Shown here one piece after another: positions 1 through 37,414 of a stretch of DNA of 37,414 nucleotides. The stretch lies in the IMG/VR virus record IMGVR_UViG_3300001200_000025, positions 1 to 37,414 of that record; one strand, 5' to 3'. The translations under genes were made by a program, and so were the position numbers. The notes beneath the pieces were generated by a model. It was not told the DNA's origin. It made no database searches and saw only the letters and a list, made by a program, of their open reading frames with translations. Within the stretch, counting starts at the first letter, position 1. Each line of letters begins with the position of its first letter. Origin of the DNA: a virus.

Positions 1-49
1 CCGAAAATCACTTTGACGCCATCGTGACGGACCCGCCCTACCACCTCAC
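1..49. repeat. Terminal direct repeat, left copy (identical to 37366-37414). Marks circular closure or assembly overlap.
   Basis: ccgaaaatcactttgacgccatcgtgacggacccgccctaccacctcac occurs exactly at both window ends, and the reading frame of the MTase gene is preserved across the junction. Confidence 0.95.
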
Positions 50-1235
50 CTCCATCGTGAAACGCTTTGGCGGCGAGAATGCCGCCCCGGCAAGCGAGGG
101 CACCGATGGCCTTTTCAAGCGCTCATCAAAGGGATTCATGGGCAAATCATGGGATGGCGGCGATATCGCCTTTCGCCCCGAAACATGGGCCGCCGCCCTG
201 CGCGTGCTCAAGCCCGGTGGGCATCTTGTGGCATTTTCCGCCGCGCGCACCTATGCGCACATGGCCGTTGCCATTGAGGTGGCCGGTTTTGAGATGCGCG
301 ACGCCATTCTTAGCCTCTATTCGGCGAGTGCTGAATGGCGGGCCTTTCTGGATAGTTTGACGCCCGATCAGATCGGTCACCTTGCCACCGCCTGCGCCAC
401 ATCCGATGCGCCCTTGCTGGCGTGGCTCTACGGCTGCGGATTCCCCAAGAGCCATGATGTTTCAAAGGCCATCGACAAGGCATTGGGGGCCGAGCGCGGC
501 CCGGGCGTGCTTAAAGGAAAATCCAAAGTGGGCGGCGGCGATGTTTGCACAACCGGCATGACCGGCGGCGAATACTTTGAAACGCAGGCCGCCACCGCGC
601 AGGCCGCCGAATGGGAAGGTTGGGGCACCGCCCTCAAGCCCGCATGGGAGCCGATTGTTCTGGCCCGCAAGCCGCTGGCCGAGGGGTCTGTGGCGCGCCA
701 GCACATGGCCACCGGCACCGGCGGCCTCAACATTGATGCCGCGCGCATTCCCTCGGGGGCCGACAAGGCCACCCAAAGCGGTGCGCGGGCGGCTGGCAAT
801 GGGTGGGGTGCAGCACCGGCGCGCGCCCTGCCGTCTGATCGCTGGCCCGCCAATGTGGTGCATGACGGCAGCGCCGAGGTGCTTGGCAAGTTTCCAGTGG
901 ATGCCGGGGTATCTGCCGCGCGGTTCTTCTATTCGGCCAAGGCTGACAAGGCCGACCGGGCCGGGTCAGATCACCCTACCGTAAAGCCCCAATCGCTCAT
1001 GCAGTGGCTGGTGCGTTTGACTACAGCGCGGGGTGGCCGCGTGCTGGATATGTTTAGCGGGTCAGGCTCCACCGGGTGGGCATCTGCCGTAGAGGGCCGT
1101 GATTGCCACCTGATTGAACGTGACCCGGCCTATGCCGCGCACATTCGCGCGCGCCTTTCTGAATTTGACCCCGAAAAACTGGCCGAGGCCCCTGCGCCCA
1201 TCGCCGGTGCTCAACCCGATTTATTTGGAGGCTGA
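1..1235 (+). CDS. Site-specific DNA methyltransferase (beta-class N6A/N4C), 3' portion. The 5' portion is at 37311-37414.
   Basis: In-frame continuation of the ORF starting at ATG 37311. Motif IV TDPPYHL lies near the N-terminus and motif I MFSGSGST near the C-terminus, which is the beta-class order. It also has RVLKPGG and LNIDAARIP segments typical of phage PF01555-type MTases. No cognate nuclease is adjacent. Confidence 0.85.
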   Translation, partial: ENHFDAIVTDPPYHLTSIVKRFGGENAAPASEGTDGLFKRSSKGFMGKSWDGGDIAFRPETWAAALRVLKPGGHLVAFSAARTYAHMAVAIEVAGFEMRDAILSLYSASAEWRAFLDSLTPDQIGHLATACATSDAPLLAWLYGCGFPKSHDVSKAIDKALGAERGPGVLKGKSKVGGGDVCTTGMTGGEYFETQAATAQAAEWEGWGTALKPAWEPIVLARKPLAEGSVARQHMATGTGGLNIDAARIPSGADKATQSGARAAGNGWGAAPARALPSDRWPANVVHDGSAEVLGKFPVDAGVSAARFFYSAKADKADRAGSDHPTVKPQSLMQWLVRLTTARGGRVLDMFSGSGSTGWASAVEGRDCHLIERDPAYAAHIRARLSEFDPEKLAEAPAPIAGAQPDLFGG

Positions 1236-1236
1236 C

Positions 1237-1497
1237 ATGACCCACCCCCACACCTGCATTGCCCCGATATCGCAGCGCCTTGAGGCCAGCCCGTGGCAGC
1301 AATTGCCCGAGATGGCCGCCAATTACCGCGCCGAGCGCGCTGGCATAGAGGCCGCCCTGCGCTTGCTTGAGGCTTTCCACGTCCACCACGCCCTGCGCCT
1401 CAAGGCTCAAGGGCAAAATCGTGCTTGCACCCTGCGCCTCACCGCCGCGACCCAAGCCGCCATCCTGCGCACTGATATTGTGGGGGCGATGCGATGA
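1237..1497 (+). CDS. Hypothetical protein (86 aa)
   Basis: ATG 1237 lies 1 nt after the MTase stop, and the 3' end overlaps the next start (ATGA at 1494). The longer ORF from 1114 would overlap the MTase and is less likely. Confidence 0.5.
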   Translation: MTHPHTCIAPISQRLEASPWQQLPEMAANYRAERAGIEAALRLLEAFHVHHALRLKAQGQNRACTLRLTAATQAAILRTDIVGAMR

Positions 1498-2372
1498 GCA
1501 ACCTTGGCTTTCCTAAGCACTGCATTGACGCCTATTTGGCGCACGTGATTGATGGCAAATCCCTCGGCTTTCTTGCCGGTCAGGATGGCGGCCACCGATC
1601 AACACACCTACGCCGCGTCCGCCGCATTGAGGAATTGCGGGATAACCCCGAATGGGACGCAATTGTCACTCGCCTTACCGAGCACCGCCTTGCGCGTGGT
1701 GGTGAGGTGTCTGGCGCGGTATCGCGTGACACGGTTTGTGCGGCTCTTTCAATGACCTTGGGCGATTTGCACGCCGACTTTTCGAGGGCGGCGCAGATGC
1801 TTTGCCGCCGCGAGTATTACCTGTTGGCTGGCGATGTACCAAGGGCCGCCATCGGTTCACCTGATGGCGTGCGTGGCCATGTGTCGCGTGAGGTTGCATT
1901 GGCGGCCATCGCCCTCGGGTGGATTGTTTCGGCTGGCCGATCCTCGGGCCGCGCTCGCAAGTATGTTGCGGCTAAAACCATCACAGAATGCTTTGCGCCG
2001 CCATCATTCACCCAAGATGAGCCGAAACTGCCACTTGCGGTGCGCTCGGGCCGCATTCGTTATTCGGCACCGCTGAACCCGCTTGAGGCACTGTCAAACC
2101 GCAAGGGCCAAACGCTGGTCACCGTTGACCACCTGCGCCTTGGCCAAGAGTTTCACGAGATTTACACCTTGCGCGAAAGTGCGATGGCCGTGGCGTTTGA
2201 TCAGATCACGCAAGCCTTGCCGCCGCGTATCATGCAAATTTTGACCGAGGTTTGCGGCAAGCACACGGGATTTGAGGAGGTTGAGCAGAGAATGAGCCTG
2301 CCCGCCCGCTCGGCTAAGGCGGTGATCGCATTTGCGCTCGATTCCTACGGGCACGCCCGAAATGCCGCATGA
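1494..2372 (+). CDS. Hypothetical protein, possible DNA-binding regulator (C-terminus resembles DUF6456-type HTH)
   Basis: 292-aa ORF with ATGA coupling at both ends. The C-terminal segment EQRMSLPARSAKAVIAFALDSYGH resembles alphaproteobacterial DUF6456 proteins, from memory only. Confidence 0.6.
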   Translation: MSNLGFPKHCIDAYLAHVIDGKSLGFLAGQDGGHRSTHLRRVRRIEELRDNPEWDAIVTRLTEHRLARGGEVSGAVSRDTVCAALSMTLGDLHADFSRAAQMLCRREYYLLAGDVPRAAIGSPDGVRGHVSREVALAAIALGWIVSAGRSSGRARKYVAAKTITECFAPPSFTQDEPKLPLAVRSGRIRYSAPLNPLEALSNRKGQTLVTVDHLRLGQEFHEIYTLRESAMAVAFDQITQALPPRIMQILTEVCGKHTGFEEVEQRMSLPARSAKAVIAFALDSYGHARNAA

Positions 2373-2650
2373 GCCGCCCCGCGCCCGATCTGTGCGAGGT
2401 GTGCGGCGCATCCCCCCCCAAATCTGGCATTGGTTTCCCGGCATATCCGCCATGGTTTCCCCACCTAGCCAAACTGCCCCGGCACTTGTGGGGCGGGGCA
2501 ATCTACATCTGCGGTGACCCGGCTTGTGATCTGGCCGCGCAAAAACGCGCGGCCAAGGCGGCGGCCAGCGCGGGCATCACCCTCAAGACGATCTGGCGGC
2601 ACAATTTGATCCGCACCACGCAAGACCAATACGAGAGGAAAGCGCCATGA
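2369..2650 (+). CDS. Hypothetical Cys-containing small protein (93 aa)
   Basis: ATGA overlap with the upstream gene. CxxC (CEVC) plus CGDPAC suggest a small zinc-binding fold. Confidence 0.55.
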   Translation: MSRPAPDLCEVCGASPPKSGIGFPAYPPWFPHLAKLPRHLWGGAIYICGDPACDLAAQKRAAKAAASAGITLKTIWRHNLIRTTQDQYERKAP

Positions 2651-2823
2651 AAGGCAAAAACACCCTGAAATTGAACCACGCCACGATGGTTGAGGCGGTC
2701 AACCTGTGGCTGGGCGCGCAATTCAAGACGCCGCCCACCTGCGAAAAGGTCACGCAATTGCCCGACCATTTCAGCGGCGAATTTGAGGTCAGGGTTTCCT
2801 CACCCGATGAGGTGCAGCAATGA
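2647..2823 (+). CDS. Hypothetical small protein (58 aa), not in the supplied ORF track
   Basis: Read by hand as MKGKNTLKLNHATMVEAVNLWLGAQFKTPPTCEKVTQLPDHFSGEFEVRVSSPDEVQQ. ATGA overlaps at both ends exactly fill the gap between flanking genes. Confidence 0.45.
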   Translation: MKGKNTLKLNHATMVEAVNLWLGAQFKTPPTCEKVTQLPDHFSGEFEVRVSSPDEVQQ

Positions 2824-3443
2824 TCAATCCCTTCCCCGGCTTCAAAGCAACCGCCACCACCGTGCATGATGCCTCAATCTGGACCGGCAGCACCTACATG
2901 GATTTGGTCAACCCGAACCCAGCCGAGATCAGCTTTACCGAAATCGCGCGCGCCCTGTCACGCATCGCCCGTTTTACCGGGCACACCGACCGTTTCTATT
3001 CGGTGGCCGAGCATTGCGTGAATTGCGTGGCGGTGTTTTCATTTCACGCGGCAGGCGATATCTACACCGACCCGCATTTGCGCGATATCGCGCAGGATAT
3101 CCTTATGCACGATGCTGCCGAGGCGTATCTGGGCGATGTGTCCAGCCCGCTCAAGCGCGTGATCGCCGAATGCTACAAGCCGCTTGAGGCCAACATGCAC
3201 GCGGCCATCGCGGCGCGCTTCAATCTCGGTGGCACGGCACCTGAATGGGTCAAGCGCTGCGACCTTGAGGTGCTGAATGCCGAAAAGCTGGCGCTCATGC
3301 CCGAGGCCGGTGAGTGGCCGTGCGATGTGGCGCGGGTGCCAGATATCGAGATTTTGGGCCTTGAGCCTGAAATTGCCGAGCGCGATTTTACCCACATGGC
3401 CGAGGACTTGGGCCTCATTCCTGCCGAGGGGGTGACGTTCTAA
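2820..3443 (+). CDS. HD-domain phosphohydrolase (YfbR/5'-deoxynucleotidase-like)
   Basis: Motifs RFTGHT, YSVAEHCV and ILMHDAAEAYLGDVSSPLK form the H...HD...D metal-binding pattern of the HD superfamily. Confidence 0.85.
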   Translation: MINPFPGFKATATTVHDASIWTGSTYMDLVNPNPAEISFTEIARALSRIARFTGHTDRFYSVAEHCVNCVAVFSFHAAGDIYTDPHLRDIAQDILMHDAAEAYLGDVSSPLKRVIAECYKPLEANMHAAIAARFNLGGTAPEWVKRCDLEVLNAEKLALMPEAGEWPCDVARVPDIEILGLEPEIAERDFTHMAEDLGLIPAEGVTF

Positions 3444-4643
3444 ATGGCCCTTTCGGATGAGGTCAAGGCCCGCGTGAGCCTGCGCAAATTGGCCGAGGAT
3501 GACGTGGTTTGGGATATGCACAAGAGCAATCTCAAGCGCGGTGATCTGTGGGCACCGTGCCCGTTTCACGGCGAGGCATCGGCCAGCTTTCATGTGACCG
3601 AGCCGAAAGGTACGGGAGGGCAATTCTATTGCTTTGGGTGCCAAGCCAAAGGGTCGTGCATCGACTACCTGATGGCCCGTGATGCCCTGACCTTCGCCGC
3701 CGCCGTCAAGGCGCTGGCCGATGAGGAACGGATTGACCGTGTGGCAGACCCCGCCCGGCAGGCCGCCGTGCGCGAGGCCGCCGCTGATCGGCAGCAAGAG
3801 GCGGAAAAAGACCAGACCAAGCGCGCGCAGCACAATCAGAAAATGGCGCTCTACATCTGGAACTCATCGACCGCCGGTGAGGTGCCCGAACTGGTCACCT
3901 ACCTTGAGGGGCGCGGCATCCGCCTGGACGCCATCGGGGGCGTGCCGCCGACGTTGCGCTACCACCCCGACCAGCCACATTATGACAGCACCGGCAAGCT
4001 GGTGCACAGCGGCCCGTGCATGGTGGCCTTTATCGGGCGCAAGCGCCTTTTGGGCGTGCACCGCACGTGGATTGACGGCCCCGCCCGGCAATGTGTCGAT
4101 GGCAAAAAGCTGGCCAAGAAAATGCTGGGCCGCACGGGTGAGATTTTTGGCGCGCCGGTGGTTTTGGACTACGCGAAACCGGCCCCCCCCGACTACGCAC
4201 GCGCCAGCGTTACGCTGATCGCCGGTGAAGGTATCGAGACAACGCTTGCGGCATATGCGGCGGCGATGGCGCGGGGAAACCGCCCCCAAGGCTATCTGGT
4301 GGAGGCCGCGCTTTCACTGCCCGCCCTTTGCGGCCCCGGTGCCGCATCCGCTGGCCCCGAATTGGGCCGCACGGGCAAGCCGCTGCCCTGCCCCACCGCG
4401 CAGATCGACGCTGACCGCCCCGGCTACCTGCCGCCCAAGGGCACCGCCCGCGCAGTCATTCTGGCAGACCCGAGCACCAAGTGCCCGGAAACCGCCCGCC
4501 TGCACGCCCTGCGCGCGCTGGACAAGATCACCCCCCATTGCACCCACGGTGCCCGGCTGGCCGTGCCCCGTGGTGCGTGGGACCACGACGATGATTTTGC
4601 CGATTTGGCCCAAAAAGGAGAGCTATACGATGACAAGCGATAA
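3444..4643 (+). CDS. DNA primase-like protein (CHC2 zinc finger + Toprim)
   Basis: The N-terminus has CPFHGEASASFHV...YCFGCQAKG, a CHC2 zinc finger. The C-terminal half has LIAGEGIETTLA, a Toprim acidic motif. Confidence 0.8.
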   Translation: MALSDEVKARVSLRKLAEDDVVWDMHKSNLKRGDLWAPCPFHGEASASFHVTEPKGTGGQFYCFGCQAKGSCIDYLMARDALTFAAAVKALADEERIDRVADPARQAAVREAAADRQQEAEKDQTKRAQHNQKMALYIWNSSTAGEVPELVTYLEGRGIRLDAIGGVPPTLRYHPDQPHYDSTGKLVHSGPCMVAFIGRKRLLGVHRTWIDGPARQCVDGKKLAKKMLGRTGEIFGAPVVLDYAKPAPPDYARASVTLIAGEGIETTLAAYAAAMARGNRPQGYLVEAALSLPALCGPGAASAGPELGRTGKPLPCPTAQIDADRPGYLPPKGTARAVILADPSTKCPETARLHALRALDKITPHCTHGARLAVPRGAWDHDDDFADLAQKGELYDDKR

Positions 4644-4842
4644 AGAGCGAAAGAAGGACTATTTCAAGGCTATTTCAAAGGGGGCAAAATATGCCTTGGA
4701 TGGCAAGTTGATGGGTGACTTGCAATACGGCGTAATGCTTTTGTCCTTGGTTAAAGCCGCTGAGATTGATGGGGTATCCCTTGATGACGCAATGGCTGCC
4801 GTAGATAAGCAAGAGATCAATTTTGCGGGTGGTCTGCAATGA
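4630..4842 (+). CDS. Hypothetical small protein (70 aa) in a low-GC patch
   Basis: ATG 4630 is preceded by AAAGGAG. The 3' end overlaps the next start (ATGA). Local GC is clearly lower than in the flanks. Confidence 0.5.
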   Translation: MTSDKERKKDYFKAISKGAKYALDGKLMGDLQYGVMLLSLVKAAEIDGVSLDDAMAAVDKQEINFAGGLQ

Positions 4843-5381
4843 ACACCCCTGACCTGACCCCCACCGCCAAGATGGCGCACACCATCTGCCGTGCCATGCT
4901 CGGTCCCCACTGCTGCGGATGTGAGCGTTCAGGTAAGGGTGATTATTGTGAGACGATGGCGGATACCGGCACGCAAGCGATGATTGCCGCAGGAGTCACC
5001 GCAGAGGCGGCGCGCCTGATCCTAAATGGGCAAGCAGCAACCCCGCACCACAAATCCGCAAACAGTGGCGAGCAGGGGGTGAGCACGCCGCGCGCAAACA
5101 CCGACTACGTGCACCGCATCCTTTTCCGCGCGCGCACCGATGCGGCAACGGCGCAGCATCGCTACCCCCAACCAAACATCACCTTGCTCAAACTGGCCGA
5201 GGAGGCCGGTGAGGTCGTGAAAACCGGCGTGCATCTGTCTGAGGGTCGTGATTTCAGTTGGGCCGATTTTGAGGTCGAGGTCGTGCAGACAATCGCCATG
5301 TGCCTGCGCCTCTTGGTTGAGGGGGATGAAACCATCGGCCTCATTCCACCGCCCGGCCACCATATCGGCGACGGCGCGTGA
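4839..5381 (+). CDS. MazG-like nucleoside triphosphate pyrophosphohydrolase with Cys-rich N-terminal region
   Basis: The C-terminal half has LLKLAEEAGEVVK ... DFEVEVVQTIAMCLRLL, an EExxE plus helix pattern of the all-alpha NTP-PPase/MazG family. The N-terminus has CCGCERSGKGDYC. Confidence 0.6.
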   Translation: MNTPDLTPTAKMAHTICRAMLGPHCCGCERSGKGDYCETMADTGTQAMIAAGVTAEAARLILNGQAATPHHKSANSGEQGVSTPRANTDYVHRILFRARTDAATAQHRYPQPNITLLKLAEEAGEVVKTGVHLSEGRDFSWADFEVEVVQTIAMCLRLLVEGDETIGLIPPPGHHIGDGA

Positions 5382-5716
5382 CCAGCCGCCGCGCCCGCAT
5401 CCGCGAAAAGATCGCCGCAAATGTCATCCTGCGCCCGTGCCCCGTGCCCGGCCTGATCGGTGATTGCCATGAGTGGCAAGGCGGCACCAGCGGCATCGGG
5501 CGCGGCGGCAATTATGCCCGCATGAGTTTGGACGGCGGCACCGTGGCCGTCCACATCGCGGCATGGGTGAATGAGAATGGCCTGATCCCGCCGCGCAAGC
5601 AACTTGATCACCTGTGCCGCGTGCGCAGGTGCGTGAACCCGGCGCACCTTGAATTGGTGACGCCAAAACAAAACGCAAAGCGGCGCAGCGCCGCAAACCG
5701 AAAGGCACGAAAATGA
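5378..5716 (+). CDS. HNH endonuclease
   Basis: CHEWQGG...VAVHIAAW...LDHLCRVRRCVNPAHLELVTPKQN is the classic HNH_3 pattern. GTG start overlaps the upstream stop (GTGA). Confidence 0.85.
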   Translation: MTSRRARIREKIAANVILRPCPVPGLIGDCHEWQGGTSGIGRGGNYARMSLDGGTVAVHIAAWVNENGLIPPRKQLDHLCRVRRCVNPAHLELVTPKQNAKRRSAANRKARK

Positions 5717-6702
5717 GCACATCTGAGAACCTGAAACTGCCCCTCTTGTTGCCTGCGCAGGCGCAAAAGCATGTCACCGTTAATGAGGCACTATCCTTGC
5801 TCGACGTTCTGGCCGCCTTGGTTGTCGTGTCAGCCGATCAAACTACCCCGCCCGCAAACCCCGCCAATGGGATGGCCTATATCGTCAACACCGACGCGAC
5901 TGGCGATTGGTTGGGTAAAGACGGCCAGATTGCCGCATTCATCAACGGCGGGTGGGTTTTCATCACCCCTGCCGCCGGATGGTCCGCGTGGGACAACCGC
6001 GAAAATCAGGCGCTCATCTTTAGCAACGGCAGGTGGTCACCGAGGCCCGCTGGGCAAACCACCCCGCGCCTTGGCATTAACGCCACCGCCGATGATGTAA
6101 ACCGACTTTCCGTCTCCTCGCCCGCCTCACTGTTAAACCATGATGGCGCGGGCCATCAACTCAAGATCAATAAGGACGCCGTTTCCGACACAGCCAGCCT
6201 GCTTTACCAGCGCGATTTTTCGGGCCGCGCCGAGATGGGTCTGGCCGGGTCTGATGATTTTTCAGTAAAGGTGAGCGCCGATGGCGTGACTTGGCTTGAG
6301 GCGATGCGTTGCGAGCCGCTCACGGGTACCGCCGTTTTTGAGAACGGCCTAGACAGTCTGCAATTGATTATCCCCCACAATGGTGTTGCATCAATCAGCA
6401 CGCCATCATCGGGCGGCTTCTTGCTTGTCTCTATGGTCAACCCGGGCTTTCCCCAAAGCAACGCCAACGGAATCCTTGTTTACGACACCGGAGTCAACCC
6501 GGGCCTGACCAGCGTTTGGCTTGGCGGCAGTCTGGAGAATGCGGGCACGACAAGCCTCACGGGCGCAACTGGTGCGGCGGGAAAGGTCAGCCTGAGCGCT
6601 CAAGCTGGCGGCACCATTCAAATTGAGCACCGGCACGGCGCAGGCGGCGGCCAGCCCGGTCAATTCTGCATCACTTGGATCAACGGATTCCGCCCGGCCT
6701 GA
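5713..6702 (+). CDS. DUF2793-like protein (virion-surface or fibre-like family seen in alphaproteobacterial phage/GTA loci)
   Basis: The N-terminus LKLPLLLPAQAQKHVTVNEALSLLDVL ... NGMAYIV ... GQIAAFINGGWVFITP matches the remembered DUF2793 signature. Confidence 0.65.
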   Translation: MSTSENLKLPLLLPAQAQKHVTVNEALSLLDVLAALVVVSADQTTPPANPANGMAYIVNTDATGDWLGKDGQIAAFINGGWVFITPAAGWSAWDNRENQALIFSNGRWSPRPAGQTTPRLGINATADDVNRLSVSSPASLLNHDGAGHQLKINKDAVSDTASLLYQRDFSGRAEMGLAGSDDFSVKVSADGVTWLEAMRCEPLTGTAVFENGLDSLQLIIPHNGVASISTPSSGGFLLVSMVNPGFPQSNANGILVYDTGVNPGLTSVWLGGSLENAGTTSLTGATGAAGKVSLSAQAGGTIQIEHRHGAGGGQPGQFCITWINGFRPA

Positions 6703-6752
6703 TCGGCCACCGCCACCCCGCGCACAATCACCCCCAAGAAAGGGAAACCCGA

Positions 6753-7151
6753 ATGACTGCAATTCTTATCTGGATGAAAACCAAAATCGCCGCATGGCTA
6801 GAGCGCCCCGCCGCCGCCATCATCAACAACAATTACGGCCCCGCGCCTAGCCCTTCGGGCCTCACGTCTGATCAAGCCCGGGCCATTGCTGATCAGCACC
6901 TGCCGCCAACCCTGCACTCTGATGCCTCAACCCGCACCTGCGCCGCGCCGCACCCCGAGCGCCCCCTAGGCTCAAAAGAGCACGGCCTGACTGCTGGCCA
7001 AGAGGTGCGCCTGAATAGCTGCGATGTGTGGATGACGGTGCTCTATGCCGATTGTTGCGAGGCCGATTGCGCGTGGTTTGATGGCCACACGATGCACCAA
7101 GACACATTCCCGCTGGCGTGCCTGACCGTCACGCCGCAAATGCCGTTTTGA
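6753..7151 (+). CDS. Hypothetical protein with DUF2158 (YodC)-like C-terminus
   Basis: ATG 6753 follows AAGAAAGGGA. The C-terminus GQEVRLNSCDVWMTVL...CAWFDGHTMHQDTFPLACL resembles DUF2158. Confidence 0.5.
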   Translation: MTAILIWMKTKIAAWLERPAAAIINNNYGPAPSPSGLTSDQARAIADQHLPPTLHSDASTRTCAAPHPERPLGSKEHGLTAGQEVRLNSCDVWMTVLYADCCEADCAWFDGHTMHQDTFPLACLTVTPQMPF

Positions 7152-7162
7152 GGGGTAAATCA

Positions 7163-7381
7163 ATGAAGCATATCACCAACGCGGGCACCTTGGCCAACCT
7201 CACCATGCTCGGCGGCTCACTGGCCGCCACCCACAACCTCAAGAACCCCAAGGCGCGCGCCACGCAAACCCGCAACATGACCGATGAGGAGGCCGCCGCC
7301 GCTGCGCAGGCCCGCAAGGGGCCATCGCGGCAGGTGCGCCGGGCCTATGAGCGTGCGCGGGCGAAGGGGCAGGGGGCATGA
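7163..7381 (+). CDS. Hypothetical basic small protein (72 aa)
   Basis: ATG 7163 follows GAGGGG. The 3' end overlaps the next start (ATGA). Confidence 0.45.
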   Translation: MKHITNAGTLANLTMLGGSLAATHNLKNPKARATQTRNMTDEEAAAAAQARKGPSRQVRRAYERARAKGQGA

Positions 7382-7710
7382 GTAACGCCAGCCCATCCCA
7401 ACGGCTGGTAACGCGCCACCACCCTCTTGATAATGGCGTATCAAGTTGGAATGAGAAACGAAAAAAGGCAGGCCTGCCCGCCATCCGCTTTCCAAATTTG
7501 CGGGCCTGTCACGGCTGCTTAGGTGAGATTTTCGGGGGTGGGGTTTGGGTCTACTCGGTGGCCGAGGGCGTAAAGTCAGATGCCGCCTCAGCCACCCCAG
7601 ATCGCCACCTTTACCACAAAGCGTGCGCGCCAGTCGTGCGGTCGAAATTCACTCCACCCGCACGCTCATACGCGGATATCTTCCACACCCAAGAAACCCC
7701 GCGCCCCTGA
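7378..7710 (+). CDS. Hypothetical protein (110 aa)
   Basis: An ORF coupled to the upstream gene, with no recognisable motif. Confidence 0.5.
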   Translation: MSNASPSQRLVTRHHPLDNGVSSWNEKRKKAGLPAIRFPNLRACHGCLGEIFGGGVWVYSVAEGVKSDAASATPDRHLYHKACAPVVRSKFTPPARSYADIFHTQETPRP

Positions 7711-7711
7711 T

Positions 7712-7737
7712 CACCTCACCGCCGCACCTCACCTCAC
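7712..7737. repeat. CACCTCACC repeats immediately upstream of the primase-helicase gene
   Basis: cacctcacc is at 7712-7720 and cacctcacctcac at 7725-7737. The same heptamer family (CCTCACC/GGTGAGG) clusters at 9.43-9.80 kb. Confidence 0.5.
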
Positions 7738-7760
7738 GAAAATAAGAAACGGACCCGGGC

Positions 7761-9416
7761 ATGAATGCACTCACCCCTCGCCTGACGGCAACCGAACTGA
7801 CCATGCCCGAGCGGCTGGCGCTTGAGATGAATGATGAGGACAATGCCGCCCGCATTCTGTCCAGCTATGGCGAGGATTTGGTTTTCGTGAGCGGCAAGGG
7901 GTGGGCGGTATGGGATGGCCAGCGATATTCATTCCGGGCGGGCAATCTGGCCGCGCGTGAGATCGGCCACCGCCTGCGCCAGCTTGTGCTTGAGGAGGCC
8001 GAATGGGCCAAATGGAATGCCGAGTTTGACGATTGGCAGGTTGAGGCGTTCATTGATGAGCGAAAAAATGGCCGCCCGCCGACCCTGCATGACCATGAAA
8101 GCGCCACCAAGGAATTGCGCATAAATCTGTGGCGTGAGTTGAAAAAGCACGCCACGAAATGCGGCAATCTGGCCAAGGTCAAAACCGCTCTTGAGACGTG
8201 CGAGCACCAGCGCCGCGCCGAGGTTGAGGATATGGACAATGACCCGTGGACGCTGGTCATGCCCAATGGTGACCTTGATTTGCGTGCCGTGCGCGATTGG
8301 GAAAGGCCGCATGATGCCACCCCCGCCGAGATCATCGCCAGCAAGGCCAATTGGCTGCGCCAGACCGATCGCTCCAAGCTGCCCACCAAATGCGCGGGCG
8401 TGCCCTTTGACCCCGCCGCCGAGGCCCCGGCGTGGGTTGAGTTTATGGAACTGATCATCCCTGACCCCGAAATCCGCGCCTGCGCGCAGCGATGCCTCGG
8501 GGCCACGCTGTTTGGCGAGAACAAGGCGCAGGTGGCCATCATCATGCGCGGCCCCGGCGGCAACGGTAAATCCACCTTGCTCAACGGGCTTTCGCACGTC
8601 TTGGGCACGCGCGATGGTTATGCGGCACCCTGCAAGATTGAGATGTTTCTGGAAACCGGCCATGCGCAAGCCTCAAGTGCGACGCCCGAGGAGTCTGATC
8701 TGCCCGGCGCGCGCGCCTACATCGCCACCGAACCCGGCGCACGCGATATCTTGAGCGCCAAGAAAATCAAGGGCCTGACCGGGGGTGACCGCCGCATGAG
8801 CCGGGGGCTTTATGCCGACCCGTTTTTCTGGACGCCGCGCGGAATGCCCATCCTGTCATGCAACCGCACACCCAAAATCAAGGATGAGGATGAGGGCACC
8901 CGGCGCAGGCTGGTATTCCTTCCCTTTGACGTGAACCTGCGCGCCCTGCCGCCCGAAAAGCAACGTGATCAGGGCGAGGTTGAGCGTGAGATGCGTGAGC
9001 AAGGCTCGGGCATCCTGAATTGGCTGATTGAGGGCTATCAGGAATTTATGCACCTTGGCATCGCCATGCCCGAGGCCATGAGCAAGCTGAAAGCGCAATT
9101 GCTTGAGGCCGCCGACCCGGTGGGTGTTTTCCTTGAGGGCATGACCGAAAAAGAGACAAGCGGGCGCGTGAGCGTGAGCGAGTTTTACAAGGTGCATGAG
9201 GCGTGGTGCGAGCAAGAGGGCCGCACCATGTACCAGATGAAAACCGTGGGCGATATCATGGTTGAAAAGGGGTATGAGCGCGGCCCGGTGCAGGGCCGGT
9301 CACACTGGAAAGGGCTGCGCTGGTCTGCCGATGCTGCCGATCTGGTAGAGGGGGCCACCGGCTATCGCCCCACCACGGCCCCGGCTGCCCCGCGCCCCGA
9401 GGAGCCGCCGTTCTGA
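7761..9416 (+). CDS. Phage/plasmid primase-helicase, P4 family / D5-like SF3 helicase
   Basis: Walker A is MRGPGGNGKSTLLN and Walker B-like is AYIATEPG. The overall length and N-terminal region are typical of TIGR01613/D5_N proteins. Confidence 0.85.
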   Translation: MNALTPRLTATELTMPERLALEMNDEDNAARILSSYGEDLVFVSGKGWAVWDGQRYSFRAGNLAAREIGHRLRQLVLEEAEWAKWNAEFDDWQVEAFIDERKNGRPPTLHDHESATKELRINLWRELKKHATKCGNLAKVKTALETCEHQRRAEVEDMDNDPWTLVMPNGDLDLRAVRDWERPHDATPAEIIASKANWLRQTDRSKLPTKCAGVPFDPAAEAPAWVEFMELIIPDPEIRACAQRCLGATLFGENKAQVAIIMRGPGGNGKSTLLNGLSHVLGTRDGYAAPCKIEMFLETGHAQASSATPEESDLPGARAYIATEPGARDILSAKKIKGLTGGDRRMSRGLYADPFFWTPRGMPILSCNRTPKIKDEDEGTRRRLVFLPFDVNLRALPPEKQRDQGEVEREMREQGSGILNWLIEGYQEFMHLGIAMPEAMSKLKAQLLEAADPVGVFLEGMTEKETSGRVSVSEFYKVHEAWCEQEGRTMYQMKTVGDIMVEKGYERGPVQGRSHWKGLRWSADAADLVEGATGYRPTTAPAAPRPEEPPF

Positions 9417-9419
9417 TGC

Positions 9420-9830
9420 TCACCCTGCGCGCCCACCTCACCGGTCACCGCCGCCTTTGCCCGCCCCGCGCCCCGGGTGAGGAAGGTGAAAAAGGCACCC
9501 GGGGCACCCGTCATGGGGCGAGGGTTTATGTGGAGGGTGCCCTAGCCGGGCACCCCAGGTTTGCTGATGTGGGCGCTGCCGTAGTCCGGCAGCGAGATGC
9601 TGATGCGAAAAATCGGGTGGAATTTTGGCGAAAGCCTCACCTCCCTCACCATTGGCTCACCTTACTTTCTATCTCTAACCCTTTGAATTTATTATATCAG
9701 GTGAGGGAGGTGAGGAAGGTGAGGTAATATACACATATGAGAAAATTTATATGCACTGCCAAAAGGCAAAACAATGAAACGGGCCTCACCGCCCTCACCT
9801 GACCCACCTGACCGGAGAATGACCATGGCG
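9420..9830. promoter_or_regulatory. Putative replication origin / iteron region
   Basis: A 408-nt gap directly after the helicase gene. It holds about 10 CCTCACC/GGTGAGG heptamers and four GGCACCC/GGGTGCC copies (9494, 9503, 9535, 9549). It also has a 7-bp hairpin (9575-9593) and a perfect 16-bp inverted repeat bracketing a 49-bp AT-rich core. Confidence 0.55.
9635..9715. repeat. Perfect 16-bp inverted repeat flanking an AT-rich spacer
   Basis: cctcacctccctcacc (9635-9650) pairs with ggtgagggaggtgagg (9700-9715). The right arm extends to a triple GGTGAGG (9700-9724). Confidence 0.9.
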
Positions 9831-10520
9831 AAAAAGACGAAACCCAAGACAACCGAAAAGGCCAGCGCAAAGCACGGGGTCAGCCTGCCGATGTGCCCGT
9901 GGGATACCCACGCGATGGTTGATGGCAAGATGGTGCGCCTTGCCACCCCCGATCTTGAGCAAGCCGATATCGTTGAGGCATATGAGATGGGCGGCGAGCG
10001 CGGCGATGAGATCAAGGTGACCCGCCGTGCCCGGGTCTGGCGCACCGCCATGCCGCCGGTGCTCAAGGCGCTCAACCCTGCCGGTCAGGCCGCCATGCTC
10101 GACTATGCCGAGGCGCTGGCATCGGTGGGCGCATCGGGTGGCGGCGGCGGTTTCGGTGAGGGTGGCGGTGGCGGTGGCTGCGCAGGCTCACGCTCCCCGA
10201 GCCTTGCCAAGCTGATCAGCGCCGAGGCTTTGAGCCGCATGAATGCCGCCCTTGATCAACGTGAGATGGTGATTGTGCGCGCCGCCAATGACCCGCATGG
10301 CCCCGGTGCCCATCGTGCCAGCTATCGTGAGGTGGCCGCATGGGTGGCGGTTGACGGTGCTGGCCCGCGTGAGGTGCTGCGCCGGGTGGGTGGCCCGGTC
10401 ACCAGCGCGCAGGCGCAGGCCCGCTGCACCATCACCATTGCCGAGGTGAGCCAAATCTTGGCCCATTGTTGCGGCTATCTGCAATCACCGGACGTGGTTT
10501 GGCCAATCGCGCAAGAGTAG
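9825..10520 (+). CDS. Hypothetical protein with Gly-rich linker, possible DNA-binding protein
   Basis: ATG 9825 is 7 nt after GGAGA (an alternative ATG is at 9819). There is a SGGGGGFGEGGGGGG linker. The C-terminus VTSAQAQARCTITIAEVSQILAHCCGY is loosely similar to the C-terminus of the 1494-2372 product. Confidence 0.6.
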   Translation: MAKKTKPKTTEKASAKHGVSLPMCPWDTHAMVDGKMVRLATPDLEQADIVEAYEMGGERGDEIKVTRRARVWRTAMPPVLKALNPAGQAAMLDYAEALASVGASGGGGGFGEGGGGGGCAGSRSPSLAKLISAEALSRMNAALDQREMVIVRAANDPHGPGAHRASYREVAAWVAVDGAGPREVLRRVGGPVTSAQAQARCTITIAEVSQILAHCCGYLQSPDVVWPIAQE

Positions 10521-10663
10521 AGTACCGAAAGCGTATAAGGGGGCACGGTCTGATTGTTGCGCGCGGCCCCCGAATGAAGCGGCCCCGATGATCAGACCAA
10601 GGCCCCGGGCACCGCCGTGAACCCCCGCCGCGACCCGGGGCCGATGTTCAAATTCACCAGATA

Positions 10664-10706
10664 CCGCCCTACGCCTCCCCTCCCGGGCGTGGGGCGGTTG
10701 TCATTT
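10664..10706 (+). terminator. Rho-independent terminator-like hairpin
   Basis: A 12-bp stem (ccgccctacgcc / ggcgtggggcgg, one G-U pair) with a 10-nt loop, followed by ttgtcattt. Confidence 0.4.
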
Positions 10707-10722
10707 GAGGGGGTGCCCGCAT

Positions 10723-11328
10723 ATGCAGTTTGGCATCAAGAGCAATGTGGACGAGGTGGCGCGCGGCCTGAATGATGTGGCCCGCCGCCAGATGCCATAT
10801 GCCGTGAGCGTGGCCATCAATGACGTGCTCAAGGATATCAAGCGCAATTCGGAAAAGCGGCTCAAGCGCCAGTTAGATCGGCCAACCCCATTCACGATGA
10901 AAGCCTTTGGCATCCGATATGCCAACAAGCGCACACTGACCGGCAAGATATTCGTCAAGGACATTCAGGCCAAATACCTGAAATGGGCCGAGGATGGCGG
11001 CAGCCGCAAACCAAAGGGCCGGGCCATCGCGGTGCCGGTCAAGCAACGGCTCAACAAATACGGCAACATGCCCAAGGGTGCGCTCAAGCGTGCCATCGCC
11101 AAGCCCACGGTTTTCACCGGCACACCGAAAGGTCGGCCCGATGCACCGGGCGTCTATCAGCGCATGGGCAAAGGTGGTGGCAAGCTAAAGCTGCTGGCCA
11201 GCTTTGAACCCATCGCCAAATACAAGCCGCGCTTGGGTTTCAAACGTGGCGCTCGCCGCACTGCCGAGGCCCGGTTGCCCGGCGCATTGTACCGCGCCCT
11301 CACCAAAGCCATCGCAAATGCCCGATAG
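10723..11328 (+). CDS. Putative virion morphogenesis protein (HK97 gp10 / lambda gpZ-like)
   Basis: 201 aa and basic. The N-terminal pattern MPYAVSVAINDVLKDIKRNSEKRLKR and the C-terminal LPGALYRALTKAI resemble the layout of lambda gpZ/HK97 gp10 proteins, by eye only. Confidence 0.4.
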   Translation: MQFGIKSNVDEVARGLNDVARRQMPYAVSVAINDVLKDIKRNSEKRLKRQLDRPTPFTMKAFGIRYANKRTLTGKIFVKDIQAKYLKWAEDGGSRKPKGRAIAVPVKQRLNKYGNMPKGALKRAIAKPTVFTGTPKGRPDAPGVYQRMGKGGGKLKLLASFEPIAKYKPRLGFKRGARRTAEARLPGALYRALTKAIANAR

Positions 11329-11473
11329 GTTCTTTGCAGCCTAAACGCCCATGGGTAATTCGCGCGCATGGATGGTTTGTGACTTTTCCGGCTCGGCGCG
11401 CTTGCGCTTTCGGTTGTGGTTGTTGTTCGGCGGCAGGGGGAAAAGAGAAACGGCCACACATGAGGGGGCGGCG

Positions 11474-12115
11474 ATGAGCGATTTTGAACCTGATCTGCGC
11501 ACCCTCACCGCCGATGAGGTGGCGCTGGTGGAGCGCTACCCGCTGCCAGATGGCGCAACCGATGCGCTGGTGAACAAGACGCAGCTTGAGGTTGGGCTTG
11601 GAGTTTCCGGCACCACCATTTCATCATGGCTGCGCCGCGCGGACAACCCGCTGCCCTATGAGACGGCGGGCACCAATGGCCGCAATTATCAGTTTCGCCT
11701 TTCGGTTGCCTTCGCATGGATGCAGGCGATGCGCGCCGATGAGGATAGCGCCAAGGCGCAGGGCGATGCTGCCGCCGCGCAACTGGCCATGCACCTGCTG
11801 GGCGGCCAGACCGCCTCGGCGGTTGATGGCAAGATGAGCCTCGCCGATCAGCGCAAGCACATGGAGCTTGAGGTGATCAGGATGAGCGCCGCCCGCCAAC
11901 GCGGCGAGTTGATGTGGCGCGATGATGTGGTGACCGGCTTTGAAGAATACGGCGCGGCCATTCGGGATGCGCTTGACGCGCTGCCGGATCGGCTGGCGCG
12001 TGAGTTGGGCCTTGAGGGCCGTGATCTGGAAAAGTGCGAGCGGGCTTGCGATGATGCGCTGGCCGCCGCCCACCGGGCAATGATTGAGGTGATCGGCGAT
12101 GGGAGCGCAGAATGA
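11474..12115 (+). CDS. terS: Terminase small subunit, Nu1-like
   Basis: ATG 11474 follows GAGGGGG. VNKTQLEVGLGVSGTTISSWLRRADNPLP...GTNGRNYQFRLSVAFAW parallels the lambda Nu1 winged-HTH N-terminus. It overlaps terL by 17 nt. Confidence 0.7.
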   Translation: MSDFEPDLRTLTADEVALVERYPLPDGATDALVNKTQLEVGLGVSGTTISSWLRRADNPLPYETAGTNGRNYQFRLSVAFAWMQAMRADEDSAKAQGDAAAAQLAMHLLGGQTASAVDGKMSLADQRKHMELEVIRMSAARQRGELMWRDDVVTGFEEYGAAIRDALDALPDRLARELGLEGRDLEKCERACDDALAAAHRAMIEVIGDGSAE

Positions 12116-14219
12116 CAAGCTATTTGCCGTTGAGCCGCTGCCGCCTTTCGCCGGTGTTGAGGACGCCATTCGTGAGGCGCTGCCCTCGCTCAAGCCGCTC
12201 GCCCGGGTCAAGGTAAGCGAAACCGCCACCCGCCGCTCCATCAAATCGGGCGGCCATTGGGTGCCGTACCGCCACGATGTGGCCCCCTACATGATTGAGC
12301 CGATGGATGTGACCACATCGCGCCGGTTTGACTCCATCGCTTTTGTTGGACCTGCCCGATCATCGAAATCCGAGGGCTTGGTGATTTGCCCCGTTGCTCA
12401 TGCGGTATTGGCGCAGCCAAGATTTGTGGCCGTGTTCAGCCCCACCAAAGGGGCCGCGCAAGAGTGGTCAGAAGGCACGCTTGATGAGTTGATCAGAAAT
12501 TCCCCCGAATTGCGCGCGGCACTATCGCCCGGCAAGGGTGGCGACAACATCTTCACCAAGAAATTCAAGGGCAACATGCGCCTGACGATTGATTGGCCGG
12601 TGGGTGACAAGCTGGCGCAGCGCTCGCTCGCACTGGTGATCGGCACCGACTATGACAAATTCAAGGCTGATATTGGCAGCAATGCCGATGGCATGGGTGA
12701 GGGCGGCGCGTTTCCGTTGATGCGCAAACGCACAGAGGATGCCGGGTCGCGCGGCATGACGATTGTGGAATCCTCGCCGCGCTTTCCGATCATTGATGAG
12801 ACTTGGACGCCCACCACCGCGCATGAGGCCCCGCCCTGCGGTGGTGGCGTGGTGCCGATCTACAATACCGGCACCCGTGGCCGCCTTTACTGGACGTGCC
12901 CCGAATGCGCCCACGAATTTGAGCCGAGGTTTGAGCGGCTGGAATGGCCAAAGGAGGGCACCGCCGCCGAGCGCGGGGCCGCCGCATACATGCTTTGCCC
13001 ATCGGGCAATGGTTGCTTCATTGAGGCCAAGCAAAAGGCCGATCTGAATATGACGGCCCGCTGGCTGCATGAGGACACGGATGGCGCGCTGGTGCCGTTG
13101 GCCGATCTGACCCGAGATGTGGCGACCGCTTCTTACTGGTTGCCCGCCCCGGCGGCAGCGCTGGCCCCTTGGTCACGCATCGTGAGCCGTTTCATTGAGG
13201 CCGAGCATGAGTTTCAAAAGACCGGTGGCGAGGGCACCCTGAAATCGGTCACCAATGTTGAGTTGGGACTGCCCTACATGCCGCGCGCACGGTCAACATC
13301 GGAGTCGCTTTCGCTGGAGGCGCTCAAGGAAATGCAGACCGATCACACATGGAACGTGGCCCCGGCTGGCACCGCATTCCTCATCGCCGCCATTGACGTT
13401 CAAAAGGGCAAGTTTGTCGGTCAGGTTGAGGCGTATCTGCCAAACCTTGAGCGGGTTCTGATTGACCGCTTCGATATTGTGAACCCGCCCGCAACTGCGC
13501 CCCGCCATGAAGGCCGGGCAATCAGCCCCGAAAGGTACGGCGAGGATTGGGATGCCTTGCTGCCGTTGATGGATAAGGTTTACCCCGTCGACGGCGCGCA
13601 GCACGGCCTCAAGGTGCTGGGCATCGTGTGCGATTTGCGAGGGCAGCCGGGGGTGACCCCGCGCGCCCGTGACTTCTACCGCAAGTGCCGGGTGGCCCAT
13701 CGCAACCGGTTCTATCTGGTGCAGGGTGAGGGTGGCGAACGCCGCCCCCGCGCTGTGCTTAGGCACCCCGAGAAATCGCACACCGGCAAGGATGCCACGG
13801 CGCGCGATGTGCCCAACATCTTTGCGGGCACTGACCGGTTGAAAGATGAAATCACGGCCTCGCTCATGCGTGAGGATGCAGGTGAGCGCAAGCTGCACCT
13901 GCCGCGCTATGCACCGCATGAGGTGTTTGAGGAATACTGCGCCGAGCGGCGCACCGACAAGGGCTGGAAAAAGCGACCCGGCGTTGAGCGAAATGAGGCG
14001 CTGGACCTTTCGGTCTATGGCCTTTCGCTCGTGATCGTTCTGGAGGCCGAGGCCATCAATTGGGAATACCCACCCGCTTGGGCAACCCCCGGCGCGGGCA
14101 ACATGATGGCGGTCAAATACCAGACCGAGGACGGCACCGAAAAGACGGGCGAGATTGCCCCACCCGAAAACAAGCCCGCCCGCACATGGGCGGTCAAGAA
14201 ACCCAAGAGGAAATGGTAA
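12099..14219 (+). CDS. terL: Terminase large subunit, GpA (lambda) family
   Basis: 706 aa with the P-loop-like [12 protein letters not shown] and the Cys cluster [11 protein letters not shown]...CPSGNGC typical of GpA terminases. It sits after the Nu1-like gene. Confidence 0.9.
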
Positions 14220-14677
14220 TGGCCCTTAATCGCGCAGAGATCATCGGAAACCTTGGGGCTGACCCTGACGTGCGCAGCTTTGCCAATGGCGGCAAGGTTG
14301 CAAATCTTTCGGTTGCCACGACACGCAAGTGGAAAGATCGCAATTCGGGTGAGACGCAAGAGCGCACCGAATGGCACCGCGTTGCGATTACCGCCGAGGG
14401 GTTGGCCGGGGTGGCCGAGCGCTACCTGAAAAAAGGCTCCAAGGTCTATATTGCCGGGCGGCTGCAAACCCGCAAATGGCAAGACCAGAGCGGGCAGGAT
14501 CGCTACACTACCGAGATTGTGGTGGCCGGTTTTGAGGGCACGCTTGAGATGCTGGGCGATGCGCGCGGCGGCAGTGGCGGCGACCCCGGCCCCGGGCCTG
14601 ATGGTCAGGGCGGCGGCTATGGCGGCTCCGATCAGGGCGGCGGCAGCCGTGATCTTGACGACGAAATCCCATTCTGA
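14219..14677 (+). CDS. ssb: Single-stranded DNA-binding protein
   Basis: The OB-fold N-terminus reads [17 protein letters not shown]...TEWHRV...[29 protein letters not shown], followed by a Gly-rich linker and the canonical acidic tip DLDDEIPF. The start overlaps the terL stop (alternative ATG at 14213). Confidence 0.9.
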
Positions 14678-14699
14678 AAACCCAAGCGAGGCCACCAAC

Positions 14700-15245
14700 A
14701 TGACGGACAATTCAGGCATTCCCGCCACGTTGGTGGCGGGCGATACATGGGCTTGGTCTGATGCGAGCGCCTTTGCATCACACCCGCCGCCCTACTGGAC
14801 GCTGCGCTATATTCTGCGTCCGGTGGGTGGCGGCGTTGCCATCACAATTCAGGCGGTTGCGGCGGCTGATTGCTACAACCTGACCCTCGGCAGCGCCACC
14901 ACGGCACCCGCCGAGCCGGGGCCATACGAATGGACGGCGCTGGCCTATGAGGATGGCGGCGATGAGCGCGCTTGGGTGGCCTCGGGCCGCCTGACCGTAG
15001 CACCGGACCCGGCCACCGCGACCGGCAGTCTGCGCAGTGCCGCCGAGCGCATCCTTGAGGCCATCACGGCCACGATTGAGGGCCGCGCCACCAAGGATGC
15101 GGACGCCTATTCGATTGAGGGGCGCAGCATTACCCGCACGCCGCTGCCCGATCTGTTGAGATTGCAGGCGGTCTATGAGCGCAAGGTTGCCGCCGAGCGC
15201 AACCCGAACGCCTCACCATTCCAGTATCGGAGGGTCAAGATTTGA
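14700..15245 (+). CDS. gpW-like head-tail joining protein with an N-terminal extension of about 110 aa
   Basis: The C-terminus AERILEAITATIEGRATKDADAYSIEGRSITRTPLPDLLRLQAVYERKV resembles lambda gpW. It lies between terL and portal, as in lambda. Confidence 0.55.
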   Translation: MTDNSGIPATLVAGDTWAWSDASAFASHPPPYWTLRYILRPVGGGVAITIQAVAAADCYNLTLGSATTAPAEPGPYEWTALAYEDGGDERAWVASGRLTVAPDPATATGSLRSAAERILEAITATIEGRATKDADAYSIEGRSITRTPLPDLLRLQAVYERKVAAERNPNASPFQYRRVKI

Positions 15246-16741
15246 AATGGCCTTTTTCACGGGCGAGCAAAACGCCCGAACCCGCCACACCTCACCGCCG
15301 CGAACCGGCGTTGCACAAGCGCTCCTTTCGGGCTGCATACCCTGACCGTCTGGCCTCGGGTTTCAGTTTTTTCGGCCCCACCACGCGCGATGAAACCCGC
15401 CGCGAAATTCGAGGGCTGGTCAATCACTCACGTCATGCCGCGCAAAACTTCGATACGCAGCGCAGCTATGAGATGCTTTTCCGCCGCCATGTGATCGGCC
15501 CCAACGGCATCCGTTTGCAGATGAACGTGCGCGACCCCGGCGGCCAAAAGGACCGCGTTGCCAACACCAACATTCAAGACGGTTGGGCAAAATGGGGCAA
15601 GATGGGCAGCCCGTCCATCTGTGGCCGCCTTAGCTGGTGGGGCATTGAGTGCCAGATGGCCACCGCGATTGCCCGTGAGGGCGGTGCGTTCATGCGTATC
15701 TATGAAGGCCGGGGCCGAGGCCCTTATGGCATTCAGGTTGAGCCGATCCCGTTTGACTTGCTGGACCTTGATCTGACCCACCCCCTGCCGGGCGGCGCTT
15801 ACGTCGAATCCGGCATTGAATTTGACGCCGATGGCCGCGTGCTCGCCTATCATATCTGGTCGGTGCCACAATCTGACGGGCACCGCAATGTGCCGCGCCG
15901 CCGGATCAGGGTGCCGCAACGCCAGATGATTTATGTTCTTGTGCCCGAGGAAATCGGCCAAGCGCTCGGCATTCCGCGCTCGGCAACTGCCCTGCGACTG
16001 ATGAATATGAGCGAGAAATACCAAGAGTCCGCGATGGCCGCCGCCAACTACGGTGCCGCGCAAATGGTGTTTTTCGAGCAGGAAAATTCATCCGGCCAGC
16101 TTGGCGGCACCCCTGCCGATGCCAACGTGCCGATTGATGAAATTGAAGCGGGCACGCTGGCGATGCTGCCGCCCGGTGTGAAGGCGAACTATAGCAACCC
16201 GCACTATCCCGATGCTGCCGTTGAGCCGTTCATGCGCTACATGGGCACCAGCCAAGCCGCCGGGCTTGGCGTTGCCTATGAGACACTGACCGCCGATCTG
16301 TCACGCGCCAATTTCTCAAGTCTGCGCGCAGGCAAGGGTGAGGAGCGTGATGAGTGGCGGATGCTGCAACGCGCGGTTTTTGAGGGCCTGCATGATCAGG
16401 TTTTTGCCCGATGGTTGCCGGTGGCAATTCTGTCTGGCCGCCTGCGCCTGCCCATCGCCAAGCTGGACAAGTTTATGGCACCGATCTGGCGGCCACGCGG
16501 CTGGCAATCGGTTAACCCGAAAGACGATGCAACCGCGAATGCCAATGATCTGGCCAGCGGGGCAAAATCGCTCACTGAAATAATCGCCGACCGGGGCCGG
16601 TCGCTTGAGGATGTGCTTGATGAGCGCGCGGCAGATCGCGCGGCATTCGAGGAGCGCAGCCTGCCGGTGCCCGATTGGATGGCCCTGCCCGATGATGGGG
16701 TGCCCGGCGATTCTGAACCGCCACCAAAGGAGGCAAAATGA
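15242..16741 (+). CDS. Portal protein, lambda (gpB) family
   Basis: 499 aa, with a TTG start overlapping the upstream stop. Size, position and sequence character fit Phage_portal_2. Confidence 0.8.
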   Translation: MKWPFSRASKTPEPATPHRREPALHKRSFRAAYPDRLASGFSFFGPTTRDETRREIRGLVNHSRHAAQNFDTQRSYEMLFRRHVIGPNGIRLQMNVRDPGGQKDRVANTNIQDGWAKWGKMGSPSICGRLSWWGIECQMATAIAREGGAFMRIYEGRGRGPYGIQVEPIPFDLLDLDLTHPLPGGAYVESGIEFDADGRVLAYHIWSVPQSDGHRNVPRRRIRVPQRQMIYVLVPEEIGQALGIPRSATALRLMNMSEKYQESAMAAANYGAAQMVFFEQENSSGQLGGTPADANVPIDEIEAGTLAMLPPGVKANYSNPHYPDAAVEPFMRYMGTSQAAGLGVAYETLTADLSRANFSSLRAGKGEERDEWRMLQRAVFEGLHDQVFARWLPVAILSGRLRLPIAKLDKFMAPIWRPRGWQSVNPKDDATANANDLASGAKSLTEIIADRGRSLEDVLDERAADRAAFEERSLPVPDWMALPDDGVPGDSEPPPKEAK

Positions 16742-18642
16742 CGTTGCAAATTCCAGCTTTCGCCCATCGCATGGGTGAGATTGCAGGGGCACCGGATGGT
16801 GCCCCTTCTGATTCCAGAGAGGTGCAAATCTCATTCTCAAGCGAAAGCCCCTACATGCGGCACGATTGGGACCGCGATGAGGACTTTTGGGAAGTGCTCG
16901 GGCACGCCGATGGTGAGGTGGATTTTACCCGCCTCAATTCCGGCGCTGCCCCGCTGTTGAAAGATCACATGCCCGTGCTGGACGCCAAGATTGGCGTTGT
17001 GGTGCGGGCTTGGCTGGAGGCTGGGCGAGGCAAGGCGGTGGTACGCTTTTCCGACACCCCGGCGGCCAGCGAGGTGCTTGAGCGCGTGCGCTCGGGCGAT
17101 GTGACTTGCGTGAGCGTTGGATACGCCATCGCAGGTGCTGACCGGCAGCCCGATGAGGACGGGCATCCGGTGGTGAGGGTTACCCGGTGGGTGCCCAAGG
17201 AAATCTCATTCGTGGCAATTCCTGCCGACCCAACCGTTGGATACGGGCGGGCGGATGGCCAGACCACGGCAAAAATCACTGTTTCTGAAAAGGAGGCCCT
17301 CATGGCCAAAGACGACAAGAACACCCCCGCCAACCCTGCACCTGCAACCCCTGCCGCACCCGCCAACCCGGCACCCGAAACCCGGGGCGACAGCGGCCAA
17401 TCTATCACCGATGCCCTCACCGCCGAGCGCCGCCGCTCATCCGAGATCATCGCCATCGGCGAGAAATTCGAGATGCCCGAAACCGCCGTGCGCGCGGCTT
17501 TGGAAAAAGGCACCAGCGTCGACTCCTTCCGCGAGTCGGTGATGGATCACATTTCCAGCGATGAGGTGCAGGAAACCCGCGCAGGTGCAACGCGCATCGG
17601 CCTTTCAGAGCGCGAAACGCAAGCCTACTCCATCACCAACGCTGTGCGCTTCCTGATGAACCCGAATGACCGCACGCGCAAGGCGGCGGCCTTCGAGATC
17701 GAGGCCAGCCGTGCGGTGGGCGATGCCATCAACCGTGAGGCCGAGGGTGTTTTCATTCCCGCCGATGTGCTGATGGACCGCAACTTCACCCGCTCGCAGA
17801 ATACCGGCACGCCTTCGCAGGGTGGTGTTCTGGTGGCGCAGGACTACCGGGGCGGCTCTTTCATCGACTTGCTGCGCAACCGCATGGCGTTGAGCGGTGT
17901 GGGCGTGCGTCTGTTGCAGGGTTTGCAGGGCAACGTCGACATTCCGAAACAGACCGGCGGCGGTACCTTCTACTGGTTTGGTGAGGATGGCGAGCCGACC
18001 GATACCGAGGCCAGCTTTGGTCTGGTGAGCATGACGCCGCATTCCGCCGGTATGGCCATCCCGTTCACGCGGCGCATGGCGCAACAGGGCAGCCCCGATA
18101 TTGAGGCGCTGGTGCGTGATGATCTGCTGAAAGGTATGGCGCTCGGGCTGGACAAGACGGCACTGGTCGGCCACGCATCTGCCGATGCGCCAGATGGCGT
18201 GCGGGATCGCATCTTTGGCGCGGCCACCGATTGGGCGGGCAGCGAGGCATTCCCGAGCGAGGACGAGATGATCGACCTTGAAACCGCCGTGGCGGTGGCG
18301 AATGCCGACGTTGAAAGCATGGCCTACATCTATTCGGCGCACACCTCGGGCCACCTGAAAAAGCTGAAAGATGGCGATGGCCGCCGCCTTGAGGTAGAAA
18401 AGGCCGGTATGGTCAACGGCTACCAGCGGGTGCGCACCAATCAGGTGGACACCGGCGAGGTGTTCTTTGGCAACTGGTCTGATCTGATCATCGGTATGTG
18501 GTCTGGTCTGGATCTGCGCGTCGACACCTCCACCAAGGCGGCCAGCGATGGCAAGGTGCTGCGGGTGTTCGCCGATATCGACACCGCCCTGCGCAACGCG
18601 GAATCCTTTGCGATGGGCAAGCCCGACACCGTCCTTAGCTAA
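16738..18642 (+). CDS. Fused prohead protease (HK97/S78-type), linker and HK97-fold major capsid protein
   Basis: The N-terminal ~190 aa are protease-like (FSSESPY...LLKDHMP...GDVTCVSVGY...KEISFVAIPADP). A central Ala/Pro-rich and helical segment follows. The C-terminal ~330 aa resemble HK97 MCP (GGVLVAQDYRGGSFIDLLRN...IPKQTGGGTFYWFGE...). Confidence 0.85.
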   Translation: MTLQIPAFAHRMGEIAGAPDGAPSDSREVQISFSSESPYMRHDWDRDEDFWEVLGHADGEVDFTRLNSGAAPLLKDHMPVLDAKIGVVVRAWLEAGRGKAVVRFSDTPAASEVLERVRSGDVTCVSVGYAIAGADRQPDEDGHPVVRVTRWVPKEISFVAIPADPTVGYGRADGQTTAKITVSEKEALMAKDDKNTPANPAPATPAAPANPAPETRGDSGQSITDALTAERRRSSEIIAIGEKFEMPETAVRAALEKGTSVDSFRESVMDHISSDEVQETRAGATRIGLSERETQAYSITNAVRFLMNPNDRTRKAAAFEIEASRAVGDAINREAEGVFIPADVLMDRNFTRSQNTGTPSQGGVLVAQDYRGGSFIDLLRNRMALSGVGVRLLQGLQGNVDIPKQTGGGTFYWFGEDGEPTDTEASFGLVSMTPHSAGMAIPFTRRMAQQGSPDIEALVRDDLLKGMALGLDKTALVGHASADAPDGVRDRIFGAATDWAGSEAFPSEDEMIDLETAVAVANADVESMAYIYSAHTSGHLKKLKDGDGRRLEVEKAGMVNGYQRVRTNQVDTGEVFFGNWSDLIIGMWSGLDLRVDTSTKAASDGKVLRVFADIDTALRNAESFAMGKPDTVLS

Positions 18643-18658
18643 GGGCGGCACACCCATA

Positions 18659-18690
18659 CGGCACCCCTGATCGGGGTGCCGTTATTCTTC
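18659..18690 (+). terminator. Rho-independent terminator after the capsid gene
   Basis: A 9-bp GC stem (cggcacccc / ggggtgccg) with a 5-nt loop, followed by ttattcttc. Confidence 0.6.
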
Positions 18691-18710
18691 CCGAATACCG
18701 AAAGGGGCAC

Positions 18711-18980
18711 ATGATGCTCATTCTGACGCGCTACGCGAAAGCGTGGGCGGCGCTGGTGGTTGGCTTTCTGACCGCCTTTGCACAATTCACGCCGCTGGCC
18801 ACGGCAACATCCCCGGCCATCGTGGCCACGATTGGCGCATTCCTGACTGCCTTGGCGGTCTATCTGGTGGCCAACCGGGTCGACGGCTTCAACGTCAATG
18901 CCATCGCGCAAGCCCTCATTGATGCGGGCGAGGCTGCGGTGGGTGAATATCACGGAGGCGACAATGACGAAATCAGCTAA
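18711..18980 (+). CDS. Small membrane protein (two predicted TM helices)
   Basis: AWAALVVGFLTAFAQF and AIVATIGAFLTALAVYLVA are hydrophobic stretches. ATG follows AAAGGGG. Confidence 0.55.
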   Translation: MMLILTRYAKAWAALVVGFLTAFAQFTPLATATSPAIVATIGAFLTALAVYLVANRVDGFNVNAIAQALIDAGEAAVGEYHGGDNDEIS

Positions 18981-19191
18981 GGCCCTGCACCCCGTAAAGG
19001 CGGGCGGCAAGGTGATCAAGCCCGGCGGCGATATCGCCGAGGCAACTGTGGGGGCCACGCGCCTTGAACGGCTGGTGGCCAAGGGCCGCGCGGCCTTCCC
19101 CGGCGAGGAGGCCCCGGTCAACCGCGCCGAGACGCAAACCGGCAAGCCCCCGCTGGCGTTGGGTGACGCCAAGGGCAAAGGCGGCAAATGA
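18964..19191 (+). CDS. Hypothetical basic small protein (75 aa)
   Basis: ATG 18964 follows GGAGG. The 3' end is coupled to the next gene (ATGA). Confidence 0.5.
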   Translation: MTKSAKALHPVKAGGKVIKPGGDIAEATVGATRLERLVAKGRAAFPGEEAPVNRAETQTGKPPLALGDAKGKGGK

Positions 19192-19511
19192 TCGAGTCGG
19201 CAGATGATTGGGCGGTATTCACCAACCCCGATGATTTTGGCGAGGAGATCACCTACCAGCGACCCGGCCAAGCGGCGGTTTCCGCCAACGGCATCTTCAC
19301 CGCCGCCTATGCGCTGATCGCGCAGGGCGTGGCCAGCACCGCCCCGGTGCTCGCCATCGGCGAGGCATCGCTGCCAATCACCCCCGAGGGGGGTGATCTG
19401 ATCACCCTCACACGCAACCACGCGGATTACCCGGCAGGCACAACCCTGCGCGTGGCCGATCCGCAACCCGATGGATCAGGCTTGATCCGTCTCATTCTTG
19501 AAAGGAACTGA
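19188..19511 (+). CDS. Head-tail joining protein (lambda gpFII-like)
   Basis: 107 aa. The pattern DDFGEEITY...NGIFTA...APVLAIGEASLP...GDLITL...YPAGTTLRVADPQPDGSGLIRLIL resembles the gpFII family. Confidence 0.55.
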   Translation: MIESADDWAVFTNPDDFGEEITYQRPGQAAVSANGIFTAAYALIAQGVASTAPVLAIGEASLPITPEGGDLITLTRNHADYPAGTTLRVADPQPDGSGLIRLILERN

Positions 19512-19512
19512 T

Positions 19513-19899
19513 ATGCTCAAGGGCAAGGATGGTGTTGTCAAATTCGGCACGCCTGCGGCAGCGCTCGGCGCTGTGCAAAACTGGAACGTGGACGAACAAT
19601 CCGACACGGTTTCCGGTTGGGGTATGGGTGATGAATACGAAAACACCTTTACCACAATCAAGCGCTGGTCAGGCTCCGTTGAGGTCTATCTGGACTTCGC
19701 CGATGCCTCCGATGATATCGAAATCGGCGATGAGGTGCAGGTGGAACTTTACCCCGGCGGTGAAACAACAGGCTCGGGCTATTTCTCGGGCGCGGTGATC
19801 GTGACCGGTCTGGCGCGCGGCAGCGCCAAGGATGGCATCCCCAACCTCAACATCAACTTCCGCAACCAAGGCGCACTGGTGAAAGGTACGGCAGCATGA
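19513..19899 (+). CDS. Major tail protein (TP901-1 / GTA g9-like, small)
   Basis: 128 aa, positioned immediately before the chaperone/frameshift pair and the tape measure gene. Confidence 0.7.
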   Translation: MLKGKDGVVKFGTPAAALGAVQNWNVDEQSDTVSGWGMGDEYENTFTTIKRWSGSVEVYLDFADASDDIEIGDEVQVELYPGGETTGSGYFSGAVIVTGLARGSAKDGIPNLNINFRNQGALVKGTAA

Positions 19900-20243
19900 G
19901 CGATGCACTTTCAACCCTGACCGGGCACTATGAAAAGCTGCGCGGGCAGACTTTCGAGGTGCCCGGCGTGAGCAAGGCCGATGGCAAGCCGCTGGTCATT
20001 CACTATGACCCGCCCACCAATGCCGAGGGCCAGATGATCCGCAAGCGCGCCGGGGCCACCGATGAGGGCAAGGTGACGCTCTACACGGTCATTTATCTGG
20101 CCAAGAATGCCGATGGCAGCCGCATGTTTGACGATGATGCGGCCACGGTGCAGGCGCTGACCGAGCAAGTGCCGGGCCGCATTCTGGGCCAGATCGCCCG
20201 GGCCATCATGTCGTTCTCATCCGAGGCGGATTTGGGAAACTGA
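19896..20243 (+). CDS. Tail assembly chaperone (G-like, zero-frame product)
   Basis: 115 aa, located between the major tail and tape measure genes. It ends 1 codon after a GGGAAAC slippery heptamer. Confidence 0.7.
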   Translation: MSDALSTLTGHYEKLRGQTFEVPGVSKADGKPLVIHYDPPTNAEGQMIRKRAGATDEGKVTLYTVIYLAKNADGSRMFDDDAATVQALTEQVPGRILGQIARAIMSFSSEADLGN

Positions 20244-20392
20244 TCAAGACGAATGGCGAGGCGAATTTCATCTACCGCCTCGCCTTTCGTCTGAAAAAAT
20301 TTCCAAGCGAATTGCTGGACCGCCCGATTGAGGAACTGCGCGCGATGGCCGCATTTCTTGAGTGGGAAAACCGGCCAAAAGAGGAGCGCTAA
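19896..20392 (+). CDS. Tail assembly chaperone, -1 frameshift-extended product (GT-like)
   Basis: After slippage on G_GGA_AAC (20234-20240) the -1 frame stays open for 50 codons (GKLIKTNGEANFIYRLAFRLKKFPSELLDRPIEELRAMAAFLEWENRPKEER). It stops at 20390-20392, 3 nt before the tape measure ATG. Confidence 0.6.
20234..20284 (+). promoter_or_regulatory. Programmed -1 ribosomal frameshift signal (slippery heptamer plus downstream hairpin)
   Basis: GGGAAAC is in the X_XXY_YYZ register. A perfect 9-bp stem (ggcgaggcg / cgcctcgcc) lies at 20255-20284. Confidence 0.6.
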
Positions 20393-20395
20393 ACC

Positions 20396-22534
20396 ATGGG
20401 CATCAAAGACCTGTTTTTCAAGATCACGGCGCGTGACCAGACCGGCAATGCCTTTTCATCGGTCAATCGCCGCCTGCGCGAAACCGATGGGCTTGGTGCC
20501 ACGGTTGGCCAGCGCATTGACCGCGCTGGCCAAAAGATGGTGCGTTTCGGCGCGGCAGGCTCGCTTGCCTCGGGCGCTGTTGTGCTGGCCTTTCGTGATG
20601 TGCTCGGGCTTTACGATGAGCAAGAGCGCGCCGAGGCCAAGGTGGCGCAGGCCGTGCGTGCCACCGGCGGGGCCGCCGGGTTTACCGCCGATCAGCTATA
20701 CAATCAGGCAAGCGCCCTGCAAAAGCTGACCCGCTTTGGCGATGAGGCTATTCTGAATGGCGTCACCGCGCAGCTATTGACCTTCAAGGAGATCACCGGC
20801 GATGTATTCGAGGGCGCGCAAACTGCCGCCCTTGATCTGGCCACGGTGCTTGATGGTGACCTGCAAAGCGCCTCCATCATGCTCGGCAAGGCGCTCAATG
20901 ATCCCGTGAAAGGCTTGAGCGCGATGAGTCGCGCAGGCATCACATTCAGCGATGCGCAGGCCGAGGTGATCAAGAACCTTGCCAAAACCGGCGATATTGC
21001 CGGGGCGCAGCGGCTCATTCTTGAGGAGATCGCAAGCGCCTATGGCGGTCAGGCCAAGGCGGCCCGTGAGGCCGGTTTGGGCATTCTGGACGCATGGCGC
21101 AACACATGGGGCGATGTGAAAGAGGTGGTCGGTGGTGTGATCATCGAAATCCTGCCACCCATCATTGAGATGCTGGAAAGCGTCACGGGGTGGTTTCAAA
21201 GCCTAACCCCCGAGGGCCAGAAAACGGTTGTGATGCTCGGCCTCTTGGCCGTGGCGATTCCGCCCGTCACGGCGGCCATCGGGTTCATGGCCATCGCAGT
21301 CAATGCGCTGATGGGTCCGCTCGGCCTTGCGGTGCTCGCCATCGCTGGCCTCACCGCCGCTGCCGCGCTGCTATGGCCCGAAAAGGACCGGGTGACGCAA
21401 TCGCTTGACCTTGTGACGGCAGCGCTTGGCGATGAAATGACCCAATCGGCGAGCCTGCAACAGATCCTCACCGGTGACATTTCAATGTCAAAATCGGCGG
21501 CGCAACAAAAGCTGGCCGAGGCCAAGGCGCGCCTTGCCAATGTGCAGGCCATATATGAGGAAAAGCGCGCGCTTGACCTTGAGGCCGCTGGCCGGGTCGG
21601 TGTGGGTGCAATGTCCGTGCCCGATATCTATGTGGGCGATATTGACGCCGCCACCCGTTCAGGCCGCGCGGTTGACGCCTACGGCAACCCTACGCCGGAT
21701 GGGTCTGACTTTTTCGACCCGCGCGCGCAGGCCGATTTTGAGGGCCGGGTGACCGCCAACGGGGTGAGCGACCCGATCTTTTCGGATGAGCAAGCCGCCG
21801 ATATTGCGCAGATCACCGAAAACATCACAATGCTTGAGGCTGCGATTGAAAGCGCCGAGGGTGGCGTGGTCACCTTTGGCGATGGGCTTGCGGTGCCGAT
21901 TGAGACTGCCGAGCGGTTGAAAACGGCTATTTCCGGCACCGGCGGCTCGGGCAGCGCAACCGGTTCGGGCGGCGGTGTTACCGGTGCGCTGAAAGAGATG
22001 GATGCGGCAGCCGAGGAGGCTGGCAATTCGCCCGGTTGGGATGCCATCAAGAGCAACATGAAAGCCCTGCTTTTTGAGGGGCAATCATTGAGTGACACAT
22101 TCACCAATGTGTTTTCCACCATCGCGGATCGCGTGTTTGATCTGGCCTTTTCGCCGGTCTGGGACAAGCTGTTTGACAACCTTGAACAGTATTTTGACCT
22201 TTCCGCCGGTATCGGCGGCGGCGGTGGCGCAGGTGGCGGTGGCGGCCTCTTGGGTGGATTGCTTGGCGGTATGGGCAATTGGGTGGGCAACATCCTCGGC
22301 CTTGATACCGGCGGCGATGTGTCAATCAGCGGCAAGGCCGGGATTGACCGCAACATGACGGTCCTGCGCACATCTGACGCGGAAACGGTCAGCGTGCGCC
22401 GCCCGGGTGATGGCGGTGGCCGCGCGGTCAACGTCTATATCCAGACCCAAGACCTTGCGTCATTCAAGGGCAGTCAAGCGCAGATTGCCGGGCAGATGCG
22501 CCGGGCACTGTCTGCCGCTGATCGGGCGGCGTAA
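20396..22534 (+). CDS. Tail tape measure protein
   Basis: 712 aa, with helical repeats, a central hydrophobic block (VVMLGLLAVAIPPVTAAIGFMAIAVNALMGPLGLAVLAIAGL) and a Gly-rich tract. The position is canonical. Confidence 0.9.
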   Translation: MGIKDLFFKITARDQTGNAFSSVNRRLRETDGLGATVGQRIDRAGQKMVRFGAAGSLASGAVVLAFRDVLGLYDEQERAEAKVAQAVRATGGAAGFTADQLYNQASALQKLTRFGDEAILNGVTAQLLTFKEITGDVFEGAQTAALDLATVLDGDLQSASIMLGKALNDPVKGLSAMSRAGITFSDAQAEVIKNLAKTGDIAGAQRLILEEIASAYGGQAKAAREAGLGILDAWRNTWGDVKEVVGGVIIEILPPIIEMLESVTGWFQSLTPEGQKTVVMLGLLAVAIPPVTAAIGFMAIAVNALMGPLGLAVLAIAGLTAAAALLWPEKDRVTQSLDLVTAALGDEMTQSASLQQILTGDISMSKSAAQQKLAEAKARLANVQAIYEEKRALDLEAAGRVGVGAMSVPDIYVGDIDAATRSGRAVDAYGNPTPDGSDFFDPRAQADFEGRVTANGVSDPIFSDEQAADIAQITENITMLEAAIESAEGGVVTFGDGLAVPIETAERLKTAISGTGGSGSATGSGGGVTGALKEMDAAAEEAGNSPGWDAIKSNMKALLFEGQSLSDTFTNVFSTIADRVFDLAFSPVWDKLFDNLEQYFDLSAGIGGGGGAGGGGGLLGGLLGGMGNWVGNILGLDTGGDVSISGKAGIDRNMTVLRTSDAETVSVRRPGDGGGRAVNVYIQTQDLASFKGSQAQIAGQMRRALSAADRAA

Positions 22535-22685
22535 GAGATCAGGGCGGCCACCAGCGCCGCCCTGATGCGAAAAAGGGTTTGTAGTAGCGGGCGGGCACCT
22601 GAAACCCTGCGGCCCGGGCGAAAGCCCGGCGGCCAATACCCATTCAGATCGACAGTAACCCGCCCATTTTTTAAAGGAGTCGCGC

Positions 22686-23336
22686 ATGGCGCATCTGGAC
22701 ATAGAGTTTCCGCGCGATATCGCGCAGGGCTGCCAAGGGATGCTTGAGCGGCGCGATGAGGTTGTGCTGCTATCCAGCGGCCATGAGGAAACCAATCAGC
22801 GATGGGTTCATGCCCGCCGCTCATGGAATGCGGGGCTTGGCCTGCGCTCGGGCGATGATCTGACCAAGGTGGTTGAGATTTTCGAGGAAGTGCGGGGCCG
22901 CGCCAATTCTTTTCGGTTTCGGGATTGGCTGGATTGGCGCACCAGCGCCGGTGAAAAGGCCCCGATCACGCCCACCGATCAGCCGCTAGGCACCGGCGAT
23001 GGCGCGCAAACCGAGTTTCAACTGGTCAAGCGCTATGGCGCGGTGAACCCCTACCTGCGCCCGATTGCCTTGCCCCATGTGGGCACCCTGCGCATCGCCG
23101 TTGACGGGGCCGAGGTGGCCTCGGGGTGGAGCGTGTCGCCCACCGGCGGCACCGTCACCTTTGACAGCCCGCCCGCCGCCTCGGCCATTCTCACCGCCGG
23201 GTTCACGTTTGATGTGCCGGTGCGCTTTGCCCAATCCACCCTTTCGGTTGAGTGGGCGTATTTCAAGGAGGGCGGTGGCTCGGGCCTCGCCCCCGATATC
23301 ACCCTGATTGAAAAGCGCCTTGATGGCGGCACCTGA
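22686..23336 (+). CDS. Distal tail protein, RcGTA g12-like (DUF2460/TIGR02217)
   Basis: FPRDIAQG...SGHEETNQRW...RRSWNAG...FEEVRGRANSFRFRDWLD is the remembered DUF2460 signature. AAGGAG lies upstream. Confidence 0.85.
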   Translation: MAHLDIEFPRDIAQGCQGMLERRDEVVLLSSGHEETNQRWVHARRSWNAGLGLRSGDDLTKVVEIFEEVRGRANSFRFRDWLDWRTSAGEKAPITPTDQPLGTGDGAQTEFQLVKRYGAVNPYLRPIALPHVGTLRIAVDGAEVASGWSVSPTGGTVTFDSPPAASAILTAGFTFDVPVRFAQSTLSVEWAYFKEGGGSGLAPDITLIEKRLDGGT

Positions 23337-23347
23337 AAGGCACCTGC

Positions 23348-24223
23348 ATGACAGCTTACAATGATGCACTGGAAACCGGCAGCACGATGCTTTGCCGTTG
23401 CTTTCGCCTGACCCGCGCCGATGGCACGCTGATGGGCTTTACCGATCACGATGAGGACGTTGAATTTGACGGCCTCACCCATCTGGCCGGGGCAGCCCTG
23501 ACCGCGACCGAGGCATCCACCAAACTCGGCCTCGCCCCCGATGAGATGGAGGCCAGCGGTGCCCTGTCTGATGATGCGATTACCGAGGCCGATGTTGCCG
23601 CCGGGGTCTATGACGGTGCTGCGGTTGAGGTGTGGGATGTGAATTGGGCCGATACGGCGGTGCGCAAGCTGTTGGGCCGCTACACCATCGGCGAGGTTGA
23701 ACGTGGCGGCTTGGGTTTTCGGGCCGAGTTGCGCTCCCTTGCCGCCTCAATTGACCGGGCCGAGGGGCGCGTCCACACCACCCTTTGTGATGCCCGCCGC
23801 CTCGGCGATGGCCGGTGCCGCGTCGACCTGACCAACTGGCAAGGTCTGGGCACCGTTGTGCGCAGCAACCGCCTTGAGGTGGTGGTGAGCGGCCTTGACG
23901 GCTTTGAAACCGGTTACTTTGATCGCGGTATCATCGAATGGACCGGCGGCCCCAATCAGGGTGGCAGCGTCGACGTGCGGGTTTCATCGCGGTCAGGCAC
24001 CGAAACCACCCTTTCGCTTTGGCGCAACCCCGCCCGTGAGATTGAGGTGGGTGATACACTGACAGTGACGGCGGGCTGCAACCGCACGGCGGCCACCTGC
24101 CGCGCGCGGTTTGACAACCTGATCAACTTTCGCGGCTTTCCCCACATGCCGGGCGATGCGTTTCTGACCGAGCGCGGCACCGAGGGTGACCCCGATCAGA
24201 CCGGAGGCAGCCGCTTTGCGTGA
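23348..24223 (+). CDS. Tail hub protein, RcGTA g13-like (DUF2163 / BR0599 family)
   Basis: LCRCFRLTRADGTLMGFTDHDEDVEFDGLTH and the C-terminal NLINFRGFPHMPG are typical of TIGR02218 proteins. Confidence 0.85.
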   Translation: MTAYNDALETGSTMLCRCFRLTRADGTLMGFTDHDEDVEFDGLTHLAGAALTATEASTKLGLAPDEMEASGALSDDAITEADVAAGVYDGAAVEVWDVNWADTAVRKLLGRYTIGEVERGGLGFRAELRSLAASIDRAEGRVHTTLCDARRLGDGRCRVDLTNWQGLGTVVRSNRLEVVVSGLDGFETGYFDRGIIEWTGGPNQGGSVDVRVSSRSGTETTLSLWRNPAREIEVGDTLTVTAGCNRTAATCRARFDNLINFRGFPHMPGDAFLTERGTEGDPDQTGGSRFA

Positions 24224-24833
24224 AACCGTCAACCCTGCGCTGATCTTGGCCCATGCCCGGGCATGGATTGGCACCCCATTTGTGCCGCGCGGTGATCTGC
24301 GCGGCGCTGGTGCCGATTGCATCGGCCTCATCCGTGGCCTGAATGCTGAACTGACCGGCGCGCGCGTGGCGGCACCGCCATGGCGCAGCGATTGGGCCAC
24401 GGCGGGTGGCGAGCCGATCTTGGGTGGCCTTGCCGCCCATGTGGTGCCGGTGCCCATGACGGCGGCAGGCCCCGGCGATATCGTGACATACCGGGTGGGC
24501 AAAACCCGCGCGGCCCATGTGGCCATCCTGACCCCCGGCGGCATCATTCACGCATGGGAAACCGGCGGCGTGAAGGAAACGCAGGGGCTTTACGGGCGCG
24601 AGATCACAAGTGCCTGGACTCTGCCCGCCGCGCCGGATTGCGCCCGAGGCCCTGACACCCTCACCGCTGATGATTGCATTGCCATCATCTTTTCAGATGC
24701 CACCGGGCATCTGGCGGCCATCAATCACATGCTGACCGGCACCATGCTGGCCACAACCCCGCTTTACCCCTCACGCGCTGCCGCCTTGGCGGCGCTTGAG
24801 CCGATTTACAATCACATTGAAACCGTAGGGTGA
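24186..24833 (+). CDS. NlpC/P60 cell-wall peptidase, RcGTA g14-like, with C-terminal extension
   Basis: WIGTPFVPRGDLRGAGADCIGLI contains the catalytic Cys motif, and HVAIL...IIHA the His. The start is uncertain: GTG 24186 or TTG 24216, which is 8 nt after GGAGG. Confidence 0.8.
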   Translation: MTPIRPEAAALRETVNPALILAHARAWIGTPFVPRGDLRGAGADCIGLIRGLNAELTGARVAAPPWRSDWATAGGEPILGGLAAHVVPVPMTAAGPGDIVTYRVGKTRAAHVAILTPGGIIHAWETGGVKETQGLYGREITSAWTLPAAPDCARGPDTLTADDCIAIIFSDATGHLAAINHMLTGTMLATTPLYPSRAAALAALEPIYNHIETVG

Positions 24834-24839
24834 CCCATC

Positions 24840-27800
24840 ATGGCAACCATCGCATTTGCAGCCCTCGGCCAAGCTATTGGCGGCTCCATCGGCGGCACCC
24901 TTCTTGGGGTGAGCGCTGCCGCCATCGGTCAGGCCGTGGGGGCCACCATTGGCCGCTCCATTGATGGCGCGCTGATCAACGCATTGAGCGGCGGCACCCG
25001 CCGTGAAGGCCCGCGCCTTGAAAATCTGGACGTACTGACCAGCCGCGAGGGCGCAGCCCTGCCCGAGATCGCCGGGCGCATGGCCGTGGCCGGTGAGGTC
25101 ATTTGGGCCACAAAGCTGAAAGAGACATCCCGGGTTGAAACCGAAAAGGTCGGTAGCGGCAAGAAAAAGCAAAAGGTCAAAACCACCATCTATGACTACT
25201 CGGCCTCCTTTGCGGTTTCGCTCGGCGCTGGCCCAATGGCACACCTCGGGCGGATATGGCTCAATGAAAAGTTGGCCGATTTGAGCGACCTGATCGCCGA
25301 TGGCCGCGTGCGCTTTTATACCGGCTCCGAGGATCAGATGCCCGACCCGCTGATTGAGGCGGTTGAGGGTGGCGCGCCCGCCTATCGTGGCACCGCCTAC
25401 ATCGTATTTGAGGATTTGCCGCTGGCCGATTACGGCAATCAGCCGCCGCAAGTCAAATGCGAGGTGTGGGGGCAATCGGGCGAAATGGAGCAACTGGTTT
25501 CTGGCGTGTGCCTCATCCCCGGCTCAACCGAGTGGGGGTATCTGCCCCGCGTGGTCAACCGTGAGGACCGCGCCGGTGGCTCGGGTGAGGTCACCTATCA
25601 AGAGGGTGATAATGCCGCCCGCTATGCCGGTGTTTCCGATTGGGAGGTTTCCCTTGATCAGATGGACGCGCTCTTGCCGAACGCAGACACCGTGAGCCTT
25701 GTGGTGGCATGGTTTGGCACCGATCTGCGCGCCGGGCTTTGCGAGATTGAGCCGCGCGTTGAGCGCCGTGACAAGCAAACATCTGTGGCGTGGACGTCCA
25801 GCGGCCTTGATATCAACACTGCCAACCTTGTCTCAAGCGATGAGGATGGCCGCCCGTCTTTCGGCTCGGCCCCCGCCGATATTTCCGTGATTGAGGCCAT
25901 CCGTGACCTGCGCGCGCGCGGCAAGCGCGTGCTGCTTTACCCGTTCATAATGATGGACATTACCGATGATCAGGCATTGCCTGACCCCTCGGGGTCCGGT
26001 GTGCAGGGCGCATTCCCGTGGCGTGGCCGCATCACCCCCACCGATGGCGAGGGGGTCACCAGCGAGGTTTCGGCATTCATGGGCACCGCAAATCCGACCG
26101 ATTTTTCGGTGACCGATGATGTGGTGACCTATAGCGGCCCGAATGAGTTTCGTTTCAAGCGCTTTATCCTGCACCTTGCCCATCTGGCGCAGGCTGCCGG
26201 TGGCGTCGACGGCTTTCTGATCGGGTCTGAAATGCGCGGCTTGAGCATGGTGCCCGATGCGCCCGGCACATATCCCTTTGTGCAGGCCCTCAAGGGCCTT
26301 GCCGCCGATGTGCGCACGGTGCTGCCGACCGCCAAGATCAGCTATGCTGCGGATTGGTCTGAATACCATTCGCACCAAGACGGTGGCGATTTGCGGTTTC
26401 ACATGGACCCGCTTTGGGCGGATGCCAATATCGACTTTGTGGGTATTGACAACTATCTGCCGCTTTCCGATTGGCGCACCGGCCCCGATCATGCCGATTT
26501 TGACAATGAGGCTGGCCATACCTCGCCTTATTCCCTTGACTATCTCAAGGGTAACATTGAGGGCGGTGAGTATTGGGATTGGTTCTATGCGAGCGCGTCT
26601 GATCGGGATGCGCAGATCCGCACGCCCATCGCCGATATCGCTCATGGTGAGCCGTGGGTTTACCGGCAGAAAGCCATCCGCGATTGGCGCGCCAACGCGC
26701 ACCATGAGCGCATAGGTGGCACCCGCCAAGCCTCGGCCACATCGTGGGTGGCGGCCAGCAAGCCGGTTTGGTTTACCGAATTGGGTTGTCCTGCCGTTGA
26801 CTTTGGGGCCAATCAACCGAACGTCTTTTCATCGCAGGACTCCTCCGAGGGTGCCTTGCCGCATTTCTCAAGCGGCATCCGCGATGATTTTATGCAGCGC
26901 CAATTCCTGCGCGCGTCACTTGAGTGGTGGCGCGACAACGGCAGCGATGCTGTTGACGTGGACAACGTGCAAATCTGGTGTTGGGATGCCCGGCCATGGC
27001 CCGAGTTTCCGCGCCAGACCGGCATTTGGGCCGATGGCCCGGATTGGTATCTTGGCCACTGGCTGAATGGGCGGGCGGGTGCCGCACCCGCCGCCGAGGT
27101 TATCACGCGCAGGCTTTCCACCCATCACGGCCTCACCGCCGCTGATTTTGATGTGGTGGCCTGCTATGGGCAGGCCGATGGCTATCCAGCCGCCGCGCCC
27201 ATCGGTTTCAGGGATTACCTGCAACCGCTTGAGATCGGCCTTGGCCTGCAAGCGCATGAGCGTGACGGCCAGCTTGTGGTTGAAACCCGAGCCTCGGCCC
27301 TGACAGTGGCCGATACGCCCGAGGCTTACATGGTTGACGTTGAGGATGGCTCGCCTTTCGCGGCTAAGCGCTCGGCCATTGAGGACGTGACCGCCACGGC
27401 GGTGATGCGCTTCTATGACGGCCTTGGCGATTATGAGGAGGTCAGCACCCGTGCCATCATCGGCGCGGGTCAGGAGGAAGGGGTTGCCACGGCAAGCCTG
27501 CAACTCATTCTGGACTTTGACCGGGGCACCGCCGCCGCCGAGCGGCTTTTGCGCAGTGCCTCCGATGGCCGGGAAAGCCTGACCTTTCGCTTGCCGCGCT
27601 CGGCCACGCATGTGCGCCCGGGCGTTATCATTCCGGTGATGATCGGCAACACCAAAGCCCGGCCCATGATCGTGGAGCGGGTCATAGACGGTGCCGACAA
27701 GGCGGTTGAGGCGCGCTCATTCAATTACGGCGGCTTTGCGGCCACCGGTGGCGTGTTCCGGCCCGCAACGGCGCTTGGTGTGCGCGGCTCTACCGCCGTT

Positions 27801-28724
27801 CTGGCGCGGTTTCTTGATCTGCCGCCTTTGCCGGGCAGTATTGCCGATGAGTGGGATTCGCTGGTCGCGTTTCACTCTAACCCATGGCCGGGCAGCGTGG
27901 TTTTCGCGCAGTCAACCGATGGTGATACCGGCTTTGTCGATACCGGCGAGGCTCCGGTGCGCTCAAGTATCGGTGAGACGCAAACCGCCCTTGCGCCCGG
28001 CAGTCCGGCCTTATGGTCAGGGGGCGGGGTTACGGTTAAGATGTTCTCGGGCACGCTTGTGTCACGCCCCGAAATTGACGTGCTCGGCGGCCTGAATGCC
28101 ATGGCCATTGAGCACGCTGATGGGTGGGAGATCATCCAGTATCGTGATGCGCAGCTTGTGGGTCAAAACACTTGGCACCTTTCCGGCCTCTTGCGGGGTC
28201 GGTTGGGCACGGATGCGGTGATCGGTGCCGCCGATCTGCCGCCCGGGGCAAGCGCTGTGGTGCTCAACACCGCCCTGCAACCCGTGGGGCTTGAGGAGGC
28301 CGAGGTTGGCTTGCCGTTCTTCTATCGCTTCGGCGGCACATCAAGTGACGTGAGCACCCATTCGGTGCGCGCGCACACCGGCAACGCGGTTGGCAGGCGG
28401 CCTTATGCGCCGTGCCATCTACGCACAACCCAAGCCGGGGGCGATGTGAGCCTGACATGGGTGCGCCGCACGCGCACCGATGGCGAGGCCGATTGGCGCG
28501 ATGGCATTGAGGACGTGCCCTTGGGCGAGGCGAGCGAGCGCTATGCCGTTGAGGTTGTGCAGGGCGGCACCGTTGAGCGTGAGGTTGAGGTGACAAGCCC
28601 GGCCTTCACCTACACCGCCGCCATGGCCTCGGCGGATGGGGTTTCGGCCCCCTACACGTTGCGGGTGGCGCAGGTTTCGCAAACCTACGGCCCCGGTGCG
28701 TGGTCAACACTTCAAATCAGCTAG
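24840..28724 (+). CDS. Large baseplate/host-specificity protein, RcGTA g15-like (megatron)
   Basis: 1294 aa, with the Gly/Ala-rich hydrophobic N-terminus MATIAFAALGQAIGGSIGGTLLG. A central TIM-barrel-like region follows, and the gene sits after the g12-g14 homologues. Confidence 0.9.
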   Translation: MATIAFAALGQAIGGSIGGTLLGVSAAAIGQAVGATIGRSIDGALINALSGGTRREGPRLENLDVLTSREGAALPEIAGRMAVAGEVIWATKLKETSRVETEKVGSGKKKQKVKTTIYDYSASFAVSLGAGPMAHLGRIWLNEKLADLSDLIADGRVRFYTGSEDQMPDPLIEAVEGGAPAYRGTAYIVFEDLPLADYGNQPPQVKCEVWGQSGEMEQLVSGVCLIPGSTEWGYLPRVVNREDRAGGSGEVTYQEGDNAARYAGVSDWEVSLDQMDALLPNADTVSLVVAWFGTDLRAGLCEIEPRVERRDKQTSVAWTSSGLDINTANLVSSDEDGRPSFGSAPADISVIEAIRDLRARGKRVLLYPFIMMDITDDQALPDPSGSGVQGAFPWRGRITPTDGEGVTSEVSAFMGTANPTDFSVTDDVVTYSGPNEFRFKRFILHLAHLAQAAGGVDGFLIGSEMRGLSMVPDAPGTYPFVQALKGLAADVRTVLPTAKISYAADWSEYHSHQDGGDLRFHMDPLWADANIDFVGIDNYLPLSDWRTGPDHADFDNEAGHTSPYSLDYLKGNIEGGEYWDWFYASASDRDAQIRTPIADIAHGEPWVYRQKAIRDWRANAHHERIGGTRQASATSWVAASKPVWFTELGCPAVDFGANQPNVFSSQDSSEGALPHFSSGIRDDFMQRQFLRASLEWWRDNGSDAVDVDNVQIWCWDARPWPEFPRQTGIWADGPDWYLGHWLNGRAGAAPAAEVITRRLSTHHGLTAADFDVVACYGQADGYPAAAPIGFRDYLQPLEIGLGLQAHERDGQLVVETRASALTVADTPEAYMVDVEDGSPFAAKRSAIEDVTATAVMRFYDGLGDYEEVSTRAIIGAGQEEGVATASLQLILDFDRGTAAAERLLRSASDGRESLTFRLPRSATHVRPGVIIPVMIGNTKARPMIVERVIDGADKAVEARSFNYGGFAATGGVFRPATALGVRGSTAVLARFLDLPPLPGSIADEWDSLVAFHSNPWPGSVVFAQSTDGDTGFVDTGEAPVRSSIGETQTALAPGSPALWSGGGVTVKMFSGTLVSRPEIDVLGGLNAMAIEHADGWEIIQYRDAQLVGQNTWHLSGLLRGRLGTDAVIGAADLPPGASAVVLNTALQPVGLEEAEVGLPFFYRFGGTSSDVSTHSVRAHTGNAVGRRPYAPCHLRTTQAGGDVSLTWVRRTRTDGEADWRDGIEDVPLGEASERYAVEVVQGGTVEREVEVTSPAFTYTAAMASADGVSAPYTLRVAQVSQTYGPGAWSTLQIS

Positions 28725-28732
28725 GAGCGCCC

Positions 28733-29140
28733 ATGAGCAACGCAGTAATCGCGGCAGCCCAATCGCGGCTCGCCGCCGCCTTCCCAACGTGGCGCGACTC
28801 TACCGGTGACCCCCACCCAACGCCCGAGAAAAAGCTGCCCGCCTTTCGGGTGGCCGTCACCTACACCTCATCCGAAAGGGTGGGCATGGGTGATGAGCGG
28901 CATTGGCGTGAGGGTCAGCTTGAGGTCACGATTGAAACCGAGGCCGACAAAGACGAAACCGCCGCCGCCGATATTCACGCGGTGGCGGGCTTGATCAGCG
29001 CCGCCATCACGGCGACCCCTGCCGATCTGGACGGCACCTGTTGGGAGATCAACCCCGATGGATTTGAGGCCGACCACGATGGCGGAAAGGACCGGGTTAG
29101 CCGGGGCGATATGATTTTCGCCATTCAAACCCTTGAGTAG
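28733..29140 (+). CDS. DUF3168-like protein (possible tail terminator / tail component)
   Basis: ATG 28733 follows AGGAG. 135 aa. The pattern KLPAFRVAVTY...QLEVTIE...IHAVAGLISAAI resembles DUF3168 proteins, by eye only. Confidence 0.45.
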   Translation: MSNAVIAAAQSRLAAAFPTWRDSTGDPHPTPEKKLPAFRVAVTYTSSERVGMGDERHWREGQLEVTIETEADKDETAAADIHAVAGLISAAITATPADLDGTCWEINPDGFEADHDGGKDRVSRGDMIFAIQTLE

Positions 29141-29179
29141 CGCGGCAGACCGCGCGCCCCGCTACCAAAATCGACACCA

Positions 29180-29211
29180 AGGCCCGGGCACAACACCCGG
29201 GCCTCTTTTTA
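29180..29211 (+). terminator. Rho-independent terminator ending the structural operon
   Basis: A 9-bp stem (aggcccggg / cccgggcct) with a 7-nt loop, followed by ctttttat. Confidence 0.7.
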
Positions 29212-29285
29212 TCGGAGATCGCAAATGCAATTGCGCACCTACACCCCGCGCCGATGCGCCCGAGCGCCGCGCGGGGTTTCGCCCT

Positions 29286-29585
29286 ATGACCAGTAATGGC
29301 GCATCTGCCGTTGCGGGCGCGCTCGGCCTCACTTCGCCCTTTTGGCTCACATTGCTGGACCCCGCCTACAAGGCGGTGGTGGCTGCCATGGGTTTCATTT
29401 TGCTGGTGCTGACCATTCGCAACAAATGGCTGGACTTGAAAATCAAGGCCGCAACGCTGCGCGAGATCGCGGCGAATGTTGAGGAGATCAAGGAAACCCT
29501 TGAGGCCGACCCGCCCGCCGATGTGGCGGCAAACATTCAAGAGATCAAGGAGGCCGTAGCCGATGGCAAAACCCAAGACAAATAA
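29286..29585 (+). CDS. Single-pass membrane protein with coiled-coil tail (holin candidate)
   Basis: The TM segment is AVVAAMGFILLVLTI. The tail has the internal repeat ANVEEIKETL / ANIQEIKEAV. It overlaps the next gene by 23 nt. Confidence 0.5.
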   Translation: MTSNGASAVAGALGLTSPFWLTLLDPAYKAVVAAMGFILLVLTIRNKWLDLKIKAATLREIAANVEEIKETLEADPPADVAANIQEIKEAVADGKTQDK

Positions 29586-31167
29586 GAACCGCACGGCCCC
29601 CATCACCCCCGCCGAGGCAAGCGAGGCTGTGTTGGCCTATGATGCGCATGGCTCCACCCGCAAGGCCGCCGCTGGCCTTGGCATCACCCGCTCGGCCCTG
29701 ATGCGCCGTCTACGCAAGGCTGACGGGTGGGGCATCACGCCCCATGGTGAGATTGTGGCCAGCCAAGCCCACGCCCTTGCGGTGCCCGAAAAGGGCGTGG
29801 CCCGCTACATCCTCACCGCCGCCCAAAGCAACACCAACATCCACCCCGAGTTGTGGGAAAACATCAAGGCGCTCGCCAACCACTACGGTGCCGAGATCAT
29901 GGTGGGGCGCATCCGGTACAACCACACCGCGCAGCAAATTGGCCAAGAGGCCACGGGCAAAGGTGACGTTGATAATAGCCTTTGGTATGACGCGGCGCTT
30001 GAGCCGTATTTCTGCCAAGATCGGGTTGAGATCGCGCCGGGGCTTTTGTGGGTGGGTGATATGAATATCATCCCCACGGCCACAAGCCCGCTTTCCGGCC
30101 TTGATAGTTTTGCCGGTGCCACAAGCTGCATTTTTGCGCACCCGCAAATCGCGCAAAAATCAGTAGCCACCGCGCCCGACATTGATGCCAAGATGCTCTA
30201 CACCACCGGCGCGGTCACGCTCAAGCGATACATCAAGCGCAAGGCCGGTCAAAAGGCCGAGTTTCACCACGCCTATGCCGCCCTGATCGCCGAGGTTGAC
30301 GCGGCTGGCGATTGGTTTGTGCGCCAACTGAATGCCGACACCCTCGGCACCATCCATGACCTTGATTTGCGCGTGTCTGGAGGCGTGGTTGGCCCCGGTG
30401 CCGTTGAGGTGCTGACCCCGGGCGATATTCACGGCACCGAAATTGACCCGGTGGCACATCAAACGGTTTGGGGTGAGGGCGGCATGGTTGACGTGCTCAA
30501 GCCGCAAGTGCAGGTGCTGCATGATGTGCTCAATTTTGGGCGGCGCTCGCATCACAACAGTGTTTTTGACCTGATTGCGGCCCACTACAACCGCGCGGAA
30601 TCGGTTGAGGGTGAGGTTGAGGCCACGGCGGCCATCTTGGGCACCTTGCTGCGCCCGGGCACGAAAACCTATGTGGTCAAGGCCAACCATGATGAGCACT
30701 TTGACCGATGGGTGACCGAGGCCGATTTTCGCCGCGACCCGGTAAATGCCTCATTCTACCTTGAGGCCGCTGGCCAAAAGGTGGCCGCACTCAAGCGCCA
30801 TGATGCTGACTTTGATCTGGTGGAGTGGGCGCTGAAAAAGGCCGGGCTTGCCGATGATGTGGCCTTTCTGGCGCGTGATGAGCGGCTTGAGATCGCTGGC
30901 ATCCGGCATGATCAGCATGGCGATTTGGGTCCGAATGGCGCACGCGGCTCGGCGGCCAATATCAGCCGCACCGGTGAGAAAACCAACATCGGGCACAGTC
31001 ACTCGGCAGGTATCGTGCATGGCTGTTACCAGATGGGCACCATGAGCGTGCTGCGCATGGGTTACACGCGCGGCCCGTCAAGCTGGTCGCACACCCTGAC
31101 CCTCACCTATGGCAACCGCAAGCGCGCCAACATCACCCTGAAAAACGGAAAATGGAGGGCGCAATGA
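29563..31167 (+). CDS. HTH-containing calcineurin-like metallophosphoesterase (534 aa)
   Basis: The N-terminal HTH is GSTRKAAAGLGITRSALMRRLRKA. The C-terminal half carries all MPP motifs in order: GDIHG, HDVLNFG, KANHDEHF, DQHGD and IGHSHSAG. The ~270-aa region between them is of unknown fold. Confidence 0.75.
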   Translation: MAKPKTNKNRTAPITPAEASEAVLAYDAHGSTRKAAAGLGITRSALMRRLRKADGWGITPHGEIVASQAHALAVPEKGVARYILTAAQSNTNIHPELWENIKALANHYGAEIMVGRIRYNHTAQQIGQEATGKGDVDNSLWYDAALEPYFCQDRVEIAPGLLWVGDMNIIPTATSPLSGLDSFAGATSCIFAHPQIAQKSVATAPDIDAKMLYTTGAVTLKRYIKRKAGQKAEFHHAYAALIAEVDAAGDWFVRQLNADTLGTIHDLDLRVSGGVVGPGAVEVLTPGDIHGTEIDPVAHQTVWGEGGMVDVLKPQVQVLHDVLNFGRRSHHNSVFDLIAAHYNRAESVEGEVEATAAILGTLLRPGTKTYVVKANHDEHFDRWVTEADFRRDPVNASFYLEAAGQKVAALKRHDADFDLVEWALKKAGLADDVAFLARDERLEIAGIRHDQHGDLGPNGARGSAANISRTGEKTNIGHSHSAGIVHGCYQMGTMSVLRMGYTRGPSSWSHTLTLTYGNRKRANITLKNGKWRAQ

Positions 31168-31736
31168 CCACATGCGGCTATTTGGACACTCGTGATTTTG
31201 AATGCACAGAAAATTGTGATTGCCGACCCGGTGATTGTGCGAAAAAACGCCCGGCCAGTACCCTCGGCAAACTGACCGCCGAGGAGCAAGAAAATTGGGG
31301 CAATCCCGATTACAAGCCGGGTGATCTGCCGCCACCCCACCCCAATGACCCCAAGCAAGGCGAGGGTGAGAAAAAGATACCCTTTCACGCGCTGCCCTTT
31401 GCCGTTCTGGCCGAGGATGCTGTGGCACATGGTGAGGGTGCCCTGAAATACGGGCGGCACAACTGGCGCGAGGGCGAGGTGCTGGCGTCGACCTACTTTG
31501 CCGCCGCCCTGCGCCATCTTTTCGCGTGGTTTGAGGGTGAGAATGTGGACCCCGATAGCGGCCTTTCGCACCTCACCAAAGCCCGCGCCTCGCTTGGCGT
31601 TCTGCGCGATGCGCAGATCCAAGGCACTGCCATTGATGATCGGCCTCGGCCAAGCCCCGAGGGGCTGATGGCCGATCTTAACCAAGCCTCGGGCGACATG
31701 GCCCGGCGCGTTCAATCTGCAAAGAAAGGCAAATGA
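31164..31736 (+). CDS. DUF5664-like all-alpha NTP pyrophosphohydrolase (dATP/dGTP diphosphohydrolase-type) with Cys-rich N-terminus
   Basis: IPFHALPFAVLAEDAVAHGEGALKYGRHNWREG...AAALRHLFAWFEGENVDPDSGLSHLTKA matches the remembered KYG..NW / RH / E..D.dSGL.HL signature. ATG 31164 overlaps the upstream stop (ATGA), and an alternative ATG is at 31152. Confidence 0.6.
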   Translation: MTTCGYLDTRDFECTENCDCRPGDCAKKRPASTLGKLTAEEQENWGNPDYKPGDLPPPHPNDPKQGEGEKKIPFHALPFAVLAEDAVAHGEGALKYGRHNWREGEVLASTYFAAALRHLFAWFEGENVDPDSGLSHLTKARASLGVLRDAQIQGTAIDDRPRPSPEGLMADLNQASGDMARRVQSAKKGK

Positions 31737-32386
31737 TGCTCACATATGATCACTGGACAAAGGTGCCCGCCGATATCTGGCGTTGGCCCAATTTCTCACC
31801 CGAGGAAATCGCCTGCCGGGGCACCGGTAAGGTTGGCATCAACCCCGATGCCATGGACAAGCTGCAAGCCCTGCGCACCGCGCTTGGTGTGCCGCTCATG
31901 CTCAATTCCGCCTATCGCTCGCCCGAGCATAACCGCAACGTGGGCGGGGCACGCAACTCATTCCACATGAGGGCCATGGCCTTTGATGTGTCGATGGCCA
32001 ACCACGACCCGGCCAAATTCGAGGCCGCCGCGCTTGCCGTGGGCTTCACCGGTTTCGGGTTCTATCAGCGCAGCAATTTCATGCACATCGACACCGGTCC
32101 TGATCGCTATTGGGGCGAGCGATGGAGGGCACCCAAGGCCACGCCAATTCGCCCCGTCACTCGCTTCTCACCGCCGCCCCCGGTCAAACCCGAAACGCTG
32201 GCCGAGGACAAGGCCGCCAAGGGCGTTGCCATCGGCGCAGGCGGTGCCATCACGGTGCTCGGCACGCTCACCTCGGCCATCGGCAACCTCGGCCCCACGG
32301 CGCAGATTGTGGCGCTGGTGGGTGGTTTGGCGTTGCTCGGCGGCCTCGGCTACCTCATCCGCGACAAGGTGCGCGAATGGTTCTGA
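31733..32386 (+). CDS. Peptidase M15A-type endolysin with C-terminal hydrophobic anchor
   Basis: NFSPEEIACRG...LNSAYRSPEHNRNVGGARNSFHMRAMAFD...FMHID is the zinc D-Ala-D-Ala carboxypeptidase-type motif set. The last ~60 aa form a Gly/Ala-rich TM-like region. Confidence 0.85.
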   Translation: MMLTYDHWTKVPADIWRWPNFSPEEIACRGTGKVGINPDAMDKLQALRTALGVPLMLNSAYRSPEHNRNVGGARNSFHMRAMAFDVSMANHDPAKFEAAALAVGFTGFGFYQRSNFMHIDTGPDRYWGERWRAPKATPIRPVTRFSPPPPVKPETLAEDKAAKGVAIGAGGAITVLGTLTSAIGNLGPTAQIVALVGGLALLGGLGYLIRDKVREWF

Positions 32387-32628
32387 TCGCGCGCATCATT
32401 GCGGCCACGCCGCGCCCCGTCTGGTGGGCGCTGGCCGTGGTGGCGGTGCTTGGCGCAACCTACGCCATTGGCGCGCGGGATAATGCCCGCGCGCACAAGG
32501 CGCAAGATCGTGAGGAATACCATGACACGCTTGAAAGGATTGACGGCACGCTTGGCCATTCTGGTGGCGCTGATGCTGCCCGTGGCCGCTTGCACGACAC
32601 CCTCGGGCCATGGCCGGGCAATTTGTGA
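32377..32628 (+). CDS. i-spanin candidate (N-terminal TM, type II membrane protein)
   Basis: ATG 32377 lies just before the endolysin stop. The TM is VWWALAVVAVLGATYAI, followed by a charged periplasmic segment. Confidence 0.55.
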   Translation: MVLIARIIAATPRPVWWALAVVAVLGATYAIGARDNARAHKAQDREEYHDTLERIDGTLGHSGGADAARGRLHDTLGPWPGNL

Positions 32629-32746
32629 GCGGCTTTCGCCCCGCGCCGCCGAGCACGGGCGCAGCCTGCTAAATCCGGCCACCCCCGATGAGGTGGTGCT
32701 GACCGGCGAGCCTCTGGTGCTTGGCTTGCTGGCCGCCTGCCGCTAA
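32522..32746 (+). CDS. o-spanin candidate (lipoprotein), overlapping the i-spanin gene 3' end in another frame
   Basis: ATG 32522 follows GTGAGGAA. The signal peptide ends in the lipobox LPVAA|C (MTRLKGLTARLAILVALMLPVAAC). Confidence 0.65.
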   Translation: MTRLKGLTARLAILVALMLPVAACTTPSGHGRAICERLSPRAAEHGRSLLNPATPDEVVLTGEPLVLGLLAACR

Positions 32747-32750
32747 GATC

Positions 32751-32782
32751 AAACCGCCCGCCACCCCGGCGGGCGGTTTTTG
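32751..32782 (+). terminator. Rho-independent terminator ending the lysis cassette
   Basis: A 12-bp stem (aaaccgcccgcc / ggcgggcggttt) with a 5-nt loop and a T-run. Confidence 0.75.
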
Positions 32783-32825
32783 CCGTCCATGGCTTATTGA
32801 TTCGCCCGCAAGGCCAGATGCGCAT

Positions 32826-32846
32826 CCCGCAACAAATCCCGCAACA
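32826..32846 (+). repeat. CCCGCAACA direct repeats, cluster A (2 copies, 12-bp phase; degenerate copy at 32805)
   Basis: cccgcaaca occurs at 32826-32834 and 32838-32846. Confidence 0.9.
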
Positions 32847-32951
32847 TTTTAGACGGCACATTCAAAAAGTAACGCCTAACATATTGTTTTAATGTGATTT
32901 ATGGTGGTGGGGAATTTTAGTTAGACACCTACCGTCGGAGCCATAATTTCA

Positions 32952-32990
32952 AAAGCCCAATGCCTAGTGCGTTGGGCTTTTTGCTTTTTA
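32952..32990 (+). terminator. Terminator-like hairpin in the AT-rich att-like region
   Basis: aaagcccaa / ttgggcttt forms a stem with an inner extension, followed by ttgcttttt. It may instead belong to an att core or a small RNA. Confidence 0.35.
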
Positions 32991-33054
32991 TCTCAATAAA
33001 ATCAATGCCTTGCAAATTGTGTAGCATTTTCCAGCTTGTCATTGGGTCCAAAAT

Positions 33055-33087
33055 CCCGCAACAATTCCCGCAACAAAACCCGCAACA
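33055..33087 (+). repeat. CCCGCAACA direct repeats, cluster B (3 copies, 12-bp phase)
   Basis: cccgcaaca occurs at 33055, 33067 and 33079, ending 13 nt before the ATG at 33101. Confidence 0.9.
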
Positions 33088-33100
33088 TTGGAGCGCCGAT

Positions 33101-33298
33101 ATGCAACCGAGCGAATTGTTGAAAGAGATTGAAAGGGCCATTGATGATCTGGGCGCAGTAGCCTCCGATTTGAAAGATGTGGTTGATGGTGAGATTGATC
33201 TGGATGAGGTCAACGATGTGTATCTGCACCTTGCAGAAACGCGGTGCGTTCGGGTCAAGCAGGCAATACAGCGCGCCGAGGCGGTGGTTGCAGCATGA
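33101..33298 (+). CDS. Hypothetical acidic small protein (65 aa)
   Basis: ATG 33101 follows TGGAG. The 3' end overlaps the next start (ATGA). Confidence 0.5.
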   Translation: MQPSELLKEIERAIDDLGAVASDLKDVVDGEIDLDEVNDVYLHLAETRCVRVKQAIQRAEAVVAA

Positions 33299-33507
33299 CC
33301 GCGCTCATGCGCGCCGGGCGCTTTACCGGCCTCACCAGCGTGGCGGCAGTTGATCTACCACCTGATTTAGCGCACTCATGGGCGCAGGGTTTAGTACAAT
33401 CAACGGCGCACCCCGACCCCGAGATCGGGCACTACCATTGGCGGCGCTGGTCTGACGTGGACCTTGATGTATTTTTGTTATCTCTTTGTGGGGTGAGTGA
33501 TGGATGA
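33295..33507 (+). CDS. Hypothetical protein (70 aa)
   Basis: Coupled to the upstream gene by an ATGA overlap. Confidence 0.5.
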   Translation: MTALMRAGRFTGLTSVAAVDLPPDLAHSWAQGLVQSTAHPDPEIGHYHWRRWSDVDLDVFLLSLCGVSDG

Positions 33508-33655
33508 TCGTGACCTACGCCCGCGCCATCATCGCAACATGCGTTTTGCGCGCACGGAAAACATCATCCTGACCACGTTGGCGATTGGCTTTGCGGTGCT
33601 GGTGTGGGGCGGCAAGATTGCGCTGCTATGGCAACTCATCTCAAGGATATTTTAA
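33500..33655 (+). CDS. Hypothetical small membrane protein (51 aa), not in the ORF track
   Basis: Read by hand as MDDRDLRPRHHRNMRFARTENIILTTLAIGFAVLVWGGKIALLWQLISRIF. It has one TM and overlaps the upstream gene by 8 nt. Confidence 0.35.
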   Translation: MDDRDLRPRHHRNMRFARTENIILTTLAIGFAVLVWGGKIALLWQLISRIF

Positions 33656-33704
33656 CCATTATCGGATGGGCTGTCATTGAAACATGCAAGCAAAGGGTGA
33701 GACG

Positions 33705-34079
33705 ATGAAAATTCTATTGGGCGGCGCTGCCGCCGTGGGTGTTCTGGCGATGGTGGTTGCGGGCGGCGGTGGCGATGATGCTGCCGCCGTCAAGCGTGTC
33801 GGGTATTTCAAATCAGATGATGGCGCGCGCGTGATGGCCTATCAGGCCGCTGCGCCGGTTTCCGATCTTGAGGCCCGGGCGATATTGCGCGCGGCACCCT
33901 CAACGGATGGCAGGGTGACCATGGCGGTGCTATACCAACCCGGCAGCGCGGCACCGGGCGGCGAATTGACCACCGCCCCGAACCTCACCGCCGCTGCCCG
34001 GCTGATCGGCGAGCCGCCCTTTGATACTTGGGCGGTGCGCCTGCGCGTCAACCCGGCGGGATTGCAGACATTCGATTGA
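33705..34079 (+). CDS. Exported protein with signal peptide (124 aa)
   Basis: ATG 33705 follows GGGTGAG. The N-terminus MKILLGGAAAVGVLAMVVAGGGG is signal-peptide-like. Confidence 0.6.
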   Translation: MKILLGGAAAVGVLAMVVAGGGGDDAAAVKRVGYFKSDDGARVMAYQAAAPVSDLEARAILRAAPSTDGRVTMAVLYQPGSAAPGGELTTAPNLTAAARLIGEPPFDTWAVRLRVNPAGLQTFD

Positions 34080-34094
34080 GGAAGGCGTGACGGG

Positions 34095-35414
34095 GTGGGA
34101 ATTGTAAACGACCGGGGGCGATATTATTGGGTCAAGCGCATCCCAAAGCGCTACGCTGGCCTTGTGCGCGGCGCTGATGGCCAGCCGGTCAGTCAGGTGC
34201 GCCAAGCCCTGCACACCGATAGCAAGCCCGAGGCGCGCGCCAAGGCCGCGCAAATTGAGGCCGAGCGCATGGCCGAATGGGAGGCCATGCTGGCCGGTGA
34301 CAGCGCCAGTGCCCGCGCCCATTATGAGGCCGCGCGCAAGCTGGCGCAGGCCCGGGGTTTTGCCTATCGGCCCGTGGGTGACATTGCGGGCGGTGATTTG
34401 CCCGATTTGGTGGCGCGCCTCACATCGCTGGCCGAGGGTGGCAATCTGACGGCCAGCCCGGCGGCAACCGAGGCCATCTTGGGCACCGTGCCCGAGGTGC
34501 TGCCATCGCTGATTGAGTTGCGGGATGAGTATTATGACCGCACCAAAACCCGGCATCTGAAAAAATCGGAGATGCAACTCAAGAAATGGCGGCAGAAACG
34601 CGACCGCGCGGTGCGCAATTTCCTTGATGTGATCGTGCCCGGGCCTGATCCCGACAAAAAGGATCTGCCCATGGCCGAGGTGAACCGGGCCAATGCGCTC
34701 AAGTTTCGGGATTGGTGGCAAGTCAAGGTTGAGGGTGGCCTAAAAATCGACACGGCCAACAAAGATTTGAGCCATCTTTCCGAGATGCTGCGCACATGGG
34801 CCAAGCTGACCGACACGGCGCTTGATGATCCCTTTGCCGGGCTGCGCCTTGAGGGCAAGGATGAGAGCGAGAAACCGGCCTTTTCGCGCGAATGGATTAC
34901 CGGTCAGATATTGGCCCCCGGTGCGCTTGATGGCCTGAATGATGAGGCCGCCGATGTGCTGTTGATCATGCTCAACACCGCCCTGCGCCCGTCCGAGATC
35001 ACCGATGCGCCGTTGAGCGATTTTGAGACAACGGCCAATGTGCCCTATCTGCGCGTGGCCCCGAATGGCCGTGAGTTAAAGGTGGCGCACACAAAGCGCG
35101 ATATTCCGCTTTTGGGGGTTTCTCTTGAGGCTGCCCGCCGCATCGTGGCCCGGGGTGGCATTCTGCGCTATCGGCACAAGGCCGGGTCGTGGTCTGCCGC
35201 CGTTAATAAGTATCTGGCCACCAATGGGCTGCGCGAAACCCCGGCGCATACCGCCTATTCAATTCGCCACTATGTTGAAAATGCCTTGCTGGCCGCAAAG
35301 GTTGATGATCGGGTGCGCGCCGATATCTTGGGGCACAAATATCATCGGCCAAGCTATGGTGATGGTGGTGCCTTGGCTGGCCGCGCCGAGGCGCTGACGC
35401 TCATCGCTCTTTAG
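34095..35414 (+). CDS. int: Tyrosine integrase (DUF6538-type N-terminus)
   Basis: The N-terminus is RGRYYWVKRIPKRY. Catalytic-type motifs are ALRPSEI, YSIRHYVEN, LGH and PSYGDG. GTG start. Confidence 0.9.
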   Translation: MGIVNDRGRYYWVKRIPKRYAGLVRGADGQPVSQVRQALHTDSKPEARAKAAQIEAERMAEWEAMLAGDSASARAHYEAARKLAQARGFAYRPVGDIAGGDLPDLVARLTSLAEGGNLTASPAATEAILGTVPEVLPSLIELRDEYYDRTKTRHLKKSEMQLKKWRQKRDRAVRNFLDVIVPGPDPDKKDLPMAEVNRANALKFRDWWQVKVEGGLKIDTANKDLSHLSEMLRTWAKLTDTALDDPFAGLRLEGKDESEKPAFSREWITGQILAPGALDGLNDEAADVLLIMLNTALRPSEITDAPLSDFETTANVPYLRVAPNGRELKVAHTKRDIPLLGVSLEAARRIVARGGILRYRHKAGSWSAAVNKYLATNGLRETPAHTAYSIRHYVENALLAAKVDDRVRADILGHKYHRPSYGDGGALAGRAEALTLIAL

Positions 35415-35599
35415 GCCGCCTGATCCACCTCACCACCGATCAGCGCTGCCGCGCGCGCCAACGCAGAGTTGCGGCCACTTGCCGCCTCGGCCTCGGCCTC
35501 AAGCCGTAAGAAAACCGGCAGAAATGCCTCGCCATCACGCGCCACAATCTGCGCCGCAATGCGCAGCGCCGCGTCGATCTGCGCCCGATCAACCTGCAT
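35411..35599 (-). CDS. Hypothetical protein (62 aa)
   Basis: Its start overlaps the upstream minus-strand gene by 11 nt. Its stop overlaps the int stop convergently by 4 nt. Confidence 0.45.
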   Translation of the reverse strand: MQVDRAQIDAALRIAAQIVARDGEAFLPVFLRLEAEAEAASGRNSALARAAALIGGEVDQAA

Positions 35600-35834
35600 G
35601 GTATGTCACCTTTAGGTTGAGCGAATTTAGTTTCCTAATGAATGTCTGATAGGTCAGCCCGGCCATCTTGGCGGCCTTGCTCTTATTACCGTCGGCGGCA
35701 TTAAGTACCGTGCAAATGTATTCCTTTTCAACGGCCTGTATCGCTTGGCTAAGCGTCTGGCCGTCAAATTCTGTTTTCTGCGGCACGTTCTGTGCCGGTC
35801 CCTCGTCCAACAAAAATCCAAATCCCCATCTCAA
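35589..35834 (-). CDS. Fis-type HTH DNA-binding protein (possible excisionase/recombination directionality factor)
   Basis: The C-terminus EKEYICTVLNAADGNKSKAAKMAGLTYQTFIRKLNSL is an HTH_8 (Fis/NtrC C-terminal) pattern. The gene is markedly lower in GC than its neighbours. Confidence 0.7.
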   Translation of the reverse strand: MRWGFGFLLDEGPAQNVPQKTEFDGQTLSQAIQAVEKEYICTVLNAADGNKSKAAKMAGLTYQTFIRKLNSLNLKVTYHAG

Positions 35835-35888
35835 CTGTGTCGATTGATATTAAACCGAGAGTTGTGTGGAGAGTGTTAACGTGCGATT

Positions 35889-35913
35889 AAAAACCGGTCA
35901 AAAATACCGGTTT
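35889..35913 (-). terminator. Hairpin with T-run on the minus strand downstream of the repressor gene
   Basis: On the minus strand it reads aaaccggt-atttttg-accggttttt. Confidence 0.4.
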
Positions 35914-35952
35914 GATAATGTTTTTTTTGATCTGACCCTTGAAAAAACCGGC

Positions 35953-36555
35953 CTATGGCAGCTTGACAGTAAGCACAATTTTACCCATGACCGCCGCCGA
36001 CTCGGACTTGAGCCAATGCCGCACCCTGCCATCGCTATCAAGCCCGATCAGGTAAGGCTCGGCCAGATACCGGATGCAGAGGCCATCTCGGCTATCGAAT
36101 ACAACCACCAAATCCCCGGTTTGCGGCTTGTCAATCTGGCGCAGGATTACTGTGCTATCAGCGGGCACGCCGAGGGCATCGGCCCCGGGCGGCAGGTGGT
36201 AGGCGCGCAGATCGTCGCCCGAGCCATCAATTTCAATGTCCAGCTTTTCCAGTAGCGGGAATGCGTCAAGCCCTTCCAAATCCTGCCAAGCTGGCCCCTT
36301 GTGCAGCCTTGACGCAGCCCTGCGCACCTCGCTTTCCCCCGAAAGGTATTCCCGATCAACCCCGAGCGTACGCGCCAGTTTGGCCAGCGTGCCCTCCCGG
36401 GGCGTGCGGTCAGGTGAGGTGAGTAGATCATTCACGGCTCCCTTTCCAAGCCCTGCCATGGTTGACAGTTTCGTTGCCGACCATCCTTTTTCTGCCAAAA
36501 GCGCTTGCAGGCGCTCAATCGTTGCGGGTGTTGCTGTTGCCATGCTGTCTTTCAT
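35953..36555 (-). CDS. CI-like repressor (XRE-type HTH plus S24/LexA-like C-terminal domain)
   Basis: The N-terminal HTH is WSATKLSTMAGLGKGAVNDLL. The C-terminus GDLVVVFDSRDGLCIRYL...VMGKIV follows the S24 fold pattern. The gene is divergent from the early operon. Confidence 0.8.
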   Translation of the reverse strand: MKDSMATATPATIERLQALLAEKGWSATKLSTMAGLGKGAVNDLLTSPDRTPREGTLAKLARTLGVDREYLSGESEVRRAASRLHKGPAWQDLEGLDAFPLLEKLDIEIDGSGDDLRAYHLPPGADALGVPADSTVILRQIDKPQTGDLVVVFDSRDGLCIRYLAEPYLIGLDSDGRVRHWLKSESAAVMGKIVLTVKLP

Positions 36556-36725
36556 AATTGTTATTTTTTATCATTTTTGGAAATTTGTCGCATCGCGCGA
36601 TAAGGCTCCCCATTTTCGGGGGTATCCCGGCTGATTTTGAAAAATCAAGCACCGGTTTGACTATCACGCCCGGCATTTAGCCTCGGCATAACGGTTGGCA
36701 TCACCGCCAAACGGGAGCCGATCAG
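36556..36725. promoter_or_regulatory. Divergent lysis-lysogeny switch region (AT-rich)
   Basis: A 170-nt intergenic region between the repressor and the early operon. It contains the 16-bp palindrome tgattttgaaaaatca (36632-36647), the palindrome atcgcgcgat, and a TTGACT -35-like hexamer at 36657. Confidence 0.5.
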
Positions 36726-37052
36726 ATGAATGCCATTACCGCCCTCAATCAACCGCGCGTTGTGCGCCAGCCCTTGGCCTTGGTGCTGATCGGCGGCCTT
36801 GCGATGCACGGCCACCTTGACGCCACCGCCATCACGATGCGCGGCGAGGCTATGGGCCTTGATACCGCCGCCCAAGCCCGCGCCGTGCTGGACCTGATTG
36901 ACCGGGGCCTTGCATCGGTCAGCCGTGAGGGCAGCGATGGCCACTTGCTGGCCACCCCGGCGCTTGAGGGTCTGGACCGTTCATACCGTGTGAGGGGCAT
37001 CATGGCCTATCTGGCCGTGGCCAAGAACGCGCCGGTGCAGGGCCATGCGTAA
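36726..37052 (+). CDS. Hypothetical protein in the first early gene (Cro) position
   Basis: ATG 36726 follows GGGAG. No clear HTH was recognised. Confidence 0.55.
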   Translation: MNAITALNQPRVVRQPLALVLIGGLAMHGHLDATAITMRGEAMGLDTAAQARAVLDLIDRGLASVSREGSDGHLLATPALEGLDRSYRVRGIMAYLAVAKNAPVQGHA

Positions 37053-37311
37053 CATGAACCTGCTGCGCTTCCTTTCCGCCGTGCAAGAGCACACCGAAAC
37101 CGCCACCACGCTCATGGCCGCCTCGGGCTATGACCCCCTTGAATTGCAGATTGCGGTTTGCGCCGCGCAAAAGAATGGCTTTGTCGAGGGCACAGGCAAA
37201 ATTCACCCATCGCTGCGCCTCACCGCCGCTGGCCGTGCATGGGCCGCCGAGCAACTGGCCGATTTTGAGCCGCTGGCCCAATTCATTCAGCCCAAAGTGA
37301 GGGCCGCCTGA
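37045..37311 (+). CDS. Hypothetical protein (88 aa), possibly winged-helix
   Basis: It overlaps both neighbours (TGATG junction with the MTase start). Confidence 0.55.
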   Translation: MRNMNLLRFLSAVQEHTETATTLMAASGYDPLELQIAVCAAQKNGFVEGTGKIHPSLRLTAAGRAWAAEQLADFEPLAQFIQPKVRAA

Positions 37312-37414
37312 TGGCCCATCTCACATTGCATGAGGGCGATTGCATTGAGGTGATGGCATCGCTGCCCGAAAATCACTTTGACGCCATCGTGACGGACCCG
37401 CCCTACCACCTCAC
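37311..37414 (+). CDS. DNA methyltransferase, 5' portion (continues at position 1 through the terminal repeat)
   Basis: MAHLTLHEGDCIEVMASLPENHFDAIVTDPPYHL is the canonical N-terminus of PF01555-type MTases. Confidence 0.85.
   Translation, partial: MAHLTLHEGDCIEVMASLPENHFDAIVTDPPYHL
37366..37414. repeat. Terminal direct repeat, right copy (identical to 1-49)
   Basis: An exact 49/49 match to the window start. Confidence 0.95.

Follow-up and report, generated by a model that had tools for sequence, protein, structure and literature searches.

Which described phage systems does this locus most resemble? In phage T5, the protein A1 is both necessary and sufficient for degradation of the host chromosome and is predicted to be a metallophosphatase, and the T5 authors leave open that it activates a host nuclease (bioRxiv 10.64898/2026.04.02.716235). 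A1 homologues in phages that are not T5-like were pointed out as early as 2012 (PMC3556154), and gp22 of the Rhodobacter phage RcCronus (genus Cronusvirus) is annotated in GenBank as an "A1-like protein" or "T5 A1-like". The characterised stand-alone member of the DUF5664 family, gp51 of Arthrobacter phage Wayne, converts dATP, dUTP and dGTP to the corresponding dNMP and PPi and has no activity on ribonucleoside triphosphates (PMC12884076). Wayne gp51 and the DUF5664-DUF550 dATP/dGTP pyrophosphohydrolase of Acinetobacter phage SH-Ab 15497 serve the synthesis of 2-aminoadenine (Z) genomes together with PurZ/PurZ0.

We analysed a viral sequence of 37,414 nucleotides (IMG/VR record IMGVR_UViG_3300001200_000025), referred to here as the window. 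Its phage is a Cronusvirus-like siphophage of a Rhodobacterales (roseobacter-type) host, and an integrase gene at 34095-35414 indicates that it is temperate. The original prediction had singled out a three-gene module in this phage as a composition matching no described phage system. However, the large protein falls into the T5 A1 family, its 63%-identical RcCronus homologue had already been called "T5 A1-like", and DUF5664 has a characterised member. The module amounts to a host-takeover gene of a known kind whose arrangement is slightly new; it is not a new kind of system.

Organisation of the operon

The features discussed below are as follows.

2820-3443, plus strand: HD-domain phosphohydrolase, annotated "deoxyribonucleoside 5'-monophosphate phosphatase" (phrog_318, 6.9e-47)
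29180-29211, plus strand: intrinsic-terminator-like hairpin and T-run between a minor-tail gene and the module
29225-29296, plus strand: 23-codon upstream ORF (MQLRTYTPRRCARAPRGVSPYDQ), overlapping the start codon of the 99-aa gene
29286-29585, plus strand: 99-aa small membrane protein (hydropathy)
29563-29802, plus strand: N-terminal HTH domain, residues 1-80 of the 534-aa protein (Pfam and model)
29803-31167, plus strand: T5 A1-homologous body, residues 81-534 (BLASTP, PHROG and model)
31164-31736, plus strand: DUF5664 (PF18909, dGTP_diPhyd_N) protein, probable dNTP pyrophosphohydrolase (Pfam and PHROG)
31733-32386, plus strand: Peptidase_M15_3 endolysin with hydrophobic C-terminal segments (Pfam, 1.3e-29; phrog_17373, 4.7e-71)
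32377-32628, plus strand: i-spanin candidate of 83 aa with an N-terminal TM segment (translation and hydropathy)
32522-32746, plus strand: o-spanin candidate, a 74-aa lipoprotein with lipobox LPVAAC (translation)
32951-32981, plus strand: terminator-like hairpin closing the operon, a 13-bp stem followed by a T-run

The ORF calls bear out the three overlapping, co-oriented genes that had been described, with their coordinates: 29286-29585 (99 aa), 29563-31167 (534 aa) and 31152/31164-31736 (194/190 aa), followed in the same orientation by the ORF at 31733-32386. Genes 1 and 2 overlap by 23 nt (29563-29585). The ATG at 31164 is the likelier start of gene 3, because GGAGGG lies 5 nt upstream, and with this start genes 2 and 3 overlap by ATGA; the overlap between gene 3 and the next gene (31733-31736) is likewise ATGA. 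The product of that next gene is indeed an endolysin, as had been predicted, and its hydropathy peaks at residues 165-210. The o-spanin candidate gene overlaps the i-spanin candidate gene in a different frame, and in the relative L092 an 83-aa gene is called at the position matching the i-spanin candidate. The small membrane protein, the HTH-A1-type metallophosphoesterase, DUF5664, the M15 endolysin and the candidate spanins constitute one tightly coupled transcription unit after the tail genes, and the base composition of the module is that of the rest of the phage.

The terminator predicted upstream of the module was also found; its hairpin (29180-29204) has a 9-bp stem with eight G-C pairs and is followed by CTTTTTATCG. 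A hairpin and T-run with differing stem sequences occur at the matching place in six relatives (L092, L005, L031, L006, L032 and L030), and in four of these the T-run leads directly into a GGAG ribosome-binding site. It is therefore probable that transcripts of the tail operon read through into the module. The placing of the module inside a lysis cassette holds for this phage and its closest relatives, but not for RcCronus, whose endolysin gene lies elsewhere, nor for podophages, in which the A1-like gene is found among replication genes; the lysis-cassette location is a local feature of the closest relatives only.

Within the 23-codon ORF lies a strong hairpin (approximately 29243-29278; -24.6 kcal/mol in 40 nt), and both the ORF and its hairpin are kept in the close relative L092; the two might exert translational control. 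The 99-aa protein itself has a strong hydrophobic segment at approximately residues 26-45, a weaker one ahead of it and a charged, coiled C-terminus. It could be a holin, or else a partner of the predicted nuclease at the membrane. Its size, hydrophobic segment and charged tail fit a holin, and two genes lie between it and the endolysin gene; Pfam and PHROG profile searches gave no match to a holin family, and the matches to SLATT_4 are sub-threshold only. Homologues stand immediately 5' of the nuclease gene in L002 (R4C gp19), L005, L006, L029-L032 and L092, and approximately 0.7 kb upstream of it, with other ORFs intervening, in L009. The homologue adjoins an endolysin gene in L032 only and stays with the nuclease gene where no endolysin gene is nearby (L006, L031 and R4C). 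Among isolated phages, R4C alone carries it. The protein in the same position in RcCronus, gp21, is unrelated to it: it is a different, 2-TM protein.

The A1-like protein and its DUF5664 neighbour

The N-terminal HTH of the 534-aa protein stands as predicted. Pfam gives HTH_50 at 3e-5, just under the cutoff, as well as HTH_1 and HTH_8, and the HTH_8 cutoff is passed by the RcCronus homologue. Three helices (residues 16-29, 32-39 and 43-56) are modelled confidently (pLDDT ≥90, AF2), and Foldseek returned local matches to LysR and TyrR DNA-binding domains with probabilities of 0.87-0.99 and non-significant E-values. HTH domains are fused to A1-like proteins in approximately 39 of 86 loci (~45%). 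By BLASTP alignment, T5 A1 contains no such domain, and the HTH bears no similarity to T5 A2.

Outside the HTH, the protein belongs, judged by its sequence, to the T5 A1 family along its whole length. BLASTP aligns residues 81-533 with residues 68-527 of the 527-residue T5 A1 (35% identity, E 8e-86), and phrog_1745 "DNA transfer protein" is matched at 4.4e-165 over profile positions 80-541 of 542. The protein matches 1134 phage records, 1114 of them over at least 80% of its length. The body consists of a conserved N-terminal A1 domain (approximately residues 81-237) and a calcineurin-like binuclear metallophosphoesterase domain (approximately 238-534), and the middle region formerly regarded as unknown is the N-terminal portion conserved among A1-family proteins, aligning with T5 A1. 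The five motifs that had been picked out (GDIHG, HDVLNFG, ANHDEH, HGD and GHSHS) are all present, and the eight canonical ligands (D288, H290, D321, N375, H376, H452, H478 and H480) are invariant in 37 homologues, in the order D-x-H / D / N-H / H / H-x-H of the calcineurin-like superfamily. In the AF2 model (pLDDT 87, pTM 0.82) they follow strands 281-288, 316-320, 368-372, 447-451 and 474-476.

The homology with T5 A1 covers the conserved N-domain and all the ligand motifs (window/T5: GDIHG/GDIHA, HDVLNF/HDVHDF, NHDE/NHDL, HGD/HGH and GHSHS/GHTHT). The chemistry is likely common to the two proteins, and possibly so is the role in degrading host DNA. Neither the window protein nor T5 A1 matches Pfam Metallophos or Metallophos_2 at E<0.1; the A1 family is too divergent for these models, and the phosphoesterase assignment rests on the motifs and the fold. 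Foldseek against BFVD, in which the targets are predicted structures, matched phage metallophosphoesterase, ApaH-type, LpxH-type and SbcD entries (E 1e-7 to 1e-4, probability 1.0), whereas solved PDB structures gave weak matches only (best E 0.02). Mre11/SbcD and other calcineurin-like metallophosphoesterases have the same order of ligand motifs and, in the Foldseek comparison with viral models, belong to the same class of fold. The window protein nevertheless differs from Mre11/SbcD in having no significant sequence or PDB-structure match to them and no SbcC/Rad50 partner, and in carrying an additional 155-aa N-domain that is unique to the A1 family.

Gene 3 encodes a DUF5664-type protein, as predicted. 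PF18909 is matched at 6e-27 (93.9 bits against a cutoff of 27; profile positions 2-99 of 99), phrog_2252 at 8e-50 and phrog_801 at 9e-27, and the domain occupies approximately 31347-31643. The core is 38% identical to Wayne gp51 over 94 aa (E 2e-15). Across 12 diverse members, G92, K95, Y96, H118, G125 and D129 are invariant and N100, R117, E126 and H136 nearly so. The product probably acts as a dNTP pyrophosphohydrolase. Its N-terminal leader varies: the Cys-rich N-terminus noted originally is present here, but because it is missing even in an 88%-identical relative it is not a conserved feature.

Recurrence of the pair and comparison with named phages

How widely does this pair of genes occur? 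DUF5664, which is found in approximately 1.5% of phage records, lies on the same strand just downstream in 17 of 78 A1-like loci, its domain starting 12-1160 bp past the A1-like stop codon, and the pair is present in eight of 40 A1-like lineages, well beyond this genome, so that the restriction to a single genome which was to count against the original prediction is not what is seen. Among the families encoded downstream of A1-like genes, PF18909 occurs most often; the others include a dNMP kinase, nucleoside-deoxyribosyltransferase-like families and a dUTPase. Conversely, 78% of A1-like loci, those of T5 and RcCronus included, are without DUF5664, and an A1-like gene is nearby in only approximately 2% of the DUF5664 loci sampled. 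The pair is thus recurrent yet optional, and the two enzymes need not act together. The T5 A1 family itself reaches well past the Demerecviridae, into temperate siphophages and prophages of marine Rhodobacterales, rhizobial podophages and phiCbK-like phages, often with a fused HTH, and A1-like genes are also found in prophages of sequenced bacteria.

RcCronus gp22 shares the HTH and A1 architecture with the window protein, and also its place in the genome, behind the tail and minor-tail genes, with a small membrane protein upstream that overlaps it by 23 nt. RcCronus differs in that SSB lies downstream where the window has DUF5664, the endolysin gene follows the terminase gene, ParA/RepA are present and an integrase is not, and the upstream membrane protein is unrelated. 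The three genes gp19-gp20-gp21 of Dinoroseobacter phage vB_DshS-R4C are arranged in the same way and fill the same slot of the genome: a homologue of the small membrane protein comes first, then a nuclease of metallophosphoesterase type with a fused HTH, then a DUF5664 protein that is 67% identical. The R4C nuclease, however, is a 376-aa phrog_704 "DNA repair exonuclease" (1e-96) that has only the HTH in common with the window protein. In Rhizobium phage RHEph02 (Autographiviridae), a cultured lytic T7-like podophage, gp022-gp023-gp024 encode an A1-like protein, a phrog_318 HD phosphohydrolase (gp023, 4.9e-52) and DUF5664 one after another; the window has all three of these families, but in RHEph02 they are contiguous and inside the replication module, and the alignment with the A1-like protein begins at query residue 81 and does not extend over the HTH. 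In the window, the HD phosphohydrolase at 2820-3443, which also has weak Pfam matches to YfbR-like and HD_3, is possibly a third enzyme in this nucleotide route, with its gene lying apart from the module.

Compared with T5, the window protein has an additional HTH, and A2 and Dmp homologues are absent from the window (tblastn). In T5, A1 is pre-early, whereas here the A1-like gene lies after the tail genes and beside the lysis genes and not in a terminal-repeat or first-step-transfer (FST) region; the phage is temperate, and neither terminal repeats nor an FST-like region was identified for it. The A2 partner and the pre-early first-step-transfer location are features of the T5 system and not of the protein family. 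Gene 3 has the same Pfam domain as the Wayne and SH-Ab 15497 enzymes, but the window is without PurZ, a DatZ-type set and DmtZ/DutZ: PurZ0 and DmtZ-DutZ homologues were not found in it (tblastn, E≤1), nor was any Z-cluster gene among its annotated ORFs. Manipulation of the nucleotide pool must therefore serve another end here.

Possible functions of the module

The homology to A1, the intact catalytic motifs, the fold, the coupling of the genes and the recurrent adjacency are all observed. On this basis we give about an even chance to the reading that this Cronusvirus-like temperate phage carries a module of T5 type that degrades host DNA and acts on the nucleotide pool. In lytic growth, the A1-like protein would bind DNA through its HTH, and its binuclear metal centre (D288/H290, D321, N375/H376, H452, H478/H480) would degrade host DNA as T5 A1 does, leading to host shut-off. 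DUF5664 would hydrolyse dNTPs to dNMP and PPi, draining or cleaning the deoxynucleotide pool, and the HD-domain phosphohydrolase may process the dNMPs further. Such a route would parallel the "degrade and catabolise" action of A1 and Dmp in T5, with non-homologous nucleotide enzymes. The DNase activity, the substrates, the cooperation of the two enzymes and the timing are steps that we infer. To our knowledge, in vitro nuclease activity has so far been shown for no A1-family protein; the family is well known genetically, with its biochemistry unsolved, and the match to a well-characterised family that was to count against novelty was accordingly found in part. The late-region position and probable read-through, set against pre-early T5 A1, mean that early host takeover is not established. 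The identity of only 35% to T5 A1 also counts against the host-degradation reading, as does the tight silencing that a chromosome-destroying nuclease requires in a temperate phage; how such a phage keeps so toxic a gene silent is a question that these homologues raise.

A1-like genes repeatedly adjoin genes for nucleotide-pool enzymes, most often DUF5664 and also HD phosphohydrolase, dNMP kinase, deoxyribosyltransferase-like proteins and dUTPase. As a hypothesis, such adjacency suggests a general coupling between A1-type DNA degradation and the catabolism or reshaping of deoxynucleotides, as with A1 and Dmp in T5.

Might the two enzymes instead be neighbours only as DNA-metabolism genes? The HTH-metallophosphoesterase would then be a replication or recombination exonuclease with an SbcD/Mre11-like role on phage DNA ends or intermediates, and DUF5664 would do unrelated house-cleaning of dUTP or non-canonical dNTPs. 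The exonuclease in the R4C slot, the SSB gene next to RcCronus gp22, and the podophages and phiCbK-like phages in which the A1-like gene lies between helicase/methyltransferase and ligase/DNA polymerase genes are consistent with this, as are the SbcD and endonuclease subunits among the Foldseek matches, the lack of a detected dUTPase in the window and the weakness of the association seen from the DUF5664 side. We nevertheless consider it unlikely: the only genetics of the family, in T5, leads to host DNA degradation, shut-off and DNA transfer and not to recombination, an SbcC/Rad50-like partner is absent nearby, and the sequence homology is to A1 and not to SbcD/Mre11. Of the three roles suggested originally, the HTH-guided DNA nuclease comes closest to the T5 genetics. 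A role in DNA entry, in which the membrane protein, the HTH (in place of A2) and the A1 body at the inner membrane would pull or release the incoming genome as in T5 second-step transfer, would need expression from the first-entering DNA, and here the gene lies after the tail genes and behind a terminator. The PHROG label points to such a role, as does T5, where second-step transfer needs both A1 and A2 and A1 fractionates with membranes; Cronus-like phages always have a small membrane protein before the A1-like gene, even one of a different family, and the HTH fusion is frequent. However, with no terminal repeats or FST-like region and an HTH unlike A2, this is highly unlikely, and we know of two-step entry in T5-like phages only.

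The remaining alternatives concern immunity. Metallophosphoesterases and MazG-like enzymes can in general act on nucleotide signals, and variable accessory neighbours, as seen next to A1-like genes, are typical of counter-defence regions; the phosphoesterase, DUF5664 or both might hydrolyse immune messengers (cyclic oligonucleotides or ADP-ribose derivatives) or counter dNTP-based defences. Against this, it is A1 in particular to which the protein is homologous, and the A1 phenotype is destruction of the chromosome. Neither fold nor sequence connected the proteins with known anti-CBASS, anti-Pycsar or anti-Thoeris enzymes, and the characterised DUF5664 acts on dNTPs and not on ribonucleoside triphosphates (PMC12884076). 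Anti-defence is slightly less probable still than DNA entry. Least probable of all is a prophage-encoded defence or superinfection exclusion, with expression in the lysogen and depletion of dNTPs or degradation of incoming DNA. The phage is temperate and A1-like genes do occur in bacterial prophages, but translational coupling ties the genes to one another and to the endolysin gene, and they lie in the late region, away from the integrase and repressor (which in L092 are more than 3 kb downstream), and T5 A1 is toxic on its own, so that constitutive expression in a lysogen is unlikely. No PADLOC model was matched at E≤0.01 by the module proteins, the HD protein or R4C gp20. The suggestions of immune-signal degradation and of dNTP-depletion immunity thus gained no positive evidence, the operon being joined to tail and lysis genes and not to the lysogeny region.

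Beside the reading as a T5-type host-DNA-degradation module, we can also picture, as a distinctly doubtful proposal, that temperate roseophages of the Cronus-like kind have a dedicated cassette of three parts, namely the small membrane protein, the HTH-fused nuclease and DUF5664, and express it late, together with the lysis genes. In this cassette the nuclease family would be swappable (A1-type here, SbcD-type in R4C), and the HTH, membrane partner and dNTP pyrophosphatase would be kept. If so, its function would be distinct from the early takeover of T5, for example membrane-tethered destruction of host or competitor DNA with a drain of dNTPs just before lysis, or counter-defence. Small, GC-rich, HTH-bearing homologues such as this one may help to work out what A1 does.

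Layout of the module and its genomic setting

What kind of genome carries this module? When the larger ORFs of the window were scanned against PHROG and Pfam, they were found to encode an N6/N4 DNA methyltransferase, an HD-domain protein, two primase-type proteins, small and large terminases, a connector, a portal and capsid-protease fusion, a tape measure, a 1294-aa GTA-like tail protein and a minor tail protein, the gene for which is followed by the module and then by an integrase gene (34095-35414). Because this gene content and order agree with those of Rhodobacter phage RcCronus (genus Cronusvirus) and Dinoroseobacter phage R4C, we assigned the window to a Cronusvirus-like temperate siphophage or prophage of a Rhodobacterales host. 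The G+C content of the module (approximately 0.60-0.62) equals that of the rest of the window; therefore, the module is not a recent foreign insertion. No tRNA genes were found in the window by a tRNA search.

Module genes and other features discussed here (coordinates, strand, description)
2820-3443, +, HD-domain protein, phrog_318 "deoxyribonucleoside 5'-monophosphate phosphatase"; adjoins the primase gene
29286-29585, +, 99-aa ORF (membrane protein)
29563-31167, +, 534-aa ORF (A1-like protein); 23-nt overlap with the 99-aa ORF
ending at 31736, +, DUF5664 ORF, 190 or 194 aa
31733-32386, +, M15 peptidase gene (endolysin)
32377-32628, +, likely i-spanin gene, after the endolysin gene
32522-32746, +, likely o-spanin gene (lipoprotein, lipobox LPVAAC), overlapping the i-spanin gene
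32951, +, terminator past the spanin genes

The ORFs and overlaps listed in the original prediction for 29286-31736 were all recovered at their places, behind the terminator predicted there, a G+C-rich hairpin with a T-run at 29180-29204. For the DUF5664 gene, ATG 31164 is the most likely start codon, being preceded by GGAGGG at a distance of 5 nt; with this start, the gene shares the predicted ATGA overlap with the 534-aa gene.

An HTH-bearing member of the T5 A1 family

The 534-aa protein matched phrog_1745 "DNA transfer protein" over nearly the whole profile (E = 4.4e-165) and is 63% identical to RcCronus gp22, which is annotated "A1-like protein / T5 A1-like". In a direct alignment, residues 68-527 of phage T5 A1 correspond to residues 81-533 of the 534-aa protein (35% identity, E = 8e-86). 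On these sequence grounds we place the protein in the T5 A1 family, and the A1-family alignments therefore indicate that its middle region of approximately 270 aa, previously described as unknown, is the conserved N-terminal part of A1. A tblastn search of the phage collection found relatives in 1134 phage records, with at least 80% of the protein covered in 1114, and the homologues came from T5-like phages, phiCbK-like Caulobacter phages, Rhizobium and Paracoccus podophages, Flavobacterium phages and others. Homologues with at least 80% coverage also came from Vibrio, Erythrobacter, Synechococcus and Cronusvirus phages, with more than 1100 phage records overall. A1 homologues outside the T5-like phages were noted in 2012 in phiCbK and phiJL001 (PMC3556154), and that of Rhizobium phage Palo has also been noted already; a preprint on T5 from 2026 links A1 predominantly to Demerecviridae. 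T5 A1 is a predicted metallophosphatase that T5 work showed to be both necessary and sufficient to degrade the E. coli chromosome (bioRxiv 10.64898/2026.04.02.716235). Second-step DNA transfer and shut-off also depend on A1, which is recovered in membrane fractions.

All five phosphoesterase motifs previously read in the 534-aa protein were found, and the canonical ligands D288-x-H290, D321, N375-H376, H452 and H478-x-H480 are unchanged in all 37 homologues. Pfam detected a Metallophos domain neither in this protein, in which it sees only the HTH, nor in T5 A1; NCBIfam gave no match for the 534-aa protein or the DUF5664 protein, and PDB sequence searches with these two proteins and with the 37-sequence profile of the former gave no meaningful matches. 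An AlphaFold model built on the 37-homologue alignment was confident (pLDDT 87, pTM 0.82), and each ligand motif in it follows a beta-strand. When predicted viral structures were searched with Foldseek, A1 homologues ranked first, followed by phage metallophosphoesterases of the ApaH type, the LpxH type and SbcD (E = 1e-7 to 1e-4); against the PDB, the full model gave no match at E<=0.001, with weak metallophosphoesterase and HTH matches (best E = 0.02).

The HTH occupies residues 16-56, modelled as three confident helices; Pfam HTH matches are sub-threshold in the 534-aa protein, and HTH_8 is above threshold in RcCronus gp22. T5 A1 lacks this domain. An HTH-domain HMM found it fused to the A1 body in approximately 39 of 86 related loci and never, among these 86, as a separate neighbouring gene. 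The possibility that the HTH is a fused T5 A2 was unsupported, as BLASTP and profile comparison showed no similarity, and the window contains no A2 homologue.

The DUF5664 partner and the recurrence of the pair

The family of the third protein, predicted to be a DUF5664-type pyrophosphohydrolase, is settled by its full-domain match to PF18909 (formerly DUF5664, now dGTP_diPhyd_N; E = 6e-27) and by the similarity of its core to the characterised gp51 of Arthrobacter phage Wayne (38% identity, E = 2e-15). The Cys-rich leader seen earlier is present in the window protein, but not as a conserved feature: it falls within a hypervariable N-terminal stretch and is absent from an 88%-identical relative. 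The window has no PurZ-type genes, and a Z-genome phage was therefore rejected.

Does the pair recur beyond this genome? GTDB genomes and IMG/VR yielded 83 loci that encode relatives of the 534-aa protein, and an iterated DUF5664 HMM was run against these. Of the A1-like loci, 78 extend at least 1.5 kb past the A1-like gene, and 17 of the 78 contain a DUF5664 gene, which in every case (17/17) shares the strand of the A1-like gene; in all loci except one its domain starts 12-1160 bp past the A1-like stop codon. At the 17 loci, the A1-like proteins share 31-81% identity with the query, and clustering at 60% identity gave 40 A1-like lineages, eight of which have a DUF5664 neighbour. Because the pairwise identities of the A1-like and DUF5664 proteins correlate (r = 0.74), the two appear to have been mostly co-inherited vertically. 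When the first two ORFs past the A1-like gene were classified with Pfam at 72 non-redundant loci, PF18909 was the commonest family (n = 14), followed by dNMP kinase, Clp protease, DUF6378 and two nucleoside-deoxyribosyltransferase-like families; a dUTPase was also present. Starting from DUF5664, the association is weak. Approximately 1.5% of phage records contain DUF5664, most of them from actinophages that lack A1, and among 118 IMG/VR loci sampled by a DNA-pattern scan, which takes in only genes with G-A-x-K-Y-G-x-x-N-W, an A1-like gene was nearby in only two and an R4C-type nuclease in one. Since recurrence is clear from the A1 side and weak from the DUF5664 side, the pair is a real, recurrent but facultative neighbourhood and not an obligate two-component system.

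Phage R4C offers a variant of this slot. There, a homologue of the 99-aa membrane protein is followed by gp20 (locus L002, 4797-5927), a 376-aa protein matching phrog_704 "DNA repair exonuclease" (1e-96), and by a DUF5664 protein 67% identical to that of the window. Thus, a layout in which a predicted HTH-fused metallophosphoesterase-type nuclease precedes DUF5664 is kept despite a change of nuclease family. R4C gp20 was rejected as a remote A1 homologue, because only its HTH aligns with the 534-aa protein; it was published as a "transcriptional regulator", and here it reads as an HTH fused to a phrog_704 exonuclease.

The original prediction knew of no described phage system of this composition. 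This did not hold, in that each protein falls into a family already known, and an A1-like annotation exists for the closest cultured relative. The literature searched, in which DUF5664 turned up in two papers only, describes neither the recurrence of A1-like/DUF5664 adjacency, nor the wide spread of the HTH-A1 architecture, nor the R4C nuclease swap.

Expression setting and possible function

The hairpin at 29180, past the minor-tail gene, is kept in position and structure, but not in stem sequence, in six related loci (L005, L006, L030, L031, L032 and L092), and in four of the six its T-run leads directly into the GGAG ribosome-binding site of the membrane-protein gene. This junction suggests that the module is reached by read-through from the tail operon and hence expressed late. 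The start of the 99-aa gene is overlapped, in the window and in L092, by a 23-codon upstream ORF that is conserved and by another strong hairpin (approximately 29243-29278); these may provide translational control of a toxic operon.

The placement of the module inside a lysis cassette holds for the window and for its closest relative (94% A1-like identity), which has the same gene order. In RcCronus, by contrast, the endolysin gene comes after that of the terminase, and the A1-like gene is preceded by that of a different 2-TM protein; hence the lysis position is local. The 99-aa protein is a possible holin; however, its homologue adjoins the endolysin gene only in L032, and it stays beside the nuclease in L006, L031 and R4C, where no endolysin is near. 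It shows no similarity to RcCronus gp21, and homology to that protein was rejected. SLATT_4, a 2-TM effector domain found in conflict systems, matched the 99-aa protein below threshold (NCBIfam E = 0.0011, Pfam E = 0.043), which is probably a matter of composition. The M15 endolysin has hydrophobic C-terminal segments (residues ~165-210), an unusual position for a membrane anchor.

How might the module act? The best-supported reading, to which we give roughly an even chance, is a T5-type host-DNA-degrading nuclease with its own DNA-binding domain, paired with a dNTP pyrophosphohydrolase. The A1-like protein would bind DNA through its HTH and degrade host DNA in the manner of T5 A1, and DUF5664 would be its dNTP pyrophosphohydrolase partner. 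The arrangement would parallel the T5 A1 and Dmp route by way of non-homologous nucleotide enzymes. Late timing, which would set the module apart from the pre-early A1 of T5, is the main uncertainty of this mechanism. A replication or recombination exonuclease beside an unrelated house-cleaning pyrophosphatase is the main rival, and we consider it rather improbable. Little or nothing speaks positively for roles in DNA entry, anti-defence or prophage defence: the module proteins had no PADLOC matches, and the operon is linked to late genes.

For the pairing of an A1-like nuclease with nucleotide enzymes, the HD phosphohydrolase encoded elsewhere in the window (2820-3443) might be a further partner. 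In the cultured lytic Rhizobium podophage RHEph02, an A1-like gene, a phrog_318 HD phosphohydrolase gene and a DUF5664 gene are consecutive, and phrog_318 is thus common to the window and this phage. The window protein was rejected as a homologue of T5 Dmp, which belongs to phrog_415 and shows no similarity to it; it may be likened to Dmp by annotation and analogy only.

Some further features of the window were observed. The SSB gene (14228-14554) and the endolysin gene (31733-32386) have traded places relative to RcCronus gp03/gp23 (locus L088), so that the large terminase gene is followed by the SSB gene, and the A1-like/DUF5664 genes by the endolysin gene. The gene for a DUF2793/tail-fibre-like protein (5713-6702, Pfam 1e-30) lies amid the replication genes, well away from the tail module. 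Slightly lower G+C (0.56-0.57 versus approximately 0.62) marks 32900-34100 and 35000-36000, which surround the integrase gene and the region past the lysis terminator and contain small unannotated ORFs, and a minus-strand HTH-like match at 35592-35849 may represent a repressor.
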